Part shown: in pieces, positions 1-64,000 of the stretch
Layout of the letters: each line of letters opens with the position of its first letter
How positions within the stretch are numbered: position 1 is the stretch's first letter
IMG/VR virus record: IMGVR_UViG_3300018080_000105
Coordinates: 64,001-128,000 of that record
DNA: 64,000 bases
Strand: one strand, 5' to 3'
From: a virus
The notes under the pieces: generated by a model
Told to the model about the DNA's origin: nothing
Databases searched by the model: none
The model's input: only the letters and a program-made list of their open reading frames with translations
Made by a program: the position numbers and the translations under genes

Positions 1-1365
1 CATCTGAGTCATCACCCCTGTCTCATTCAACACTTCATTCGATACAGCGTCTGAAACCGCGCCTGCCGTTCCCGGTAGACCCCCGGCCGCGGCGGCAGGA
101 TCGGCCGTGTTCGGAGCCCCGGCAGGCGCATTCTGTGCGTTCGCCATGTAACGGTCTTTCCGCATGGCATCTGCTGTCTGCGGGTACCCAACTCCGCCAT
201 ACACTTCGTCTACAGCTTGTGCCCCGGCCGCCAAAGGAGCTGCTCCGCCTGCTCCACTGGCCGCAACGCCCATAGCCCCGTTTCCAAGTAACTGCCCGCC
301 TCTTGCAGCATTAGCCGCCAAACCACCGCCAGCCGCCAGCCGCGATGCGCCGAGCACTTTACCAGCCCCCGCAGCCAACCCGCCACCAGTTGCCAGCGTC
401 AACGCCGGCTCCGCGGCTGTATGTGTCCAGCCCAGCCCTGAATGCACTGCTCGCGACACTGGAGAGCCGCCCATTGAATTCGGTTGGTTGGCCATTTGAT
501 GGTGATGTGCTGCGGCTGTGTTGTTAGCACTCTGGGAACGCCCTTGCAACTGATGCTGCGTGTCGCCAAAGAAACCACGACCAGCATCCGTGCCCATTGG
601 GCGAGCGTAACTATCAGGACGCGACTCAACACTGTGCCCAAAGTTCGCACCGGTGACCATGTTCGGAAATGTCATCAAGTCTCGCGCCATCATCCGAGAA
701 TAATCACCACCGGCCTGGCCCCTCATCGCGTCAACGGCCACAGCAGGCAACGCCCCGAGCCCGGCCAACGCTGAGCGACCTGCTCCGGATACGTAGTCCA
801 TCGCGCCATGCTGTGGCTCATTGGCCTTGTAGTCGACAAACTCGCTGTCGCCCTGTGCGTTATTCTGTCGCGAGCCAACCAGGTGCTCTCGAACAGGTCC
901 ACTGCCAAACATCTCCCGCATGATATTACCCGGCATCTGATACCACTTCTCGGAAGCAGGAGCTACCTGGCTGCGAAGATCCCGCCCCTGCTGAGCAACT
1001 TGCCGCGTCATCATTTGACGGCTCTGCGGCCCGCTCCCGGGGCGCGCCGGCTTCGGGCGAGCTGCGGGTGCGCTGGTCGGTGCAGTCGTCGGAGCAGCCG
1101 ACGGAGCAGGAGGCATCTTGCTCTGCGGCATATTCTTAGCCGGAACAAACGCGCACTTCTCGAATTCGGCCCGAATCGCTGGATGTCGCTGCACGGCATC
1201 GATGCAGGCTTCCAGAATCTCCAAATCCGAGAGCCCCGCCTGGCCGCACTTCTCCAGGAAGCCTGCCACGAGACGGGACTTTGAGGAATCAATCGAAGCA
1301 ACGGCGTCGCGGCAACGGCGGTTCGTCGCCAGCTTCTGCAACTGCACAAGGCGTGGAGCAGACAC
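1..1365 (-). CDS. Gly/Ala/Gln-rich putative virion protein (runs off left edge; not in ORF track)
   Basis: Hand translation: AGGAGA SD then GTG at 1365, open to base 1 (MSAPRLVQLQKLA...GFLEKCG...EFEKCAF...GGLAAGAGKVLG...). The listed + ORF 164..499 is its antisense shadow. Confidence 0.7.
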   Translation of the reverse strand, partial: MSAPRLVQLQKLATNRRCRDAVASIDSSKSRLVAGFLEKCGQAGLSDLEILEACIDAVQRHPAIRAEFEKCAFVPAKNMPQSKMPPAPSAAPTTAPTSAPAARPKPARPGSGPQSRQMMTRQVAQQGRDLRSQVAPASEKWYQMPGNIMREMFGSGPVREHLVGSRQNNAQGDSEFVDYKANEPQHGAMDYVSGAGRSALAGLGALPAVAVDAMRGQAGGDYSRMMARDLMTFPNMVTGANFGHSVESRPDSYARPMGTDAGRGFFGDTQHQLQGRSQSANNTAAAHHHQMANQPNSMGGSPVSRAVHSGLGWTHTAAEPALTLATGGGLAAGAGKVLGASRLAAGGGLAANAARGGQLLGNGAMGVAASGAGGAAPLAAGAQAVDEVYGGVGYPQTADAMRKDRYMANAQNAPAGAPNTADPAAAAGGLPGTAGAVSDAVSNEVLNETGVMTQM

Positions 1366-1388
1366 GGCACTCTCCTGGTTGAGGGAAC

Positions 1389-1401
1389 GGTAAATAAGAA
1401 C
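1389..1401 (+). promoter_or_regulatory. Dispersed 13-mer GGTAAATAAGAAC, copy 1
   Basis: Exact copy; intergenic; sits in the loop of an AACGG/CCGTT hairpin (1386-1405). Confidence 0.7.
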
Positions 1402-1403
1402 CG

Positions 1404-1616
1404 TTATTCGGCGTCGTCTATCTGCAGCTCCACAGCTCGTGGCCGGTCGCCTTCGTCGTCAATTTCAAATGCCACCCTGGTGCCGATTGTCAGGTCTTCA
1501 AACATCCCTTTTTTCGGCAAAGCTGACGTGTGGAAAAAGACATCCTTGTCTGCTCCGTCCGGACGAATAAATCCATACCCGTTCGGCTGAAGGTTCACAA
1601 TCTTACCCGCAGGCAT
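1404..1616 (-). CDS. cspA: Cold-shock domain protein
   Basis: RNP1 GYGFI and RNP2 DVFFHTSA motifs; 70 aa. Confidence 0.9.
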   Translation of the reverse strand: MPAGKIVNLQPNGYGFIRPDGADKDVFFHTSALPKKGMFEDLTIGTRVAFEIDDEGDRPRAVELQIDDAE

Positions 1617-1644
1617 CTCGATCTCCGATACAATCCGTTGTTTA

Positions 1645-2643
1645 TCAAAGCCTGGCGTACGAGTATTCCGGGGTCTCCGACCGGCGGAGTTCAGGTAGAT
1701 ACGTCAGACATGCGTCTTCAACCGCCTCCCGGAACATGCTGCCTCGGATCCACCAGGTATCGAGTCCCCGCAGGTACTCGTGTGCCTGAAGAATCCTCTT
1801 CTCAGTCAGCAGATCAGGAATCTGGCCGAATTCTTCATAAAATAGAGGGTAGTCTTTCCCAAGGTAGTATTCCGGACCTGGTTGACGATTGATACAGATG
1901 GGAGTTTCTCTTGCGATGCACTCCACAACCGTGTTATTCGCCACCGCGGCCAGCACTTCCATGAGAACGACGTTCTCCGACAAAAGCAAATCGTACTCGG
2001 TATCAGGCACAAAGTGCAAGGTATTCACCTTACCAACGGATTCCCGCCGCCCTGCACCTTTCCCGTAATAGTCACGGCAAAGATCCTGCGCGTGCGACGC
2101 CCAGTAAGAATTCGAGACTAAATGCGTTTTTTGAAGCCAAGCCGGCGTTTTCGCATGCTCGATTGCAGCGACGTTACGGAGAAACCACCCCACCTGCAGA
2201 ATCTGTCGAACAGAGTTTCTGCGGAAGCGATCCGGAGACCACCTCGCCAACGGTAAACCCGTCGGGTGACGGACGGCGACAGCCGGAACTTGCGGCCATT
2301 TCTGACGACACCAAGCGGCTTGCTCTTCGCTGAAACACAGTAGGAGCCGCAGCTGGGGCAAACTTTTGAGCCAACGCTGGTCGTTGTCCAGCCGCGAGAG
2401 GTGGAGTTTCTGAAAGTACCAATCCGGCATAGCAGGCGGATGGTGAAGAAAGCCAATCCACGGAGTACGGTGATAAAAACCTTCGTGCCAGTGTGCGTCG
2501 TACAGAAATGTTCTTTCAACGAAATCATCGAGCAGCACCTCCGCGTCCGCGTCCAGCAGCGGCGACAATGCTTCCAGACAATAGGGCCACCCACTCCGGT
2601 GCTCCCCGTCTCCAACCTTCTGCAGATCAACCAGCCTGAGCAC
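1645..2643 (-). CDS. Glycosyltransferase-like protein (GT-B-type C-terminus)
   Basis: HRSGWPY N-terminus; NNTVVECIARETPICIN resembles the GT-B donor-binding segment; cluster context. Confidence 0.5.
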   Translation of the reverse strand: MLRLVDLQKVGDGEHRSGWPYCLEALSPLLDADAEVLLDDFVERTFLYDAHWHEGFYHRTPWIGFLHHPPAMPDWYFQKLHLSRLDNDQRWLKSLPQLRLLLCFSEEQAAWCRQKWPQVPAVAVRHPTGLPLARWSPDRFRRNSVRQILQVGWFLRNVAAIEHAKTPAWLQKTHLVSNSYWASHAQDLCRDYYGKGAGRRESVGKVNTLHFVPDTEYDLLLSENVVLMEVLAAVANNTVVECIARETPICINRQPGPEYYLGKDYPLFYEEFGQIPDLLTEKRILQAHEYLRGLDTWWIRGSMFREAVEDACLTYLPELRRSETPEYSYARL

Positions 2644-3388
2644 GAAGATTCTCCACGATGTCGGCGTAAGTGGTCTTCAGCATGTTGTCCACGTACGCAC
2701 GCTCAACGTCATCAAGATTTCTCGCTCCAGATTTCCGCTTCATCACATGCTTCTCGGACCAAGTATTGTGCCCGTGGTAACAACGGAAATACATACACGC
2801 ATCGTTCCTCAGAATCTGCACTCCGATGTGCTCTCGCAGCGCCAAGATAAACTCTGTGTCTTCCGCTTTGCCTTTGCACGGGAATTCTACCCCGGAATCG
2901 GCAGGCCACAGCATTGTCCCGGGAAACCCCCTACAACGGATCTCCTGTCCGTCATTCACAAACGCCTGGCCTGTCTTCAGATTGCAGTGGATCTCGTGAC
3001 GAAAGATCGAACAGCCGCCAGGACTGGTCTGAATGACTTGATACGCCAAGCGATCAGGATGTGAGTAGTCGTCATCGTCCCATTGGACAATGTAATCGGT
3101 TTCGGCAAGCACGATCCCGATATTACGCAGCTCACCAAGTGTGTACTTTCTCTTGCCTTTGACCGGCTGATCTTCTGGCAACCCGATGCGGTACTCGATC
3201 ACGCCCTCGGGGCACTCGCCGTCAGCAAACAACGGCACGTCCGGGTGGTCATTGATCACCATCAACACCCGCTCACCGGGGTAGTTTTGGTTCTGCCAGG
3301 CTTCGACCGCCTTCATCGCCAACGGATATCTCGCTGACGTTTTCCCGGTCACCAGCACACCTGTCACGCTTGTCTCGTTCGGGTTCAT
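2627..3388 (-). CDS. Glycosyltransferase family 2 (GT-A)
   Basis: YIVQWDDDDYSHPDRLAYQ DxD motif. Confidence 0.8.
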   Translation of the reverse strand: MNPNETSVTGVLVTGKTSARYPLAMKAVEAWQNQNYPGERVLMVINDHPDVPLFADGECPEGVIEYRIGLPEDQPVKGKRKYTLGELRNIGIVLAETDYIVQWDDDDYSHPDRLAYQVIQTSPGGCSIFRHEIHCNLKTGQAFVNDGQEIRCRGFPGTMLWPADSGVEFPCKGKAEDTEFILALREHIGVQILRNDACMYFRCYHGHNTWSEKHVMKRKSGARNLDDVERAYVDNMLKTTYADIVENLRAQAG

Positions 3389-4479
3389 TCGTGGCCCCTT
3401 ATCCGTTTCGTACCAGCGGCGCGGATAAACGACATCAAAGAATCGTAATTGGTAATTGATTCCTCGATGGGTCCGCCAAGTTTCACAGACGTAGGCGCCA
3501 TATCAACAGGTTCAACACCCAGGTACTTCTGCATCCGCGTGAATTCTATCTCCGGCTGTTCACACACGTCTTCGTAGTACACCACAAGACAATCCGGATA
3601 GTATTGATCCACTTTCTTCCACAACTGCCTCGCCGACTTCGCGTCCCTGTACAGCTTGATCGGATCAACGGTAATCTTCGGGCGTTCTGGCTTCTCGCCG
3701 TCAAACTTATTCCAGACTTGTGACTGCTTTGCCTGCAAATGCGAAACATACCGAGCCAGCAAGTCACGCCGCCGTAAGCTGATCATCGGCGTATTCTGCG
3801 GCACGTTCTGCCACAGATGCCTGTACTTCTTCGAGGGCTTGAACTGTGACGGCCCTTCGTAACCAATGTAAGCGTGGGCAGCAAAACCGTGCTGCGGACT
3901 CCTCCAAAAGGCTTCCAGCACCTGCTGCACATTATCAAAGCCATGCTTCCCGTTGTCACTGTCAGGCACAAAGACTTCCCCGTACACCTCCAGTGCCGGG
4001 TTCTGTGACAAGGCAGTCACGAGCATGTGCGTGCCGCACCGTGGATACGAACTGATGATGAAGCCGGGATCTTTCGATTCCGTCACTGCCATCTCGGTCA
4101 AGTCGTAATTGATACAGAATGCTTTTCCGCCGAACGCCAACACACGCCGCCGACTTTCGCTCACAGGTAAGGCAGCGTGATCATGGAACGTGAAGATGTA
4201 ATCGAACTGGTTGCACCCCGTGGCACTCAGAAACCCATCCGCAGGCATGAACACCAGTTGATGCTCCTGCAAATGATGTGAGGCTTCCGGTGCGTACCAG
4301 TCTTCCCGGATCGGCCACACTTCTGCCGATTTTTTTCTGAACCAGTTGTCGATCTCATTACTGCAAGACTTCAACACCAGTACACGTTTCCCGACCAGAT
4401 TCACGTCGTGTTCTTTCAACAACGCATCCAACCGTTCCAGGCCCGCACTGTCTTTCGTTACTTGTTCAGGACTCGTCAT
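3385..4479 (-). CDS. Stf0-like sulfotransferase with an N-terminal extra domain
   Basis: 5'-PSB loop SYPRCGTHML, GEVF, 3'-PB LRRRDLLARYVS, YYEDV. Start moved to ATG 4479 (GGAGA SD). Confidence 0.75.
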   Translation of the reverse strand: MTSPEQVTKDSAGLERLDALLKEHDVNLVGKRVLVLKSCSNEIDNWFRKKSAEVWPIREDWYAPEASHHLQEHQLVFMPADGFLSATGCNQFDYIFTFHDHAALPVSESRRRVLAFGGKAFCINYDLTEMAVTESKDPGFIISSYPRCGTHMLVTALSQNPALEVYGEVFVPDSDNGKHGFDNVQQVLEAFWRSPQHGFAAHAYIGYEGPSQFKPSKKYRHLWQNVPQNTPMISLRRRDLLARYVSHLQAKQSQVWNKFDGEKPERPKITVDPIKLYRDAKSARQLWKKVDQYYPDCLVVYYEDVCEQPEIEFTRMQKYLGVEPVDMAPTSVKLGGPIEESITNYDSLMSFIRAAGTKRIRGHE

Positions 4480-5194
4480 CAATAATCTCCTGGACGAAAT
4501 TCCAGTAATCAGTTTCCCGAAAAGCATCCACAAGTTGTTTCCAGTTGCGCACTCTTTCAGACATGGGTCTATCGCCCTGCTTTAATGTTGCCGGCGTCAG
4601 CTGCTTTGGGCTGACGCCGGCCCCCGTTTGAATTTTTTTCATCTGAGCATCCCAGTCAGCCCGCAGTTCTTCGTAAGAAACTCGATGAGTCCACACTCCT
4701 CGGCTCGCAGCTTGCTCCTGTACGCGTTTTGCCTCTTTATCCGCTCGCTGGAAAATCCGAATCTGCTCAATCATCAGCCACGGAGGACACCGCAACGTTC
4801 CCTGGTTCTGTTTGTACTTGTACTGGTCGAAATGACCGGACATTTCAGCCTCCAGCCGACTGATGGCCTGTCGCAGCTTGTTCTTGCGGTACAAGAACAG
4901 CATTGGAGACACCGTCGTCGGCAGATGCCGCCGTTGCAGCACCACCTGAGCCTGCCAGCCAGGCCACAACCCTGGTAGGTCATGCGGGTCGTACAAGTGG
5001 ATCGTGAAGTGCTTGTTTCGGGCTACCAGCTCCTGTGCCACTTTTACCTGGCCCTGCAGCGCACTGTACTCCCTTGGCAACTTTGGATTGGCAAGCCCGT
5101 TGAAGATCTCTGTGGCCACCTTCAACTTCGGGTGACGATTGAGAGCCGTACGGACCATGTGAGTGCCAGATCTCGGTTGTGAAACAATAATCAC
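4466..5194 (-). CDS. Stf0-like sulfotransferase
   Basis: SQPRSGTHMV, TEIF, LYRKNKLRQAIS, SYEEL. Confidence 0.75.
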   Translation of the reverse strand: MIIVSQPRSGTHMVRTALNRHPKLKVATEIFNGLANPKLPREYSALQGQVKVAQELVARNKHFTIHLYDPHDLPGLWPGWQAQVVLQRRHLPTTVSPMLFLYRKNKLRQAISRLEAEMSGHFDQYKYKQNQGTLRCPPWLMIEQIRIFQRADKEAKRVQEQAASRGVWTHRVSYEELRADWDAQMKKIQTGAGVSPKQLTPATLKQGDRPMSERVRNWKQLVDAFRETDYWNFVQEIIDDES

Positions 5195-5901
5195 GCCTGT
5201 CCTACCTCCTGCCGGCTTTCGGCAAACCTAAAATAATCACCCAATTTTCCGACCCAAAAGACGTTCCGTAACTCTTCGTAGTTACCCACGATCTCTTGAA
5301 TCGGCCGCTGCTCCTGCTTACTCGTGGTAGGGCGTACCGGTTGCGGGTCCGCCCCGATGGCCTTCTGCAGCATGGCCATATTCTCGTCCCAGTTTTCGAC
5401 CAAATCTTCGTAGTTGATGTAGATGGCGTCAGGGAACAATTCGCGAGACGCCGCAAAAGACTTCTCAGCCATCTTCAACTCATGTTCGACCTCAAATGTC
5501 TCCAAGATCGGCGCGCCCAACGCTCGCTGATCCTCGTTTTTGAAAGTCTGCCACTTTCGCGTAACACGGGCCGTACATACGCTGAACACCCTGCGGAGCA
5601 AATCCTTCCGTTCCAGGCAAATCACCAACGGTTGCTCCTGCTGCAGGACAGGCCAAAGATCTGCCCGAATCTGCGAGAGATTAGACCGCTCGCCTGTGTA
5701 CCCGTGAACAATGAACCCCTCCCCAGGGCCAGTAAATCGTTTGTAGATACCAGCTGCACCTTCGCGACGAAGGACATGCAAGGGCGTAACGTCCTTGTTC
5801 ATCACCTCGCTGTGACACGTAATCTGTGGATGGCGGTCCAGCGCCGTCCGCAGCATGTGGGTACCACACCGCGGGAACGAACGAATGACAAACGGTCTCA
5901 T
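5191..5901 (-). CDS. Stf0-like sulfotransferase
   Basis: SFPRCGTHML, SEVM, LERKDLLRRVFS, NYEDL. Confidence 0.8.
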   Translation of the reverse strand: MRPFVIRSFPRCGTHMLRTALDRHPQITCHSEVMNKDVTPLHVLRREGAAGIYKRFTGPGEGFIVHGYTGERSNLSQIRADLWPVLQQEQPLVICLERKDLLRRVFSVCTARVTRKWQTFKNEDQRALGAPILETFEVEHELKMAEKSFAASRELFPDAIYINYEDLVENWDENMAMLQKAIGADPQPVRPTTSKQEQRPIQEIVGNYEELRNVFWVGKLGDYFRFAESRQEVGQA

Positions 5902-6665
5902 AGCGGCTTCCCGTCAGGGTCTACAGGTTGCTTGCATTCTCCTGCGTTAAGCATCAGCGAGCCATACAGCTCGTCATGATGGAGGAAGGATTCCTGCAGC
6001 ACTAAAGTATTGAGTTCATTGACCAGAAACAAATCACATGGCATACCGTGGCCGTGGCCGGCGGCTACCCACTTATCGCGGGCAGACGGTCCGGCCAAAT
6101 AACCGAGGCACCCCATGTGCCAGCGAAACAGGTAGTCTCCGTACTTCTCTGGGAATAACCGAGCCAACGGTCGGAGGAATGCCTGATGCCCGGGGCCTGT
6201 CTGCTTCTGAACGGACAGTTCGCCATAGGGGTACCCAGCCAGCCAACGGCAGGTTTCAAAAGGAGTCGTTTCGCGGCCGTGGAAGCTGACCGCGTCGTAT
6301 TGAGGTTCGTCTCGCAGTAATCGCGCACACGCCCGGATATTGGCCAACACCAACTCCGGGGTCGTGTCCTTCCGTAAACTCATATCATCTTCAAACACGA
6401 GCGTGCAACGATCCGGGTCCGCGTTCCGAAGCATTTCCTGATGACCACGGAATGCCCGGTACTGTCGGAGCGCATAGCCGCGGACCAGCGGCCTGTACGA
6501 ACGGTCTTCCTGCCACTCCGGGTGGTCGGGCGGCATTTCCCAGTCCGGGTTCACGAACTCGGAATACGGCCAGTCCAGCTGTTTGAGTGTCTGGCAAGTC
6601 AACGACACCTTAGACGGGTGCGTCATCACTACGATTTCAACATCATCCCACACCGATGCCATCAC
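5898..6665 (-). CDS. Glycosyltransferase family 25-like
   Basis: GHQEML...TLVFEDD and GCLGY...P.D pattern of GT25. Confidence 0.55.
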   Translation of the reverse strand: MMASVWDDVEIVVMTHPSKVSLTCQTLKQLDWPYSEFVNPDWEMPPDHPEWQEDRSYRPLVRGYALRQYRAFRGHQEMLRNADPDRCTLVFEDDMSLRKDTTPELVLANIRACARLLRDEPQYDAVSFHGRETTPFETCRWLAGYPYGELSVQKQTGPGHQAFLRPLARLFPEKYGDYLFRWHMGCLGYLAGPSARDKWVAAGHGHGMPCDLFLVNELNTLVLQESFLHHDELYGSLMLNAGECKQPVDPDGKPL

Positions 6666-7432
6666 TTATTCTCCAGCGTTCGTGGCGTCCAATGCCCGGC
6701 CGCCCGGTCGCGGCGAGTCAACTCGACAAGACCCGGCGGTTTGAAGTAGCCCTTTGCCTTGTCCGGGATCTTCTCAAAAACTTCCGGCTCAACGTCACGG
6801 TGTCGTGCCCAGGCAATATGTCCAGGCGTGAACGTGTAGTACAGGAGCTGTCGGAAGTTGGAGTTATTGGGCGTACCGTGGATCAATGCGTCTGCGAAGA
6901 TCAGGATTTGCCCTGCTTTCAGTCCCGGGCAATACAGTTCGTCCGGGGAGCGCTTCGGCATCTTCGTGCGAAATGCCCTGTTACTGGTATGGCTGCCGGG
7001 AATGACGCCCGGCCCACATTGGTCGTGAAGCGCAATGCCGACTTTCAGGTTTGAAGCCTGTCGCACATAGCCCTGTGACTGATAGTACACAGACCCTCGC
7101 TCACTGAACGGGCCGCCATGCACATTGGGGCGGGCACCTTCACCGGGATAGGTGAGCAGGAAGTGATTATCCAGTCTCGCATGATCGCCGCACAGGATAT
7201 GGACAACGCGACGAATCCGGGGGTCCTGCATAACCCAGGTGAACAGGTTAGGCTCCAGATGAATGCACTCCGCTTTCTGTGGCCATTCAATGCCCTTCGG
7301 CCGCTCTTCGGGTGGGAGCTTCAACGGCTCGATCAGTGTTTTGTACTGATCGACCAACTCTGCAGAGACACCTTTTCGCAGAACAGCGTACCCCTGCTCG
7401 TCAATCTGCCCGACAATCTTCTCGGCGTTCAC
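6662..7432 (-). CDS. Phytanoyl-CoA dioxygenase (PhyH)-family Fe/2OG enzyme
   Basis: EQGYAVL, NVHGGP, VIPGSH, AGQILIFADALIHG. Start moved to GTG 7432, which overlaps the upstream TGA and aligns with the paralog N-terminus. Confidence 0.8.
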   Translation of the reverse strand: MNAEKIVGQIDEQGYAVLRKGVSAELVDQYKTLIEPLKLPPEERPKGIEWPQKAECIHLEPNLFTWVMQDPRIRRVVHILCGDHARLDNHFLLTYPGEGARPNVHGGPFSERGSVYYQSQGYVRQASNLKVGIALHDQCGPGVIPGSHTSNRAFRTKMPKRSPDELYCPGLKAGQILIFADALIHGTPNNSNFRQLLYYTFTPGHIAWARHRDVEPEVFEKIPDKAKGYFKPPGLVELTRRDRAAGHWTPRTLENK

Positions 7433-8181
7433 TTTGCTGCTCCTATCGAGGGCTCTGCCCACTGGAGTTTCCAGCGATCGTCTTTGCCCCACTGCACCAA
7501 ACCAGGAGGCCGAAAATATCCACGAATCTCTTCCGGCAATTTTTGCATCACTTCCGCCGGCCACGGCTCATAGCGCGCCCACGCCACATGCCCCGGAGTG
7601 AATGTGTAGTAAAGCATCTGGCGAAAGCCATCAACATCGGGAGTGCCGTGGAACAACGCATCTGTGAAAATGACAATCGCTCCCGGCTTCATGCCCGGAA
7701 CAACCAATTCGCGGAAATGTCGCCGTCGCCGTTCCTGCGGATAGGCCTCGTCGATCTTATGCGTACCAGGAATAACGCCGGGACCGCCTTGCCGCTGTAG
7801 CGCGATGCCAATCTTCAGATTCGAGGTCAGCTTGATCCCACCTTGTGTATGGTAGTGCACGGCACAATGTTCGCTGAAGGGGCCGCCGTGGACATTCGGT
7901 TTCAACTTGCCACCGGGATACGACAACAAGAAATGATGGTCCAGGCGAGCATGGTCACCACAAAGCCCTCGAATGACTTTTTGCAACCGTTTCTGGAGAA
8001 GAACCTGAGTGAAAGCAACCGGATCGAGATGCAGTACGTCCGCTTTGTGAGACCAACCGCCTTTTGGTTTTACCTGTTGAATCAATTCCAGGTATTTGGC
8101 GACCAACTCCGGCCCCACGCCTTTCTGGAGCACAATGTACCCTTGCTCGTCAATCCGTTGCACAATCTGCTCAGCATTCAC
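7429..8181 (-). CDS. PhyH-family Fe/2OG enzyme (tandem paralog)
   Basis: EQGYIVL, NVHGGP, VIPGTH, PGAIVIFTDALFHG. Confidence 0.8.
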   Translation of the reverse strand: MNAEQIVQRIDEQGYIVLQKGVGPELVAKYLELIQQVKPKGGWSHKADVLHLDPVAFTQVLLQKRLQKVIRGLCGDHARLDHHFLLSYPGGKLKPNVHGGPFSEHCAVHYHTQGGIKLTSNLKIGIALQRQGGPGVIPGTHKIDEAYPQERRRRHFRELVVPGMKPGAIVIFTDALFHGTPDVDGFRQMLYYTFTPGHVAWARYEPWPAEVMQKLPEEIRGYFRPPGLVQWGKDDRWKLQWAEPSIGAAK

Positions 8182-8233
8182 TTAGCTTCTCCTGCTGTGA
8201 GGCGTCCGCAGTTTAGCAGCCCATCAACAGAGT

Positions 8234-8818
8234 TCAACTGGCGACATAAGTGAACAGAAAGTGCTCTCGCAGATTCCTTTGCAGTGTCTGGCAATGCACA
8301 CGCTGAATCCGATCAATATCGGAAAACTTCTCGTGCAACTGTTCTTCGTTCTCAAACACCTGTAGGTGAGCATGGTATGGCATGTTGACCGGGCAAGTCG
8401 CGACCACAACGCCTAAACACAGCCTCTTCATCTCTTCCCAGATCTTTTCCGGGTATTCGAGATGCTCCAACAGCTCACAGCACCAGATCAGTTCATAGCC
8501 AGGATTCACCGAGGGTAACGCGTCATACAGATCCGCGGCCCAAAACGCAGGACGGTCACCCTCTTCAGGATGACCGTACTTTTCGCGTGCTTTGAAAATT
8601 CGCTGAGCGGAGTAATCAATCCCACAGTATTCCATACCGCGACGAGTGGCGTACTCAGACGCTCTGCCATCCCCGCAACCTACGTCCAGCATTGCGCCAG
8701 ACTCGGGTGCGTCAGCCAGTGCCATCAATCGTTCCAGATCGGGACCGGCCGGGCTGTAGTAATTCAATTTGCCGTCGTAATACGACTGCAGCTCTGCTTC
8801 TTTCGGGCGTGGGATCAT
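8234..8818 (-). CDS. Class I SAM-dependent methyltransferase
   Basis: MLDVGCGDG, GIDYS, ELLEHLEYP. Confidence 0.85.
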   Translation of the reverse strand: MIPRPKEAELQSYYDGKLNYYSPAGPDLERLMALADAPESGAMLDVGCGDGRASEYATRRGMEYCGIDYSAQRIFKAREKYGHPEEGDRPAFWAADLYDALPSVNPGYELIWCCELLEHLEYPEKIWEEMKRLCLGVVVATCPVNMPYHAHLQVFENEEQLHEKFSDIDRIQRVHCQTLQRNLREHFLFTYVAS

Positions 8819-8836
8819 GCTTCCTGCTCCACGGAG

Positions 8837-9091
8837 TTATGCTTCCTGCTCTTCTTCCTTCTTCGGCAGCATGCTTTTTACAGCTTTGTGGCCAGAATTA
8901 CCACCGAGCAGGTGACCAAGGACCGCCTGTTTCGTCTGCGGTGTGTGCCGAACATGCGGCTGCGGCATCAACCGGCCGGGTTTTCCGGACAGAGTATAAG
9001 ACCGAGCTGTCTTTACTGGCGTCGTCGAAGCCACCGACATCGCTTTGGCGGCCTGTCGTCCCAGATCTGACGCAAACTTAGCAGTATCCAT
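8837..9091 (-). CDS. Small hypothetical (virion-like) protein
   Basis: MDTAKFASDLGRQAAKAM...; start 3 nt after the upstream stop. Confidence 0.45.
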   Translation of the reverse strand: MDTAKFASDLGRQAAKAMSVASTTPVKTARSYTLSGKPGRLMPQPHVRHTPQTKQAVLGHLLGGNSGHKAVKSMLPKKEEEQEA

Positions 9092-9093
9092 GC

Positions 9094-9498
9094 TTAGCCC
9101 TTTGGTTTCGGAGGAGGTGTCGGTCGTGGATCTTTCGGGTTGATGAACCAACGATACTCTTGTTTTGTCATGATCGGGAAGACACGCTTGTCGGCGTAAC
9201 CACCCCATCGTTTAACAGCCCGCTGCTCATTGCCACGAACACGGACGAGGATTGTACAAGGAACAGACTTAACATCCCAGAGCTGAACCAAATCCTTCCG
9301 TTTGTCGACATCGACCGCCACGTCCGCGTAACCCCACTTCTTCAGGATTTCGTCAATGTCGGCTTTGTCGTAGACCGCGTCCTGCACACGGCACGGCCCG
9401 CACCATGTAGCTTTGAACCGCAGGAGCATGTAACTGTCAGCCATCACAGGCGACATCGTCAGGAACACAAACAGTGCTGCAATCAGGCGACTCGTCAT
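9094..9498 (-). CDS. Thioredoxin-family protein with signal peptide
   Basis: WCGPC active site, VDVD, VPCTI; hydrophobic N-terminus. Confidence 0.8.
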   Translation of the reverse strand: MTSRLIAALFVFLTMSPVMADSYMLLRFKATWCGPCRVQDAVYDKADIDEILKKWGYADVAVDVDKRKDLVQLWDVKSVPCTILVRVRGNEQRAVKRWGGYADKRVFPIMTKQEYRWFINPKDPRPTPPPKPKG

Positions 9499-9507
9499 GG
9501 CTGGACC

Positions 9508-10134
9508 TCACTCCGGTTTGCTGATGAAATACGCTACCTTCTTTGTAAATGCAGTCGTCGCGGCTACGCGACTCCGCTGGTTTAGCTGCGCCCGCACACC
9601 CCGCATCCCCTGCTGGTCCAGATCATCACAAACAATGATCCCGCCTTCGGGCATGTGTTCAACACATCGGTCGAACATGTGGAGTGTCGGTTCCGGTACA
9701 TGTCGCCCATCCAGATAGACAAACTGCAACGGGGCTGCAGCGGCCAGGGCCGGCTCGAACGAATCGTCAAAGTGGCCTGGAAAAATCTCGACAGTCGTCT
9801 TTGGGCAAAAGATCTCCAGCGTTTCGATAGCCAGCTCTCGCTTGGCCTCGATGCCTTCCATGCCCACGTACTGCACAGGTCCGTTCTTCTCTGCGGCGGA
9901 ACACATGTACGCAGCACCAATACCGGCACAGGTTCCAATTTCAAAAATGCGGGAAGGAGCATGGTGAATAATAAACCGAGACATCGCACGACCTGCGAGC
10001 TGCCCCATGCTGGCTATTCGCACTCGCTGCTCTTTACCGACAGGCGTACCGCTCACCTCGGAGCGGTGGTAAGCGATCGCGTCACAGCGTGCACGATCTT
10101 CGTCGGTCAATATGGTGGTCGTCCAGTTGTCCAT
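9508..10134 (-). CDS. Class I SAM methyltransferase (Methyltransf_24-like)
   Basis: IFEIGTCAG, FVYLDGRH, GGIIVCDD. Start set at ATG 10134. Confidence 0.8.
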   Translation of the reverse strand: MDNWTTTILTDEDRARCDAIAYHRSEVSGTPVGKEQRVRIASMGQLAGRAMSRFIIHHAPSRIFEIGTCAGIGAAYMCSAAEKNGPVQYVGMEGIEAKRELAIETLEIFCPKTTVEIFPGHFDDSFEPALAAAAPLQFVYLDGRHVPEPTLHMFDRCVEHMPEGGIIVCDDLDQQGMRGVRAQLNQRSRVAATTAFTKKVAYFISKPE

Positions 10135-10274
10135 TTCTCGCTTCCATGCTATGGCTTCCACGGGTTTACAGTGTAACCCCGAAATCACAGAGAACAAAGG
10201 GGAACCAGACCAACGCTGGAAGCTCGCCTGGAAACATCGTACGATGCAGTAATTCCCGGGAAAGGAGTGCCTCT

Positions 10275-11420
10275 ATGTTCAAATTCCAGGATTCTGACGC
10301 GGATTTCAAAGCCCTCACTACACTCGACGCTTCATTGATCCAGCTGGTCGACACTGGTGAGAATAAGCTCACTGGCAAGCCCCGCGCACCGCGTATCGCT
10401 CTCGTTACAGGTGCCAATGGATTTGTTGGCTCCCACCTCACCGCTCACCTGGCCGGCAGCGATCGCTGGGACAAAGTCTTTGCACTGGTCCGCGATGAGA
10501 CCAATTTTGCAGCCAGTCACAAACTCAAAGATTCATGGACAAAGTGGAAAGTCAACGCACCGTCAAACACCCGTCATAAAGTCGAAACATACACTTGGGA
10601 TCCCATGAGCCCTCGGCTCGGCATGAGCGAACAACAGTTCTCCACCCTGGCCTGGCACTCCGATGTTGTGTTTCACCTGGCCGGGGCCACCGCCTACGAC
10701 AAAAACTACAAGCACATGCGGGCAGGGACTTCCCTACTCATGCTGCAACTGCTGGACTTCTGCCGCACAGGCCAACCGAAACAGCTTCACCACATCGGCA
10801 GCATCGCTGATCGCATCATGAGCAGCGTGAAACACAAAGAACGAAACATCCCGTGGACCAGCGGGTACTTTCAGGCGAAATGGGTCGTCGACAAGATGTT
10901 GACTGTGGCACGAGAACAACTCGACATCCCGACCACCAACTACCGGGCGCCATACATTACCGGACCAACCACACACGCCATGGACCCGCAACGACATTAC
11001 TCGTTCTGGCAGATGGCCATCGCCTTAGCCTCCGCAGGACTAATCTGGGATGGCTACTTCCTGCAAGCTGTACCGGTCGACCTGCTTTGTCAGTGTCTGG
11101 CCATGAACGCCCAACGATCTACACCGCTACCAGTTGTCACCCCGACCATGCTCCCGCTACACACTTCCCGAATCATGGGCACCTTGGGCTGTGACCTGAT
11201 CGATCACGAAGAATTCTTCGACCACGTGGCCCCGCACATGCCGGCCGCCACCGGCTTACCAGGGGCTCGTTATCGCGACGTCGAAGTCGCCAGCACCGGG
11301 CAAGGCGACCTGGATCGCTTCATCGCGATCGACAAGATCCCGGACGCCGCAGAGATGTTCAAACGCGGCTTCAGACAGCAGAAGATTCAAAAGGCTGTCC
11401 AACGGGCACAAGGGACTTGA
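10275..11420 (+). CDS. Thioester-reductase / extended SDR (NAD_binding_4-like)
   Basis: LVTGANGFVGSHL, VFHLAG, GYFQAKWVVD (YxxxK), YRAPYITG. AAAGGAG SD before ATG 10275. Confidence 0.75.
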   Translation: MFKFQDSDADFKALTTLDASLIQLVDTGENKLTGKPRAPRIALVTGANGFVGSHLTAHLAGSDRWDKVFALVRDETNFAASHKLKDSWTKWKVNAPSNTRHKVETYTWDPMSPRLGMSEQQFSTLAWHSDVVFHLAGATAYDKNYKHMRAGTSLLMLQLLDFCRTGQPKQLHHIGSIADRIMSSVKHKERNIPWTSGYFQAKWVVDKMLTVAREQLDIPTTNYRAPYITGPTTHAMDPQRHYSFWQMAIALASAGLIWDGYFLQAVPVDLLCQCLAMNAQRSTPLPVVTPTMLPLHTSRIMGTLGCDLIDHEEFFDHVAPHMPAATGLPGARYRDVEVASTGQGDLDRFIAIDKIPDAAEMFKRGFRQQKIQKAVQRAQGT

Positions 11421-12765
11421 ACTCTTCAAACTTCCCGCCGGCCGATCGCTCAATGCGTTCTACATACTCAAAATGCACAGCAGGCTCGAAGCCGATGCCT
11501 CGATACAATGACTGCTTCGCTGTCTCTTCTTCCTCGGCGGAAAACGGCCGCGGCCCTGCGACTCTGAACTTGACAGTGTGATGGTCGAGCTGGATCGCTT
11601 GATAGTGATCAACTGGCAGCGCCAAGACCGCTTCACCGTCAACCTTCCCGTCCATCACCGGCCAGATCGCTTCGCCGTCCGGTCGTGTGAACATCCCGCA
11701 AACACGACCGATAATCCTCCGGATCATTGGACCATAAATACCCGGCGGACCCGCCTCGGCCATGTCGCCCAACTCGTACCGAATCAGCGGACTGGAGAAG
11801 TTGTATCGCGGTGTCACGACCACACGACCGATCTCACCTTCCTGACACACTTCATTCTGATCGTTCAGAATCTCCACATAAGCCAACTCGTCTGCTATGT
11901 AATACAAGTTCGGCTCGGCCGGCGACTGATACGCCACATGGCCAACTTCCTGCGTTGTGTACGTGTCAATGACCGGGAGTTGCCATACTTCTGCGGCCAG
12001 GTTACGTGTCTTCGGCGACAACACTTCTCCTGTCGTACGTAAACGTTCGAGGAACGGCAACTTGTACTGATGCCGTTGACAATACAGCGCGATCTCGTGC
12101 ATCAGTGAAGGGTTTGCAAACAGATACGGGCACTTGACACGCCGCAGCAACTTCACAATTTCTGAGACCGGCAATGTTGGCGACACAAGGTAACTTCGCC
12201 CTGTCTTCATGTTGCCCCAACCCCAGTTGTGTCGCAACTGAATCTCGCGGCCTGGACCTTCGTACTTACAAGACACCATCGTCTTTTTGATGTCGTAGCC
12301 ATACAGCTTCATCAACCGAAGCATGTGAGCCATCCACACCGACTGTGCCATGTCATCTGTCATGACAACAAGCGGCGAGCCTGATGACCCGCTGGTCTCC
12401 ATCGGACGCGGTTCGCCCAGTAACGGAAGCGGTTGCCGCGGCATAATGGTCTTCAAGTTGTCCCGAAGATCCGCTCGCGTCAGCACGGGGAAGTTACGCC
12501 AGCCATCAGGAGTCAAAAGCTCCTTCGGAGACATACCAGTCTCTTGAAACCGCTCCACGTAAAACGGACACATCTGTGTCGCGAACCGGAGCAAGTCTCG
12601 CAGAGTCCGTATTTGGTACGCTACCCGGGCTTCCGGAGCAACCTGTCGCAAGACCGGGAGTAGCGGAGAGCTGGGATAGAGCTTATGTCTTTTTGCGGGA
12701 TGCGCGTCGACGTGAGGCGGGTTTCTCTGCACCATCTGCGGCTGTACCATCTTCTTCGTCCTCAT
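11371..12765 (-). CDS. Phenylacetate-CoA ligase (PaaK)-family adenylating enzyme
   Basis: CPFY, TSGSSGSP P-loop, TTGEVL, IDTYTTQE, LIRYELGD, IIGR. Exact start uncertain. Confidence 0.8.
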   Translation of the reverse strand: MRTKKMVQPQMVQRNPPHVDAHPAKRHKLYPSSPLLPVLRQVAPEARVAYQIRTLRDLLRFATQMCPFYVERFQETGMSPKELLTPDGWRNFPVLTRADLRDNLKTIMPRQPLPLLGEPRPMETSGSSGSPLVVMTDDMAQSVWMAHMLRLMKLYGYDIKKTMVSCKYEGPGREIQLRHNWGWGNMKTGRSYLVSPTLPVSEIVKLLRRVKCPYLFANPSLMHEIALYCQRHQYKLPFLERLRTTGEVLSPKTRNLAAEVWQLPVIDTYTTQEVGHVAYQSPAEPNLYYIADELAYVEILNDQNEVCQEGEIGRVVVTPRYNFSSPLIRYELGDMAEAGPPGIYGPMIRRIIGRVCGMFTRPDGEAIWPVMDGKVDGEAVLALPVDHYQAIQLDHHTVKFRVAGPRPFSAEEEETAKQSLYRGIGFEPAVHFEYVERIERSAGGKFEEFKSLVPVGQPFESSAV

Positions 12766-12961
12766 CCTTCGACATCTGCCGAATGGAATTCTTCAGAATC
12801 GTAGTTGCCTCGGCCACCGCTAACCCTCGCCGCCGGTCAGCGGCAGCAATCAAACTCAGCTCCAGGCATTCCATCAGCCCTGCCATCATCTGATCAGTCA
12901 GCGGCAGCACCGCAATCACCTCGCCAGGCACCGCTGGCGTAAGCATCTTCTCGTCAAGCAT
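12683..12961 (-). CDS. Hypothetical protein
   Basis: ORF in operon order; overlaps the next gene start. Confidence 0.45.
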   Translation of the reverse strand: MLDEKMLTPAVPGEVIAVLPLTDQMMAGLMECLELSLIAAADRRRGLAVAEATTILKNSIRQMSKDEDEEDGTAADGAEKPASRRRASRKKT

Positions 12962-12978
12962 CCTTCACATCCCTTCGA

Positions 12979-13371
12979 TTACGTCAAACCCAGTTCGGTC
13001 GCCCAACCTGGAGTCATCTCGCCAACAATGACGCGGCCGGGCGTGGTGTCAGTATCAATGACAAACGGAGAACTGTGATACAACTCTGGGATGTCATCCA
13101 GGTTGTCTTCCACAAATTTCTTAGACTTCAGCAGCTGCTCAACCGCGGCCACACCCATCGCGTCGAGATACGCCTGTACCTCCGCGATCGTGATCTCCGC
13201 GTTACCTTCACCGTCCTCAACGAACTTACGAATCTGCCAGAAGTTCTCGTACCCAGCACGCCATAAATCGATCATGCCGTCAGCGGTTTGCTCTGAGAAT
13301 TTGGTAATCGCTTCTGCGCGCAATTCCGCAACCGTGGTGTCCGATTTTGTGGGAGGCGTAAAGTGAGGCAT
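12979..13371 (-). CDS. Hypothetical protein
   Basis: Acidic ORF with AAGGA SD. Confidence 0.6.
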   Translation of the reverse strand: MPHFTPPTKSDTTVAELRAEAITKFSEQTADGMIDLWRAGYENFWQIRKFVEDGEGNAEITIAEVQAYLDAMGVAAVEQLLKSKKFVEDNLDDIPELYHSSPFVIDTDTTPGRVIVGEMTPGWATELGLT

Positions 13372-13456
13372 AGCTCATTCCTTGAAATAGAAGCATCGCA
13401 AATCAGACGATAACACACCACAGTAACAAGGGCAACAGCCTGACAACCACGCTTGA

Positions 13457-14770
13457 TCAGCCCGCGGAGATTTTGAGCGTACCCGAATCATTCCACAGTT
13501 GATCAGCCACGGCAGGGTCTGACGTCGGCAAATTCGCCACCGACACAACCCCGTCATCACTGACCGAGAATTGCGACGTGCCGCCGACCTGCAAATCCAA
13601 AAGGTAAGACGCGCCAGGGCTGTTCGTATCTGTCTTATTGATCAACAGGCCTCGGTCATCTCCACTTGTCGACTTGTTGACCGTGTAGTTGATCGTCGCC
13701 ATTGCCTCGTCACCGGTGGCAGTAGACAACGTCGCGGCGAACGTCGGCGGTCCGCTCCAGGACTGCGCACCTGATGCGTACAGATAATGAAGCTCGCCAC
13801 CCGCGCGGAGTAAAAGATAATCCTCCGATTGTATAGAAACACGATTGCCTGCGTACCCGAGATCAATTTTGCAAGTCGCATTAGACAGGCTCTTGATGAC
13901 AGCCCCGGATCCTTCAATCGCAAGTCCGTTGATCGTCAAGTCACGAACCGTCCCTGTACCAGCTGCTTCTGTCGCAATTACGAAATTGTCCGCCGCTTGC
14001 CCGTACATCCGGAGACGTTCGTAGTTACTGTCGTCAGTGTACGTACCGTAAGCCGCAAACGACTGGCTGTTGCTGCCGTTTCGCAAATCCAACTGATTGT
14101 CTGCATCTGAATGGATGCAAGTCGCACCAGCCCGCAATTTAATCCCGACGTTCTCCGATGTACTACGCAGTTGAATGCCTGATGCGTCCCAGGTCCCCTG
14201 CCACGTACCTGCCCCGTAAAAACGTAAAGCACTGGCGCGATTCTCGACAAACGTCCCGTTCGTACCTACCCGACAATTGGTTGGGCCGTACAAGTGGTCG
14301 CCAGATATTTCATACCCGCTGTCACCAAACCCGCCGTCCCCGTCGGACATCTGGACAGCCCCCGCGTCGCCGGCACTGCCGCCCAACTCCAGCCAACTGG
14401 TTACCTGCTCTTTAGTAGCCCCCGTCGCCGGCCCGTCAGATTCCTCGAAGTTGGCTGCCATAGTCCCGGCCGGCAGCGTCAACGCCCCGCCAGTATTAGC
14501 CGCTCGATCGCCGCCGCACCACTGCCCCTGGTGGAACGCAAGGCCCAGTTCGCTGTCGTGACACTCCTGCCCGTAAACAATATCCGGCTGAGGGTCAGCA
14601 ATTTCCGCCGTCAGCTCGGGCGTGCTACAAGTGATTGACTTGGTAATCCCCATCCCGTCCACCCGAACGCGCACAAACCCGTTGACGTCATCATTCATGC
14701 ACGTCCCGGACGCCCCGTTGTACGGGTGGTGGTTGACGATACGAACGCGGTCGCCTTGCGAAAATGGCAT
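13457..14770 (-). CDS. Tail-fibre-like / virion structural protein
   Basis: G/S/T/N-rich beta-structure composition; C-terminal LPTSDP.VADQLWNDSGTLKISAG motif common in phage structural proteins; N-terminal KOW/SH3-like segment. Confidence 0.55.
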   Translation of the reverse strand: MPFSQGDRVRIVNHHPYNGASGTCMNDDVNGFVRVRVDGMGITKSITCSTPELTAEIADPQPDIVYGQECHDSELGLAFHQGQWCGGDRAANTGGALTLPAGTMAANFEESDGPATGATKEQVTSWLELGGSAGDAGAVQMSDGDGGFGDSGYEISGDHLYGPTNCRVGTNGTFVENRASALRFYGAGTWQGTWDASGIQLRSTSENVGIKLRAGATCIHSDADNQLDLRNGSNSQSFAAYGTYTDDSNYERLRMYGQAADNFVIATEAAGTGTVRDLTINGLAIEGSGAVIKSLSNATCKIDLGYAGNRVSIQSEDYLLLRAGGELHYLYASGAQSWSGPPTFAATLSTATGDEAMATINYTVNKSTSGDDRGLLINKTDTNSPGASYLLDLQVGGTSQFSVSDDGVVSVANLPTSDPAVADQLWNDSGTLKISAG

Positions 14771-14792
14771 AACAGCCTCCTTGCAGACCAGA

Positions 14793-14993
14793 TTATCCCT
14801 CTTCTTCGGCAGCTGCAGTTAGCGGGATACGGCGCCCGCATTTCCGGCAGACCGCCCACTCTTCTTTTTGCACCAGATTACGGCTGTGACAGTCCGGGCA
14901 ATTGTCCGGGCGATAGTGCACGCACCCCGATACATACCCGTAGTCAGTGTCAGCAGACAGTCGCCCACATTTCTCACAGTAAAAGCTCGACAC
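14793..14993 (-). CDS. Small zinc-finger protein
   Basis: CEKC, CxH, CPDC, CRKC. Confidence 0.6.
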   Translation of the reverse strand: MSSFYCEKCGRLSADTDYGYVSGCVHYRPDNCPDCHSRNLVQKEEWAVCRKCGRRIPLTAAAEEEG

Positions 14994-15068
14994 GATGCTC
15001 TCCTGACGTCCCCACTGTAACGAGTTTCCCGCAGAGCGGGAAGACGGGGCCGTTTGTCCCTGATAGCT

Positions 15069-15100
15069 AAAAAAAGGCCCTGCAGGCCCCTCTCGGGGCC
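15069..15100 (-). terminator. Intrinsic terminator
   Basis: On -: GGCCCC-GAGA-GGGGCC, then TGCAGGGCC and T7. Confidence 0.55.
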
Positions 15101-15106
15101 AAGGGC

Positions 15107-15409
15107 TCAGTAATCAACGGAGTCGGGGATTGGATCCGCTGGCCCTCTCCACGGAGATGCGCCGACCTCGGGTACCCCGCGGCGTTCCCAGTATGCCGCG
15201 TAGCAAGCAGGATGGACCGGAGAACCATCCCAGGTCCAATACGTTCGATTGCGGTAGCGCCCGAGAGGTTGACAACACAACACACACCGGAGATCTGGTT
15301 CAGGGTTCAGCGAGAAAAAGCAGGGCTCTCGCAGTCGCGGCAGCTGGTTGTCGAGCAACACGTAAGCGTTGAACAACATCCAGATCGAAAACCACACTCG
15401 CAATCGCAT
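15107..15409 (-). CDS. Hypothetical protein
   Basis: C-terminal part of listed ORF 15107..15724; GGAG SD before ATG 15409. Confidence 0.45.
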   Translation of the reverse strand: MRLRVWFSIWMLFNAYVLLDNQLPRLREPCFFSLNPEPDLRCVLCCQPLGRYRNRTYWTWDGSPVHPACYAAYWERRGVPEVGASPWRGPADPIPDSVDY

Positions 15410-15422
15410 CCTGAACTCCGTT

Positions 15423-15833
15423 TCAAGACATGTCGATATGTCGATGCACCTCCGCCGGTTTCTCCCGCATCGTTCGCGCTGCCTTCTCCAATACCGCGAC
15501 CAGCTCTTCAATTTCATCAAAAGACCAGCCAGTCTTCGTTCGTAGGACGTAGAAATCACCTCCACCCGGTACCGCCTGCATAGTGATCTCCAGTATTTCG
15601 TGATCGGCTGTCGACCCGTCTGTGTTCCCTTCCTGCGTAAACCGGCTGACCTGCTCCTGCATCCAGGGATCTTCCGGGTGGGCGTCTTGCCTCGCCGCTG
15701 GTGCCGTTCGAGGTGGCCGAGCATACGCCGGTGGCGGGGTTACTTGGGGGGCCTGCTCTGCTGCCTGTGAAATCCGTTCGCGATTCTCCAACTCAGCCCT
15801 GAGTCGTTCAGTTGAATACTCGTTGAGTGACAT
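15423..15833 (-). CDS. Hypothetical protein
   Basis: Protein-like composition, operon order. Confidence 0.55.
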   Translation of the reverse strand: MSLNEYSTERLRAELENRERISQAAEQAPQVTPPPAYARPPRTAPAARQDAHPEDPWMQEQVSRFTQEGNTDGSTADHEILEITMQAVPGGGDFYVLRTKTGWSFDEIEELVAVLEKAARTMREKPAEVHRHIDMS

Positions 15834-15850
15834 GCTGCTTTCCTGCCGGA

Positions 15851-16330
15851 CTACGCGGGCGTCTCATCAGCTTCCGCATCAATCTGGTAGCACCCATCCG
15901 CGTCAATGGTACCTGTCACAATATCGCCGGTTTTGGCAACATGGTTGAACACTGACTGCAAAGACCGTTGCTGCGGTGTCAGGTTCGCCGAACGCGGATC
16001 AGCAGGATCAACCGGAATCGGAACATTGTCCACAGACACCCCCCGCGGTGGTAGCGAGGTCTCCTCTCCAGGCAACAAATACCGCCCAGTCATCAATCGA
16101 AAAATCGTCACAACCCACATGGAGCCACACGCCAACGTAGTGACGAGCGAAGCAATTTGCCAGAATTGTTGTACCGGGCGATCTGCCGACGACTGTTTGT
16201 TACCACTGGCTAAGTAAAAGACTGTTACCCACGCACAAACCGCACAAAGCAGCATTGCCGCCATCGAACACGCGCGGCCCACCCGCACACTTCTCAAATA
16301 CGCTTTTGTCTTCATCAGCCCTTCTTTCAA
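15851..16330 (-). CDS. Two-TM membrane protein
   Basis: Two hydrophobic segments. Confidence 0.55.
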   Translation of the reverse strand: MKEGLMKTKAYLRSVRVGRACSMAAMLLCAVCAWVTVFYLASGNKQSSADRPVQQFWQIASLVTTLACGSMWVVTIFRLMTGRYLLPGEETSLPPRGVSVDNVPIPVDPADPRSANLTPQQRSLQSVFNHVAKTGDIVTGTIDADGCYQIDAEADETPA

Positions 16331-16644
16331 TCAAGGTCCTGCACGTCCTGCCCCTCCGGCAAAATCGACGGCTGTACGCCGGGGCCTTGATAGACCCCCA
16401 ACATCATCCACAACATAATGGCGGACACAAACTGCTTCACCGGCAGCAATGACTCAAATACTGCCAATCGCCACCAGACAACATGAGTCCCAAGTAACGA
16501 CTGTAGATCTGGCAGCCAATAACGACTCCAATGCAACAGCAGGTACACCGGGTACGCCGTCAAGTAAAATACCACGACCAGTGAACAGAACAACCAGTTA
16601 GGCATTCGATCACTGAGGTGTGGCAGGCTCTGTTCGTCCTCCAT
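16327..16644 (-). CDS. Membrane protein
   Basis: Hydrophobic segments; coupled stop/start. Confidence 0.45.
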   Translation of the reverse strand: MEDEQSLPHLSDRMPNWLFCSLVVVFYLTAYPVYLLLHWSRYWLPDLQSLLGTHVVWWRLAVFESLLPVKQFVSAIMLWMMLGVYQGPGVQPSILPEGQDVQDLD

Positions 16645-17329
16645 GACGCACCTCCTGCCTGGTTACCTGCGGGACTGTGACGATCGCTGATCGACCACCG
16701 TTACTTTGACCTCCGTCAACACAATCATCAGACGCAGAAACTGAAGAATCTGCTCCGCATCGTCCTTGTCCAAATGCGGCAGTGCCGCTCTCGCTGCTTC
16801 CAGCAAGTCTTCGTGGTTGCTCATTCAATTCCCATTCTTTCACACGTTGGCGAACCAGTATCAGCAGAAGCTCGACCTGGCGAGAATCACACCCGCTCAA
16901 ATCCACTTCGCTGTAATGCACCAGCAACTCGTCGTGCCAGTTCGTGGGTACACAGTCGGAGGCTTTCTCTGCCGGCGGCAGATCCTCTTTGGCAGGGAAA
17001 AGTGCGATCTTGAACAGTCGCATGTCTTCCATGTAGCCACCTGCATAAACGCACAGCAGGCACCCGATCGCCAGGAACAGCACACCCAGCGAATTGATAG
17101 TTTCAAGCGACACCATTTCAGGTGACATGGCCCATGCCCACATCACCAAAGTGCTCAATACCCCGTACAGTTTCAAAACCTGTGGAAATCCCACGGCATT
17201 CCCTTCCGTACTGAGATCCCAATAGCCCGTAATCATCCACCCGCCCAAGAGTGTACCTTGTCGGCGTGGTCGCTGGCGAGAGAGCCTGCGGGTCAACGTC
17301 CAAAATTTCTCCCAAGTAGCTCCAGGCAC
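16610..17329 (-). CDS. Membrane protein
   Basis: Two hydrophobic segments, acidic tail. Confidence 0.5.
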   Translation of the reverse strand: MPGATWEKFWTLTRRLSRQRPRRQGTLLGGWMITGYWDLSTEGNAVGFPQVLKLYGVLSTLVMWAWAMSPEMVSLETINSLGVLFLAIGCLLCVYAGGYMEDMRLFKIALFPAKEDLPPAEKASDCVPTNWHDELLVHYSEVDLSGCDSRQVELLLILVRQRVKEWELNEQPRRLAGSSESGTAAFGQGRCGADSSVSASDDCVDGGQSNGGRSAIVTVPQVTRQEVRHGGRTEPATPQ

Positions 17330-17475
17330 CGAGCACGGGCGGCCTTAATCTCGTAGATTCTGTAGCCTTTGCCGTCTTCAGGCGTGAAACGAATCACCAT
17401 CGAACCTTCATCGGCAACCACCAAAAACCGGCGACCGGACTCAATCGTGACAACCAACTGCGGGTCTTCCTCCAT
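17293..17475 (-). CDS. Small hypothetical protein
   Basis: GAGGAG SD before ATG 17475 (MEEDPQLVV...). Confidence 0.45.
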   Translation of the reverse strand: MEEDPQLVVTIESGRRFLVVADEGSMVIRFTPEDGKGYRIYEIKAARARCLELLGRNFGR

Positions 17476-17485
17476 GTCACACTCC

Positions 17486-17890
17486 TCACTCAAATGTAAT
17501 ACACCGAACGCGGCGGGACGAAACGCCCGCAGTCTTTTGCCGCTCAGATCTTTCAGACGGGGTTTCGACGGAGACATGTTCGCCGTCGTGTGGTTGAAGA
17601 AAGAAAAGGTGCTGTGTCCCGTCAGGTGCAAACACTTCGATCTCGGTATCCGGGCTCAACCCGCCATCAATCAGCAGATCATTCCCAAACGTCCACGCGG
17701 CTGATTGCTCACTGCGCTCCTTCGTCAACACCGTCAAATTCTCACCACCCACAATCCGAGCGTAATACGTATTGAACGGAGGATTCTCGTCCCGCTCCTT
17801 CGCGCGGCTGCGCGACGAGAGTAAAGCCTCAACCATAGCCGAGCCCGAGACATGGACGTCGCCCCGCACCATCTCTTCCATCGACAACAT
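17486..17890 (-). CDS. Hypothetical protein
   Basis: Operon order. Confidence 0.55.
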   Translation of the reverse strand: MLSMEEMVRGDVHVSGSAMVEALLSSRSRAKERDENPPFNTYYARIVGGENLTVLTKERSEQSAAWTFGNDLLIDGGLSPDTEIEVFAPDGTQHLFFLQPHDGEHVSVETPSERSERQKTAGVSSRRVRCITFE

Positions 17891-17900
17891 CGATCAGCCC

Positions 17901-18413
17901 TCAAACAACAACGACTTGTCCTTGTATCAGAACTTCGTTCGTACCGCCCAGATCCAACTCCAGGCTGTCATGCTCGATCCCTGCCTCTGTCAGCATTGAC
18001 CGGCCAATTTTCACCTGGTCGTTCCAGACTTCGTGATCATGCTGCGGCAAGTGATGACCGATCACCCGGCGAATGCCGGTGTCAATAATCGCCCTCGCAC
18101 AAGGTGCGCAGGCATACCATGTGACGTACATGAACAGCCCTTCCGTCTTAATCCCCTTCCGGGCTGCAGCATACAACACCCGCCGCTCAGCATGCCCTGT
18201 GTATTCGTACTTCAACGGACGCTGTCGGCGGTCCGGAGTATCTTCCAGCTCCGGAGGAATATCATTAGCCGCGGCGACCAGAATCTCGCCGTCATCCGGA
18301 TCAATGAGCAAAGCACCCAACTGAGTGCTCTGATCGCCGGAATGGGAAGCAGCGTACGAGTACGCTTCAGAGAGATACCAGGCGTCAGTGCCAGGAACAG
18401 GATTCGACATCAT
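17901..18413 (-). CDS. dCMP deaminase (CDA superfamily)
   Basis: GHAERRVL zinc motif and ACAPCARAII; STQLGALL N-terminus. Confidence 0.9.
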   Translation of the reverse strand: MMSNPVPGTDAWYLSEAYSYAASHSGDQSTQLGALLIDPDDGEILVAAANDIPPELEDTPDRRQRPLKYEYTGHAERRVLYAAARKGIKTEGLFMYVTWYACAPCARAIIDTGIRRVIGHHLPQHDHEVWNDQVKIGRSMLTEAGIEHDSLELDLGGTNEVLIQGQVVVV

Positions 18414-18430
18414 AGCACTCCAATGTCACG

Positions 18431-18443
18431 GTTCTTATTTACC
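18431..18443 (-). promoter_or_regulatory. Dispersed 13-mer GGTAAATAAGAAC, copy 2
   Basis: Exact copy 17 nt upstream of the deaminase ATG, same strand. Confidence 0.75.
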
Positions 18444-18448
18444 ACAAG

Positions 18449-18925
18449 TCAATCAGCCGTCTCGAACGGCGGAGCGTCCGGCAGCGTCGGCGGAAGCCCG
18501 TCCCGCCACGCATTACCGGCTGCCGCCCGCGACAAATGGTCGACGCGAGAGTACAACTCTTCGGCGTCCGGGCCTTCGTGCTCAAAATCAGTAGCTCGAC
18601 ACGTTAGGTGCTGCGCCAACAGCAATGTGTAAATGAAGAGTTTCTTGTACGAGTGAGCACGTTCACCGACGGGAGTAGAGGCTTCCGCCTCCTGCAGCTG
18701 CGCCACGATATAAGCCATCATGACCTGCGACTTATCGGCACGTGACAGCGTCGGCTCAGCGATCACCTCTTCCAGCTGCTTGACCAGTTTTTCATTCTGC
18801 TCATTCAGTCCAATCGTCGCGGCAGCTGCCTTCATGTGTGAGTCAGCTTTAGCTCCCAGTAATTTCAACACAGAGTACGGAAGCGACATAAATCCTCCAG
18901 TCGGGAAGTTGTGAGCATCGATCAC
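18449..18925 (-). CDS. Hypothetical helical protein
   Basis: Operon order. Confidence 0.55.
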   Translation of the reverse strand: MIDAHNFPTGGFMSLPYSVLKLLGAKADSHMKAAAATIGLNEQNEKLVKQLEEVIAEPTLSRADKSQVMMAYIVAQLQEAEASTPVGERAHSYKKLFIYTLLLAQHLTCRATDFEHEGPDAEELYSRVDHLSRAAAGNAWRDGLPPTLPDAPPFETAD

Positions 18926-19608
18926 CGTGGCAACAGCATCGCACCACGCAGCATGGTCGGGTCGGCGGAAATGACAAAGTCACATCCAATGGTCGCAGCT
19001 TTGCGACCCTCTACCAAATCATCCACACCGTACGTACCGACTTTCACTTTGTGATGTTTGAACCGCTGCGCCTCGCCAACGCTGGCCCAGCAAATGTGAG
19101 AATTGACCGCATGAATCCATGGGTTGTCCCGCAAGTACAACGACGACGCCAACGCGGGGTCGACGACGTTCCAGATCATACGATGCGGACAACCCGCTTT
19201 TCGTAAGCGGTAAAGCAGGGAGGGGTTGAACGAGAGAATCTCCGTTTGCTCCGGAAGATCTGCCTGACACACCGCTGTAACGAGAGACGACATGTAAATA
19301 TCCGACAGATTGTGAACCTTCAGTTCCACCATCAGAATCGGGTTATCGTCAATCAGCTGTACCAACGTGCCAAGCTCTGGCAAGTTGATCCCTGCGTCCC
19401 AAAGTTCGTTACGTCGCACAGTGGGAATGTAGAGTTCTTTCCCGTCATTCGACGTCTGTAACGGGTCGTGCGTCAGCATCAGGTAACCGTCAGACGTCAT
19501 CACCACATCGACCTCGACGTGAGTAACGCCTTCCGCCCTCGCGGCCATCACCGCATTCATGGTGTTCTCGGCACCAAATCCTATCCCGCGGTGTGACGCG
19601 AATCGCAT
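18922..19608 (-). CDS. Glycerophosphodiester phosphodiesterase (GDPD)
   Basis: SHRG...ENT, VEVDV, HD, MVELK, GTYGVD. Confidence 0.9.
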   Translation of the reverse strand: MRFASHRGIGFGAENTMNAVMAARAEGVTHVEVDVVMTSDGYLMLTHDPLQTSNDGKELYIPTVRRNELWDAGINLPELGTLVQLIDDNPILMVELKVHNLSDIYMSSLVTAVCQADLPEQTEILSFNPSLLYRLRKAGCPHRMIWNVVDPALASSLYLRDNPWIHAVNSHICWASVGEAQRFKHHKVKVGTYGVDDLVEGRKAATIGCDFVISADPTMLRGAMLLPR

Positions 19609-19850
19609 TGTTCATCCTTCTTTGCAGTATTGACCTGCAAGCAGCGGTCGTTGTATCTCCAGTTCGGCAACCGCCTCGCATCAAAGAACTCTTTGACAGG
19701 TCGACCATTGAACGGTCCCAACGGTGTCGTGTCGTCATGCTCCGGATTAGATTCGATGATCCCGTCCGTTACCTGGAAGAACGTAGACTGCCGAGTGGTA
19801 TGTTCAATCCAGGCGTAACGGTACAGACCGTCGATATTTGTGGTCATCAA
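19581..19850 (-). CDS. Hypothetical protein
   Basis: GAGGAGG SD. Confidence 0.5.
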   Translation of the reverse strand: MMTTNIDGLYRYAWIEHTTRQSTFFQVTDGIIESNPEHDDTTPLGPFNGRPVKEFFDARRLPNWRYNDRCLQVNTAKKDEQCDSRHTAG

Positions 19851-19859
19851 CCCCTCCTC

Positions 19860-19884
19860 GCCCGCCGGATTTTACCCGGCGGGC
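19860..19884. terminator. 9-bp GC hairpin between genes
   Basis: GCCCGCCGG-ATTTTAC-CCGGCGGGC; no U-tract, so role uncertain. Confidence 0.4.
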
Positions 19885-19901
19885 ACTTCAGTGCAAGTTA
19901 G

Positions 19902-22900
19902 CTAGTTGAGGATCAGAAAATCGTAATTGAGCGGGTCGTTTTCATATTCTCCGTCTACTGCCCGTTCTGCAGCTTCCGGGTCATCAAAGCGCCACTCCAA
20001 CTGACAACTGTCGTACTGCTCACACGCGTCAGTCAGCACCGTTGCCCCGGGAGTACCCTCCGCGTTGTCCCCCAGGTGATCCCAGCCACCATCCCAGAAC
20101 CCGACGCCGTGACCGTTGCGTGTCATGTTGAAAGCATGACCGGCCGCAGATTCACGGTTCTCGAAATACTGACAGTGATCCTGGTAGAAACACCAAGCGT
20201 CTCGCAACACCGCATAGAAATCACCAGTCGACGCGACGGCCTGCGCAGCAATCTCCAAGTTTGGATCCATGCCGAGCAACGGACAAGTCGAGTCATCGTT
20301 GTCGTCATTACCGCAAACCGCAAATGATGCCAAGCTGTGAATGTAGCCGTCCCAGAATGCGTTGAACCCGGGATCATCCGTCAACATCAGCAACGGCAAT
20401 CGAGGATTGTCTTCGATGCTGATTGCCCAAGTGTTATCGTCAAATACCAGCGTAATCCGTGTCGTACGATCCACTGATAACGCACGCAACAACCCGTTCT
20501 GGCACGACGGGTCAGTCCACAACCCAGCATCCCGACCTGCTGCGGCCCTCCAGAACATTCGGCCGTTCTCAAACGGAGTCAAATGCACACTGGGCATGAG
20601 GTGTTGATACCGGTTAGCAAACGCACACACTTCGTCGCACAACGGGTTGAACAAAGGTTCATCCGAAAACAACCCCACAACAGCATCCGCCGCATCATGG
20701 TAACTATCCTCCCAATCAGCAAACCGGCTAGGCAGCCTCTCAGAGATATGAAACCCAAGTTCGTACAGATATCCTCGCAGAAAATCCTGTTCAAACTGCT
20801 GCATCCGTTCAGCCACAGTTGACGGGTCGTCTGCCAAGAGCTCGATCGTAGGGTATGACGACTGCATCAAGACCGGAGAGCTTGGCTGTTCAGCGTAACG
20901 CACCCAGAAGGGCTGAAATTGTGTAGCCCAGATTTCCCGCCAATTTATGCTACTTTCCTGCCACAAACGGGCATTCCATTCATCAATATCCGGCGTACTG
21001 ATGTGATTCCTCGCATAGAAGAACGACATCCCGACATCGTGCAAATGTAAGTCATGATCGAGCACATCTTCTGCCACACTCTGGTAAACAGTCATGCACT
21101 CATCGTGGATCTCCTGCAGCAAATCAAAGCGGATCCGTCGCAGGGTGTCGAACAGGAACGCGCGATTACCATCATCAGATGGAAACACACGTTCGTCATC
21201 TTCGTTAAGCACATGTAACTGCATCGCTGCCAGGTAGCCGTCCATGAACACATGATAACCCGGAAGGTTACCATTTGATGGATACTGCGATCGACACAAC
21301 ACCGCGGCAGGCACCTCAGTTACCGCCCGAGGGTACACGCGCAACCAGCAAGAGCTGTAGGAAATCGTATCCGGTGCCGCCTGCCCTGGCATACCAGTCA
21401 TCCATCCCTGCACCGGCCAGTTGTTTTGCATGAGTGCCAAAACATACCCAGCCTGTGCCGGGTTTGAAACCTGGCCCGGCCGAGTAAGGTCCGCCGTCGC
21501 CACCTGCTGGATGTTTGCCAACACGGCTGCATCTCCCGGCGAACAACTCACACGTCGAGTGACGTAGTGCAAAAACTCAACGTAGTTGATCGTACGAAAA
21601 TCAATTTCAACATCAGGAGCCACCACTGCCGTCACCATCAGCCCCATCACGTAACCATCCCAAGCCATCCTCATCTCAGACGTTTGCATCTCAGACGGGT
21701 AATACCTCATGAGGCCTGTTGCCTGGTTTGCATCCGGATGCGGACACTGTCGCAGTGTCAGCGCGGTCCAGTCGTTACCCTGCCCGTCGACTTCAAACCA
21801 AAATGGTGCTTTCGTCCACGCCAGTTCACGCAACTGCGTGATGTACAGTTGCTCGTACTCCGGATTCTCGGGCAGCGTGATACGGTTCAGAAAAGAGCAG
21901 AATGCCATCCCGTAATAAAAGTAGGTGCGATCAGGCGCCGGTTCTTCTGAATGCGTCAAAACTTCAAAGCCCTGCCGCAACAGATCAACCAAATCCCTCA
22001 CCGCCTCATGCTGCTCCAGAAACACCATAAGCTGACCCTCATGGTAGCGCAAATTCAAATAATCCGCATCTACCAGTCGCACAAGGCTACCGTCGTAGTT
22101 GCGGGTCAGCGTCCCCGTCGCCTCCAGGAAACCTCTCGCAAAATCTACAAAGTCAGACGGTCGATTAAAAATCTGTGCCTGCTCCTCCACAGTGCGAGAG
22201 TAATACTCCAGCGACGTCTGCCACTGAGTCGCTGCCGGCGCTGGTGGTTCGTTCATGTGTTGCCGCTCGAAACCAGCTCGCGGAGAACTGACTTCACTGA
22301 CAATTTCATACACCACCTCTGCGTCCGGCAAAGCTGGATGATCACCGACCCTCGCCGCGGCGAGAACGATTCGCCACTGGGGTTGCTGCGCCGCCCAGTT
22401 AGCAATTCGCAACCGCACATCCGCAGGCAGCGTACCTACCCGCGTCGCCAACGTATCGCTAATCATGTGATCTTCTGCGTTCAACGCCCATGCGGCCGCG
22501 GCCCCGAACAACCACTCCTGTGCTGCTGGAACATTTCCCGCACACCGACTGCAGTAGTTCATGAAAAACGTCCGCTTGTCTTCGAGAGTTTGGTTGTGCT
22601 CTAAGTAGCTCTGCACCGTTTGGCGACGGATATGAGGATCAGGTATCGCCCCGAATCCCTGGGCCTGCGACGCGACAACCCACAACCCGGATAAGAACCC
22701 ATGAAACGCTGCGTCAAACGACGAATCACCATCCGCCAGCATTGGCGGATCCTCGTTACCAAAAACCTGTACCGGTGGAGGCGGATCATCCACCCGTCGC
22801 ATCTCTGCCGGAGCCGGCATCAACAGCACCGGATGGGCGGGGTATCGCACACCATCTGAAAGCTCCACTTCCATCGTGGGCCGCTGCCCGTCAATTGTAT

Positions 22901-23084
22901 GCCCGTTAGGGCACCGCCGTCTCGGTGTCGTAGCCTTGAAGACCGCTTGGCATTCCTGGCAGATGTACTCCAGTTCAGGATGCGGCAGCGGTCCTCCGTG
23001 CAGAAAGCGTTTGTACTCAGCCGGGTCAAGCTGTTGTCGGTGCATCGCCAACCCGATCAAAACATGTTCATCAAGTCGGGGCAT
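19902..23084 (-). CDS. Large acidic protein with internal repeats and a C-terminal TRNGHGxGFWD domain
   Basis: 1060 aa; N-terminal CxxC...CPNGH; six F/WxxG(Y/F)L-type repeats; GHAFNMTRNGHGVGFWD motif seen in uncharacterised phage proteins. Confidence 0.7.
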   Translation of the reverse strand: MPRLDEHVLIGLAMHRQQLDPAEYKRFLHGGPLPHPELEYICQECQAVFKATTPRRRCPNGHTIDGQRPTMEVELSDGVRYPAHPVLLMPAPAEMRRVDDPPPPVQVFGNEDPPMLADGDSSFDAAFHGFLSGLWVVASQAQGFGAIPDPHIRRQTVQSYLEHNQTLEDKRTFFMNYCSRCAGNVPAAQEWLFGAAAAWALNAEDHMISDTLATRVGTLPADVRLRIANWAAQQPQWRIVLAAARVGDHPALPDAEVVYEIVSEVSSPRAGFERQHMNEPPAPAATQWQTSLEYYSRTVEEQAQIFNRPSDFVDFARGFLEATGTLTRNYDGSLVRLVDADYLNLRYHEGQLMVFLEQHEAVRDLVDLLRQGFEVLTHSEEPAPDRTYFYYGMAFCSFLNRITLPENPEYEQLYITQLRELAWTKAPFWFEVDGQGNDWTALTLRQCPHPDANQATGLMRYYPSEMQTSEMRMAWDGYVMGLMVTAVVAPDVEIDFRTINYVEFLHYVTRRVSCSPGDAAVLANIQQVATADLTRPGQVSNPAQAGYVLALMQNNWPVQGWMTGMPGQAAPDTISYSSCWLRVYPRAVTEVPAAVLCRSQYPSNGNLPGYHVFMDGYLAAMQLHVLNEDDERVFPSDDGNRAFLFDTLRRIRFDLLQEIHDECMTVYQSVAEDVLDHDLHLHDVGMSFFYARNHISTPDIDEWNARLWQESSINWREIWATQFQPFWVRYAEQPSSPVLMQSSYPTIELLADDPSTVAERMQQFEQDFLRGYLYELGFHISERLPSRFADWEDSYHDAADAVVGLFSDEPLFNPLCDEVCAFANRYQHLMPSVHLTPFENGRMFWRAAAGRDAGLWTDPSCQNGLLRALSVDRTTRITLVFDDNTWAISIEDNPRLPLLMLTDDPGFNAFWDGYIHSLASFAVCGNDDNDDSTCPLLGMDPNLEIAAQAVASTGDFYAVLRDAWCFYQDHCQYFENRESAAGHAFNMTRNGHGVGFWDGGWDHLGDNAEGTPGATVLTDACEQYDSCQLEWRFDDPEAAERAVDGEYENDPLNYDFLILN

Positions 23085-23087
23085 ACA

Positions 23088-23417
23088 TCACACTCGAATC
23101 TCTTCCAGAACCTCGAAAATCTCGGCAGAGTAATCGGGATCGCCCAGCTCTTCTTTCAGCATGAGTGACCCACAGTTCTGCATATCATCAGACTCAGCCA
23201 CCGCCGCCAACACCAGCACGCCCGCCAATTCAAACGGGCGTTCATGCGGTATCAGCGACGCTACGTGATCGACCCACTTGTTCCGATCATCTTCTGAGCC
23301 GAAGCAGCAAACATCAAACCCTTCGCACTGAGATACGATTCGGAAACCGTACTCAGTAGTCTTGTTGTCGCCGTCGTAATGAATCGTGCGATCCATCTCG
23401 TAGACATTAAATGACAA
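23088..23417 (-). CDS. Hypothetical protein
   Basis: Operon order. Confidence 0.55.
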   Translation of the reverse strand: MSFNVYEMDRTIHYDGDNKTTEYGFRIVSQCEGFDVCCFGSEDDRNKWVDHVASLIPHERPFELAGVLVLAAVAESDDMQNCGSLMLKEELGDPDYSAEIFEVLEEIRV

Positions 23418-23434
23418 AACGTTGCTCCGTTGTC

Positions 23435-23737
23435 TTAGACTTGCTCATGCTCGACACGAACCTTCGGGTCGAAGATGACGAAACCCAACGTGTGATGATC
23501 GTAAGCGTAAGCAGCCCAGATTCGCTCCTCGATCTGCAACACGATCAACATCTTGTTGACGTACATCGCATCAATGCCCTTATTGGCCAAGGCCTCTCGC
23601 AGTGACTCATTAGCGTCATCCATCGACAACCGCAGATGCTCATAGGCGAAAGGGAACTCAGACAGCCCGTAGTGCATGTCCCAGAACTGCGTTCCCACTT
23701 TCAAATCGTCAACATTGTGTTGTAAAAAATCAGACAT
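23435..23737 (-). CDS. Hypothetical protein
   Basis: Operon order. Confidence 0.55.
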   Translation of the reverse strand: MSDFLQHNVDDLKVGTQFWDMHYGLSEFPFAYEHLRLSMDDANESLREALANKGIDAMYVNKMLIVLQIEERIWAAYAYDHHTLGFVIFDPKVRVEHEQV

Positions 23738-23924
23738 CCTTCAGCGATACCCCCAACCGCTTCGCCCGACGCTGCAGCCAACCACGAATCGGCGCGTCTT
23801 CCGGACAACGACCTTTGTTGAGTCGCTTCAGCGCTTCTTCAATCGCCATATCGCCGGTCTTGACCTGCTCACGAATTCCACGCGTGTCTTTTCTCACATC
23901 ATTCTCCAAGGCTGAGGCGGACAT
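23730..23924 (-). CDS. Hypothetical protein
   Basis: Coupled to neighbours. Confidence 0.5.
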   Translation of the reverse strand: MSASALENDVRKDTRGIREQVKTGDMAIEEALKRLNKGRCPEDAPIRGWLQRRAKRLGVSLKDV

Positions 23925-24087
23925 AGTCCACCATGTCAGTCATTTCATACGATTCCCACAGCACCTGTCTTGGATTGCTGCGGTGGTACAAACAAAGCGT
24001 GCCACCCGCAAAATAGCGAACAGCAAAGTAATCAGTGTTGAGAATCCGGTGCTCTTTGAACCGGATGTACGTCGTCAGATGGCTCAC
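23899..24087 (-). CDS. Hypothetical protein
   Basis: Coupled to neighbours. Confidence 0.4.
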   Translation of the reverse strand: MSHLTTYIRFKEHRILNTDYFAVRYFAGGTLCLYHRSNPRQVLWESYEMTDMVDYVRLSLGE

Positions 24088-24503
24088 GACGACTTCGTGT
24101 CACTGAACAAGTGCGTCAGGTCCACTTCGTAGATAATCGTGTACTGGGTCTGCATCGTCTTTGGATGCCAGTGCGACGTCACATGCAGCACCGTTGTATG
24201 GTCGTCGCGAAGCGCTGTAAGTCGCCGCAACACGTTGGTCGGATCCGCGTACTCTTTCAACAACACCGGAGCCTTCGCGATCTCCGCCAGCCAAGTCGCC
24301 AACGATGCGTCTGTCACTTCCCGCCCGCCGGAAACCGGCCGCACGTAGTCTCGATCATCAAACGTGTTAGGGCCAGCATGCAGGATATCCACCTTCATAC
24401 CCGCCCGCCCCTCCAACGCAAAGAACAGGTGATGATCACAACCAGCGGCTTCCGCCCGCGACCACAACCCTGGCGGCAACGCAGCCGCCGTCTCGTAACT
24501 CAT
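24084..24503 (-). CDS. Hypothetical protein
   Basis: GGAGA SD, operon order. Confidence 0.55.
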   Translation of the reverse strand: MSYETAAALPPGLWSRAEAAGCDHHLFFALEGRAGMKVDILHAGPNTFDDRDYVRPVSGGREVTDASLATWLAEIAKAPVLLKEYADPTNVLRRLTALRDDHTTVLHVTSHWHPKTMQTQYTIIYEVDLTHLFSDTKSS

Positions 24504-24574
24504 GACGTTCTCCTTCCCAAACGTTGTCCGGACATGTCCGGATTCTGTTCGGTAATTCTCAGAACCCTGTAAAA

Positions 24575-25324
24575 TCAGGCCGACACCGTTTCAGCGATGG
24601 CCGGATCTTGTCCAAATATGTCCGGATTCGACTCCGAACAGTATTTTGGCTCTTTCATGTACGCGACCATCTTGTCCTGCACATACTCCAGCAACTGCTG
24701 AGAAGGGCGATCCAGAATACCCTCGTCCGCATGCACAGCACCCGGGACGAGCTTCAACCAGATCAACGCCATCGTGACCCGCTCTTGCCACTTTGCCACG
24801 TCGTGGCCCTGCAGCCCGAGACCGCTGACAATCAGAGCCCGTAACGTTTCATGTTGCAGGAACACCGGCAATGGTTTGTCGAGCATCTTTGGGTCCGGAT
24901 CTTTGACAAGGTATTCAGCCTCGCCAACCTCCAGATCCAAGTCAGAGTCTGCAACCCAAACCCATCCCATCACGTAATCGCCGGCATCTCCGCTCCCTGA
25001 AACAGGGGCATCAGCATCAACCTCGATCTTGCCGTCTTCTGCAAGGTGCTCCCTCGCATACGCGACCCGCAATTTGTCAACAACTGTTTGCTCATTCTCT
25101 CGCCGCCAGGACACAGTGCTCGGCAGCAGTGACAGAAAAAGATCGGCATTCGTATCGATCGCTTTCAACGTGGCAGCGATCACGTCCCGTATCGCAGAAG
25201 TCTTGTACGTACTCACAATCAATTGCGGCGGGATGTCTTCGTGCATTGCCGTCTGCTGCCCGACCCACTCAACCAACTTCTCGAAGTCAATGTTCGATAA
25301 ATCGCCCGTCATCAAGCCCTCCAA
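24575..25324 (-). CDS. Hypothetical acidic protein
   Basis: Contains EDGKIEVD.DA.VS.SGD.G.YVMGWVWV, a motif typical of small phage proteins. Confidence 0.6.
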   Translation of the reverse strand: MEGLMTGDLSNIDFEKLVEWVGQQTAMHEDIPPQLIVSTYKTSAIRDVIAATLKAIDTNADLFLSLLPSTVSWRRENEQTVVDKLRVAYAREHLAEDGKIEVDADAPVSGSGDAGDYVMGWVWVADSDLDLEVGEAEYLVKDPDPKMLDKPLPVFLQHETLRALIVSGLGLQGHDVAKWQERVTMALIWLKLVPGAVHADEGILDRPSQQLLEYVQDKMVAYMKEPKYCSESNPDIFGQDPAIAETVSA

Positions 25325-25602
25325 AGCAGACCGACCACCAAGCCGGCAAAGAACACCAGGCCCAACAGCCCGGCCAGTAAGACGCAGCCCAGCATTTCCA
25401 AAGCACGCTGGTCGTCATCGTATTCATCCGCAAAAGCAACCTGCCCGCCAAGCGGCCAGATCACCGGCAAAGAAAGAGCGTCGACATGAATCACCACCTG
25501 TTCCTGCTCAACCAACTCTTTCAGTGGCCCTTGCGGACGAGAATCGCTCCACAAATAGCCGTCTCCGCAACACAAAGCATCGCAGAGCACCGGAAGATCC
25601 AT
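25312..25602 (-). CDS. Membrane protein
   Basis: C-terminal TM helix. Confidence 0.5.
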   Translation of the reverse strand: MDLPVLCDALCCGDGYLWSDSRPQGPLKELVEQEQVVIHVDALSLPVIWPLGGQVAFADEYDDDQRALEMLGCVLLAGLLGLVFFAGLVVGLLWRA

Positions 25603-25657
25603 TCCGTCAGCTTCCTCGCTGAAGTAATCACGGATTACGTCCAGCGCCAGCTTCGCA

Positions 25658-25954
25658 TCATCGGTCAGATAGATGATCCACCTCCGATAAGTTCTTCAGG
25701 CTGCCGACCCGGTATCCCAGAAACATCCCGGCCGCTAGCGTCGTGATACACACGAGCATAAACACACCATCTGCAATGTAAAAATGACCGGGCGGAGATG
25801 GTGCTCCCGTCATCTCGTACAACCCCGTAGGCGTCCAAATTGAGTAAGCATCTCCTTCGATACACTGTTGCCAGTATTCAGCCCATCGTGAGGTGTCGAC
25901 CTCTGCGCCGGGCAAAGGGGGCGGCGGCGGGACTGGCCCCGGCGGCGGGTACAT
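25658..25954 (-). CDS. Pro-rich membrane protein
   Basis: MYPPPGPVPPPPP N-terminus, C-terminal TM; GGAGG SD. Confidence 0.45.
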   Translation of the reverse strand: MYPPPGPVPPPPPLPGAEVDTSRWAEYWQQCIEGDAYSIWTPTGLYEMTGAPSPPGHFYIADGVFMLVCITTLAAGMFLGYRVGSLKNLSEVDHLSDR

Positions 25955-26231
25955 ACGATTGTCCTCCTGGTTGTGCGATATTGTAATCAAGCGATTCCGG
26001 ATCGCCGGACTCTTCAAAAACTTCCTCATCGTGATGATGATGCGCTCGTCGTAGAATCTGATCGATATCGAGTCCTTCCCGGTCACACAAATGCAACAGA
26101 TCCACGAACAGATCTGCCACCATGTCCAGATAGTCTTCCAGGTTACCCAGGTAACTGGATTGATTCGTTTCTCGTGCAAATGCGGACACAGCCTTTTCAG
26201 CCCATGCCGCACGCTGCGCGTTCGTAGTCAT
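25878..26231 (-). CDS. Conserved small phage protein
   Basis: NAQRAAWA...ADLFVDLLHLCD..G pattern. Confidence 0.55.
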   Translation of the reverse strand: MTTNAQRAAWAEKAVSAFARETNQSSYLGNLEDYLDMVADLFVDLLHLCDREGLDIDQILRRAHHHHDEEVFEESGDPESLDYNIAQPGGQSYVPAAGASPAAAPFARRRGRHLTMG

Positions 26232-26321
26232 GTGTTACCTTTCCGACAAGAGCGGAAGTGGGGGATTCGCACCCCTCGCTGCAATCTCCGCAGCAACTCG
26301 TACGCCCGATCTTTCCGTGTA

Positions 26322-26582
26322 TCAGTCACCTTTGGCATTGGCAGCCTCCTCGCACACAGGGCAGACCTGGTACAGAATGTACTCCTGCAACTCGTTGAAC
26401 GTGCCCGCCGCATAGATGAGCAGTAACAGCGCGAACAGAAGCACACTACCGATAGCCAAGCCTTTCAGTGCTTCGCTGGCGGCACGTCCGTGCTCGGCCG
26501 CCAGAACCACAGCAAGCAACCACGCGACCAGAAACACAATCAGCACCAAGACGTCTGCTGTGTGAGCTACCGTCCAATTCAT
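26322..26582 (-). CDS. Two-TM membrane protein
   Basis: Hydrophobic segments. Confidence 0.55.
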   Translation of the reverse strand: MNWTVAHTADVLVLIVFLVAWLLAVVLAAEHGRAASEALKGLAIGSVLLFALLLLIYAAGTFNELQEYILYQVCPVCEEAANAKGD

Positions 26583-26869
26583 GTTACTGCTTTCTGAAGT
26601 TGCGCAATCTCGTCGGTGAGTCGCTGCATCACCAAGCCCATCGCTTCTTCTTTCGCTGCCTCCAGGCCTCCGGCTTGCAACTCATGAGTTTTGAAAAACG
26701 GATCGCACGACAATAGCCAGGTATCCGGCGGATAATGAATGTGACGATGTACTCTGATCCGCACCGCACCACACGACAGACACCAGGCTTTCGGCTTCCG
26801 TTCCTCTACCGGTTCTCTCTGCGAGTAGCTCGAAATGTCTTCCCACTCAGGTTTTTTTGTTTTTGCCAT
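26579..26869 (-). CDS. Hypothetical protein
   Basis: MAKTKKPEW start. Confidence 0.5.
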   Translation of the reverse strand: MAKTKKPEWEDISSYSQREPVEERKPKAWCLSCGAVRIRVHRHIHYPPDTWLLSCDPFFKTHELQAGGLEAAKEEAMGLVMQRLTDEIAQLQKAVT

Positions 26870-27284
26870 CGGTAGCGTGGATCTCCCCTTCTTTGAGGTC
26901 AGCAGCATCCTCGGTTGTAATGCTGACAGTCTGATTCCAACCGGTGCCAATTTGGAGTGTCACACCTGTTTCTACAATGTGGCGAACGGCAATGGACACC
27001 TGCTCCTTAATAATACTACCTACCTTTCTGTCGACTGCGTCGCGAATCTTCCTGTCCATATCACGGTCCAGGCGATTACTAATCCAGCGATCCATACGCT
27101 CCTTTGGTATAGATATCGTTTCGAGCTCTGCTGTGGCACGCTCTTCCAAGCGCTTCTGGATCTTTTCCACATGCTCGTCAACCTGTGAACGCAGCTGTTC
27201 AGCTGAGAGCATCTTATTCACCACGTCCCGCACAGCATTTTTCAACTGAGCAGGCGTTACTCTAATCTCCAATCCGTCCATCAC
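26847..27284 (-). CDS. Coiled-coil hypothetical protein
   Basis: Heptad-like composition. Confidence 0.55.
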   Translation of the reverse strand: MMDGLEIRVTPAQLKNAVRDVVNKMLSAEQLRSQVDEHVEKIQKRLEERATAELETISIPKERMDRWISNRLDRDMDRKIRDAVDRKVGSIIKEQVSIAVRHIVETGVTLQIGTGWNQTVSITTEDAADLKEGEIHATDGKNKKT

Positions 27285-27930
27285 TCAAACTTTCAGATAT
27301 TAAGTTCTCAGGCAGAAACGGCAGATGCAGCGACGTTGTGGACATATACCATTCCACAGACTCCCACTCATCAAACGGATCCCCCGTCGTTTCGTAATAG
27401 AGCTGGGCCACTTCGTTGTCAGCCTGCACCCGGATCGTCTCCAATCGCCACTGTACGTCGCGCATCGGTTCGTGATAAGCGACAGCAACGATGTACGTGT
27501 CACCATGCGTGAACTGAGGGTTGTTCCCCAGCGCACCGCCCGGCAACCATTCGGACGTCACCATGAGCCGCTGCGGCCCTTTGAATGGCGTCAAGAGGTC
27601 CGTGCCAGACCGACTTACTCGCGTCCGGTACTCTGTCAACTCTTCAGCAGTCACCTGCTCTACTGACATCAACCGCACCAACAGCTCGCCAATCAGTGCC
27701 TTTCGCTCGGCCGACAGGTATCGCCACTGACGCTGCGACTTTGACAGTACGTCGATCAGTGCCAGCAGGTCTCGCTCTGCCTGGGACATGTCACGAGCGT
27801 GCACCCACAGCTCGTCCAGCTGTGTTTGCAAGTGCACCACGGCCACTCCGGAGTTGAGCTTCATCGCTTCCAGATAGTAAGCCCAGGAGCGTTCCAGCTT
27901 TTCAGTCAGACGCGATATCGGGGCAACCAT
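27262..27930 (-). CDS. Hypothetical protein
   Basis: GGAGAG SD before ATG 27930. Confidence 0.55.
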   Translation of the reverse strand: MVAPISRLTEKLERSWAYYLEAMKLNSGVAVVHLQTQLDELWVHARDMSQAERDLLALIDVLSKSQRQWRYLSAERKALIGELLVRLMSVEQVTAEELTEYRTRVSRSGTDLLTPFKGPQRLMVTSEWLPGGALGNNPQFTHGDTYIVAVAYHEPMRDVQWRLETIRVQADNEVAQLYYETTGDPFDEWESVEWYMSTTSLHLPFLPENLISESLSDGRIGD

Positions 27931-28927
27931 TGTCACTCTCCAGGAACACAGTAAACGCTTCAGAGTAATATCGCAGCACGCCAGACGTGACAGCCAACCG
28001 GGCCACATCTGTCAATGCGGACTCGATCACCGTGAACTCCGGCTTGGAAATATACCTGGTGACTGCCCGCTTCCGCATAAATGCCTTCAGCATCGCCATC
28101 AGGTCATCTTCCAGCTGCGGAAGATTGTACAGCGGCCGGTTGACGATCTGATCATTCAGCGAGATCAACGACTCGTCAGCACAGATCAAATACGCATGCC
28201 GCAACGCATCCGCCCAGCCCCCTGCCTGCTTCTGTGCTTCCTCAGAAGAAAACAACGGCGCAGACAGATCCGGCTCCCCGCCTTCAGCCTCATTCTCTTG
28301 AATCGCCTGGATGGTACTGAACTTGACCTCGCCAACCACGGACAAGTCTCGCACGAAGCCTATGCCGTCCAGCTCTTCGTGTATTTCGTAGGTCATACCG
28401 CGAGGAGTTACGATCGCCTGTTGACCGACCTGCAGAGCGTACGAATCCGCTCCGCGACAGCGATTAAGCAGCTCGGCCACCTCCTTCGCCGGGCCAGCAA
28501 TCTGCTTAACTTCCATAGCGCCAAGCGATTCTTTTGTCGCACTCGGGTGCAGTGTCACGTCCAGCAACACCAGTGACCCAAGAGGCATGTTGTCGTAGTA
28601 AATCACTCCCGGAGGCTCCGAGTCGTACGGCTCTACCACGCGGAGCTGGAACTCCGCGCCCATCAACACGCCGATCCCGTCGGCGCCCGGAAGTATCGTT
28701 GGTGCCGGCTCTTTGACCACTGCAACCAGCTCACACTTCCCAAGCCCGTCAATATCCAGCGAAATAGGGTCATCATTTAGGTCCTGGTCAACCAGCTGTC
28801 GCATTACCGCCACCGGCCCCATCACAGCCGTTGCATACAACAACTCTTCACGCAGCGACAAGCCGACCAACCAGATACCGTTGGGCAACTTCACGTCGCT
28901 ATAATCAACCACAGCTTCTTTTTGCAT
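27902..28927 (-). CDS. Hypothetical protein
   Basis: 341 aa ORF, operon order. Confidence 0.65.
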   Translation of the reverse strand: MQKEAVVDYSDVKLPNGIWLVGLSLREELLYATAVMGPVAVMRQLVDQDLNDDPISLDIDGLGKCELVAVVKEPAPTILPGADGIGVLMGAEFQLRVVEPYDSEPPGVIYYDNMPLGSLVLLDVTLHPSATKESLGAMEVKQIAGPAKEVAELLNRCRGADSYALQVGQQAIVTPRGMTYEIHEELDGIGFVRDLSVVGEVKFSTIQAIQENEAEGGEPDLSAPLFSSEEAQKQAGGWADALRHAYLICADESLISLNDQIVNRPLYNLPQLEDDLMAMLKAFMRKRAVTRYISKPEFTVIESALTDVARLAVTSGVLRYYSEAFTVFLESDNGCPDIASD

Positions 28928-28943
28928 CTACATCAGCTCCGTT

Positions 28944-29630
28944 TCAAAGAGAGGCGGCGTTCTTCTCCAGAATCGCCTTGCCGTCCGGGATGATTGGGTA
29001 TTCAACTTCCATACGTTCGTACTCATTGTCGTCACGATCATGCAAGAACCAGAACGCCTCAGTCAGCAGTCCTTTCTCCAGGATCTCCTCAGCCAGCTTT
29101 TCTGTTTCCTCAGATCGCCGTGCCTGTTCTTCCGCGCGGGCATATCGCTCCCACATTCGATGCGTAGCCACCCGCAGTTCATCATCAGCAGGGTCAATGT
29201 CCGCGACAATCGTCTTCGGCTTATTCATCGCGACAGGATAAGACTTGTAATACCCTTGGTCACGACGGTCTCGCATCACGTCCAAACAGGCCGTGCCCAG
29301 TTCGTCAATGTTGCGACACAGGTAGTAACGGTCCTCGTGCTTCTCTTTGAAGACCAGCAGCGTCGGCTGGTCGATCATGGCCTGGACCTGTCGGACATAG
29401 CTCATCGACACCTGCACTTCGGCGAACGGTGTGCCCTCGGGAACACACACACGCACACGGATACGCCCCGGCTGCGGCATGACCCACGTCTGTTTCAGAT
29501 CACTCCACGCACGCAAGTGGTAAGCGTCTTCACCTGCACGCGGCCAGGTGTGGTCATAGACGTACTCGAACTTACCGGCGAACAGTGTGTTGAACTCCGA
29601 CAATGTGATTGTTTCAGCTGCTTTTGTCAT
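28944..29630 (-). CDS. Hypothetical protein
   Basis: AAGGAAG SD before ATG 29630. Confidence 0.6.
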   Translation of the reverse strand: MTKAAETITLSEFNTLFAGKFEYVYDHTWPRAGEDAYHLRAWSDLKQTWVMPQPGRIRVRVCVPEGTPFAEVQVSMSYVRQVQAMIDQPTLLVFKEKHEDRYYLCRNIDELGTACLDVMRDRRDQGYYKSYPVAMNKPKTIVADIDPADDELRVATHRMWERYARAEEQARRSEETEKLAEEILEKGLLTEAFWFLHDRDDNEYERMEVEYPIIPDGKAILEKNAASL

Positions 29631-29826
29631 CTTCTTCCTTCGCAAAATCCCAACCACGAATCCAGTATTCACGACGCTGCCGTGTCAAGTTAGCCGGACC
29701 AGTAGCGTATTTGTTGTATGTTTGGTACGGGCACGAATCTCGACTGTCCCCGCGGCGGTAGGCCTCTCCGCCGCGTTTCTGACAACCGATCAAGTGCTTA
29801 TTCCACCGAGGACTGTGCATGAGCAT
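29614..29826 (-). CDS. Ribosome modulation factor (RMF)-like protein
   Basis: KRGGEAYRRGDSRDSCPYQTYN...REYWIRGWDFA parallels E. coli RMF (QRGYQAGIAGRSKEMCPYQTLNQRSQWLGGWREA, from memory). Confidence 0.6.
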   Translation of the reverse strand: MLMHSPRWNKHLIGCQKRGGEAYRRGDSRDSCPYQTYNKYATGPANLTRQRREYWIRGWDFAKEEDDKSS

Positions 29827-30085
29827 ACCCCAAGAGTTTCCGAGCAGTCGCGCGGTCGACTTCCATCGTCCGGCGTGGTTTCCACTCCCAACCGTTCCAC
29901 CACTGCTCCAGTATGTTGTACCGGAGAGCATTCTTCTCTTCACCTGTCCACATCGCTGTGGGCAGAAAATGTCGAGAGTCACCGATAATGAATGGGTTAC
30001 GCGGCAAATAACGCCGCTCACCCAGCCGATGCCCGTAAAGACAACAGTTCAGCCGTGTTACCAGTCGTTTTATCCGTCGAATCAA
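29798..30085 (-). CDS. Hypothetical protein
   Basis: Coupled stop/start. Confidence 0.4.
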   Translation of the reverse strand: MIRRIKRLVTRLNCCLYGHRLGERRYLPRNPFIIGDSRHFLPTAMWTGEEKNALRYNILEQWWNGWEWKPRRTMEVDRATARKLLGYAHAQSSVE

Positions 30086-30630
30086 AAGTCTCGCTCCTTC
30101 AGCCAGTCAGCAAATTCTCGGTAAGGTGGCAGATCTGCCGTGGTGGAGCGATTCTCCAACTCTGGCAGATCCCAGTACACATCACGTCTCTCTTCGTACC
30201 TAGCCAGCCAGGCACCCGCAGTGGCTATGTCCATCCAGTACGCCATGAACGCCTGCAGGTTTCGCGTCCGCAAATAATCAATTGCCAACTCACTGTACGC
30301 GTACTGCCAGGCGGCAAACTTCGGACACTCTTCATGCCGTCGGTTGTTTCGCTCCTCTGTCACGACATCCGTCGGCTCCTCGCCGGCCGTGTCGTGGTAC
30401 ATCGACATGACGCCCGTGTCGAAGATAGCCAACGTAGCGTAACAGCCGAAACAGACGTCCCCTTCCCACTCGCCGAACGTGCGGGATTCCAGCTTCACGT
30501 TCTCAAACTCACCCGCGAAGTATGCTTCCGCTCCGCGGATCATGGCGTAAACAGCGTCGCTGGGCTTTTCCCAGATCGTGTTCTTGTACAGAGGGAAACT
30601 ACGCTTCTGAATTACAGTCGTCACGTTCAA
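30082..30630 (-). CDS. Hypothetical protein
   Basis: Operon order. Confidence 0.55.
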   Translation of the reverse strand: MNVTTVIQKRSFPLYKNTIWEKPSDAVYAMIRGAEAYFAGEFENVKLESRTFGEWEGDVCFGCYATLAIFDTGVMSMYHDTAGEEPTDVVTEERNNRRHEECPKFAAWQYAYSELAIDYLRTRNLQAFMAYWMDIATAGAWLARYEERRDVYWDLPELENRSTTADLPPYREFADWLKERDF

Positions 30631-31096
30631 ATGCCTTCCTGATCCGGTTCACGGCGTTGCGTAACTCTTCCAGGTCGTCGCGATGCTCAAAGTTGAACTG
30701 GAACTCATGCGGTGTCACGAATCCAACACTGTCCGGGTAGTGCGTCTCCACGATCTCAGCCTGCTGGCAAGCCCGGCCGATCGCATCCACATCTGCGGAG
30801 TCAACATTGAAAGGTCGCCCATACAATCGCTTCAGAATCTCCAGTGCCAGGTCCCGAAACAAATCCTTGTCAGGGTGATCGACCCGCGGGTCGTCTGCCT
30901 CATTAAGCAACGCTGCCGCGATCACCACCGGTGGCAGGTCTTCCCCGCCCGCGCCAAAGCAGTCCACGCCCCAGCCTTCAGTAATCCACTCCCTCGCTTG
31001 TTGGATATAACCCTCGCGACTCTGCCCGTTAATTGCCAGGTGGCCAGCATCAACCTCCTTCAACCAGTCCATTATTGCGATGGTATTCTTCATCAC
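30599..31096 (-). CDS. Hypothetical protein
   Basis: GAGG SD, operon order. Confidence 0.55.
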   Translation of the reverse strand: MMKNTIAIMDWLKEVDAGHLAINGQSREGYIQQAREWITEGWGVDCFGAGGEDLPPVVIAAALLNEADDPRVDHPDKDLFRDLALEILKRLYGRPFNVDSADVDAIGRACQQAEIVETHYPDSVGFVTPHEFQFNFEHRDDLEELRNAVNRIRKAFERDDCNSEA

Positions 31097-31237
31097 TTCC
31101 TCTCAGCCTTCGGTTTCTCCCACGTGTCGTAACGACCCCGCATGCAGTAGCACACCAGACAGATCGCGTAGCTCATTCCACTGGGATAACGTACCCAGTG
31201 AACTCTCCAGCCTTTCTTGCGGCATTTACACACCGCG

Positions 31238-32155
31238 TCACTTGTCCTCGAAGCCAGTCGGGATCTCGGTCATCTTCTTCCCTCGCACCACTGATCCTTT
31301 GATCGGCCGAAGGCGAGGCACCAGATCTTCGTGCCCTTCCTCCCGCATGTGGCGAATTCCAAAGTGAGGTCGACGAGTATGGGGCGTGGACTCCAGCGTC
31401 CTGCCGAGCGACCAACCCTGCCCCTTGCGTTTCTCGGCACGCTTAATGACGTCATCAGTCAGAGGCTTACCCTCATCCCGTTTGCAGACGTCGCGCTCCA
31501 GCAGGCCCAGGTCACCATCTACCAGCAGGCCAAGACAAGCCACCAGCCGGTGTTGCAGGATGTCGATTTCATCCTCTACGTGCTCTTCTTCTGTCTTCTC
31601 AATAACGTTGATCAGCGGCGCACCATTCATACCAATCAACGTGCCCAGCGTTTCAGGGTCCTCTCGTGACAACGGAAACCGCTGCATACGCTGTGTCTGA
31701 TCATCCATGTCAGACCACACCGAGACGTTCGAGTTGCCGGTATCCTCGTTGTACTGCACGATCAACAAATGCGATCGATCAGGTTGTCGCAGCTCCAGTG
31801 CCTGCGTCGTGTACGTGTCGCACTCTTCCAGCTTCTCCCGGCTGGCATTCTCCGCAAACGGCGGGAGCAACCGCGGAACATGTGGCAACCGAAACGGACG
31901 CACAGGAGTGTCATCCGGAATCTTTGCCGCCATCTCTGCGATACACGGGTAGATGTTGTAGTACGGCCTCCCGGCACGAAACCAGGAAAACTCGCACAGC
32001 AGAATGGACCAACGATCCGGTTCCACTTCAAAAGTTACACCGGCTCTGGACAGCTCTTCCAGTTCACTTTCGTAGTATTCAGTCGCCTGAAGTAACGGAG
32101 CCGCCTTGCTCTTGTAGTCAATCTTCAGCTCCGGTTTGTATCTCACAAAATCCAT
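31238..32155 (-). CDS. Hypothetical protein with C-terminal PHxRRxH motif
   Basis: STPHTRRPHFGIRH...LRPIKGSVV; preceded by the 13-mer motif and a GGGAGA SD. Confidence 0.7.
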   Translation of the reverse strand: MDFVRYKPELKIDYKSKAAPLLQATEYYESELEELSRAGVTFEVEPDRWSILLCEFSWFRAGRPYYNIYPCIAEMAAKIPDDTPVRPFRLPHVPRLLPPFAENASREKLEECDTYTTQALELRQPDRSHLLIVQYNEDTGNSNVSVWSDMDDQTQRMQRFPLSREDPETLGTLIGMNGAPLINVIEKTEEEHVEDEIDILQHRLVACLGLLVDGDLGLLERDVCKRDEGKPLTDDVIKRAEKRKGQGWSLGRTLESTPHTRRPHFGIRHMREEGHEDLVPRLRPIKGSVVRGKKMTEIPTGFEDK

Positions 32156-32175
32156 CTACGCTTCTCCCGTTGAGG

Positions 32176-32188
32176 GTTCTTATTTACC
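32176..32188 (-). promoter_or_regulatory. Dispersed 13-mer GGTAAATAAGAAC, copy 3
   Basis: Exact copy 20 nt upstream of ATG 32155. Confidence 0.75.
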
Positions 32189-32267
32189 AAACACAACTGC
32201 TTGTCATACACGGCAGTTGCCACCGTGCACACGCCTCCCAGGTCGTGAAGTTTCTTGGGTTGAGGGT

Positions 32268-33311
32268 TTAAGCGGGCGGTAAGTTACGCATTGCCGACAG
32301 ACACATGCCCTCCAATGACGGCACGCAATAGTCAGGCGTGTGACAATCCAGAACATCCGGCGGAGCAACCAGGTAATAGTCGCAGAGGCCGAAGTCATTC
32401 ATCATGTCGTAGATCTTCCCGGTGTTGCCGCCGTAACCGTATGCCGCGCCGCCAGCACACCATCTCGCAATGAGATAATGAAAACGCCCCAGCATGGCCG
32501 CCTTTGGCTCAGCGATCATCTCCCACCAGGCCTCCAATGATGTAGCGTTGAGCATGTGCACACAGCTCTCATTCTCCACCATCCCCACGTCAACAAGCAC
32601 AGCGTCGAGCCAGTTCTGCTCATCGATCGACGGATACGCAGGGGCTCCCATAGGCCAGTCTATGTCAGTATCGAACCGGTGGAGCATCGTCGTAACGATC
32701 CCTCGCACATCCGATCCGGGGTCGCTGGTACCGGAGAACAGTATCGAGTCAGAGCATCGCAATTTGGGCGGCTCCAACTCTGACAACCACAGCGGCAGGC
32801 AATCAAACGCCAACTCTGCTGTCGCACCCAGCTTCTCCACGGCCTTCTGCGATCCCGACTCCCGGACCGCAATGTAATCAGCCGCCTGATAGGCCCGGCG
32901 ATACCACCGCACATAGTTGTACGACGCCGCATGAAACAGGGAGACCGTGTGATTCACAATCCACACAGTCTTCTTCAGGTGTGTCTTCGCGGCGTACGCC
33001 AGATACAAAAGCCGGCGAACACCCGCCTTGTCTCTGTGAAGCGTGCCCTCGCCATTGATCACAATGACATCAGACTCCACCACAGCATCGCCGCCTGACC
33101 AGCCAAGCAGGAACTGAGTAAACTTGCCAGCATGATCCCAGTCGTCGAATGTCGGGACCGGATGTGCTGGCCTCTCGTATGTAGCCAGGATGCTCACGGG
33201 CCGCACATCATCAAATCTCGTCAGCAACAAGTGCTTCAGGCCCAGCGAAGTCCCGTGACACCCCCAGTGATACCAGTCGGTGGTATCGTTCAACAGTGCC
33301 GCCACTGCCAT
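32268..33311 (-). CDS. Polysaccharide pyruvyltransferase-family protein
   Basis: NDT..WYHWGC, VINGEGTLH, IAVRESGS, FDC, GRFH. Confidence 0.75.
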   Translation of the reverse strand: MAVAALLNDTTDWYHWGCHGTSLGLKHLLLTRFDDVRPVSILATYERPAHPVPTFDDWDHAGKFTQFLLGWSGGDAVVESDVIVINGEGTLHRDKAGVRRLLYLAYAAKTHLKKTVWIVNHTVSLFHAASYNYVRWYRRAYQAADYIAVRESGSQKAVEKLGATAELAFDCLPLWLSELEPPKLRCSDSILFSGTSDPGSDVRGIVTTMLHRFDTDIDWPMGAPAYPSIDEQNWLDAVLVDVGMVENESCVHMLNATSLEAWWEMIAEPKAAMLGRFHYLIARWCAGGAAYGYGGNTGKIYDMMNDFGLCDYYLVAPPDVLDCHTPDYCVPSLEGMCLSAMRNLPPA

Positions 33312-33324
33312 GTACTACTCCTCG

Positions 33325-33846
33325 TCAATACGGCCCTTCGTCGTAAGCGAAACGGATTGAAGCACCCATCTGCGCACCAGCAGCAAGCATCGGAGCCGCC
33401 CTCATTGGCTTTCCATCCGTGGGCGACAACGGAAAGTCATCCCGTTGAATCACCACCCAGGCCCAGAGATCCCCAGGCACCGGGTCGCTGAAGTATCCTT
33501 GTATCCAGGCCGTACTGCCCGGGAAGTTGGCCATAAGCCGCTCGAAACCAACGAGCTGCTCTTTGTACTCAACCAGGAACTTCTGGATTCTACGATTTGA
33601 CCCGCTCAACAACCAGCAACCCAACATGATGTGTTGTGGAAGTTTCTCCGAATCAATGGCGTAGTGCGTCCGCGGAATCCGCTGCAGCACCAATCCATTC
33701 CATTCAAACGAGTCAACCACTGGCTCTCGCGTACTAAGCGAGGCCGCCAGTGGGGATCCAATCATGGCAGCAGCGCTACCCGCCAGGAACTGTCTCCGAT
33801 TCACCAGGCACCTCCTGCATCTGACGACATGACTCGTGGAATTCAA
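33325..33846 (-). CDS. Hypothetical protein with Tat-like signal
   Basis: NRRQFLAGSAAAMIGSPLAA. Confidence 0.5.
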   Translation of the reverse strand: MNSTSHVVRCRRCLVNRRQFLAGSAAAMIGSPLAASLSTREPVVDSFEWNGLVLQRIPRTHYAIDSEKLPQHIMLGCWLLSGSNRRIQKFLVEYKEQLVGFERLMANFPGSTAWIQGYFSDPVPGDLWAWVVIQRDDFPLSPTDGKPMRAAPMLAAGAQMGASIRFAYDEGPY

Positions 33847-34219
33847 GACGCCTCGCCTGCTCCAGCTGCAGCATCTTTATCTTCGCCTCTTCCGGATGAA
33901 CCATCTCTTCCTGCTCCGCCATCTTGGTGAACCAGGCAAACAACTCGATCCAGATCTTGTTGCGGCCGTTGTCGCGTTTCTCCGCACACGGCAGGCACCC
34001 GTACTGCGTTCCAATGTACCCGATATGCTCAGACTTGCCAGCGTCGGGATGGTGGTTCGGAACCCGCGGCAGCCCACAATTCATACACGGGTGCTCTGGG
34101 TTATCCAGCAGCGTCTGCATGCGACCCCGAAGAGCGTCCAGATACTGGGGCCTGGCTTTCTCCGAATTGTCCACCGCATTCAGGTATTCCTGCAACAACG
34201 GCAGTAAACTGGGCATCAT
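33776..34219 (-). CDS. Hypothetical protein with CxxC...CxxC
   Basis: CMNC, CLPC. Confidence 0.55.
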   Translation of the reverse strand: MMPSLLPLLQEYLNAVDNSEKARPQYLDALRGRMQTLLDNPEHPCMNCGLPRVPNHHPDAGKSEHIGYIGTQYGCLPCAEKRDNGRNKIWIELFAWFTKMAEQEEMVHPEEAKIKMLQLEQARRLEFHESCRQMQEVPGESETVPGG

Positions 34220-34614
34220 TCCTCCTCTGGGGTATTACGTGCCACAAAATTCAGTATGGAAACCGGAACAGCGTAGTCACGATCCCACGCTCGTTCATTC
34301 TCCACTTCTTCAAGCAAAGCGATGACCGGCTCAGGAGAGTAACAACTCATATCATTCCAAAGCCAAGGATAGCGGAGCTCAAACCGCTCTCGAACCAGTG
34401 ACTTTACCCGCCCGTAGAAGCTCCCTGGATCGTCTTCATCGCAGAAGAAACCGGACGCACGTATGGCCCCTTCCAGACACCAGCGGCAAGCGGTCGAGGC
34501 ATCCCAATCGACAGGCGCATTATCTCTGTTTCTGGCCATCTGCGACTGCGTCCAGCCCAGCCGAATCAACTGACTGGGACGGACAGGCATTCCTGTGAGT
34601 TGTGCCGTTGTCAT
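34216..34614 (-). CDS. DUF6197-like phage protein (paralog 1)
   Basis: LGWTQ...CRWCLEGAI...LWND pattern. Confidence 0.55.
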   Translation of the reverse strand: MTTAQLTGMPVRPSQLIRLGWTQSQMARNRDNAPVDWDASTACRWCLEGAIRASGFFCDEDDPGSFYGRVKSLVRERFELRYPWLWNDMSCYSPEPVIALLEEVENERAWDRDYAVPVSILNFVARNTPEEE

Positions 34615-35003
34615 ACCGCCCCTTCTTCCATCACGATCAGCGAACCCAGTCCTTCGCGTGCCAGCAACTGACACAACGCAGCATCGGCTTTGTCTTTCGC
34701 CAGCTGGATAGCCTCGTCAACCATGGCGGAATCATCCGGATCAGCCACCAGCACGTATTGTGAGATTTGAGTAGAACAGCCTGGCAGAGTCGCCCGATAC
34801 ACAATGATCGGAGGTTTATGAGCGTTCGGAGCCGCCCTGCGACTCACGTAAGCGAGTTGCTCGCCCATACCGTCCAGCCGCTCCCAGTTAGCCGGCACAC
34901 TGCCATCTTCCTGCCACGGCGTACAAAATCCTCGCAGAGTCTTCTGCAGTTGCGCGATTGTGTGTGGTGCTTCAACCAAAACACATTCCTCAATGAAAGT
35001 CAT
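34611..35003 (-). CDS. Hypothetical protein
   Basis: Coupled stop/start. Confidence 0.5.
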   Translation of the reverse strand: MTFIEECVLVEAPHTIAQLQKTLRGFCTPWQEDGSVPANWERLDGMGEQLAYVSRRAAPNAHKPPIIVYRATLPGCSTQISQYVLVADPDDSAMVDEAIQLAKDKADAALCQLLAREGLGSLIVMEEGAV

Positions 35004-35727
35004 CCGGCGTGCTCTCGGCATTTGTAGCCTGCAGCTCGCCATTCCCGTCACGGAAGTACACGTCAAACGGCGCAGCAAACTCCCGGCCGAAGCCAGTCAT
35101 AGCCGCATCCGCGTCAACGTACTCAGAGGCAAGAGCAAAGCCTACCTCTTCAATTGCGTCACCCTCAGCCGAGAACACCCAGCCACGCATATCACTGTCG
35201 ACAACAGATGTTGTCTGTTTACGACGCGCCACTTCGTCTTCACTCACGTACGTACCCAGGGAGCCATTGCGAACGTAGTAATGGAACCCCTCGCGGTCAT
35301 ACAGCATGCTGCCCGGTTGCAGCACCTCCACAACATAAACACCGTCACCATATACGAACGGGAACTCTACCCCGTGACGCGTCGCTTCAGGTTCCTGATT
35401 TACGAAAATCAAATGCTCACCGATCGCGTACTGCGACCGGGGCACAATCCCGTTGTAAATCATCGCCCTCGTGGCAATGGCCGCCAGCTTTCGCAACCCA
35501 GCCAGGGCGGAAGTAACCTGTTTGGTGTTGTTCACCTGCCATTCGGCTGCATTGTCAGCCCAGTCATCCTCCACCTTTCTCAGGTAGCGGCGAAGCAGCG
35601 TGCAGAAGCCAGGAATGTCCTTGGCTTCATCTTCAGTTCTACGTGACAGGTCGTCCTGGTATCGCAGCTCAGACCAAATGGCCTCAACCGCTTGCTCCAG
35701 CTCCTGTCTGTGCACGTTCCTTGGCAT
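34990..35727 (-). CDS. Hypothetical protein; N-terminal helical MazG-like segment
   Basis: AIWSELRYQD...YLRKVEDDW...LRKLAAIATRAM..G. Confidence 0.5.
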   Translation of the reverse strand: MPRNVHRQELEQAVEAIWSELRYQDDLSRRTEDEAKDIPGFCTLLRRYLRKVEDDWADNAAEWQVNNTKQVTSALAGLRKLAAIATRAMIYNGIVPRSQYAIGEHLIFVNQEPEATRHGVEFPFVYGDGVYVVEVLQPGSMLYDREGFHYYVRNGSLGTYVSEDEVARRKQTTSVVDSDMRGWVFSAEGDAIEEVGFALASEYVDADAAMTGFGREFAAPFDVYFRDGNGELQATNAESTPDDFH

Positions 35728-35953
35728 CTCTTCTCCACAGTAAGTGATTACGTGTGTACATCATCAACAGAATGACGGCCATGGGCAGAAAGCCCCAGGT
35801 CTCACTGGCGATGATCCAGGTGAACCAGACGAACTGGTTGACGATCCTCGGTGCAAACGCCCACCAAACCTTATGGCCTGACAGCCACGTCGTCCATAAC
35901 GTGATCACCGACGCCACCCATGGCAGATACGTCGTCAACAGTTCCCTCGTCAT
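35684..35953 (-). CDS. PnuC-like small membrane protein
   Basis: Three TM-like segments, W...G.K.WWAF...NQFVWF. Confidence 0.5.
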   Translation of the reverse strand: MTRELLTTYLPWVASVITLWTTWLSGHKVWWAFAPRIVNQFVWFTWIIASETWGFLPMAVILLMMYTRNHLLWRRDAKERAQTGAGASG

Positions 35954-36189
35954 TTGCTGTCTCCACTGCGGTCGATCGCGACCGTGTACTCCGGACTTAC
36001 CGGCTTCGCCCTCAACAGACTGGGGCCGGCAATGAACTCGTATGTTCTTGTGTTGCTTGAATTGATGAAGCGGCAACGCTGAGCGTGAGCCTCAGCAACC
36101 TGCCGCTTGTTCTCGGTAGACAGTCGCCCGTCCACACGGATGGTGTTGTCCGACCCCAACCCGTCGGTGAAGTCGATGTAATGCTTCAT
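35950..36189 (-). CDS. Hypothetical protein
   Basis: AAGGAGG SD. Confidence 0.5.
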   Translation of the reverse strand: MKHYIDFTDGLGSDNTIRVDGRLSTENKRQVAEAHAQRCRFINSSNTRTYEFIAGPSLLRAKPVSPEYTVAIDRSGDSK

Positions 36190-36198
36190 CAGCCCTCC

Positions 36199-36363
36199 TT
36201 AGAGCCAGTGCTGAAATGCGTGATCGAGGACAACGCAGGCGATGCCGCCGATCACCGCACCGAAAAACCAGCCAAAGACAATGACGAACGCAATCAATGC
36301 GTCCGGCGGTGTACAGTCTCGGGCTGGCGGAGATTCAAAGTCACAACGGTATGGATTATCCAT
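36199..36363 (-). CDS. 54-aa membrane protein (below ORF-track cutoff)
   Basis: Hand translation MDNPYRCDFESPP...LIAFVIVFGWFFGAVIGGIACVVL; stop abuts the next SD. Confidence 0.45.
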   Translation of the reverse strand: MDNPYRCDFESPPARDCTPPDALIAFVIVFGWFFGAVIGGIACVVLDHAFQHWL

Positions 36364-36380
36364 GGGTTCCTTCCCTTTGG

Positions 36381-36713
36381 TTAGTAGCCGTATTCTCCCT
36401 GTGCGGGCAGCTGCAACAACAACTCACGATACATTTTCAACCCGAAATCCTTCTCGACATACAGCTGCTTCAGAATCGCAGGCACAGCGTCGAGACTGGC
36501 TTCCAAATAGCCCTCACGATCGTTGATGCGCCCGTTATGCAACCGATGATGATACACGATCAGGAAGTAACCACGGGAGGTCTTGTAGACACCCAGCTCA
36601 CGAACCGAGTCAGCACCCGGTGCTGTGTACCAGGCCAGCCGATCCATTTCCTGTACATTACCGTAGATCGGCCGATCGTCAGTGATGTAAATCTTATCGG
36701 GTTCAGTCGTCAT
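36381..36713 (-). CDS. Hypothetical protein
   Basis: GAGGA SD before ATG 36713. Confidence 0.55.
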   Translation of the reverse strand: MTTEPDKIYITDDRPIYGNVQEMDRLAWYTAPGADSVRELGVYKTSRGYFLIVYHHRLHNGRINDREGYLEASLDAVPAILKQLYVEKDFGLKMYRELLLQLPAQGEYGY

Positions 36714-36909
36714 TGGTGTCCTCATTGAATTCCCATTCGATCTTGATGTGGCGAGCAATCAACTGGTCTTCCACATCCATCATCGAGCGAGCAAATCCTA
36801 CTTTATCGTTGGGATGTTTTGCTTTCAGTACGCAGTCTGCTTCCAGCAACTTCTTCTTCTCACCCTCGAAGTGAAACATCAACGCGGCTTTGACTTCCGT
36901 CACGCTCAT
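36703..36909 (-). CDS. Hypothetical protein
   Basis: Coupled. Confidence 0.5.
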   Translation of the reverse strand: MSVTEVKAALMFHFEGEKKKLLEADCVLKAKHPNDKVGFARSMMDVEDQLIARHIKIEWEFNEDTNDD

Positions 36910-37751
36910 GAATCGTGCTGCTTCTTCATGCGACCGGCCTCGAACACTTGTCGAGTAACCGCCTGGGAGATGTTCAGTGTCTTACCGACTGCATCGTCCC
37001 ACTCTTTCCAGGTGGCATATTCGTACGCGTCTTCTTCCGTCTCGCCGTACAGCTGCAACAACGCAGACACATACGCATCATCTGCACGATGACCGTCCAG
37101 GTGCAGCATGAGAAGAGCATCTGCTCTCCCGTCTGCCGCCAGGCTGATAACCATACGCGTGGCATCTTCATCGTGCACAAGATCCGGAGCCGTCTCGTCC
37201 AATTTCTGGATCCGTAACACTCCCTCGGTGTTAAACAGCCCGATATGCAACGCTGCCAGATTGTTGAACGCCGGAATCTTCACGGGCGGTCGATCGTTCC
37301 GCTCGTCGCTCTCTGCGTTCGCTTGCCGCACCTGGCTGTTGATCGCACGCACCAGCATACGAAGAGAAAACGGCGTGTCACAATGGTAGACGCCGCAGCC
37401 CAACCCTTTGTACACGTCAATGGGTGCGGGTGCTGTGCAGTCACCACCAACACGGGCCGAATTACCCGCCATAACGTGTAGCCAGTTAGCGTATGCCAGG
37501 TCCAGCCCTGGCCCCTGACACGCCCAGTACCGCCATGCGCGAGTGAATCGCCAGCTGTGGAGCGTACCGAACACGCTTGTCTGTACTTCCCCCGGAACAG
37601 TTACCGGGAACTCTTGTATATCGATCTCCGCAGCTTGCAGCTCGCCCTTCACCTGTTCGTCAACGCCCGATAACCCTGCGAGGTTTCCAAATTGTTTCAA
37701 CTCATCCGCTGCGTAAGTAGGCATCTCAGTCGGCAGATTCACCTGCATCAT
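36906..37751 (-). CDS. Hypothetical protein
   Basis: GEV...V.G.LHSWRFTRAWRYW.C.G motif typical of a conserved phage family. Confidence 0.65.
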   Translation of the reverse strand: MMQVNLPTEMPTYAADELKQFGNLAGLSGVDEQVKGELQAAEIDIQEFPVTVPGEVQTSVFGTLHSWRFTRAWRYWACQGPGLDLAYANWLHVMAGNSARVGGDCTAPAPIDVYKGLGCGVYHCDTPFSLRMLVRAINSQVRQANAESDERNDRPPVKIPAFNNLAALHIGLFNTEGVLRIQKLDETAPDLVHDEDATRMVISLAADGRADALLMLHLDGHRADDAYVSALLQLYGETEEDAYEYATWKEWDDAVGKTLNISQAVTRQVFEAGRMKKQHDS

Positions 37752-38043
37752 CTTCAGTCTCTCCTGGTTTCACGAGTTGTGTCGCCGTAATGAGCCAGTC
37801 ACCTAGTGCAGTGCCTTTCTCGTCAATGCCGGCATCGAGCTGTAGCTCGATCTTCTCGGCACCGTTCATTATCGCCCCGTGGATCAGGAACACAGCTGCT
37901 GCCGTGAACCGCAGGGACGCTTTGCAGTCGGTATCATCATTCAAGATGTTGACCGTATGCTTCATCGCACGGCCCAGAGCCGCATCGTCCCACTGGTTGA
38001 ACGGTAGTTTCTTCTCTTCTTCAGTCAGCGTCAGGATGGACAT
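37726..38043 (-). CDS. Hypothetical protein
   Basis: GAGG SD. Confidence 0.55.
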   Translation of the reverse strand: MSILTLTEEEKKLPFNQWDDAALGRAMKHTVNILNDDTDCKASLRFTAAAVFLIHGAIMNGAEKIELQLDAGIDEKGTALGDWLITATQLVKPGETEDDAGESAD

Positions 38044-38287
38044 CGAAATCCTCTACTTCTTCAAAATCCTCCGGGAACTGCCCGAAGATCTCATGGTCAC
38101 GTGATGGCATCAGGAAATGAGCCACACGACTGAATATCTGAGCGTGACGAACACTCACCTGTGCGAGCGGGTTCTGTGCCGCTCGTTGCTTCCTCGCCCA
38201 ATCCATCTCATGCCGGGCACTCTGAATGCACCAGTCACAAAACCGATTACGCTCTTCGGCAGAGAGCTCAATCTTCTGTGTCATCAT
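38021..38287 (-). CDS. Hypothetical protein
   Basis: GAGGAG SD. Confidence 0.5.
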   Translation of the reverse strand: MMTQKIELSAEERNRFCDWCIQSARHEMDWARKQRAAQNPLAQVSVRHAQIFSRVAHFLMPSRDHEIFGQFPEDFEEVEDFDVHPDAD

Positions 38288-38306
38288 TACTCCTCTTGGT
38301 TAAAGT

Positions 38307-38438
38307 GAGTGGCGACCCCTGAAGCCGCCGATAGGCATCGCCACTCATAGGAGAAAGGTCGAGGCTGCCAAACATAACCCCAGCGACCTTTCCGTCCCCA
38401 CCGTCGACTCAGCGGCGCATCATGACGGACAGGTACCG
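38307..38438 (-). ncRNA. Structured RNA element, copy A (unknown class)
   Basis: Intergenic direct-repeat partner of 38458-38578, with compensatory substitutions in two stems. Confidence 0.6.
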
Positions 38439-38457
38439 CACACTATGTGTTTCAAAC

Positions 38458-38578
38458 GGGAGGCGACCCCTTGAACTGCCGATAGGCATCCCTCCCCGGA
38501 AAATGGACCAGCCAATGAATAAAACTGGCCCCGTCCCCACCGACGACTCAGCAGTGCATCATTGTCGGACAGGTACCG
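38458..38578 (-). ncRNA. Structured RNA element, copy B (unknown class)
   Basis: As copy A; G.U pairs in the variable hairpin favour the - strand. Confidence 0.6.
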
Positions 38579-38596
38579 TAAGTATCGAGTAACCGG

Positions 38597-39880
38597 TTAG
38601 CCGCTTCTCAACTCCTCTCTTTTGGCCTTCTCAGCCAGAACTTCCTGCATTTCCTGCAGGAACAAGGATTTGTCGAACCCAGCACGCTGATAAGCACCCT
38701 GAACCTCCGCAGCAGTGTACCGCCCCTCCGGACAGGGCAGCAACTCACCGAAATACGACTCACAAAGCATATCCCACTCAGTGCGGGTCATGTACGTCAT
38801 CTCACACAACATATCGATCCTGCCCGGCCGTAGCAGAGCAGGATCCAGGCTGTCCACATGATTCGTTGTCACCAGGACGATTGCTCCGTGGCCGCTCTTC
38901 ACGCCATCCAACGCATTGAGGATCTCTCCCAGCGTGAACATCGTGGTCGTGCTGTCAGGCTCGTCGTCCGCCTTCTTCTTTTTCTTCTTCTTGCCGGACT
39001 TCACTATCAGAGCCTTCGACTCTTTCCGCTCCTTCACCACGCTGGACAGCGTGTCAATGTCTTCGACCAGGCACAGCCCGTTGTCCCCGCTGAGAATGCT
39101 CGGCAAGTCATTGTGCAGTCCTCTCTCGAACACCCGCAGGTCCCGCTTCAGGTAATTGGCCAGCGCGATGGCCAGCGATGTTTTGCCTGTGCCCGGCGGG
39201 CCATACAGACAGTATCCTCGCCGCCAGGGGATTCCCTTGCGGACATAGTCGTCTTCACGGGCCAGGAACGCATCCAGGTCCTCTTTGATCCGCATCGCCC
39301 AGTCCGAGTAGACGTTGTCGAATGTGCGACGTGGCAGCGGCACAGAGTTGTACCAGTAACCGTGCTGCCAGTCCTGCACATGCAGCTTACCGTGCTGCTG
39401 GGCCTTCCAATTGTGAATGGCCGCCTCCACCATGCCCTTCAATGTCTCTCGCTTCTTCCAGCCGTAAGCTGTCACTGAGAGCGTGAAGGTGGTGGCATTG
39501 TTGCGGTCACTGGAGTTGTTCAGCTCCCGCTTGCTGAGAATCGTGCGAATCAGGCAGCGGTCTCGGCGGTGCCAGCGGTTGCCCGTCGGCACCAACAACC
39601 CCGCCTCGCCGTCGTAGGACGGTACGTAGGCAAAGTTGCCCAGCTTGGAGTCCTTGTGCATCTCCAGCACCATCGAGAGCACTGCATCGAAGTCGGCTGA
39701 GCCCTGGTCAAACTCAACCAGGTAAGCTCCGTAGCGGTCCCACAGGCCGGTGAATCGCGACGGCAGCCCACGGGCCTGCATGACGATCCAGGTGCAGAGC
39801 GCAATGACGGCACCGCCTTTGAAGAACTCGTTCGTCTGGAATTCATTGACCAGCGCATCCTTGATCGCATTAAAGTCCAC
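38597..39880 (-). CDS. BCS1-like AAA+ ATPase
   Basis: GIPWRRGYCLYGPPGTGKTS, VEDID, LNALDG, TTNH...LDPALLRPGRID; N-terminal TM. Confidence 0.85.
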   Translation of the reverse strand: MDFNAIKDALVNEFQTNEFFKGGAVIALCTWIVMQARGLPSRFTGLWDRYGAYLVEFDQGSADFDAVLSMVLEMHKDSKLGNFAYVPSYDGEAGLLVPTGNRWHRRDRCLIRTILSKRELNNSSDRNNATTFTLSVTAYGWKKRETLKGMVEAAIHNWKAQQHGKLHVQDWQHGYWYNSVPLPRRTFDNVYSDWAMRIKEDLDAFLAREDDYVRKGIPWRRGYCLYGPPGTGKTSLAIALANYLKRDLRVFERGLHNDLPSILSGDNGLCLVEDIDTLSSVVKERKESKALIVKSGKKKKKKKADDEPDSTTTMFTLGEILNALDGVKSGHGAIVLVTTNHVDSLDPALLRPGRIDMLCEMTYMTRTEWDMLCESYFGELLPCPEGRYTAAEVQGAYQRAGFDKSLFLQEMQEVLAEKAKREELRSG

Positions 39881-39981
39881 GGCTAGTTCCTATTGAAGTC
39901 TTCTTCTGTAACCGGCGGATCGAGTGGCACACTCAATGAACCGCAGGAGTTCGTCCTGCTCATCGTCTGTCAGCTCCTCCA

Positions 39982-40329
39982 TCAACAGATCCCTTCTTCA
40001 GCCTGTTGCATAATCTTCAAAGCTGTACTCTGATCGGGGCAAACGTAGTCATTCCAAATCACGAAGGCCGATCCCGAAGTACCCACTTGCCCACGTGTCG
40101 CGGGCGTCAGTCGTGGCTTACACAGCTCGTCCAGCTTGTCTTCGATCCGATGCTGCTGAATGATATTGATCACCTTGTCGTTGCGAGCGGCACCCAAAGC
40201 ACCTGCCAGGCACCAACAAGCGGCTCGCCCGTCGCTCACAGGTACAACGTAGCCGTCTGCATTCTTCGCCCCGGCATTCTGGCACCAGCCCTGGGCAATG
40301 TAATCGCTTGGTTTCGTCTTCGTTGTCAT
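39982..40329 (-). CDS. DUF6197-like phage protein (paralog 2)
   Basis: QGWCQ...ACWCLAGAL...IWND. Confidence 0.6.
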   Translation of the reverse strand: MTTKTKPSDYIAQGWCQNAGAKNADGYVVPVSDGRAACWCLAGALGAARNDKVINIIQQHRIEDKLDELCKPRLTPATRGQVGTSGSAFVIWNDYVCPDQSTALKIMQQAEEGIC

Positions 40330-40547
40330 GATCCCTCCGGCTCGGGAAGATGTGTGGTCGGATAACAGTATTCGTAATAGCGGGCCACCGCCTGCACATA
40401 CCACAGGCCTTGCTCACTACCCTTCACAATCAAATCACCATGCAGCGAGTAACCCTGCTGGATCTTTGCTCGTACCTCCGACGCTAAAGCGGTACGGCTA
40501 TGGCTGCCCAGCACTTCGTAGTCGTCAGGAGGCAGCGGCGTCATCAT
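40326..40547 (-). CDS. DUF1737-like small protein (paralog 1)
   Basis: YEVL...V...IQQGYSLHG...YVQAVARY. Confidence 0.55.
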   Translation of the reverse strand: MMTPLPPDDYEVLGSHSRTALASEVRAKIQQGYSLHGDLIVKGSEQGLWYVQAVARYYEYCYPTTHLPEPEGS

Positions 40548-40809
40548 CTGCTCCTGGTGACATGCTGGTTGGTCGTTCCTCCGTCATATCGATCGAACGG
40601 GATTGGCGGGAAGTCGGGATGACTGGTACCTCTTCTGCTTCGTATTGCACCAACGTCTGTACGAACAATGTGGAAGTGGCTTGGCCAATTGCACGACTAT
40701 CACCGTACAACGACCAACCCTTCCCGAGATGCTCATTGACCGAACGATCAAATGCCTGCACATCGGTATTCGTCAGCGTGCCATACGCAACGATCTTTGG
40801 TAGCGTCAT
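40525..40809 (-). CDS. DUF1737-like small protein (paralog 2)
   Basis: VNEHLGKGWSLYG...FVQTLVQY. Confidence 0.55.
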   Translation of the reverse strand: MTLPKIVAYGTLTNTDVQAFDRSVNEHLGKGWSLYGDSRAIGQATSTLFVQTLVQYEAEEVPVIPTSRQSRSIDMTEERPTSMSPGADDDAAAS

Positions 40810-41303
40810 GCCGGCTCCAGGACTTTCGCCTCGTTGCTCTCCAGGACACACTCCAGGCGCTCCTGGCAGTCTTGTCCGAAACTCTGAGAAATGGCCCACA
40901 CCAACGTGTCCTCGTAAGTCTCGCTGTCCAGTGCCAGTCGCTCCGCCACCTTCATCAGTTCGACCGCTGCCCGCGAGAACGAACACACTTCATCATTCCA
41001 GTGAATGATGGTAGCGATCTCGTCCTTCCTGCTCATAGCATGCCGGCCCAGCAAGCGCACCAGCGCGGCTTGCAGCAAACCAACATCGATCGCACTGATC
41101 GCCTTGTTGTACTCAGCGATCCGAATCGCCCCGTGCATGCAATAAGACGCCTGCCGTGTCGAGTTGAGCTGCACAGGCACTCGTTCCTTGTTGCGGACAG
41201 CGGCCCCACGGCTCCATCCATGAGTCTCCAAATACCAACTCGGTCGCCGAGTGTTGATCGATGGCAGGGTGGTTTTACTCTTCTGCTGCTCAGGCACTGT
41301 CAT
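40806..41303 (-). CDS. DUF6197-like phage protein (paralog 3)
   Basis: HGWSRG...SYCMHGAI...HWND. Confidence 0.55.
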   Translation of the reverse strand: MTVPEQQKSKTTLPSINTRRPSWYLETHGWSRGAAVRNKERVPVQLNSTRQASYCMHGAIRIAEYNKAISAIDVGLLQAALVRLLGRHAMSRKDEIATIIHWNDEVCSFSRAAVELMKVAERLALDSETYEDTLVWAISQSFGQDCQERLECVLESNEAKVLEPA

Positions 41304-41523
41304 CTCCTACGTTGAATCTGTGCGATTGTACGGGGATCTCTATCCGTTCTCGCAGGCGCCCGAGCTCCAGATGCCAGCCAAAACCCCAGATGTTGAATAC
41401 CCCTGTCAGGCCCAGTCCGAATCCGAACTGTGACCAATGCACTCGTTCCAGCCGCCAGTCCCACACACGCTTCTCCGTGTATTTGTAGTAGGCCCCTTTG
41501 ACGACCATCTGCTGTACGTCCAT
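41290..41523 (-). CDS. Hypothetical Trp-rich protein
   Basis: GGAG SD before ATG 41523. Confidence 0.45.
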   Translation of the reverse strand: MDVQQMVVKGAYYKYTEKRVWDWRLERVHWSQFGFGLGLTGVFNIWGFGWHLELGRLRERIEIPVQSHRFNVGDDSA

Positions 41524-41544
41524 CTTCTTTACTCCGGTAGCGTA

Positions 41545-41579
41545 AAAAGAGCACGGTAACACTCGTGCTGTTACCGTGC
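41545..41579 (-). terminator. Intrinsic terminator
   Basis: 11-bp stem GCACGGTAACA/TGTTACCGTGC followed on - by TCTTTTT. Confidence 0.75.
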
Positions 41580-41673
41580 CAATCAGTTGTTACTTCACGT
41601 GATTTACGTCCCGCCGGACAAGGGCAGTGGTACTACGCGTTCATCGCTGACGCGCACCCTGCATCACCTCCCA

Positions 41674-41772
41674 TCAACACAGCACACCCATCACTTGCAG
41701 CGTTGCGAAGATTCCGAGTACAAAACCCACCGCTCCGCCAAACAAGCATCCGTGCACAAACTCCAGATCCAT
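41674..41772 (-). CDS. 32-aa single-TM micro-protein (unlisted)
   Basis: AAGGAGG SD, MDLEFVHGCLFGGAVGFVLGIFATLQVMGVLC*, downstream of motif copy 4. Confidence 0.55.
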   Translation of the reverse strand: MDLEFVHGCLFGGAVGFVLGIFATLQVMGVLC

Positions 41773-41801
41773 AGCAGCCTCCTTGCTGTTAAAGAACTTC
41801 G

Positions 41802-41814
41802 GTTGTTATTTACC
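41802..41814 (-). promoter_or_regulatory. Dispersed 13-mer variant GGTAAATAACAAC, copy 4
   Basis: One mismatch; 29 nt upstream of the micro-ORF ATG. Confidence 0.65.
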
Positions 41815-41906
41815 ACGACGCTGCCGACCTCCTTGCGACTGCTTCTACAGATTACCTTCGCGAACTCTGCGACAGAGAGCCACCCCGCAGAGAATTCTCA
41901 AAAATA

Positions 41907-43340
41907 TCAGGATCCGTCTTCTTCCACAGACTCCAGGAGCGTAACGCGCCGCAACACCATGCTCAGGATCGTGCAACGGAACCCTCGCCAGCCCCGCCGA
42001 GTCCCGCAATGGATACGCACCTTACTGCCCGCTTCTTCTGGCACCCACGCTGTTTTGTAGGTTGTCGACAGCCCCGCAGTGAGTGGTACCAGTGTCTGCC
42101 TGTCCTGCTTGTTGTTGTCCCCTTTGTTAGACGGGTTTTGAACCCAGGCGAGCAACACAGGCATATCCGAATCCACCAGCGGCGGCGCGTTCGTCACGTC
42201 GTCAGAAATAGTGAACACATCCATAGCCAGCTCAAAACGATCACCTGCGTTGTAATCGACGTCTGCGTCCAACGTAAAGAACGCCTCGGGCGTGCCACCG
42301 TTGAACGTCCAGATCGACCCCTCGCGGGTAACGCCCCGTACCAACTCTGCCCCGGGCATCCACACCGTAGGCAACAGGTTGGCCCCGGCAACAGCGACGT
42401 CCGTGTACAAAATGCGGGGTGGCCTCTTGTCGAAATAGCTCTCAACGCATCCACTTATAGCAACCTCGACGGAACCGCTGACGCGTGCAAAACCTTTTCT
42501 CGTCGTGTGTGACATGCAGCCGTGGATACTGCCACCATCGCAGTCGATGATGTCCAACCCCCAGGCCAGGCCCGTATTCCCTGTCACGGTACCGTGCGGG
42601 GCCACGAAGCGGCAGCCAGAGAAATCAAACCCCGTGCACTCTTTCAAGGTCACGACGGCGTTGTCGTTCAATTCCTCTCCACCGCACCGCTCTGTGTAGA
42701 GCGAACGCACCGAGAGACCGGAACACCGCTCAAACAACGCCGCTCCCGGCTTGCAGAGTGAAATATCCAGCGAATCGACCGACACGCTACTCGACGAAGT
42801 GACGTGTAGGCCGTAAGCGTTGTGCTTCTTGTTGTGGATCTTTCCCCCCACAATACGCAGCACATTTGCACGGTGGGCTCTGATCCCCGCCGTACGGCAG
42901 TTGCTGACGAAACAGCGACGGATCTCCCACTGCACAGGATCGACACCATCGAGGGCAATCCCTACGTCACCATTCCCGACGCGTACGTCCTCGATGACTC
43001 CGTGGTTGGCCCGCTCTATCTTGAAGACAGTATTGCCATTACCCCGCACTGTGCCGCCCTTCCACACGGGCTGCCATGGCTTGTGGTCGCCATCGCCCCA
43101 CTGGAACATGGGTGCCTCGTGCGGTATGTCGGACTCAATCTCCGCCCCGTCAGCAGTCACCCGCAGGCCATACTTGATCAGAATCGTATCACTGATCCTG
43201 TACTCCTTCCCTGCTAGGAACACGACCTCCGGCGATAGATTGACTGCGGCATGATCCGATACCGCGTCCATTGCTGCCTGGATGCCAGCCGTAGCATCCG
43301 AGTCAGTAGATTTGATGAAGTCATCAACCAGCACTTTCAT
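41907..43340 (-). CDS. Right-handed beta-helix (pectate-lyase-like) tailspike/depolymerase with C-terminal carbohydrate-binding-like domain
   Basis: DATAGIQAAMDA...VVFLAGKEYRISDTI motif, stacked GI/N repeats; GGAGA SD before ATG 43340. Confidence 0.7.
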   Translation of the reverse strand: MKVLVDDFIKSTDSDATAGIQAAMDAVSDHAAVNLSPEVVFLAGKEYRISDTILIKYGLRVTADGAEIESDIPHEAPMFQWGDGDHKPWQPVWKGGTVRGNGNTVFKIERANHGVIEDVRVGNGDVGIALDGVDPVQWEIRRCFVSNCRTAGIRAHRANVLRIVGGKIHNKKHNAYGLHVTSSSSVSVDSLDISLCKPGAALFERCSGLSVRSLYTERCGGEELNDNAVVTLKECTGFDFSGCRFVAPHGTVTGNTGLAWGLDIIDCDGGSIHGCMSHTTRKGFARVSGSVEVAISGCVESYFDKRPPRILYTDVAVAGANLLPTVWMPGAELVRGVTREGSIWTFNGGTPEAFFTLDADVDYNAGDRFELAMDVFTISDDVTNAPPLVDSDMPVLLAWVQNPSNKGDNNKQDRQTLVPLTAGLSTTYKTAWVPEEAGSKVRIHCGTRRGWRGFRCTILSMVLRRVTLLESVEEDGS

Positions 43341-43465
43341 GGATGTCTCCTTTACGTTCGACCAACAATACGGGCCTGAATGGGTTTGTAAAATTGAATG
43401 TCTTTCCAGTACGACGCCTACGTCAATCCGCGGCAGTATCACCCAGTACCATCATCCCCGTTTGT

Positions 43466-44206
43466 TCAAGACGCGTCACTATACGGTGTACCGTTGCGCG
43501 CCGCTACGGCCACTTTCGCGTGCCCCACCAGTTCTTCCCAACTATCAAAACCCACAGCACGTATGCTCACACGGTCGTTAGCAGAGCGATACCACAACTG
43601 ATCAAGCCTCGCAGCCTCTGGCAACCCGCGGCCGTATTTCATCAAGTCCGCTGAAGGAGCAGATTGGTACAACAGCACATGCTCTGGCAACACACGCCAC
43701 TGAAGCGTCTTTTGCCGCCAACCATCGTAGTAGGCCTCCAGGAGATAACTGGTCTCCTCGTCCCGCAGCCGACGGTCCCTATCCAGAATGCCGCGGCAGT
43801 CCTGTAGAAACGCCTCATACTCAGTATCCGGCACCGCCACAAGCCCCTGCTGTATCGCTCTGGAATTCCAAACAAACGCCGTGGGCAACTCTGCCTCAAT
43901 GTTATCAACGACAACAGATAACAACTGGTAGGCAGCCTGTACATGTTCTGTCCGCATCTGGAAGCGGTCTGCATGCTCAATCACCTGCCACGCAGCCGCT
44001 ACCATCAACTTCCCGACGGTATCCACGCCCATGCCGTTACCCACCGCAGCGAGCACATCATCAATGACAGTCTCGGTATCTTCGCCACCATACGTTGCCA
44101 CACTCTCTCCGCGAGGATTCGTGACCTTTACAGTCATTTCCAGAACGGGAGAGTTCTCCACACAACCGTGAGAATCAGTCGTCATCAATACACCACTTTC
44201 TATCAA
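43466..44206 (-). CDS. Hypothetical protein
   Basis: Operon order. Confidence 0.6.
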   Translation of the reverse strand: MIESGVLMTTDSHGCVENSPVLEMTVKVTNPRGESVATYGGEDTETVIDDVLAAVGNGMGVDTVGKLMVAAAWQVIEHADRFQMRTEHVQAAYQLLSVVVDNIEAELPTAFVWNSRAIQQGLVAVPDTEYEAFLQDCRGILDRDRRLRDEETSYLLEAYYDGWRQKTLQWRVLPEHVLLYQSAPSADLMKYGRGLPEAARLDQLWYRSANDRVSIRAVGFDSWEELVGHAKVAVAARNGTPYSDAS

Positions 44207-44598
44207 AAGAGCGGGTCACTCTTATCGTTGAGCTGGTCTTTGTGTTCACGAAAGTAATGCAGGCAGCGACCCAGCCGTGTCAGCTGCCCGTGTTTGCATG
44301 TCTTCAGATCCAACTTCTGCATACAGGCAGCCTGCAGACCTGCCCGATGATCGCCGTTGAGGATCAGGAAGTATTCCTCCTGCCCCAAAACCAGGGCAGT
44401 CGTGTCAGAGCCGTAAGAAGCTCGATCGTAGTTGTTGTAAGACACATGCCAGTGCGAGCTCCCCGTGTCAACGTCGTCACATTTGTTGGGAATCACACAA
44501 GGCATACCTGCGATGTTACGCAGATGCGAGGTACACTCACTCATCGACTTATCCTTCCACCACACTGATGCCAGATAACCGTCACCATTCTCCTGCAT
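44203..44598 (-). CDS. Hypothetical protein
   Basis: HISYN...YG..TTALVLGQ...F.ILNGDHR-type motif; start uncertain. Confidence 0.5.
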   Translation of the reverse strand: MQENGDGYLASVWWKDKSMSECTSHLRNIAGMPCVIPNKCDDVDTGSSHWHVSYNNYDRASYGSDTTALVLGQEEYFLILNGDHRAGLQAACMQKLDLKTCKHGQLTRLGRCLHYFREHKDQLNDKSDPLF

Positions 44599-44983
44599 TA
44601 AACTGGCCACCATGGTATTGACGATCACTCCCGTTAGCCCCGCCACGCGTCCGATTGTTGCTGTAACGGTGTGGCTGTCCGTCCCCCCAATGGTGCGGAC
44701 GCGTCGCATCCACACAGGCCGAGCATAACGGCTCCACGCACACATCGTCCACGTGCAGCTCTTCCTGGCAACGAGCACAGAAATCAACCCGCACCAAATC
44801 GTCCGCAGACGACCACGGGTGCCGCAACACCTGTGTGCCAGCCCGATACCTCTTGTCGACAGGGAGGGCGTTCAATCGTGCATGTAATACACTGCTGCAC
44901 AGTTCGCGCAGCTGTGCAGGTGACAGCTTCTCTACTGTCTTGTGTTCCAAGTCCGGGGATAAACCAAGTTGGTCCCAAACCAT
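44582..44983 (-). CDS. Hypothetical protein with CxxC pairs
   Basis: CARC, CSAC. Confidence 0.45.
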   Translation of the reverse strand: MVWDQLGLSPDLEHKTVEKLSPAQLRELCSSVLHARLNALPVDKRYRAGTQVLRHPWSSADDLVRVDFCARCQEELHVDDVCVEPLCSACVDATRPHHWGDGQPHRYSNNRTRGGANGSDRQYHGGQFNAGEW

Positions 44984-45183
44984 TAAACCACCGGCGAAGT
45001 AACCGGCTCGCTCGCTTCATACTTCACGACAGCCTGAGCAAACTGGACTTGCGACCCTCGCTCCACCATTGCCACGCCACCGATCGGCTCCCAGCCATCT
45101 TTCAGTCCCTTCTTCACTTCCTTGTCAACAATGTCCGCTGACACGTTGGCAACAATGCAATAATCCACCACGCGACGGCTCAT
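44983..45183 (-). CDS. DUF1737-like small protein (paralog 3)
   Basis: YCIV...VKKGLKDGWEPIGG...FAQAVVKY. Confidence 0.65.
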   Translation of the reverse strand: MSRRVVDYCIVANVSADIVDKEVKKGLKDGWEPIGGVAMVERGSQVQFAQAVVKYEASEPVTSPVV

Positions 45184-45422
45184 ACTTCCTCCTTCTGATT
45201 ATCCAACCATTGCTGTAGCTGTTTCTGCGCTTCACTTGCAGTCGAACTCTCCAGCTCCAGCCCTTCTTCCACTATCTCGGGGAGCTGCACCTTGCCCTCG
45301 CAGACATAGGCCGCTCCGTCGTTATTCCGGTAACGGAACAGGATCTCGTGCTCTGTCCGCTCCAAAATCTCCAGAAACATCATCCGCCAACTCCTTCGTT
45401 GTTCGGCGTGATTGGTAGCCAC
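45180..45422 (-). CDS. Hypothetical protein
   Basis: Coupled. Confidence 0.5.
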   Translation of the reverse strand: MATNHAEQRRSWRMMFLEILERTEHEILFRYRNNDGAAYVCEGKVQLPEIVEEGLELESSTASEAQKQLQQWLDNQKEEV

Positions 45423-45856
45423 GGCGGCCCTGCCAAGCCGTTCGGGTTTCGCATGCGATAGACGTGCAGTCCGGTCTCTCCGACGCGTTGTCTGTCGATG
45501 ATCCAGCTGCCGTGTCGCGTCTTCCGCAGATGCCGCAGCTGCGCACTCACAGAAGGCTGCGGGTCACCAGTAATGGACGCAATGTCGACAATCGAGCGAT
45601 ACTGCCCATCAGACATGACATCCCAGACACGGCCCAGTTGTCGCTGCAGCCGGTCATCGTCGCGAGCAGGGTCGTACACAGCTCCGTCAAAGCCTGTGCC
45701 TTCCGCATCTGCCACTTCCTGCATGTATGTGTCCCAGACATCTTCCAGCTCTGCAAAGAGAACTGTCCAGTGCTGCGGGTCTGCAACGTCGTCACCCCAG
45801 GCTTCCGTCAGCTGTCGCACAACGTCAATCATGGCGGCTTGGGTGGCTGCTTTCAT
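45380..45856 (-). CDS. Winged-helix DNA-binding protein
   Basis: VWDVMSDG.YRSIVDIA..TG.PQPSVSAQLRHLRK..HG. Confidence 0.6.
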   Translation of the reverse strand: MKAATQAAMIDVVRQLTEAWGDDVADPQHWTVLFAELEDVWDTYMQEVADAEGTGFDGAVYDPARDDDRLQRQLGRVWDVMSDGQYRSIVDIASITGDPQPSVSAQLRHLRKTRHGSWIIDRQRVGETGLHVYRMRNPNGLAGPPWLPITPNNEGVGG

Positions 45857-45861
45857 GACTG

Positions 45862-46476
45862 CTACGCCACCTGTTCCAGCACAGGATTACGCGTCCAGTA
45901 ATTCTCACGGCCATTAACCGTGTTACCGATCAGCCGCAGGAACTGTCGCGGCTCAGTGCGGCGACAAGGCAGACACTCATGCGGATTCAAATGATTGATC
46001 CGCCAGATCTCTCCGGGCTCCAGCATGTGACCGTTTTCATACGGCCAGTAGTCAGCATGAGCACCCAGGTCACCCGTTCGAGTGGTAGTCGTACACTCTT
46101 CGGACCACACGCAGCAGGTGCCCGCTGAGTTGTTGGCAAGCAGGATCTGTGTGTTGTCAGCCAGCGCGATCTCAGGGTTGCCACCCCAACAGTACCTGTG
46201 AATGTAATGGCTCTCGTTCTGTGCCACGTAGCCCGCTTCTGTGTGCACGGCCCTCGCATGCTCAGAGCGAGCATTACGGTGAATCTGGCCAGCTTCCACG
46301 ATCTTCTCATCGATCGTCAGCCAGCCCGGTTCGCCACGCTCGAAGTAGTAGTTCTCAACGAACCCGGCGTAAGCACTGCACTCGCCCGGCAACGAGTCCG
46401 GGTCGCCCTGAATGATGGGCATCATCAACACACGCACCCCGCTGAACAACGGGAAGCGGAAGTGTCCTACTCTCAT
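45862..46476 (-). CDS. Hypothetical protein (possible DSBH/2OG fold)
   Basis: VHTE, PHE...RQFLRL late strand. Confidence 0.5.
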   Translation of the reverse strand: MRVGHFRFPLFSGVRVLMMPIIQGDPDSLPGECSAYAGFVENYYFERGEPGWLTIDEKIVEAGQIHRNARSEHARAVHTEAGYVAQNESHYIHRYCWGGNPEIALADNTQILLANNSAGTCCVWSEECTTTTRTGDLGAHADYWPYENGHMLEPGEIWRINHLNPHECLPCRRTEPRQFLRLIGNTVNGRENYWTRNPVLEQVA

Positions 46477-46494
46477 GGTTCTGCTCTTCTACTG

Positions 46495-47085
46495 TCACTC
46501 GACAGTAACGGGAGGACCGGCACTCGTTGCCTCACTGGGAGGCAACGGACCATTTTCGTATTGCTCTCGCTCCAGCGCTCGCACCCGTTCCCATTGAGCT
46601 GCGTTCACTGCAGCATTAACACCGTTATTCTCATAAACGCGGGTACTGATCGTTGCAAGTTGATCGCGATTGGCATCAACACGAAGACCTAACGCACTGA
46701 TCTGCTCTTCAATTCTTTCAGGATGCCCGTCACTGACATGGTCTACGAACTGGCGACCCATCTCCTCCAGGTATCTGGCTTGCTGCGCGTCATGCGCCGT
46801 CAACGGCCAATACGCCAGCGTGCCGACCGCAACGACAAAGGACAACAAAAAGCCACCGAACATAATCAGCACAGTGACCGCACCCACCAATGTGGGGGTC
46901 GAGATACCCTTGGGTTCGGTGTGTCTGGCCAGTGATTCTCTGTTGGAGGACACCACATCAGCAATCTTGGCGATCGAAGTTGCGTTGCTCTGCACCACAG
47001 GAGCCAGCTCATGGACAGCTGCTGCTGTCTGCTGGACTACGGCCTCTAAACGTTCAAACTCGCTGCGTGACACATCCATGGTCAT
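46495..47085 (-). CDS. Membrane protein with coiled-coil flanks
   Basis: Central long hydrophobic segment; AAGGAG SD. Confidence 0.65.
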   Translation of the reverse strand: MTMDVSRSEFERLEAVVQQTAAAVHELAPVVQSNATSIAKIADVVSSNRESLARHTEPKGISTPTLVGAVTVLIMFGGFLLSFVVAVGTLAYWPLTAHDAQQARYLEEMGRQFVDHVSDGHPERIEEQISALGLRVDANRDQLATISTRVYENNGVNAAVNAAQWERVRALEREQYENGPLPPSEATSAGPPVTVE

Positions 47086-47168
47086 CTCAGCACTCCTTTA
47101 ACTGCGCGGGCTACCAGCCTGCGCTACAGGTTCTGTATCGGCCGCCAGTGAGAAATATACTAACTGTG

Positions 47169-47181
47169 GTTCTTATTTACC
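47169..47181 (-). promoter_or_regulatory. Dispersed 13-mer GGTAAATAAGAAC, copy 5
   Basis: Exact copy; contains the TAA stop of the upstream gene. Confidence 0.7.
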
Positions 47182-49089
47182 AGACGACGCCCGAAGTGCA
47201 ATATCCACAGGATTCGTAGAGATCGCGTCCGGGTCTCGGCGCTTCTTCAGCTTTGCCAGTCGAACATCTTGACTGGCCCATGGCGACTTAGACGCTACAC
47301 TGCCTGCAGCTTTCAAAGTCAGCGGGGCAGACCGCCGCGTATTCGGCTCCTTCTTCGCATACAACGGTTTCTTTCTGTCTTCCCGTAACTGCTGCAAGCG
47401 AGTAGCAATATCTTGTAGCATGGGATTCTGCTTAGCTTTTTCAAGCTGTCTTAGCGCCTTCCGCTTATTGGCTCTCGCCCGCATGCGGCCCCACCAGCTA
47501 CCAAGCTGAGCACCGCCAGCAATCCCCAGCGCTCCGCCCCCGGCTGCCCCTAACCACGGAAGTAGCCCTGCCTGTCGCGGCACATGATCCATGGAGCGCA
47601 CCAACGCATACAGTGCGGCGAGTCCAGCGCCCGCACCCGCCAGCCCGCCGCCGGCAGCGCCAACATACGTACCAAATGCCGGATACTTACGAGCGTTGTA
47701 GCTCTCCATGTTCTTCGCGTACTGTGCCTTCCCTTCCGCTGTCTCCGACTCAGGAGAAGCCGCAAAGCCTTCCTGATACGCCTTCCGGCCCTTCTTCCAG
47801 GCGTCAACCTCTTTCCACAATGTCGGTTTCCAGTTTCGCCGCAGATACCGCCACAGTTTGCTTTCGCCTTTTCGCGGTGCTAGGTCAATCGCATGGCCAA
47901 GCTCGTGCATCAGCACACCCGGCGACTTCTTTTGCACAAGTACAGCGTTCGCATGGGGCAAATACATCGACCCAAGGTGCTCAGTTGACCGGTCCGGCGT
48001 AGAGGCGAACGCAGCCGCCAATTCGTCACGGGTGCCTTGCACCCGGTCAAGAAACGAGTCCTCGACCTGTCTGTCAGCAACTCTGTTCGCCATCTCTGCT
48101 GTATTGAACCGATTCCCGTAGACCTTGGCATCATTCAGCTGATACGGCCGAGCAGCTGTCATCGCGTCGCCGATAGCCTGCCACGCCGGAACGTCCGCCT
48201 TTGTGGGCGCCTGCAACTCCTTATCATCGTACACAACCCTCTCCATAAGAGAGTGCACGGGACGTGTCTCTCGTGGCGACACCTCGACGACGACAGCTTC
48301 CTTCTGGAGTTCCGGAATAAGCCCAACCTTATTTCTCAGCGACCCTATCTTGAAGCCTGTCGGAGCACCCAACGCACTGTTCCCGTCCACCGGGGCGTTC
48401 GGACTGTTGGACAGAGCTCCGTACGTGTCGAGCGGATTGGCGGCTGCCGAGCCGGCCATCCCTGGCAGATTGGCTGCCTGGTTCGAGACTCGGGAGGCCA
48501 GGCCATTGTTCAGCTGCCCGCTGCCGGCCATGCCTGGCTGCTGCGCCATGAACTGCTGGGCGCCCTGCTGATTCGGGACTGATGGCTGCGGGGTTGCCAC
48601 CCGCTGAGCATGCTGAACCGGCTGAGCGAGGGCCACAGGCCCCGCCTGCTGCACCGTCCCCAGGGCGGTCTTAATGAGCGTCAGGCTGTGGCCTCGTAGC
48701 GTGTTGCCGTCTGGGAGTCTCATTCCCGCCACGCCCTGCTCTTTCGCTGCCCGCTCAGCAACCTTCTCCATGAAATTCCGCTGTACAGCCGCACACAGCC
48801 GATTTTCTCCCACTCCCACCTCTCCGGCCCTCTTCTCCACGCTCCCACCCGTTAAATACGCTGTACGAGCACTCACAGCCGAATTACCGTTAATTCCGCT
48901 GTACACGCTCTCACACGCTATTTTCTGATTCTGGCTCTCCTGCCAGATCTGATCGATCACGGAGGGATCACCTGCCTGCCACACCCTATCACCCAACGAG
49001 ACAGAGGAACTCTTCACCCCTGGCGCTGAAGCAATCTTCTCGCTCAAACTCAGAGGCTGGTCACCAATCGCGACTTTTTGCCCAGACAT
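47173..49089 (-). CDS. Virion-like protein with HExxH metallopeptidase-like motif
   Basis: PGVLMHELGHAID...EVDAWKKG; Q/A/G-rich linkers, glycine-zipper C-terminal helices; GGAG SD before ATG 49089. Confidence 0.65.
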   Translation of the reverse strand: MSGQKVAIGDQPLSLSEKIASAPGVKSSSVSLGDRVWQAGDPSVIDQIWQESQNQKIACESVYSGINGNSAVSARTAYLTGGSVEKRAGEVGVGENRLCAAVQRNFMEKVAERAAKEQGVAGMRLPDGNTLRGHSLTLIKTALGTVQQAGPVALAQPVQHAQRVATPQPSVPNQQGAQQFMAQQPGMAGSGQLNNGLASRVSNQAANLPGMAGSAAANPLDTYGALSNSPNAPVDGNSALGAPTGFKIGSLRNKVGLIPELQKEAVVVEVSPRETRPVHSLMERVVYDDKELQAPTKADVPAWQAIGDAMTAARPYQLNDAKVYGNRFNTAEMANRVADRQVEDSFLDRVQGTRDELAAAFASTPDRSTEHLGSMYLPHANAVLVQKKSPGVLMHELGHAIDLAPRKGESKLWRYLRRNWKPTLWKEVDAWKKGRKAYQEGFAASPESETAEGKAQYAKNMESYNARKYPAFGTYVGAAGGGLAGAGAGLAALYALVRSMDHVPRQAGLLPWLGAAGGGALGIAGGAQLGSWWGRMRARANKRKALRQLEKAKQNPMLQDIATRLQQLREDRKKPLYAKKEPNTRRSAPLTLKAAGSVASKSPWASQDVRLAKLKKRRDPDAISTNPVDIALRASSGK

Positions 49090-49180
49090 TGCAGGCTCCA
49101 ATAATGACGTCCATGTGCTTGTTCGGTAGACTCCGCAGATAGTTCGGAACCCTACCATTTCACCAGCAGAAAGTCGAGCC

Positions 49181-50698
49181 GTGCCATCTGCAGCGCCCAG
49201 ACGCCAAGAAACCCGTGACGAGAACCGCACCAGTCCCGCTGATCCTGCCCTGTTGAATGCTCCCGCTCCTGACGAGCCTTGGGCTCGTGTCTGGCCCGGA
49301 GAGCGGATCCTCGAAGGTGACATCTTCTACGACGTCACCGCTGGCGAGGAGTCTCAATGGAGGCTCTGTCCTGACGAGTGGGCTGCTCAGCCTGTTCCCT
49401 CTGCCGGGTACGCCATTGCCCGGCTATCCCCTCCCGATGGTTACCGTGGGCTGGAGGGCAGTGATGTCCTGCGAAGCCGAGACCTGGCCTGGAGTGGAGA
49501 GAAGTGGGTGCTGATCCGGGATACCATGCTCAGTGACTTCATCGATCGACCCTTCTCATATGTTGTCGAACGATGGGAGGCAGAGCACAACACCCGGCCT
49601 ATGGTCTGCACCCGTAAGAACCCTGCTGCCAACCAAGTCATTGAGATTCCCACGCATCACCGGAAGCTCTGGGCCAGTGAGGCCATCCGCCGAGGGGACA
49701 AGTACGTTGTCGGGGCCAGTGATATGGATGATTGGGCTGATGTGCCCGTCAGCATGCACGGCCTGATCGTCGAAGACCCTGAAGAATCCAACGATTTCGT
49801 GCGATACTGCCGGCCGGTCAGTCCCAATGCCCAGATCTGGTACGTAGACCCGCTGGCCGAAGAAGGAGGCGTCGGAGGTCGCCAGGATCCATTCAAATCA
49901 CTGGACCAGGCCAAACACACCATTTCAGTGGCTGCTGAGGCCGCTGGGACGCCTGCGTTCGGTATCATCCTCAGTGTCAGTGGCAAACCGCTGCTGGTCT
50001 ATGACCTACCCGAGCCAGAAGCCGAAGAACCTCCTGCTCCCGAACTGCCCGTTGAAGAGATTCCCGATCGGGAAGAATCGACGGCTGAGGCGATTATGGA
50101 GGACCCGGAAGCCCTCCCACAACCGGTCGGTGATCCCGATCGGGAAAAATCAGATGAAATCGAAGGGGGTTTGTATGACATGCTCCGGGAAGACTCAAAC
50201 AAAGACACGCCGACCACAGAAGACACGTCTTTAATGAAAGAGTCAGCGCAGCTTATCCAAAGTGACCTGGAAAGTGAGCCCGAGCTCGAACAGCTGTTTC
50301 AGGACGCCCGCCAACACGAAGACCAGAAAGTAGAAGAAATGCTCACCGGCACCTGTGAACAGATGGCCGCTCACCTGGAAGTGGGCATGAAGGTCGTCAT
50401 GGACCAGTCGGAACGTGTCCGGCCCCCGCAATACACCCGGACCAACGTGTCTGATGTCATCGAAAAGGGCGATCTGTGGTTCGGCCCGATCGATGGTGAC
50501 TTTGAAGTGCTGATGTGGCAGCCTGTTCCCGCTACGATGATCGGCCAAAAGGCGGGAGATCTCCTTGAATACCTGCTCGCCCGCAAACGGACAACCAAAG
50601 CCCGCCTGCCTGCAGAGATCCGCCAACAGGTGGTTCTGCGACTCGAAGAGATCCATACTGCGATGGATCAACTCAAAGACCTGCTGAACCTGGAGTAA
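49181..50698 (+). CDS. Acidic hypothetical protein with repeated short W-containing modules
   Basis: 505 aa; recurring LEG(D/S)/I.RGD...W.P modules. Confidence 0.7.
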   Translation: MPSAAPRRQETRDENRTSPADPALLNAPAPDEPWARVWPGERILEGDIFYDVTAGEESQWRLCPDEWAAQPVPSAGYAIARLSPPDGYRGLEGSDVLRSRDLAWSGEKWVLIRDTMLSDFIDRPFSYVVERWEAEHNTRPMVCTRKNPAANQVIEIPTHHRKLWASEAIRRGDKYVVGASDMDDWADVPVSMHGLIVEDPEESNDFVRYCRPVSPNAQIWYVDPLAEEGGVGGRQDPFKSLDQAKHTISVAAEAAGTPAFGIILSVSGKPLLVYDLPEPEAEEPPAPELPVEEIPDREESTAEAIMEDPEALPQPVGDPDREKSDEIEGGLYDMLREDSNKDTPTTEDTSLMKESAQLIQSDLESEPELEQLFQDARQHEDQKVEEMLTGTCEQMAAHLEVGMKVVMDQSERVRPPQYTRTNVSDVIEKGDLWFGPIDGDFEVLMWQPVPATMIGQKAGDLLEYLLARKRTTKARLPAEIRQQVVLRLEEIHTAMDQLKDLLNLE

Positions 50699-50701
50699 CC
50701 A

Positions 50702-51610
50702 ATGACCCGGCACATGGATATGCACGAAGGACCGCCGCCTCCACCCGACACCTACAACGTGGAGGCCTACTGCCACAACTGTGAATACGAAGGCGAAGCG
50801 GAAATCCCCAAAGGGACCAAGGTCGACGATGCCGACTGTCCTCGTTGTGGCTGTGATTGCCTGCAGGTCAAAGCCAAATTCACTGACGACCGTGTAGAAG
50901 CCGCACCCGCTGAAGAAGTTATCGAAGATTTTCTCCGCTGGCCGCCATCACAGCTCCGCGGCCCGATTAGCCCTGCGGGAGTCCCTGCCGATAACACTCC
51001 GCAGCCGCAGTGGTACTACTGCAACGACGACAGCACGCTACGCCATGCAGATCTGCAACCACCAACTGGCGACAGAACCTTTGCTGAAAGCATTCTGCGA
51101 GCAGCCGGCGGCACAATCCACCATCAGGTTCATCCGGATGGGCGGCACACGCTGAACGGGCGGGAAATCACACTTGACCAACTGAATACCGTCACCAGTG
51201 TTGATACGCCTCTTAGCGAGCGTGTCGGCATTCTAGGACAGATTGGTGTCATTCCGCCTGGTTCACAGACAAGCGGCGACGTTGTTGTCGGGCATTACCA
51301 CAACTCGCCACCACCGCCTCCACTGGGCAGAGGCCTCACTGCTGCGCCTATGGACGCTCACGGTGTTGACAACGTACCCTCGGGCGAAGGCACGCTCGCA
51401 GTAGGTTCTCCACAGGTACCGCCAGGGCTCCTGGACACCGCTACGATCGACACCACGACGCTCGACACATTGCTGTCACTTATTGACGAAGCGGCAGAGA
51501 TCGACCCAACCATGAGCGAGCCGAGTGTTGATCCTGACGAACCGGAACCCGTCAACACAGATCCACGACTGGGTGATCCTGATGGAGTACCCTGGGAAGA
51601 CTTTCGGTAA
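50702..51610 (+). CDS. Hypothetical protein with N-terminal zinc ribbon
   Basis: YCHNC...CPRCGC; GGAG SD; P/T/D-rich tail. Confidence 0.65.
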   Translation: MTRHMDMHEGPPPPPDTYNVEAYCHNCEYEGEAEIPKGTKVDDADCPRCGCDCLQVKAKFTDDRVEAAPAEEVIEDFLRWPPSQLRGPISPAGVPADNTPQPQWYYCNDDSTLRHADLQPPTGDRTFAESILRAAGGTIHHQVHPDGRHTLNGREITLDQLNTVTSVDTPLSERVGILGQIGVIPPGSQTSGDVVVGHYHNSPPPPPLGRGLTAAPMDAHGVDNVPSGEGTLAVGSPQVPPGLLDTATIDTTTLDTLLSLIDEAAEIDPTMSEPSVDPDEPEPVNTDPRLGDPDGVPWEDFR

Positions 51611-51618
51611 ATAAGAAC
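51606..51618 (+). promoter_or_regulatory. Dispersed 13-mer GGTAAATAAGAAC, copy 6
   Basis: Exact copy; contains the TAA stop of 50702..51610. Confidence 0.7.
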
Positions 51619-51621
51619 GAG

Positions 51622-51651
51622 GGGCGGCCCGGCACGGCCGCCCTGTTCTTT
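51622..51651. terminator. Terminator-like hairpin between convergent genes
   Basis: GGGCGGCC-CGGCAC-GGCCGCCC followed by TGTTCTTT. Confidence 0.65.
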
Positions 51652-51658
51652 CAGCAGG

Positions 51659-52315
51659 CTACGCCCACTCGACAACGCGGAACTTGCCGTAGCGACCACG
51701 CCAGGTTCCCAGGCCAACAGCGGTGCCACCTTCCTCGAAGATGTTCTTCACCTGCTGTTCCTGGATCTGATTGTTCGGCAGCAATGTCAGCTGGAACTCC
51801 AGAGCCCACGGCAGTGGCAGCACTGGTCGCACTTTGGGGTTAGGCACGCCGTCCTTCAACCGGGCGACGTTCCGCAGGATGTAGGCCCCTGTGGTGGGGC
51901 AGGTCTCCGTGTCCGGATCAAAGCCAGAAAACACCAGCGGCTCGTCATCACGCGTCAGTACCAGGTTCTCCCCGTGGCGGGGATCCGTCGACATGATCGA
52001 CACGAAGCTCCCGCACGCTTCCGTGAACTTCTTGTACTTCCGGGAGTCGAGCAGCCTCTTGGGTGCGGAGTCCGTATTCTTGGCGGAGAGGAAACTCATT
52101 ACGTTGTTCGACGGCAGTACGAGAGTACATCCGTCTGATGCGAAGTAGAATTTCTGTGATGGGGTCAACTTGGTGTCGTTGTCCCCGGGGTAACGATCGA
52201 ACATCAGAGGCGTCAGCCCCTCCAGTTTCACCGTTCTGCATACTACGTTCCTTGTGCCCGCTTCTGATCGGGTCGTTGGAGGTGTTGATGGAGTTGTTGG
52301 TGATACAGTCGACAT
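51659..52315 (-). CDS. vipr: Stand-alone Cas7/RAMP-like protein (Vipr-like RNA-guided effector)
   Basis: N-terminal strand VKLEGLTPLMF; LVLPSNNVMSFL; RP.LP.PW.LEFQL; C-terminal glycine-rich loop GGTAVGLGTWRGRYGKFRV typical of RAMPs. Adjacent to a GGY-NN array; no other cas genes in the window. Symbol assigned from recalled system architecture. Confidence 0.8.
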   Translation of the reverse strand: MSTVSPTTPSTPPTTRSEAGTRNVVCRTVKLEGLTPLMFDRYPGDNDTKLTPSQKFYFASDGCTLVLPSNNVMSFLSAKNTDSAPKRLLDSRKYKKFTEACGSFVSIMSTDPRHGENLVLTRDDEPLVFSGFDPDTETCPTTGAYILRNVARLKDGVPNPKVRPVLPLPWALEFQLTLLPNNQIQEQQVKNIFEEGGTAVGLGTWRGRYGKFRVVEWA

Positions 52316-52323
52316 AAAACATT

Positions 52324-52373
52324 CCTCATTCTATGAGGTCCTTGTGAGTGTGCCAGGGACCATCCCCGGCACA
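52324..52373 (-). promoter_or_regulatory. Two hairpins in the 5' leader of the Cas7-like gene, one occluding the SD
   Basis: 11-bp stem at 52349-52373; CCTCAT-AGA-ATGAGG at 52324-52338 covers most of the GAGGA SD (52327-52323). Confidence 0.55.
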
Positions 52374-52376
52374 AAG

Positions 52377-52963
52377 TAACCATGCCTTTCCTCGCCATGA
52401 TGTGCCGACCATGGGTGAAAATGGTAGCCTTGCCTTGCCACGCCACGCCACTCCTCGCCCCGCCGGTCCTTGCCCTGCAGAGCCGCGCCGAGCCGTGATG
52501 ACTCAACGTAAAAGAACACGCGAGCCTTGCCTTGCCTTGCCACGCCCCGCCCAGCCTTTCCTTGCCTTGCAGAGCCGCGCCGAGCCGTGATGGCTCAATG
52601 TAAAAGAACATGCTTGCCTTGCCTTGCCACGCCCTGCCCAGCCTGTCCTTGCCCTGCAGAGCCGCGCCGAGCCGTGATGGCTCAATGTAAAAAACATGCT
52701 TGCCTTGCCATGCTATTCCGCGCCGTGCCCAGCCTTGCCGCGACTCGCCTTGCCGTGATGGCTCAACGTAAAAGAACATGCTTGCCTTGCCTTGCCGCTC
52801 CTTGCCTGGCCAGGCCATGCCTGTCCTCGCCTTACCCTGCAGAGCCCCGCCAGGCCATGCTGGCTCAACGTAAAAGAACATGCTTGCCTTGCCTTGCCCT
52901 TCCCTGCCACGCCCTGCCACTCCTCGCCTCTCCTTGCCATGCAGCGCCGTACCTAGCCGGGCC
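52377..52963 (-). ncRNA. GGY-NN pentamer guide array (VIPR-like vrRNA array): 6 full units + 1 short
   Basis: Tracts 52963-52884 (16 pentamers), 52856-52782 (15), 52754-52700 (11), 52673-52614 (12), 52586-52522 (13), 52494-52425 (14), 52396-52377 (4). Of 81 triplets: 62 GGC, 10 GGA, 5 TGC, 2 GGT, 1 GTC, 1 AGC. Confidence 0.85.
52495..52883 (-). repeat. Five copies of the array linker GC(A/G)TGTTCTTTTAC(G/A)TTGAG(C/T)CA(TCAC/GCAT)
   Basis: 52883-52857, 52781-52755, 52699-52674 (1-nt shorter), 52613-52587, 52521-52495. Confidence 0.9.
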
Positions 52964-52973
52964 TGGTTATGCT

Positions 52974-53138
52974 TCAATAGCACTCCCAAGGAGGAGCGTT
53001 CCCTAGTTCCCTGTGCGTGGGGAACCGGGCTCTCAGGCGTTCATAGATCTCACGGTACTTCGCAGCCCGCTCTTCGTTGGCACCCACTCCCTTCGGGGCC
53101 TCGTCGGATTCACAATACTCTGCGTACTCTTTCGACAC
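52974..53138 (-). CDS. Small charged protein just upstream of the array (unlisted)
   Basis: VSKEYAEYCESDEAPKG...WECY*; frame also open from ATT 53207, 5 nt after AAAGGAGG; stop 10 nt before the first pentamer. Confidence 0.4.
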   Translation of the reverse strand: MSKEYAEYCESDEAPKGVGANEERAAKYREIYERLRARFPTHRELGNAPPWECY

Positions 53139-53227
53139 TGCCTCGGCCAGTCCTGGCCTTGCATCAGCGTTGAATACGAATGGTGGCGCAGACGGATAGA
53201 TCGAAATCAGGTCCTCCTTTCAGTGAA

Positions 53228-53246
53228 GGCCGGCGACATGCCGGCC
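53228..53246. terminator. 7-bp GC hairpin after 53260..55107
   Basis: GGCCGGC-GACAT-GCCGGCC. Confidence 0.4.
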
Positions 53247-53259
53247 GGGGTGGTTTTTC

Positions 53260-55107
53260 TTAGCTATCAGGCGTGAACAACATGTCCAGAATGCTCCGCA
53301 CCATCCGCCGATAGGCTTGGATGTAGCGGACTCTCCCCGTCGTAACATGCGGCTCAGGGATATACACAATCTCGCGAGTAGCCACCTCAAAATCCCGGTA
53401 CCACTCTTCCTTGTTCTCAGGCGTCAACAGTGGTTCGGGGCTGTTTCCGAAAGGAGAGGCCGCCCCGTAATTGCTGTGCTGACACAAGTGGTCTACGTAC
53501 GGCGTTACGTACGAATCCCGCGGCCCCTCCGGGTAGTCCTGCTCCGCCTGCCAAACCACGAACGCTCGCACAAATGGCAGCAACACATTGTGAAACTGCC
53601 GCGGGTAAATCGGCGTATCTCGCCGCCAGTCCCCGTCGATACCGTAATTGGCAGCGGTATCGCCCACGCCTGCTATAGAGAAGTATGTGGAGATGAACCG
53701 GCGAAAAGCAGACACTCCCGAAACAACCCGAGAATTTACGGCGTCATGTAGATTTTGCGACAACGCCAGTTCATGGAATGCCAGGCCGTCCTCGTCAGAT
53801 TGCGAAAGCATTTCATCCAGCATGGCATTCAGCAACCGATTACATACCCGCCCAGCGTTATCTACTTGCAATAGCTCAGCAGCAACCACAACCCCCGGGG
53901 CCAGGAATCGCTGCAACCAGAGGTACCAGGCCCCGCTTGTCGGGTCAGTCCCTTCTATACGCGGGTCTCCTCCTCCCGGCCACAATTGTTCGAGAGCAGG
54001 CCGCAATGTGTGGAACGCCCTTACCCCTTCCGCCGACGCACGCGCCTCCACATAAGACTGAAAATACGACAGAAAGCACTCGCCATCAGCGTAATACGTA
54101 TGCGTGACAAACAGCTCCAGACACGTATTCAACATACCCATCTGGTCTTCTGTCACTTCGTCCGCCTGTTGCCGGTAAGCGAACTCCAGGACCTGCATCA
54201 GCGCGTCTGCCCGCCACTCAATGAAATCTTCATTTTCCCAGTTTGGCGGCGGATTGTTACACTCACCATACATCGGAGCATCTGCGTGACTTGGAGAGCG
54301 GAGAGACGCGACAGGCCGGGCAGCCTCACGATCCACCATGTCATCGAACGCGTCCATTGCGGCTGCTCTCGCTTCCCTTTCCTGCGCTCGTTGCTCCTGT
54401 GCTGCCTGCAGTTCTTCAGCAACCCAATCCTGCGAAACAGGTTCCAGCCCATCACCTTCACGCTCAAACTGGCCCCAGTAATCACTCGCAGGAGTTGCGG
54501 CTGCCCCGGTTAGGGCCGTATGTGCCAACTCTGTCAGTTCTTCTGAAGACAGAATGTTCTGCGCGGCAAGCAGGGCCGCAGACACGACCAGAGATGCCTC
54601 TCGCCGTGTCTGCTCGTCCCCCTGTGTTAAGCCGTCCAAAACGAACTGCACCTCTTCAGGAATCTCTTCAGGCACAGGCTCCGGGGAATCCTCCGCCCCT
54701 TCAGTCATATCGAGGTGGCGTGTCACCTGCGACTGTCGACGATTATCCAACAGCTCCTGCGTCGTTTCCTCCAGCAGTTCTTTTTGAGCATCTGCCAGAT
54801 TCTTCTCGTCGATCTCCCGCCACTCTTCATGGTAGATAGTAGCATTGCCACCCGTTCCCAGGTCCCCGCCATACCGCCGCAGAAACTGGTGAGCCGTTTT
54901 CTCGCACTGAAACACAATAATCGGCGACCAGTTCAGCACCCCGGCGTCTGTGCGGATATCAGGATAAACGACCTGCCCCACCACCTCCCACTGCCCTGGT
55001 CCGATCGCTACCACCTTCAAACCCCAGACGTTGAGCACCTGGTACTGTGTAAGGCTTTGAACACGCAACCTGTACGGTTTCGGCGTCTCGAAGGACGGCG
55101 TCGTCAC
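53260..55107 (-). CDS. Large acidic hypothetical protein
   Basis: 615 aa, coupled to tmk. Confidence 0.7.
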   Translation of the reverse strand: MTTPSFETPKPYRLRVQSLTQYQVLNVWGLKVVAIGPGQWEVVGQVVYPDIRTDAGVLNWSPIIVFQCEKTAHQFLRRYGGDLGTGGNATIYHEEWREIDEKNLADAQKELLEETTQELLDNRRQSQVTRHLDMTEGAEDSPEPVPEEIPEEVQFVLDGLTQGDEQTRREASLVVSAALLAAQNILSSEELTELAHTALTGAAATPASDYWGQFEREGDGLEPVSQDWVAEELQAAQEQRAQEREARAAAMDAFDDMVDREAARPVASLRSPSHADAPMYGECNNPPPNWENEDFIEWRADALMQVLEFAYRQQADEVTEDQMGMLNTCLELFVTHTYYADGECFLSYFQSYVEARASAEGVRAFHTLRPALEQLWPGGGDPRIEGTDPTSGAWYLWLQRFLAPGVVVAAELLQVDNAGRVCNRLLNAMLDEMLSQSDEDGLAFHELALSQNLHDAVNSRVVSGVSAFRRFISTYFSIAGVGDTAANYGIDGDWRRDTPIYPRQFHNVLLPFVRAFVVWQAEQDYPEGPRDSYVTPYVDHLCQHSNYGAASPFGNSPEPLLTPENKEEWYRDFEVATREIVYIPEPHVTTGRVRYIQAYRRMVRSILDMLFTPDS

Positions 55108-55748
55108 GCAAATGCTCCCTGCAACAACTCGTTGAAGCGCTCATTTTCCTGACACACCTCCAGCACTTTGTGGCTGACGATTTGTACGTCCTGGCTGGCG
55201 TCAACCGTCTCGTAGTGCAACGAATCAGCCCAGACCTGATAGCCCTCAGAAATCCCTTTGTGCCAATCTTCCCCGCGGCTCTCAAAGCGATCCTGTTTCA
55301 GCGTGGCGCCCCGCTGCGATGCTTTCCTCGCCATCTTGGTCTCGTGATCCAGGTGCAGGTAGATCGAGATATCGGGCTCCAGGGCAGGCTGACACTGCTC
55401 AATGAACTCGCTGTCCACGCCACCCATGTGACACTGGTACACATACGTCGACAGATCCCAGCGTGTCCCGATGACAATGGTGTTCTGTAACAGCAAATCA
55501 TTGACGTGCCGAGCCAGCGAGTGGCGAGCGGCCGAATAGAGCATCACCTGCTCAATAGGCTCACACGCAATGTTGGCGTCCACCACCAGTCGTCGACAAC
55601 CCTGGCCCAACGGGGTCGTACCGGGATCTTCTACCTGCGCTACCTCGCCACCCATGCCCTGCAGAAAATCATGCAGTCGCGTTGCGATCGTCGTCTTACC
55701 ACATCCGTCACCGCCTTCCAGGACGATGAACACACCTCTGTCAGTCAT
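55104..55748 (-). CDS. tmk: Thymidylate kinase
   Basis: FIVLEGGDGCGKTT P-loop, EDPG, RWDLSTYVYQ, PDISIYL; GGAGA SD before ATG 55748. Confidence 0.92.
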   Translation of the reverse strand: MTDRGVFIVLEGGDGCGKTTIATRLHDFLQGMGGEVAQVEDPGTTPLGQGCRRLVVDANIACEPIEQVMLYSAARHSLARHVNDLLLQNTIVIGTRWDLSTYVYQCHMGGVDSEFIEQCQPALEPDISIYLHLDHETKMARKASQRGATLKQDRFESRGEDWHKGISEGYQVWADSLHYETVDASQDVQIVSHKVLEVCQENERFNELLQGAFA

Positions 55749-55762
55749 TGGTTTCTCCAATC

Positions 55763-55775
55763 GGTAAATAAGAAC
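55763..55775 (+). promoter_or_regulatory. Dispersed 13-mer GGTAAATAAGAAC, copy 7
   Basis: Exact copy, immediately followed by an 11-bp hairpin (55775-55804). Confidence 0.7.
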
Positions 55776-55897
55776 GGCCGGCACCCGGTGTCAGGTGCCG
55801 GCCGCGGGTCTGCGCCGTCCGTGGATTGTTCATCCTGAAAAAGTCAGTCTCCGTTCCGACCACCGCCACGGCCGTGTGGCGGGCTACAGGGGGAATG

Positions 55898-56236
55898 CTA
55901 CCCCGTAGATTCAACTGCGTCCATCATCGAACGAAATGCCTCAAACTCTTTTCGAGGCAGCTCAAAAATCGGTGACCCACTCAGCGTCGTCACCATAATC
56001 CCATCATCCGTGCTTTCGAGTTTCCTGTTGGTAAGCGAACACTCATGCGTGGCCATGCTGATAGACGGGACATGCTGCTCCGCCACTTTAACGCGGAACT
56101 GCTTATGAGGTGGAGCGAAGACAACCACAGTGTCTTGACGAACAGTAATGTCTTTCACGCCTTTGAGTTTACCAGTGGCCACCTGCCCGTGCAGGAAATC
56201 CGCCAGCTTCCGAACAAACTTGGTCGTGTCGAGCAT
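55898..56236 (-). CDS. Hypothetical protein
   Basis: Start set at MLDTTK. Confidence 0.5.
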   Translation of the reverse strand: MLDTTKFVRKLADFLHGQVATGKLKGVKDITVRQDTVVVFAPPHKQFRVKVAEQHVPSISMATHECSLTNRKLESTDDGIMVTTLSGSPIFELPRKEFEAFRSMMDAVESTG

Positions 56237-56243
56237 AATGCAC

Positions 56244-56735
56244 CTACGCTGTGATGATCCTGCGTACGTCGTGAAAGTAGATCCGGGCAATGCGATCATC
56301 AGACAGCCGCAGGTACACACCTTGCTCTCCCTGATGTTGGCTGCCCACGTACACGCCTTGCCACATGTGCCCTACGGCGTCGGTGACGCGGTATGTGTGT
56401 CCCTGGGTGAGTTGAGACATAGGCACCGAACGATAGTCGTGGGAGTCGTGAGTACCGCGGAGACGAAACCCTGTCAGGTCTCCAGTCTCATCCACCGTAG
56501 CCTCGATCATGCCATCTTCGCCCATCAAAGCCTGCAGCACGCCATTAACAAGGCCGAGAGCGCCAACAACCGGTTGATTCTGGCCGTCCAGTGTGCAGAT
56601 AACGTGTGGGTGTTCCAGCAGCTGCGTATTGCAGTTATGACGCAACCCAATGACTTTCATCATGGACTGCCAGTCAGCCTGCACAGCGAGGTTCAGAGAA
56701 TCAACTACTCGCTGAATGTCTGCTTGATCAACCAT
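56244..56735 (-). CDS. Hypothetical protein
   Basis: Operon order. Confidence 0.6.
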   Translation of the reverse strand: MVDQADIQRVVDSLNLAVQADWQSMMKVIGLRHNCNTQLLEHPHVICTLDGQNQPVVGALGLVNGVLQALMGEDGMIEATVDETGDLTGFRLRGTHDSHDYRSVPMSQLTQGHTYRVTDAVGHMWQGVYVGSQHQGEQGVYLRLSDDRIARIYFHDVRRIITA

Positions 56736-56985
56736 CGTCTACTTCCTGCGTGCCGGCTTCGTCCAGTATTTTCAACCCGCCTTTTGCGAGAGTCTCTCGA
56801 ATACGGAGTCCGTGTTGTTCAATCATAGACTCCGCAAGTGCCGTTGGGCGATCGTATGCCACAGGCAACTCTTCCAACGGCATCTGTATTGTTGCTATAC
56901 GGCCGTCCGACAGGAGAAACCGTGCGAATGTCTGAACAGCGTAGATACGCAGTGATTCGTTGTCAACTGTCTCGGCGTCAGACAT
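56728..56985 (-). CDS. Hypothetical protein
   Basis: Coupled. Confidence 0.5.
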   Translation of the reverse strand: MSDAETVDNESLRIYAVQTFARFLLSDGRIATIQMPLEELPVAYDRPTALAESMIEQHGLRIRETLAKGGLKILDEAGTQEVDDG

Positions 56986-57313
56986 CAAAAGTCCGCCCAG
57001 CCGCTGTGCGGCCATCGCCGTCGAGACCTGCGCGTTTACCCCGGCCCGCCATGCCTACGGCCCCGAAGTCATCTGTAACGCCTTCAGACTGGGTATTTAC
57101 TACCTGCAACGATGTACCATCCTGCAGGCGAACGCCCAGTCCACCGTGCAACGTGTCATGTGCGACGATTGCGTTCGTTGTAAGTGATTCCCGGGCGAAG
57201 TCGATGAATTCGTCCACAATCTTAACTTCGGCATCCAGGTGATTACGGGTGCGTCGCCACTCCCGTTTCAAATAGCCCAGCAAATCAACCGGGGTCGGAT
57301 TCTGATTCTCCAT
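56978..57313 (-). CDS. Hypothetical protein
   Basis: GGAGAG SD. Confidence 0.5.
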   Translation of the reverse strand: MENQNPTPVDLLGYLKREWRRTRNHLDAEVKIVDEFIDFARESLTTNAIVAHDTLHGGLGVRLQDGTSLQVVNTQSEGVTDDFGAVGMAGRGKRAGLDGDGRTAAGRTFDV

Positions 57314-57557
57314 CTGCACTCTCCATATCTTCCAGCACCCGCCTGAGATCAAGGGGGTCTGCATGTTCTGCTGTCGTATGCACCGCCAAGCCGAATACTC
57401 CCCGTTTTTCAGGAGTGATCATCAGCATTTTGCAGGCGGCAGCGACGTCATGTTCGACGTCAACTGCCTTCACTGCGTCCATCACGGCCACCGAAAGGGC
57501 AACCAGTGTCTTCTCGTTCTCGGTCACGTCAGACTCCAAGGAATTCAGCCACCGCAT
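57285..57557 (-). CDS. Hypothetical protein
   Basis: Operon order; start uncertain. Confidence 0.45.
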   Translation of the reverse strand: MRWLNSLESDVTENEKTLVALSVAVMDAVKAVDVEHDVAAACKMLMITPEKRGVFGLAVHTTAEHADPLDLRRVLEDMESADGESESDPG

Positions 57558-58689
57558 CAGCTGGCTCGCCGGCTTTATGGGCCAGGTCTGTCAGCCGTTC
57601 TCGCGGAAACGGTAAGCCACCAATCATCGCAAGGATCTTGATAGCGTCATCGCCGGCCGCGGGGTAAACACCAGGGAACACAACCGAGTCTTTGGGCGTG
57701 AGGATCCGGTTCATCATTTCGATGCCGTGATCGATCACGCCCGTTTTCACGGAATTTGGGCCGTCCCAGGCCGCTCCGCTAACCACGTAAATCATACCGG
57801 CCGTGGTACCCTTTGACAGGTCCACGCTGGCCAGCACGTTACGTTTCAGCTGGTCACGGATCGGAACGGAGATATCCGAAGGCTCATCCCATTTCTGCAC
57901 AGTAGTTGCCGCAAAGGCCACCACTCCGCTGTCCAGGATCTTGGCGAAGTCTGCCGGGTCAAATGTCGTCCCGCCTTCGTCCTCCGAATCTGTGCCCGCC
58001 AGACGATTGAACGTATGCAACAGCTTCGCTGTGCTCGCGTTCGATGCCGGCTTCTCATTGCGAGCAGCCACACGATCGCCATACAGCTCCACGAACCGCT
58101 CGTTGTCAATGAAGATAATCGGACTCAGGTTCAGGCCCGGCAGCTGACGCATGGAGTACAGCACGTTCTTGGCACTGCGCTGTCCCTCTGCGTTCTTGGG
58201 CATCGCCATGATGACACCCACACGATTTGGCTTCTTCTTGGCCCGCATGTACTGCTTGGCCACTTCCGCCGCTTTCGCATAAGCACCTGCACCCGTGCCG
58301 CCCGCCCCAGAAAGGCAGACAAACACGTGATCCACGTCATCGCCCCAACACCGCGAATACAGGTCGTAAATATCTTCGCCCTTGTCTTTCGCGATAGCTG
58401 CAGCGGCGGCCGGATCTTTGCCCACACCTTGCTGGTCACCAATGTCCAGCTTGGAAGCCTCGGGGAACGTCTTCAGCTCTGCCAGGTCAGCCACGGCTGT
58501 GTTGATCGCACAGATGCGGTTGTACCCGAGTTCCTTGAACGTGCTCACAATACGACCACCAGCCTGCCCCACGCCCACGAATGCGAACTTGAAACCAACC
58601 GGGTGATCAAAACTGTCAGGGATTGCGCTGGATGCTGGACTTTCCGGGCTCTCGGAAATATCTCCAATATCGAGTTCAAAGTCACTCAC
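57529..58689 (-). CDS. Tubulin/FtsZ-family GTPase (PhuZ/TubZ/CetZ-like)
   Basis: GVGQAGGRI (T1), AINTA, GVGKDP, SGAGGTGAG (signature loop), IDNE, DPADF (T7). Confidence 0.88.
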   Translation of the reverse strand: MSDFELDIGDISESPESPASSAIPDSFDHPVGFKFAFVGVGQAGGRIVSTFKELGYNRICAINTAVADLAELKTFPEASKLDIGDQQGVGKDPAAAAAIAKDKGEDIYDLYSRCWGDDVDHVFVCLSGAGGTGAGAYAKAAEVAKQYMRAKKKPNRVGVIMAMPKNAEGQRSAKNVLYSMRQLPGLNLSPIIFIDNERFVELYGDRVAARNEKPASNASTAKLLHTFNRLAGTDSEDEGGTTFDPADFAKILDSGVVAFAATTVQKWDEPSDISVPIRDQLKRNVLASVDLSKGTTAGMIYVVSGAAWDGPNSVKTGVIDHGIEMMNRILTPKDSVVFPGVYPAAGDDAIKILAMIGGLPFPRERLTDLAHKAGEPADAVAEFLGV

Positions 58690-59210
58690 TCTGCGCCTCC
58701 GTCGTCCTTCAGGTAATCTTCCGTGGCAATGATGTCATCGGCCTCTTGGTCGATCACTGCCTGTTCTTCCTCAGTCCGGGGCTCTTCTGCCGCCAACTGT
58801 GATTCTTCACCACCCGTAGTCGCCTCGGCGTCGATCTGAGACTGACCAATTTCATCATCGGTGACTTCCTCCTCTGCGGCAGCGAGATTCTCGATCTCGT
58901 CACAGACCACAGCATACAGCGTTTCGTCCTCTGAATAGAGTCGCTGCATCTCAGCGTCGTACTCTGCCCCGTCCAGCTCCATCATCTGGGCAGCTGCTGC
59001 TGCTGCCTGCTCACGAAGCTGCTCAGGCGTACGCGCCGGGGTTGGCGGCGTCTCGACCGCTGATTCAGTAGACTTCGCAGGGTCAGTTACCGTGGCGGCC
59101 TCGGCCGGCTCTTCGGTCTTAACTTGGCGAAATGTGGAAAGGCGGCCTGTCTGTGTGTTTTCTTCCTTCTCACGCAGGCGCTGGCGATATTCGATAGAAC
59201 TCATGGTCAC
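58686..59210 (-). CDS. Highly acidic hypothetical protein
   Basis: E/D/A-rich, coupled to the tubulin gene. Confidence 0.6.
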   Translation of the reverse strand: MTMSSIEYRQRLREKEENTQTGRLSTFRQVKTEEPAEAATVTDPAKSTESAVETPPTPARTPEQLREQAAAAAAQMMELDGAEYDAEMQRLYSEDETLYAVVCDEIENLAAAEEEVTDDEIGQSQIDAEATTGGEESQLAAEEPRTEEEQAVIDQEADDIIATEDYLKDDGGAE

Positions 59211-60271
59211 TCCTGTTCCTTCGACTTCTCGTCAAGTACGGAAGCCAACAAGTGGTCAAACTTCTTCTTCCGCTGCCTCGCGTCATCACAGATTGTGTTC
59301 TGCAGGCCTCGGACATATCCAGGTGAACGCAACATCCTGTAAAGAGCGTCGTCCAATCCGGCGTAATTCGGAGCAGCACACACCGCTCCAGCTTCGTTAA
59401 TGCTCTCGACACAGTCAACGCTGCACGAGTTGTCAGCCGTCAGTATCTCAGCTAAAGGCCGCAAATTGAAGCCTACAATGGGGGTTCCCATGTTGATCGA
59501 CGTGAGGCCGATCAACCCCAGGCTCTCGTGCAACGTGCACCATAGCGTTAAATCGTGATTCTGGAACAGTTGCAGGCGATCAAATTGATCCAGCCCTTTA
59601 GCCAGCCGCAGCTTATTTGGGTACCACCGCCGCAATCGTCGCAGATACCGAGAAAACACTGACGGAAGCGTACTGGACGAATAAGCCACTGTCACTCGCA
59701 AGTTTTTGTGTTGCTGTAATCGCTTCTCCAGTAACGGCAGAATGCCGGGGTCAATCCTGCGAATGTTACCATCCCACCACGGCAGCAGCACGTGCAGCGG
59801 CTCCACCAAATGATTGGGTGGCTTCTTACATACAGGGAAACCCGCCTCCCAAGGCACATATCGAGCATGTCGCATGCCTGCTGCGAACATCACCTCGAAG
59901 ACGTCACGGGTCGGGGCCAGTACGTTGTGAGCCAGCGCCGCTGTGTCCAGATCCCGAAAATGAATCGTATTCATCATCAACAACACGGAAGTCTTAGCGC
60001 CCTGCGATCGCACATAACGGATCTGCTCGGGATGCGGAATCGTCGTCCACACGACGTGCTCAACGTCTTTGCACCAATCCGTGAATTTCCCCTGCACAAC
60101 CTGGGCATCCCACTCTGGAGTTATATCGCGTTTATCCGTTGACGGGGTAAACAAGCTATAACTGTGCCCGTGATCTTTGGCCCACTGCGCGATACGGAGG
60201 CCAGCGTACGTCGCCTCGTGGTGACTGTAGCGAGTACAGATGCCAACCTTCGTCGTCCGTGGTAGATCCAC
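59207..60271 (-). CDS. Glycosyltransferase family 4-like (GT-B)
   Basis: HESLGLIGLTSINMGTPIVGFN..PLAEIL; start set at GTG 60271. Confidence 0.65.
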   Translation of the reverse strand: MDLPRTTKVGICTRYSHHEATYAGLRIAQWAKDHGHSYSLFTPSTDKRDITPEWDAQVVQGKFTDWCKDVEHVVWTTIPHPEQIRYVRSQGAKTSVLLMMNTIHFRDLDTAALAHNVLAPTRDVFEVMFAAGMRHARYVPWEAGFPVCKKPPNHLVEPLHVLLPWWDGNIRRIDPGILPLLEKRLQQHKNLRVTVAYSSSTLPSVFSRYLRRLRRWYPNKLRLAKGLDQFDRLQLFQNHDLTLWCTLHESLGLIGLTSINMGTPIVGFNLRPLAEILTADNSCSVDCVESINEAGAVCAAPNYAGLDDALYRMLRSPGYVRGLQNTICDDARQRKKKFDHLLASVLDEKSKEQE

Positions 60272-60276
60272 GTTGG

Positions 60277-61101
60277 TCACGGGAATTTCCGTACAGCAGG
60301 AGCGATCACATACGGCGGGTGGGAATGATAACCCACGCGGCCTTTTTGGTGCCGATGCCATGACAGTTTCGGGCGAACTCGGGACTTGATCCCGATATGT
60401 TGCCCGACAAACGGCGTAACACAACCGACAAATAGTCCTTGGCGCTTCGCTGCGTGGCAAAGCGTATCATCAAACTTTTGTCGCTTCTTGTGCTCTCGTG
60501 CAAAGTATTTGTCATGCAATCGTGCCCAGCCTTCCCGGCTAATGAATAGGCACTGTGCAGTGATCCCGGATTCTACCGAGCGTTGATTCTTGTGAAACTT
60601 GAACGTGCTGTTCAATTTCATGCCGGCCATCACGCCTACCGGACGCTCACTGTGGTCATTGCGTCTCTCTACAGAGGCCAGCAGGCGAATCAACCAATTC
60701 TCTTTGAAAACAAAGTCATCCTGCAGCAGCACTACACCCTCGGCATCTGGTGCCTGATTGAACAACGCACGCACGGCGAGACAGGATGCCTGGACAACCC
60801 CGAGGGATTCCCCGTCGGACAGCCGCACGATGGGCACCTTACCGTGGATTCCTTTGGGCTGAACAGGCGGATCAGTGAGGATATCCAGTCCCAGATTTTT
60901 CCACTTGGGACCGGTGGGCCATGGCAACTCACAGTCAATCTCCTCGTTGGTCTCGTAATACCGCCGGGTGATTTCCTTCTTGCTGCAATCATCAAAAATC
61001 GTCAGTCGCGTATCTGCAGGCAACTCCGTCGCAGACAATGAGCGCAAAGTCGCGTCCAGGTATGTGACGCGATCCTGTGTCAGAATACCAATCGGAACCA
61101 T
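60277..61101 (-). CDS. GT-A-fold glycosyltransferase-like
   Basis: YLDATLRSL, VVLLQDDFVF, FDD, VGQHIG. Confidence 0.55.
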   Translation of the reverse strand: MVPIGILTQDRVTYLDATLRSLSATELPADTRLTIFDDCSKKEITRRYYETNEEIDCELPWPTGPKWKNLGLDILTDPPVQPKGIHGKVPIVRLSDGESLGVVQASCLAVRALFNQAPDAEGVVLLQDDFVFKENWLIRLLASVERRNDHSERPVGVMAGMKLNSTFKFHKNQRSVESGITAQCLFISREGWARLHDKYFAREHKKRQKFDDTLCHAAKRQGLFVGCVTPFVGQHIGIKSRVRPKLSWHRHQKGRVGYHSHPPYVIAPAVRKFP

Positions 61102-63161
61102 CAGGTCATATCCATCAATCGACGCACGGCACCGGGCTTCGGCCGCCGCAAAATAGATCGATCAAGAGCAGAGGCCACTTTGCCAAACTGCTGCTGCATT
61201 ACCATTTCCCCGCCTTCCATACGAGCTTGTCGCCGCATGTCGTCCATGATGGATTTCACCATCGCATGTACTGTGGGGTTCTCCTTTTTCAAGCGCTGAA
61301 GAGCACTGTCTTTCTGCGACTCAGGCATCGCCATGAACTGAGAAGCCAGCGTCTGTGCCACAGACTGGATCTCTTCAACCGTCGTGGGCGTATTCGGCAT
61401 AATCGGCTGGTTAGCCGCAAAGGACTGAGCAGCACCCATCGCCCCCATAGGCTGTCCCATCGGCCCAAGCGGTGGCGTGGCAGGCATCCCGCCGCCCGGC
61501 ATAGCGCCGGGCATCCCCTGCATCTGCGGCATAGCGGCAGCTCCTCCGCCACCGGCCGCTGCCGGGTCCATCGGCATCGCCCCGCCAGGAGGCATACCCC
61601 CAGGCATTTGCGGCATGGCCATTTCGTCCATCATGGCCGACTGTTCCATCTCGTTCTGCATGTCCTGCGTCGCCTCGGCCACCACGCGCTCTTCCTCCAG
61701 CTTCCGCCGCTCTTCCTCGGCAAAATCCAGGCCAACGCTGTGCAAGCCTGTGGTACGACTGATCTCGCCGCCACGCATAAGCTGCAATTTGGCCATCTGG
61801 CGGTTGAGGTCGTCGGCATGAGTGACGCGAGACAGGCGGCAGACAACAGGCTCCCACGCCATCAGCTGGGCCACCTTCTCTACGAGCTTGCCCAGGAAAC
61901 GATTGAGGTTGTGAACCAAGTGTGCCCAGTTCGCCTCAAACAGACGGAGAGCAGCCGGAGCCGCTTGAACGCTGAGAGAGCCCTTGTACATGTCCACCGG
62001 CACTCCGATGGCGTCCAGCAAGGACTCACCAGCCTGATTCAACAACTCAGTAGGGGCCAACTGATTGGCATCACCACCCAGTGCCTGGTATTCCATTGGG
62101 AACGGTAGCACATTCCAGCGAGCAGGGTCTCGGCGTCGCTGGCGGAGCATTTGCTCCACTCGCTGCACGAACCCGCCCAGATTGATGCTCATAACCGGGT
62201 CATTGATCTGGCCGCCAGCAGCAGAACCTGACGCCTTCGGCTGTGGTGTCAGCACCCGGAACGGCACAATGTAGTCCAGCACGATTGCCTCGTTGTAGCG
62301 GTGCAGGACTTGATAGTACCACGCTTGGCGAAAGTTGGTGAGCACGCGGCTCAGGCCCCAGCCCCGGTTACGGCGACCGGCGAGCGCTTCCTCCTTCATG
62401 TGGTAAATAACATCCGGATCGAACATCAAATCCTGGTTGTTTTTCACCGCATCTACAACTTCCCAGCTGGCGCGCTCCATGTGGAACAGGTGCCCCTTGC
62501 GAATCTTCTCACGGTACTCGTTAGGAATCTTCCAGATGAAAGCATTGTCGTTGCTGTACTGGTCATGCAGGATCTCAATCTCATGCGGATCCCAACGCTT
62601 GACCTTCAGCTGATCTGCTTCACCCGAACGTCGGTCGATGTGCTTCCACGCACCACGATACTTACACTTCGGACACGAGGCATTGAACTTAAAGTCTGAC
62701 CATGAGTACGCAAAGGCTCCGGTGTTCTGCACTTTCTTCAATGGAGCTTCAAAGCCACAGTCAGGGCAAGACAAAGCACGGCGGAACGGCACGAGGAGAC
62801 TGGTGAACGAATTACCGTACACCAGATAATCGAGAGCCACATCCTGCAGCACCTGCCGAATGCCCAGCGTCTCGTTCAGGAAGTCGAGGTACTTCTGCTT
62901 TTCCTCTCGACCAACCCGATCATCCCCATCACCTCCGCCAGGCGCGGCAATCTCCACATCAGTGATGAAGTAAGAGATGATGCGCCGAATCGCCTCTCGA
63001 TACGGACCGTTGGCGTCAACGATGTACTCACACCACCACAACGCTTCCTGCATTGTGGTTGGCATGGCCGTTGAAGCCATATCACAAAACGGATCAGGCC
63101 AACGATCATCCGCTAAGGCAGACGTATTGGCGTTCCAGCGACTCTTGGTCAAGACGCTCAT
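61101..63161 (-). CDS. Phage portal protein
   Basis: Size; DYLVYGNSF, RWDPHEIEI, IYHMKE...GWG, NEAIVLDYIVP pattern of large-phage portals; Q/P/M/G-rich C-terminal tail. Confidence 0.65.
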   Translation of the reverse strand: MSVLTKSRWNANTSALADDRWPDPFCDMASTAMPTTMQEALWWCEYIVDANGPYREAIRRIISYFITDVEIAAPGGGDGDDRVGREEKQKYLDFLNETLGIRQVLQDVALDYLVYGNSFTSLLVPFRRALSCPDCGFEAPLKKVQNTGAFAYSWSDFKFNASCPKCKYRGAWKHIDRRSGEADQLKVKRWDPHEIEILHDQYSNDNAFIWKIPNEYREKIRKGHLFHMERASWEVVDAVKNNQDLMFDPDVIYHMKEEALAGRRNRGWGLSRVLTNFRQAWYYQVLHRYNEAIVLDYIVPFRVLTPQPKASGSAAGGQINDPVMSINLGGFVQRVEQMLRQRRRDPARWNVLPFPMEYQALGGDANQLAPTELLNQAGESLLDAIGVPVDMYKGSLSVQAAPAALRLFEANWAHLVHNLNRFLGKLVEKVAQLMAWEPVVCRLSRVTHADDLNRQMAKLQLMRGGEISRTTGLHSVGLDFAEEERRKLEEERVVAEATQDMQNEMEQSAMMDEMAMPQMPGGMPPGGAMPMDPAAAGGGGAAAMPQMQGMPGAMPGGGMPATPPLGPMGQPMGAMGAAQSFAANQPIMPNTPTTVEEIQSVAQTLASQFMAMPESQKDSALQRLKKENPTVHAMVKSIMDDMRRQARMEGGEMVMQQQFGKVASALDRSILRRPKPGAVRRLMDMT

Positions 63162-63197
63162 GCGAGCACTCCCGTTTCATCCGTGAGGGAACCGTGA

Positions 63198-63440
63198 CTA
63201 CTCTGCGTCTTCCTTTGACAGCTTTTCAGCCGCCAGGTCGCTGGCTCGTCGTGTGATGTCGTCGTCGAGAGCTTGCTCTTGGGACTGTTTGTCCCCGGCA
63301 CGCTTTTCGCTTTTCAAACGACCTTCCGTATCGTGTGTGTCTCGTACTGAGACGACGCCTCGTTTTTCCATGACAGTCTCCGTTACTGAGGCTGAGCGTT
63401 TCCATCCAGTTCGGCGGTATTTTCTACCATCAGCAGACAA
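63198..63440 (-). CDS. Hypothetical protein
   Basis: Operon order. Confidence 0.45.
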   Translation of the reverse strand: MSADGRKYRRTGWKRSASVTETVMEKRGVVSVRDTHDTEGRLKSEKRAGDKQSQEQALDDDITRRASDLAAEKLSKEDAE

Positions 63441-63970
63441 TACTCCAGATCATTGTGGATGTACTGGACGCCTGTTGTGTGAACCTGGTGGACTTGCGTA
63501 GTCCCATGAATGTGAATTGCCATGGCCGGCGTGACCGTCCCCGGCGGTGGTGGCTCCGGAAAATACTTGATACTGCCCACATGCCGGGTGTCGTAAACCA
63601 GTACGACGAAACCACTCCGGACAATCACGTCGTGATATGGGGCATCCATCCGGCCAAAGTGCTCCCGCTCAATCGTCACGAGCTGGAGGGGCGGGCCAGG
63701 GTCTCCCTGGACCTTGCTGACGTTAGGAACGCCTGTGTCTGATTTAGCCGGCGGAGTCTGTCGGGACGCAGCACTAAACGCGCCCAACGGACTGATCGAT
63801 TGGAAGCCACCGCCAATGTTCGGCGCCGCTGCTGGAACATGGGGAGCCTGGGCAGGCGCAACTGTCGGAGCTGCGGTCTGTTGGACCACAGGAGCCGGCG
63901 GCGCGTCGGGGGCAGGTTCAGTTTGAGGAGCTGTTGGTTCTTCTGTCTGCATCTGCGAAAACCTCTCCAT
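63383..63970 (-). CDS. Hypothetical protein (P/A-rich N-terminus, beta-rich C-terminus)
   Basis: ORF upstream of the portal. Confidence 0.6.
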   Translation of the reverse strand: MERFSQMQTEEPTAPQTEPAPDAPPAPVVQQTAAPTVAPAQAPHVPAAAPNIGGGFQSISPLGAFSAASRQTPPAKSDTGVPNVSKVQGDPGPPLQLVTIEREHFGRMDAPYHDVIVRSGFVVLVYDTRHVGSIKYFPEPPPPGTVTPAMAIHIHGTTQVHQVHTTGVQYIHNDLEYCLLMVENTAELDGNAQPQ

Positions 63971-64000
63971 AACGCGAGCGGCAAGTTCCCGCTGCTGATT

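What the first reader, a model, noticed from the sequence alone, without database searches (positions are those of the whole stretch)
38307..38578. Tandem pair of covarying structured RNAs of unknown class
A 310-nt intergenic gap holds two ~125-nt related elements with compensatory changes. Closing stem GAGTGG/CCACTC vs GGGAGG/CCTCCC (two pairs swapped). On -, C-GTC/GAC-G vs C-GAC/GTC-G. A central hairpin of unrelated sequence is kept in both (AAAGGTCG/CGACCTTT; GG(A)CCAG/CTGGCC, extended by G.U only on -). Invariant single-stranded words: GGTACCTGTCC, GGTGGGGACGG, GATGCCTATCGGC, GGGGTCGCC. I cannot match it to a known riboswitch or ribozyme. It lies upstream of a long run of small ORFs.
Basis: partly seen in the sequence, partly recalled or inferred. 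Interest (0 to 1): 0.72.

Follow-up and report, generated by a model that had tools for sequence, protein, structure and literature searches.

The report
Tandem kissing-loop RNA pair, orphan phage
The only sizeable gene-free stretch in this part of an uncultured 184-kb phage holds two back-to-back copies of a folded RNA found in no catalogue or sequence collection searched; the copies differ almost only by matched mutations that keep the fold, so it is a real but orphan RNA whose job is unknown.

Summary
On the minus strand, the 309-nt gap between a BCS1-like AAA ATPase gene and an 88-aa ORFan holds two units of period 140: B at 38578-38458 and A at 38438-38307.

Each unit has a 5-bp hairpin H1, a hairpin H2 of unrelated sequence, and an 8-9-bp hairpin H3. 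New here is an 8-bp helix joining the H1 loop to the H3 loop.

All 10 substitutions in H1, H3 and this kissing helix form five compensatory pairs. The roughly 43 unpaired core bases carry only two changes. G.U pairs and folding energies favour the minus strand.

Rfam, ARAGORN, a covariance model and 10 collection scans found no other copy, in the rest of this genome or in 11 related phage records. Structure therefore rests on two paralogues.

The box C/D (K-turn) reading is weakened, because its D-box strand lies in the covarying kissing helix. No TIGR-like, PeSL-like, origin or coding reading fits.

Best guess, at low confidence: a cis-acting folded leader that controls the downstream accessory genes. 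This scan has noted kissing-loop leaders before in other, unrelated phage DNA.

The parts
38458..38578 (-). Unit B (121 nt), the upstream copy; it starts 18 nt after the AAA gene's stop codon
   Evidence: (R1 score 143 bits)
38307..38438 (-). Unit A (132 nt), the downstream copy; it ends 19 nt before the start codon of the 88-aa ORF
   Evidence: (R1 score 160 bits)
38540..38568 (-). H1 of unit B: 5-bp stem CCGAC/GUCGG with a 19-nt loop that holds AAUGAUGC-ACU-GCUGA-GUC
   Evidence: A-U here against U-A in unit A
38401..38428 (-). H1 of unit A: 5-bp stem CCGUC/GACGG with an 18-nt loop
38548..38555 (-). Kissing helix of unit B, 5' strand ACUGCUGA in the H1 loop
38475..38482 (-). Kissing helix of unit B, 3' strand UCGGCAGU in the H3 loop
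   Evidence: (cognate duplex -13.1 kcal/mol)
38409..38416 (-). Kissing helix of unit A, 5' strand GCCGCUGA in the H1 loop
38324..38331 (-). Kissing helix of unit A, 3' strand UCGGCGGC in the H3 loop
   Evidence: (cognate duplex -16.4 kcal/mol)
38505..38531 (-). H2 of unit B: variable 9-bp hairpin with 3 G.U pairs, followed by AUUUUCC (weakly terminator-like)
38352..38393 (-). H2 of unit A: variable, longer hairpin (16 bp, 3 G.U) of unrelated sequence; the linker CUCCUAU behind it is complementary to the downstream Shine-Dalgarno AGGAG
   Evidence: the complementarity was read from the sequence
38458..38496 (-). H3 of unit B: 8 bp plus one bulged G, with a 22-nt loop of conserved sequence
38307..38346 (-). 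H3 of unit A: 9-bp stem GAGUGGCGA/UCGCCACUC with a 22-nt loop
38439..38457 (-). 19-nt spacer between the units (GUUUGAAACACAUAGUGUG)
38285..38297 (-). Shine-Dalgarno AAGAGGAG and start codon of the 88-aa ORFan, directly behind unit A
38597..39880 (-). Upstream gene: BCS1-like AAA+ ATPase (context)
38021..38287 (-). Downstream gene: 88-aa acidic ORFan, first of a run of small ORFs (context)

Best explanation
The gap encodes two tandemly duplicated copies of one structured RNA domain. They are read on the minus strand as part of the message that runs from the AAA ATPase gene into a block of small accessory ORFs.

Each copy folds on its own into H1, a variable H2 and H3. The loops of H1 and H3 pair through an 8-bp kissing helix, which pulls about 40 almost invariant unpaired bases into one compact core.

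The two copies use different letters at two positions of the kissing helix. Each H1 therefore prefers its own H3, which would prevent misfolding between neighbouring units.

I infer that the folded core binds something, whether a small molecule, an ion or a protein. I infer that it acts in cis on how much of the downstream genes is made: ribosome access at the adjacent Shine-Dalgarno, continuation of the transcript, or its stability. Two sensors in series would resemble tandem riboswitches.

Shown: the repeats, the fold-preserving substitutions, the strand preference, and the absence from Rfam and from every collection searched. Inferred: transcription, the tertiary fold, and above all the cis-regulatory role. 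The confidence given is for the whole statement. That it is a genuine structured RNA I hold at about 0.85.
For: - **Covariation.** There are five compensatory pairs in three helices and no disruptive substitution; 95.5% of cells are paired and no slid register gives a compensatory pair.
- **Against chance.** Five pairs were reached in 3 of 20000 random trials.
- **Where changes fall.** Substitutions sit in paired columns, 10 of 43, while unpaired columns are nearly invariant, 2 of 43. H2 has diverged completely yet still folds. Conserved junctions with free stems are typical of complex-folded RNAs.
- **Kissing helix.** It is stronger within a unit than between units: -16.4 and -13.1 kcal/mol against -8.8 and -11.0.
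- **Strand.** The minus strand is favoured by G.U pairs and energies, and it is the sense strand of all neighbouring genes.
- **Position.** Unit A ends 19 nt before the start codon. Only unit A carries a CUCCU linker complementary to the Shine-Dalgarno.
- **Not coding.** The period of 140 is not a multiple of 3, and the copies differ by 1-nt and 11-nt indels.
- **Not a general signal.** The phage's own promoter-like motif GGTAAATA(A/G)GAACC is absent from the gap, so no new transcript obviously starts there. Three of the four conserved words occur only here in the genome; GGGGTCGCC has two further copies.
Against: - Only two sequences exist, and they are paralogues at one locus, so no independent evolutionary replication is available and R-scape cannot be run.
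- There is no evidence of transcription.
- MFE z-scores of the whole units are unremarkable (-1.5 and -1.6).
- No clear expression platform is present. H2 looks terminator-like only in unit B, and it lies upstream of H3, so it could not respond to the complete fold.
- The Shine-Dalgarno is not clearly sequestered.
- No ligand or partner can be proposed.
- The RNA is missing from all relatives searched, so it is not a core regulatory device of this phage group.
Confidence: 0.4

Rival explanations
1. The two units are cut out of the message, or made on their own, and accumulate as two stable small RNAs that act in trans. They could serve as decoys or sponges for a host factor or defence protein, or as the RNA part of a phage RNA-protein particle. 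The conceptual parallel is the two tandem stable RNAs of phage T4, rnaC and rnaD.
For: Size and arrangement resemble T4 rnaD (119 nt) and rnaC (139 nt), which sit 6 nt apart. A compact, heavily constrained fold with nearly invariant unpaired bases suits a recognition surface. The location is an accessory, non-conserved gene block. Regular 18-19-nt spacers flank each unit.
Against: No promoter or convincing terminator delimits the units. There is no sequence or fold similarity to T4 rnaC/rnaD, which carry a tRNA-like T arm. No tRNA genes lie nearby. No partner protein was identified.
Confidence: 0.25
2. Each unit carries a box C/D-type kink-turn (AUGAUGC ... GCUGA). It is bound by an L7Ae- or Nop-type protein, perhaps the phage's own Nop/IS110-like protein encoded 55 kb away, as a guide-RNA-like particle.
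For: In unit B the sequence GAC-AAU-GA-UGC / GC-U-GA-GUC fits the kink-turn plan of the U4 5' stem-loop and box C/D RNAs (read; the comparison rests on my own knowledge). Earlier notes on this genome describe a Nop/IS110-like and a RAMP-like protein with no RNA partner. Nop domains bind box C/D-like motifs in TIGR-Tas and IS110 systems (PMC12045711).
Against: The covarying H1 pair (columns 16/38) places the stem in a register that leaves a 3-nt bulge on the wrong strand, and unit A cannot form the canonical C stem. The D-box strand GCUGA belongs to the 8-bp kissing helix, which has two compensatory changes. The genome gives no L7Ae or Nop Pfam match. Eleven relatives that keep the Nop-like protein lack the RNA. 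The unit size of 140 nt, the two copies and the absence of variable spacers do not fit TIGR arrays.
Confidence: 0.05
3. The units are self-cleaving ribozymes or nuclease-processing signals. They would cut the polycistronic message between the AAA gene and the small ORFs, uncoupling their stability.
For: A compact pseudoknotted fold with invariant core bases is compatible with catalysis. Self-cleaving ribozymes cluster near phage genes (an earlier scan note cites Perreault et al. 2011, not checked here). In phage T7, RNase III sites sit between genes just upstream of ribosome-binding sites (my own knowledge).
Against: No hit to any ribozyme family in Rfam even at E up to 10. The hammerhead core is not matched when read by eye. 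The HDV-like plan fails because no P1 partner exists. No long double-stranded segment suitable for RNase III is present.
Confidence: 0.08
4. It is a DNA-level element rather than an RNA: a duplicated promoter/terminator cassette like the PeSLs of T4-type phages, a replication origin, or a recombination or protein-binding site with inverted repeats.
For: It lies in a plastic, accessory region just upstream of an ORFan, as PeSLs do (PMC2839356). Compensatory changes also preserve DNA inverted repeats. H2 of unit B resembles a weak terminator.
Against: No sigma-70-like promoter is present, and the phage's own promoter-like motif is absent. There are only two copies, at one locus, against about 50 dispersed PeSLs. 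Seven G.U pairs across the helices would be A.C mismatches on the other strand. A loop-loop helix has no meaning in duplex DNA. Cumulative GC skew runs straight through the locus, so there is no origin signature.
Confidence: 0.1

Closest known systems
Tandem riboswitches, especially the glycine riboswitch (two paralogous aptamers in one leader)
   Same: Two related, independently folding domains sit in series in one leader just upstream of a coding region. Junction and loop bases are conserved, and stems vary but stay paired.
   Different: There is no sequence or Rfam match, no known ligand and no recognisable expression platform. The fold (H1, H2 and H3 with an H1-H3 kissing helix) differs. 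The element occurs in one phage lineage only.
Loop-loop (kissing) tertiary architectures in purine, lysine and cobalamin riboswitches; the SAM-I K-turn plus pseudoknot
   Same: Two hairpin loops pair to organise a compact core. A K-turn-like sequence is present in one arm.
   Different: Here the kissing helix is long (8 bp). It is formed by hairpins separated by a third, variable hairpin, and it overlaps the K-turn-like motif. None of those families matches. The comparison rests on my own knowledge of those structures.
PeSL (promoter-early stem-loop) cassettes of T4-type phages (Arbiol et al. 2010, PMC2839356)
   Same: Repeated non-coding cassettes containing stem-loops, placed between a stop codon and the Shine-Dalgarno of ORFans in hyperplastic regions.
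   Different: PeSLs are short, number about 50 dispersed copies per genome and are built around a sigma-70 promoter. Here there are two adjacent 140-nt units, no promoter match and a multi-helix fold with a pseudoknot.
Phage T4 stable RNAs rnaC and rnaD (species 1 and 2)
   Same: Two adjacent non-coding RNAs of about 120-140 nt in a large phage, of unknown function.
   Different: The T4 RNAs sit in the tRNA cluster, and rnaC has a tRNA-like T arm. There is no sequence or fold similarity, and no tRNA genes occur here.
Kissing-loop leader RNAs noted earlier in this scan in other phages (notes e1-3458546 and e1-5826409; unchecked AI notes)
   Same: Two hairpins whose loops pair using different letters in each copy, located upstream of phage accessory genes and absent from Rfam.
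   Different: The sequences are unrelated: a look-up by sequence found only this stretch itself. Those leaders are dispersed copies behind promoters and in front of homing-endonuclease genes. Here the copies are tandem, have a third hairpin and have a large conserved core.

Membership tests
Any Rfam 15 family | Score at or above the family's gathering threshold | tested here: not met
   There are no matches over the whole window. At E up to 10 the best hits are Histone3 at 15.8 of 34 bits and COG3860 at 12.6 of 42.5 bits. The COG3860 score equals chance hits elsewhere in the genome.
Kink-turn / box C/D motif | Canonical C stem, 3-nt bulge on the 5' strand, tandem sheared G.A/A.G, then the NC stem | tested here: inconclusive
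   Unit B can be drawn this way (GAC-AAU-GA...GA-GUC). Unit A cannot. The covarying pair 16/38 supports a different register, and GCUGA lies in the covarying kissing helix.
Kink-turn / box C/D motif | Partner protein of the L7Ae or Nop family encoded in or available to the system | tested here: not met
   PF01248 and PF01798 give no match in the 184-kb genome, while the controls do respond. The host is unknown.
TIGR-Tas array | Five to fifteen units of alternating 8-12-nt repeats and roughly 9-nt variable spacers (or stem-loop units with dual spacers), adjacent to a Nop-domain tas gene | tested here: not met
   There are two 140-nt units. The only variable loop bases covary with each other, so they are not spacers. 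The Nop-like gene lies about 55 kb away, and relatives that keep it lack the RNA.
PeSL regulatory cassette | Strong sigma-70-type promoter combined with a stem-loop, in many dispersed copies | tested here: not met
   The gap has no promoter-like site. There are only two copies, both here. The definition is taken from PMC2839356.
Intrinsic terminator | GC-rich hairpin followed directly by a U tract | tested here: inconclusive
   H2 of unit B is flagged (7 pairs, tail GGTCCATTTT). H2 of unit A and both H3 hairpins are not. A clear terminator of this phage, at 41580-41550, has 12 pairs followed by CTTTTT.
Riboswitch (generic) | Conserved aptamer whose stems covary | tested here: met
   Five compensatory pairs and nearly invariant unpaired bases. 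The evidence comes from two paralogues only.
Riboswitch (generic) | Ligand binding and a ligand-dependent expression platform | not testable with these tools
   This needs in-line probing or reporter assays. No convincing platform can be seen in the sequence.
tRNA, tmRNA or tRNA-like RNA | Cloverleaf or T-arm recognised by ARAGORN | tested here: not met
   No gene found in the window.
Type III toxin-antitoxin RNA repeats (ToxI-like) | Tandem repeats of about 34-45 nt followed by a ToxN/AbiQ-type toxin gene | tested here: not met
   The unit is 140 nt. The downstream proteins have no PADLOC, Pfam or PHROG match. The family definition comes from my own knowledge.

The most novel reading that the evidence does not exclude
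The units are a new class of complex-folded functional RNA, either a tandem riboswitch for an unknown ligand or a new self-cleaving ribozyme. They are built on an H1-H3 kissing helix whose letters have been made orthogonal between neighbouring copies so that tandem domains do not misfold.
Probability: 0.2. Interest if true: 0.75.

Novelty: new variant of a known kind. Interest (0 to 1): 0.45.

Why it matters
If the fold is functional, it adds a new architecture to the growing set of structured leader RNAs that large phages place in front of accessory genes. It is also a clean natural example of tandem RNA domains kept from cross-pairing by matched changes in a kissing loop.

The heavy constraint on about 40 unpaired bases is the pattern seen in ligand-binding or catalytic RNAs. 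The 309-nt fragment is therefore a cheap and well-defined candidate for probing, ligand screening and cleavage assays.

Its weight is limited because it occurs in a single uncultured phage lineage, and nothing links it yet to a known pathway.

Tried and rejected
- **Known RNA families.** Rfam at gathering and at permissive thresholds gave none. The weak COG3860 hit overlapped three conserved words, but the same model scores 12.3 and 11.6 bits at unrelated places in the genome, so it is noise.
- **tRNA or tmRNA.** None found.
- **Homologue searches.**
  - blastn against 50,697 phage records found nothing.
  - Covariance model R1 was run on the phage's own genome, on 11 IMG/VR relatives found through the Nop/IS110-like protein, and with filters off on contigs of AAA ATPase homologues. 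It found only the two known copies.
  - Five exact-pattern scans of viral contigs gave nothing or single hits that R1 or reading did not confirm.
  - One metagenome scan gave 21 hits that read as coding DNA and lack the 5' domain.
  - One scan of 185,579 genomes gave 58 hits, none with the full element.
- **Synteny.** The AAA gene's closest homologue (50% identity) has no element in the 114 nt that follow it. The 88-aa ORF is an ORFan. The 281-aa ORF shares only a widespread N-terminal domain. The region is not conserved in relatives.
- **T4 rnaC/rnaD.** No similarity.
- **Promoter cassette.** No sigma-70 site, and the phage promoter-like motif is absent.
- **Replication origin.** No skew inflection.
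- **Coding.** The period is not a multiple of three.
- **Defence or toxin link.** No PADLOC hits downstream.
- **L7Ae or Nop partner.** Absent by Pfam.

Full report
**Where it is**

The window is bases 64001-128000 of a 184-kb IMG/VR phage record estimated 89% complete. All genes around the finding run on the minus strand and are tightly packed.

A BCS1-like AAA+ ATPase gene (38597-39880) ends with TAA at 38599-38597. An 88-aa acidic ORFan starts at 38287 behind AAGAGGAG. It opens a run of small ORFs with no family assignment. The 309 nt in between are the only sizeable non-coding stretch for several kilobases.

**The repeat**

On the minus strand the gap holds two units with period 140. Unit B is 38578-38458 (121 nt) and unit A is 38438-38307 (132 nt). 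An 18-nt spacer precedes unit B, and 19-nt spacers separate the two units and follow unit A.

A 48-nt 5' domain and a 40-nt 3' domain are nearly identical between the units. The 34-45 nt in between are unrelated in sequence.

GGGGTCGCC has two further exact copies elsewhere. An independent Logan assembly carries the same sequence base for base.

**The fold**

- **H1** is a 5-bp stem, CCGUC/GACGG in A and CCGAC/GUCGG in B.
- **H3** is a 9-bp stem in A (GAGUGGCGA/UCGCCACUC). In B it is 8 bp with one bulged G (GGGAGG-GA/UCGCCUCCC).
- **H2** is a different hairpin in each unit.

The three variable bases in the H1 loop are GCC in A and ACU in B. The three variable bases in the H3 loop are GGC in A and AGU in B. 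These are complementary within each unit.

They sit inside an 8-bp antiparallel match: GCCGCUGA with UCGGCGGC in A, and ACUGCUGA with UCGGCAGU in B. This is the longest helix that both conserved domains can form, and it carries two double changes.

All 10 substitutions in H1, H3 and this helix are therefore halves of five compensatory pairs. The only other differences in the core are two small indels and two bases in a loop linker.

**Is it more than chance?**

- In 20000 trials that mutated unit A at 12 random columns, five compensatory pairs inside shared helices of 4 bp or more arose 3 times. Keeping the observed columns but drawing random new bases gave 346 of 20000.
- The pair-counting tool reports 95.5% of cells paired. 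The two unpaired cells come from MAFFT misplacing a one-base gap. It finds five double changes, and none when partners are slid by 1-3 columns.
- Substitutions fall in paired columns (10 of 43) rather than unpaired ones (2 of 43), Fisher p = 0.026.
- Whole-unit folding energies are not exceptional (z about -1.5). The case rests on covariation, not on stability.

**Which strand, and RNA or DNA?**

The kissing helix has one U.G pair and each H2 has three G.U pairs. Energies favour the minus strand throughout:

| Element | Minus strand (kcal/mol) | Plus strand (kcal/mol) |
|---|---|---|
| H2 of unit A | -18.6 | -13.5 |
| H2 of unit B | -13.7 | -5.7 |
| Kissing duplex, unit A | -16.4 | -12.4 |
| Kissing duplex, unit B | -13.1 | -9.1 |

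The minus strand is also the sense strand of the neighbouring genes.

A loop-loop helix makes sense only in a single strand. Cumulative GC skew passes straight through the locus, so nothing suggests an origin. The period of 140 and the indels exclude a coding repeat.

**Cognate pairing**

Cognate loop pairs are stronger than cross pairs: -16.4 and -13.1 kcal/mol against -8.8 and -11.0. The weakest cross pair joins the H1 of unit A to the H3 of unit B. That is the mispairing most likely during transcription, because those two loops are neighbours. I read the two double changes as keeping the tandem units from swapping partners. This is an inference.

**The K-turn question**

Other first-stage notes on this same stretch stress a box C/D-like K-loop. 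Unit B can indeed be drawn as a textbook kink-turn. Unit A cannot, and the covarying H1 pair supports another register. The D-box strand GCUGA is part of the covarying kissing helix.

The genome has no L7Ae or Nop Pfam match. Another note reports a Nop/IS110-like protein 55 kb away. I used it to find 11 related phage records, and none carries the RNA. The protein and the RNA therefore do not travel together. The features that define TIGR arrays (PMC12045711) are not met.

**No relatives**

The following searches found no second occurrence:

- Rfam and ARAGORN.
- blastn against cultured phages.
- Covariance model R1 on the phage's own genome, its relatives and contigs of AAA homologues.
- Eight viral-contig scans (five by DNA pattern, three by protein), one metagenome scan and one genome-collection scan.

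The flanking genes are themselves not conserved in relatives. This is an accessory region, and the RNA is an orphan. The pattern scans need exact words, so diverged homologues could have been missed.

**Function**

The phage has a clear promoter-like motif, GGTAAATA(A/G)GAACC, in about 20 copies, many of them in gaps just upstream of start codons. None is in or near the gap, and there is no sigma-70-like site. The units are therefore most simply part of a longer message.

Only H2 of unit B resembles a terminator, and weakly. Unit A ends 19 nt before the start codon. Only unit A has a CUCCU linker that could pair with the Shine-Dalgarno, though folding does not clearly sequester the site.

The pattern of free stems and frozen unpaired bases is that of a complex tertiary fold with a binding or catalytic core. 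My ranking is:

1. A cis-acting leader that tunes the downstream accessory genes, with two sensors in series (0.4).
2. Stable small RNAs acting in trans (0.25).
3. A DNA-level cassette (0.1).
4. A ribozyme or processing signal (0.08).
5. A K-turn guide particle (0.05).

**Relation to earlier notes**

This scan has noted kissing-loop leader RNAs in other phages before. Those are unrelated in sequence, and I did not check them. They suggest that such leaders are a recurring theme in phage accessory regions, which lowers the surprise but supports the cis-leader reading.

**Verdict**

It is confined to one phage lineage and has no demonstrated function.

Noticed in passing
window 41802-41814, 32176-32188, 18431-18443, 47169-47181 (minus strand); 1389-1401, 51606-51618, 55763-55775 (plus strand); about 20 copies in the genome: A phage-specific motif GGTAAATA(A/G)GAACC is strongly enriched in intergenic DNA. 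Many copies lie in intergenic gaps, several within about 10-30 nt of a start codon. It is probably the promoter of one temporal class read by the phage's own RNA polymerase and sigma factor.
   Followed up: partly
window 41550-41580 (minus strand): A strong intrinsic terminator (12-bp stem followed by CTTTTT) sits right after a 32-aa ORF that follows one of the promoter-like motifs. This forms a very short promoter-ORF-terminator unit upstream of the gene block that contains the finding.
   Followed up: no
window 38021-38287 (minus strand): The 88-aa acidic ORFan has no homologue among 5.8 billion proteins. Its only hint is a weak match to DUF4880, the N-terminal domain of FecR-type anti-sigma factors (E = 0.0045, below the cut-off).
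   Followed up: no
window 36906-37751 (minus strand): The 281-aa protein has an N-terminal domain of about 130 aa (phrog_35792) with 506 matches in the protein library (E up to 0.001). The domain has no known function, and the C-terminal half is unique.
   Followed up: no
window 38579-38596 (minus strand): The 18 nt between the AAA gene's stop codon and unit B weakly resemble the end of the B-A spacer (ACUCGAUACUUA against ACACAUAGUGUG). This may be the vestige of a third unit or of the duplication junction (read).
   Followed up: no
G000:C1 about 9692-10181, 52515-52899, 168385-168824 (outside the window): A crude ORF map shows other unusually long gaps without ORFs (385-490 nt) in the same genome. 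These could hold further non-coding elements and were not examined.
   Followed up: no

What the first reader, a model, noticed from the sequence alone, without database searches (positions are those of the whole stretch)
52425..52963. Decoded guide content shows recent duplication and NN-only diversification
NN strings (5'->3', - strand): g1 CC TA AC GC AT AA GA GA GT AG GT AG AG AA AA AA; g2 CT GG TC AG AA GA CA AT CT CA AA GC AA AA AA; g3 AA GA GC AA TG AC GC AT AT AA AA; g4 TC GC TC AG AA CA TG AG GT AA AA AA; g5 TC GC TC AA AA AA TG GG GT AA AA AA TC; g6 TC GC TC AG AA CC GG GA GT GT GT AA AA TA. g4-g6 share the start TC GC TC A(G/A) AA and the same non-canonical triplets (TGC at position 4, GGA at position 6), so they are duplicates. 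g4 vs g5 differ only in NN positions plus one added pentamer. Inference: guides are reprogrammed by point mutation and pentamer slippage rather than by spacer acquisition. The AA-AA tail may be structural.
Basis: partly seen in the sequence, partly recalled or inferred. Interest (0 to 1): 0.8.

Follow-up and report, generated by a model that had tools for sequence, protein, structure and literature searches.

The report
Duplicated phage VIPR guide RNAs
The six five-base-periodic repeats are guide-RNA genes of a phage VIPR system, a CRISPR-like system described in 2026. Three of them are recent copies of one another that differ almost only at the two "reading" bases of each five-base unit, which hints at how such guides change over time.

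Summary
They are the only such tracts in the 184-kb phage contig, and 551 kb of control DNA had none.

This is a VIPR locus, a known kind (bioRxiv 10.64898/2026.04.26.720920). The adjacent 218-aa gene folds as a Cas7-type RAMP. In the whole PDB it matches only the SUSP1 Vipr protein. This scan has already met VIPR arrays on several other genomes.

g4, g5 and g6 are true paralogues (97% and 93% identity to g4; shuffle p<0.0005).

- In relatives, substitutions in tracts fall on NN, and 12 of 12 in-tract indels are multiples of 5, against 3 of 56 in flanks.
- Internal duplication of guide content runs at ten times the shuffled level.
- The AA-AA 3' end is conserved across the clade.
- "NN-only" overstates it: the g4 and g5 linkers differ at 3 of 27 positions.
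- Single-pentamer slippage leaves no family-wide signature; larger in-register deletions between internal repeats do.
- Some relatives carry entirely different guides, so replacement by recombination is not excluded.
- No target was found, so "reprogramming" is unproven.

The parts
52884..52963 (-). vrRNA tract g1: 16 GGY-NN pentamers, the last three GGCAA
   Evidence: A contig from run X4, a related strain, has one N4 change (52955) and one extra GGCAA here.
52857..52883 (-). 27-nt linker/tail after g1 (GCATGTTCTTTTACGTTGAGCCAGCAT)
   Evidence: No Rfam family, including hammerhead, matched at E<=1.
52782..52856 (-). vrRNA tract g2: 15 pentamers; shares TC-[TGC]AG-AA...[GGA]CA with g4-g6
52755..52781 (-). 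27-nt linker after g2
52700..52754 (-). vrRNA tract g3: 11 pentamers, the most degenerate triplets (GTC, GGA, AGC)
52674..52699 (-). 26-nt linker after g3 (one base shorter; ACAT variant)
52614..52673 (-). vrRNA tract g4: 12 pentamers
52587..52613 (-). 27-nt linker after g4
52522..52586 (-). vrRNA tract g5: 13 pentamers. Paralogue of g4 with 3 NN changes, 0 GGY changes and one extra GGCTC unit.
52495..52521 (-). 27-nt linker after g5. Differs from the g4 linker at 3 positions, all transitions that keep the predicted pairs as wobble pairs.
52425..52494 (-). vrRNA tract g6: 14 pentamers. Paralogue of g4 with 5 NN changes and two extra pentamers (GT GT).
52377..52424 (-). Degenerate linker (28 nt) followed by a short remnant tract of 4 pentamers, in the leader of vipr
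   Evidence: read directly
51659..52315 (-). vipr gene: 218 aa, RAMP fold
51621..51644 (.). GC-rich hairpin with T-runs on both strands. It is a likely bidirectional terminator closing the array-vipr unit and the converging plus-strand ORFs.

Best explanation
The region is the guide-RNA (vrRNA) array of a phage VIPR system. It is read from the minus strand together with, or just ahead of, the vipr gene at 52315-51659.

By homology with the SUSP1 system, each unit would give one RNA. One Vipr protomer would hold each GGY triplet and display the following NN for pairing with double-stranded DNA, skipping every third target base.

The array grew by tandem duplication of whole units of about 90 nt. 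g4, g5 and g6 are the youngest copies. g1 and g2 are older copies of the same ancestor.

After duplication the copies diverged under one strong constraint: GGY and the 5-nt register must be kept. Substitutions therefore survive at NN and, less often and in pair-preserving form, in the linker. Indels survive only as whole pentamers. Such indels arise mostly by slippage or unequal recombination between internal repeats, and by copy-number change in the GGCAA run.

The two to three GGCAA units before each linker are a constant part of the RNA in this clade, not target-specifying.

Shown: the anatomy, the paralogy, the position bias, the register-keeping indels in relatives, and the conservation of the AA end.

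Inferred: transcription, processing, DNA targeting, and that divergence yields new working specificities.
For: VIPR membership:
- P0001 gives a confident model (pLDDT 88.6). It matches Cas7-family RAMPs (Cmr4, Csm3, type VII Cas7) at probability 1.0.
- P0001 alone (E 6e-4) and the family profile (E 9e-5) hit only 'SUSP1 Vipr protein' 36pp in the PDB. The match runs over the G-loop. The counterparts of R138, W178 and R179 are present (R163, W205, R206). My own read-off from the alignment places SUSP1 D177 opposite T204.
- 52 of 53 IMG/VR loci that encode a relative carry GGYNN tracts beside the gene on its strand. 0 of 16 control loci do.

Paralogy:
- g4-g5 are 97% and g4-g6 93% identical over linker plus tract, against 78-91% for other pairs.
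- In the NN-order shuffle, 0 of 2000 shuffles reached the observed score for g4-g5 and for g4-g6; g5-g6 gave p=0.001.
- The three share rare triplets (TGC, GGA) at the same units.

Position bias:
- Among g4-g6 there are about 8 NN events against 0-1 GGY events (binomial p about 0.009 for a 40:60 site ratio).
- Over the cleanly alignable comparisons (g4-g6, L001 paralogues, L030/L031, L028/L029 tract 2, the P0079 alleles, the X4 g1 variant) there are about 21 NN against 2 GGY changes.
- In all orthologous pairs, 53 of 57 tract substitutions fall on N4/N5 and 0 of 296 linker sites changed.

Register:
- In-tract indels are 5, 10, 15, 15, 20, 25, 25, 55, 70, 70, 70 and 115 nt. That is 12 of 12 multiples of 5, against 3 of 56 in flanks.
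- Anchor-to-anchor intergenic lengths, which do not depend on alignment, differ by 15, 30 and 70 nt.

Duplication is general: repeated 4-NN words number 40 observed against 4.0 in order-shuffled tracts over 46 loci.

AA end: 46 of 121 tracts have AA AA at units -3 and -2, against 1.4% expected from background.

Tempo: ten contigs with an identical Vipr have identical guides. L039/L041 have identical arrays at 6.4% flank divergence. This is not a hypermutation system.

No self-target exceeds the shuffled null, as the VIPR paper reports for its loci.
Against: - No RNA data exist for this phage, so expression and processing are untested.
- No target was found, so function of any guide, and any gain of new specificity, is unshown.
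- Event counts within g4-g6 are small. NN (about 8 of 24 sites) against linker (about 4 of 27 sites) is not significantly different.
- MAFFT tends to place gaps in register in periodic sequence.
- Some length alleles are single metagenomic contigs and could be assembly collapses. Their different junctions and accompanying NN changes argue against that.
- Some relatives show complete guide turnover that duplication plus point change does not obviously explain.
- No vap accessory gene was recognised here.
Confidence: 0.75

Rival explanations
1. Guide content is renewed mainly by import. Whole guides or array segments would be exchanged between related phages by homologous recombination, using the conserved tails, linkers and vipr as homology arms. 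In-situ mutation would play only a minor part. g4-g6 would then be a local exception.
For: - L086 and L087 have identical upstream arrays and vipr 5' parts. From about position 1050 onward they are 6% diverged, and they carry different downstream guides of 17 and 14 pentamers.
- L035/L036 and L028/L029 tract 1 have unalignable NN strings next to near-identical tails, at 6-10% flank divergence. The tails show no substitution, but L028/L029 has a 4-nt linker indel.
- The October 2026 VIPR preprint speaks of outcomes changing 'by acquisition of a new vrRNA' and of loci being exchanged.
Against: - It does not explain the paralogy inside this array, or the ten-fold excess of internal NN-word repeats across loci.
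- Frequent in-register indels scramble positional comparison. That alone can make diverged guides look unrelated.
- The two alleles in L086/L087 still share an ordered subset of NN units (AA AC TC CA AG AC).
Confidence: 0.3
2. The similarity of g4-g6 is kept by selection, not by recency. The shared 5' units TC GC TC would be structural, pairing with the linker for processing, and/or the three guides would track allelic variants of one target site.
For: - RNAfold pairs GAGCC of the linker with GGCUC, the first pentamer of g4-g6. The C-to-T change in the g5 linker keeps the pair as G-U.
- The VIPR papers describe many guides converging on one target element.
Against: - g2 and g3 follow the same linker but do not start with GGCTC, so the hairpin is not a general feature of the array.
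- Identity extends through the linkers and through rare non-canonical triplets. That points to common descent, not convergence.
- No target is known.
Confidence: 0.15
3. The region is a decaying, functionless micro- or minisatellite, or a repeat within a protein-coding ORF (the 248-codon open frame 52989-52243).
For: - An open frame spans the array.
- Tandem Repeats Finder-nt and 87-102-nt periods.
Against: - Variation follows a 5-nt grammar, not a 3-nt one, with GG nearly invariant.
- Tracts of this kind accompany the RAMP gene in 52 of 53 relatives and are absent from 551 kb of control DNA.
- Two of the three frames of the linker are open, and GGCNN rarely forms stop codons, so a long open frame is expected by composition.
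Confidence: 0.03

Closest known systems
Type II VIPR system of Escherichia phage SUSP1 (Vipr + vap1 + vrRNA1-4; bioRxiv 10.64898/2026.04.26.720920 and .720927; PDB 36pp)
   Same: - A small RAMP protein next to non-coding arrays.
- Guides of 9-16 pentamers with conserved GGY and variable NN.
- A constant sequence after each tract.
- Phage-borne.
- No self-target.
- G-loop residues W and R, and the thumb arginine, are conserved.
   Different: - Sequence similarity is confined to about 50 C-terminal residues (E 6e-4 to 9e-5).
- By my read-off of the alignment, the residue equivalent to D177 is T204.
- The inter-tract sequence is only 27 nt, with no evident pseudoknot.
- All six guides lie upstream of vipr.
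- No vap gene was recognised.
- GGA triplets are common (10 of 81).
- Every guide ends in two or three GGCAA units.
- The VIPR type could not be assigned, because the paper's tables are not held.
Staggered or continuous VIPR arrays (fig. S18 of the same preprint), as in relatives L003, L005, L010, L014 and L096
   Same: - The same Vipr clade (46-66% identity).
- The same pentamer grammar.
- Internal duplications of NN content.
   Different: Those tracts run on for 30-89 pentamers without linkers. The window has discrete units separated by a conserved 27-nt linker. I found that linker nowhere else in IMG/VR, JGI metagenomes or GTDB genomes.
CRISPR arrays with Cas7 (Csm3/Cmr4) backbones
   Same: - A RAMP fold that holds the guide periodically with flipped bases.
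- An array of guide units beside the effector gene.
   Different: - There is no repeat-spacer structure.
- I saw no cas1 or cas2.
- Guide units are paralogous to each other, not copied from targets.
- Periodicity is 5 (3 held, 2 read), not 6 (5 read, 1 flipped).
Minisatellite or contingency-locus dynamics (unequal recombination and slippage in tandem repeats)
   Same: - Length alleles that differ by whole repeat units.
- Deletions between internal imperfect repeats.
- Copy-number change in a homogeneous run (the GGCAA tail).
   Different: - Here the register is held by a protein-binding grammar.
- Arrays are stable across samples when the rest of the locus is identical, so this is not a high-frequency switch.

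Membership tests
VIPR system | Vipr protein: a small RAMP (RRM core, G-loop, thumb) related to characterised Vipr proteins | tested here: met
   - 218 aa.
- AF2 model with pLDDT 88.6.
- Foldseek probability 1.0 to Cmr4, Csm3 and type VII Cas7.
- The only PDB sequence hit is SUSP1 Vipr, E 6e-4 for the single protein and 9e-5 for the profile.
VIPR system | vrRNA genes: 9-16 tandem YNNGG/GGYNN repeats with conserved GGY and variable NN, next to vipr | tested here: met
   - Six tracts of 11-16 units.
- 64 of 81 triplets are GGY (my count).
- They lie on the same strand as vipr and end 109 nt upstream of its start codon.
- They are the only such tracts in the 184-kb contig.
VIPR system | An invariable 3' tail with conserved structure after each tract | tested here: inconclusive
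   A 26-27-nt linker is conserved after g1-g5, and its substitutions keep two small predicted hairpins. There are only five copies and no relatives with this linker, g6 has a degenerate version, and no pseudoknot is evident.
VIPR system | An accessory vap gene in the locus | tested here: not met
   - A terminator-like hairpin follows vipr directly.
- The neighbouring ORFs have no Pfam, PHROG or PADLOC match and no counterpart beside vipr in relatives.
- By the paper's wording ('typically'), vap is typical and not universal.
VIPR system | vrRNAs are expressed, processed to about 100 nt and bound by Vipr | not testable with these tools
   No RNA run is listed for this sequence.
VIPR system | NN strings match natural DNA targets under the 1-nt skip rule (80% or more of NN) | tested here: inconclusive
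   - Nothing exceeds the shuffled null in the phage's own genome or in 513 kb of related loci.
- Exact gapped scans of IMG/VR gave 0 hits for g4 (9 units) and g2 (10 units).
- The 8-unit hits for g1 and g6 extend to only 72-75%.
- The search method needs exact runs, so real targets with mismatches would be missed.
CRISPR-Cas | Identical direct repeats separating unrelated spacers, with an adaptation module (cas1/cas2) | tested here: not met
   The variable parts are themselves pentamer repeats and are paralogous between units. None of the neighbouring ORFs scanned gave a Cas1/Cas2-type hit.

The most novel reading that the evidence does not exclude
VIPR guide repertoires need no acquisition machinery. 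New guides would arise the way new genes do. A whole guide unit duplicates. The copy is free to drift at NN while GGY and the register are held by the protein. Unequal recombination between internal repeats reshuffles blocks of pentamers.

On this reading g4, g5 and g6 are a snapshot of that process. g6 would be a nascent new specificity, four NN changes plus two added GT units away from g4. The invariant GGCAA units would be the loading or capping site where filament assembly starts.
Probability: 0.45. Interest if true: 0.55.

Novelty: new member of a known kind. Interest (0 to 1): 0.42.

Why it matters
VIPR was described only in 2026. By my full-text searches of the three preprints I could read, none says how its guides arise or change: 'slippage' and 'point mutation' never occur, and 'duplication' is used only for proteins.

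CRISPR copies spacers from targets. A 5-nt-per-3-nt code cannot be copied that way, so the source of new VIPR guides is a real open question.

This locus, with the population variants found here in relatives, gives a concrete and testable picture: duplication, NN change and in-register recombination under a GGY constraint. It also flags the conserved GGCAA end as a candidate constant element.

The locus itself is one more VIPR example and not a new kind of system.

Tried and rejected
- **Linker relatives.** I searched for arrays with the same linker in IMG/VR, JGI metagenomes and GTDB genomes. All hits were single chance matches with no tracts. No close orthologue of this particular array could therefore be aligned.
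- **Sequencing runs.** One search listed no RNA holder. Logan contigs of four DNA runs break inside the array. Only g1 of a related strain could be read: one N4 change and one extra GGCAA.
- **Self-targeting.** A sibling note (e1-5829621) read a 13-mer motif of the phage's own genome as matching guides 4-6. The best matches in the phage's own genome are 62-77% of NN, and none exceeds the highest value reached by shuffled guides. I therefore treat that reading as chance.
- **Targets among relatives' vipr genes and arrays.** Nothing exceeded the null.
- **Exact gapped scans of IMG/VR.** See the membership test. They gave no credible target.
- **Hammerhead or any other Rfam family in the linkers.** None at E<=1.
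- **Single-pentamer slippage as a family-wide signature.** Rejected. Identical neighbouring NN units are slightly depleted.
- **Hypermutation (DGR-like).** Rejected. Arrays are identical across ten samples, and no Pfam, PHROG or PADLOC scan of the neighbouring ORFs suggested a reverse transcriptase.
- **VIPR type assignment.** Not possible, because no supplementary tables are held.

Full report
**What is there**

On the minus strand, 52963-52425 holds six tracts of GGY-NN pentamers (16, 15, 11, 12, 13 and 14 units). A conserved 26-27-nt linker, GCATGTTCTTTTACGTTGAGCCATCAC and variants, separates them.

After g6 come a degenerate linker, a four-pentamer remnant, and then a 218-aa ORF (52315-51659). 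A GC-rich hairpin follows the ORF directly. It has T-runs on both strands, and two plus-strand ORFs converge on it.

A tract scanner finds exactly these six tracts in the window and in the whole 184,021-bp contig. It finds none in 550,878 bases of unrelated loci. The contig is a phage: a tubulin-family GTPase and a thymidylate kinase lie nearby, and nearly all genes are on one strand.

**What it is**

Literature search shows this grammar is that of VIPR systems (bioRxiv 10.64898/2026.04.26.720920.720927 and 2026.10.15.759431). In those systems:
- A small RAMP protein, Vipr, polymerises on a vrRNA of 9-16 YNNGG repeats followed by a constant tail.
- The protein sequesters each GGY and presents NN to pair with double-stranded DNA, skipping every third target base.

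Evidence that the 218-aa protein is a Vipr:
- No Pfam family matches.
- It hits 'SUSP1 Vipr protein' (PDB 36pp), and nothing else credible, at E 6e-4 alone and 9e-5 as a 30-sequence profile. The match runs over the G-loop.
- SUSP1's R138, W178 and R179, which hold G2 and Y3, have counterparts R163, W205 and R206. By my read-off of the alignment, D177 corresponds to T204.
- The AlphaFold model (pLDDT 88.6, pTM 0.82) matches Cas7-family backbone subunits (Cmr4, Csm3, type VII Cas7) at Foldseek probability 1.0.
- The protein has 617 homologues in metagenomic data.
- In IMG/VR, 52 of 53 loci encoding a relative carry GGYNN tracts right beside the gene on its strand. 0 of 16 control loci do.

I therefore file the locus as a VIPR system. 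No vap gene was recognised, and the type is unassigned. Earlier agents of this scan reached the same identification for arrays on several other genomes.

**The duplication claim**

- g4-g5 are 97% and g4-g6 93% identical over 5' linker plus tract. Other pairs lie at 78-91%, a high floor because GGC is constant.
- A pentamer-level alignment scored on NN only was compared with 2000 order-shuffles. For g4-g5 and g4-g6, 0 of 2000 shuffles reached the observed score; g5-g6 gave p=0.001.
- All three copies carry the rare triplets TGC at unit 4 and GGA at unit 6.
- g1 and g2 carry the same TGC...GGA run one unit out of register or with one insertion (p 0.003-0.005, helped by the common AA tail). The whole array except perhaps g3 therefore descends from one unit. 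g4-g6 are the latest copies.

**The 'NN-only' claim**

- Inside the tracts it holds. g4 against g5 shows 3 of 24 NN and 0 of 36 GGY differences. g4 against g6 shows 5 of 24 NN and 0-1 of 36 GGY.
- That makes about 8 NN events against 0-1 GGY events (binomial p about 0.009).
- The linkers of the same copies also differ: A-to-G, G-to-A and C-to-T changes plus a 1-nt deletion, about 4 events in 27 sites. This is about half the NN density and not significantly lower.
- All three linker substitutions are transitions that keep two small predicted hairpins as wobble pairs.
- The accurate statement is therefore: GGY and the register are constrained, and everything else drifts. Nothing in g4-g6 by itself requires positive selection on NN.

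No relative with the same linker exists in the collections I could scan. I therefore used orthologous and population pairs from the same Vipr clade.

1. *Eight near-identical IMG/VR pairs.*
   - Of 57 tract substitutions, 53 are at N4/N5, 4 at G1 or Y3 and 0 at G2.
   - 0 of 296 linker sites changed.
   - Flanks differ at 3.8%.
2. *Indel lengths.* In-tract indels are 10, 15, 20, 25, 25 and 55 nt. Of 56 flank indels, only 3 are multiples of 5.
3. *Ten contigs from different samples with exactly the same Vipr (P0003).* All have identical guides. L039/L041 have identical arrays at 6.4% flank divergence. There is no hypermutation.
4. *Contigs with exactly the same Vipr (P0079)*.
   - One long tract occurs in alleles of 46, 32, 32, 29 and 23 pentamers.
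   - The flanks are identical or differ at a single base.
   - The deletions are 70, 70, 70+15 and 115 nt.
   - The two 32-unit alleles result from crossover at different points between two imperfect internal copies of GC GT TC AT G(A/C) AA.
   - One or two NN changes accompany the other alleles, with no GGY change.
5. *A contig from run X4.* It is a strain about 93-96% identical in the adjacent intergenic DNA. Its g1 has one N4 change and one extra GGCAA.
6. *Internal duplication is general.* Identical strings of four consecutive NN occur 40 times, against 4.0 in order-shuffled tracts, over 46 dereplicated loci. Examples are the two guides of L001 (one NN change plus three pentamer indels) and L005.

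- *Single-unit slippage* should leave identical neighbours. Across 49 loci these are slightly depleted (145 against 171 +/- 11). Slippage is plausible for the GGCAA run and for GT GT GT in g6. The family-wide indel mode is block deletion or duplication in register.
- *'Rather than acquisition' is not shown.*
  - L035/L036 and L028/L029 tract 1 have unalignable NN strings beside near-identical tails at 6-10% flank divergence. The tails show no substitution, though L028/L029 has a 4-nt linker indel.
  - In the P0027 population, the alternative downstream guide sits in a segment that is 6% diverged from a breakpoint inside vipr. It came in by recombination.
  - Rapid scrambling by in-register indels could also produce unalignable guides. 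The two cannot be separated with this sample.
- *'Reprogrammed' implies new working targets.* I found no target for any guide.

**The AA tail**

All six guides end in two or three GGCAA units; g5 and g6 add GGCTC or GGCTA. Across the clade, 46 of 121 tracts have AA AA at units -3 and -2, against 1.4% expected. The last unit is AA, TA or CA in 60% of tracts, whatever the tail sequence that follows.

In SUSP1, filament completion and DNA unwinding start at the 3' end next to the tail. A constant 3' block could therefore serve as a loading or capping site and not be read. That is inference.

**Verdict**

The object is a new member of a known, very recently described kind. The evolutionary reading is a reasonable, partly supported hypothesis that the published VIPR work I could read does not address.

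Noticed in passing
window 49181-50698 (+) and 50702-51610 (+): Two long, abutting plus-strand ORFs (505 and 302 aa) run against the otherwise minus-strand genome. They converge on the hairpin just after vipr. Pfam, PHROG and PADLOC give no match, and relatives have no counterpart next to vipr.
   Followed up: partly
window 53138-52974 (-), perhaps starting further upstream near 53200: A small ORF lies behind a strong AAAGGAGG ribosome-binding site and ends 11 nt before g1. It is 54 aa from GTG, or about 80 aa if it starts at CTG or ATT. Nothing similar lies beside vipr in relatives.
   Followed up: partly
window 52495-52521 and 52587-52613 with the first pentamer of g4-g6: RNAfold pairs GAGCC of the linker with GGCUC, the first pentamer of g4, g5 and g6. 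The C-to-T change in the g5 linker keeps the pair as G-U. The conserved first NN (TC) may therefore be structural in these three guides only.
   Followed up: partly
IMG/VR loci L138, L139, L140, L143, L145: Read as codons, the eight central units of g6 spell S-(N/K)-P-G-(D/E)-V-V-V. Five of 14 exact IMG/VR hits fall in frame just before what I read, by eye and without a family scan, as the FxGxG motif of phage DNA methyltransferases. The full guide matches only 75% of NN, so this is a lead and not a target.
   Followed up: partly
L171 (Burkholderia phage vB_E436, PQ789831.1), locus 2366-2435 and 2462-3076: This is the only isolated phage in the GenBank set with this Vipr clade (52% identity). 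The gene is annotated as hypothetical. A 14-pentamer tract rich in GGA triplets lies just upstream and is not annotated.
   Followed up: partly
L096-L105 (contigs carrying protein P0079): The long downstream tract begins 11 nt inside the 3' end of vipr. Across samples it occurs in alleles of 46, 32, 29 and 23 pentamers, while the protein is identical.
   Followed up: yes
window linkers, e.g. 52870-52878 (-): The U-rich stretch UUCUUUU of each linker could, in the gapped NN-x register, pair with the preceding AA AA units of the same RNA. This was not tested, and other subclades keep the AA units without a U-run.
   Followed up: no
L034 (IMG/VR): This is the one Vipr-homologue locus of 53 in which my scanner found no tract. 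It may use degenerate triplets, as vB_E436 does.
   Followed up: no
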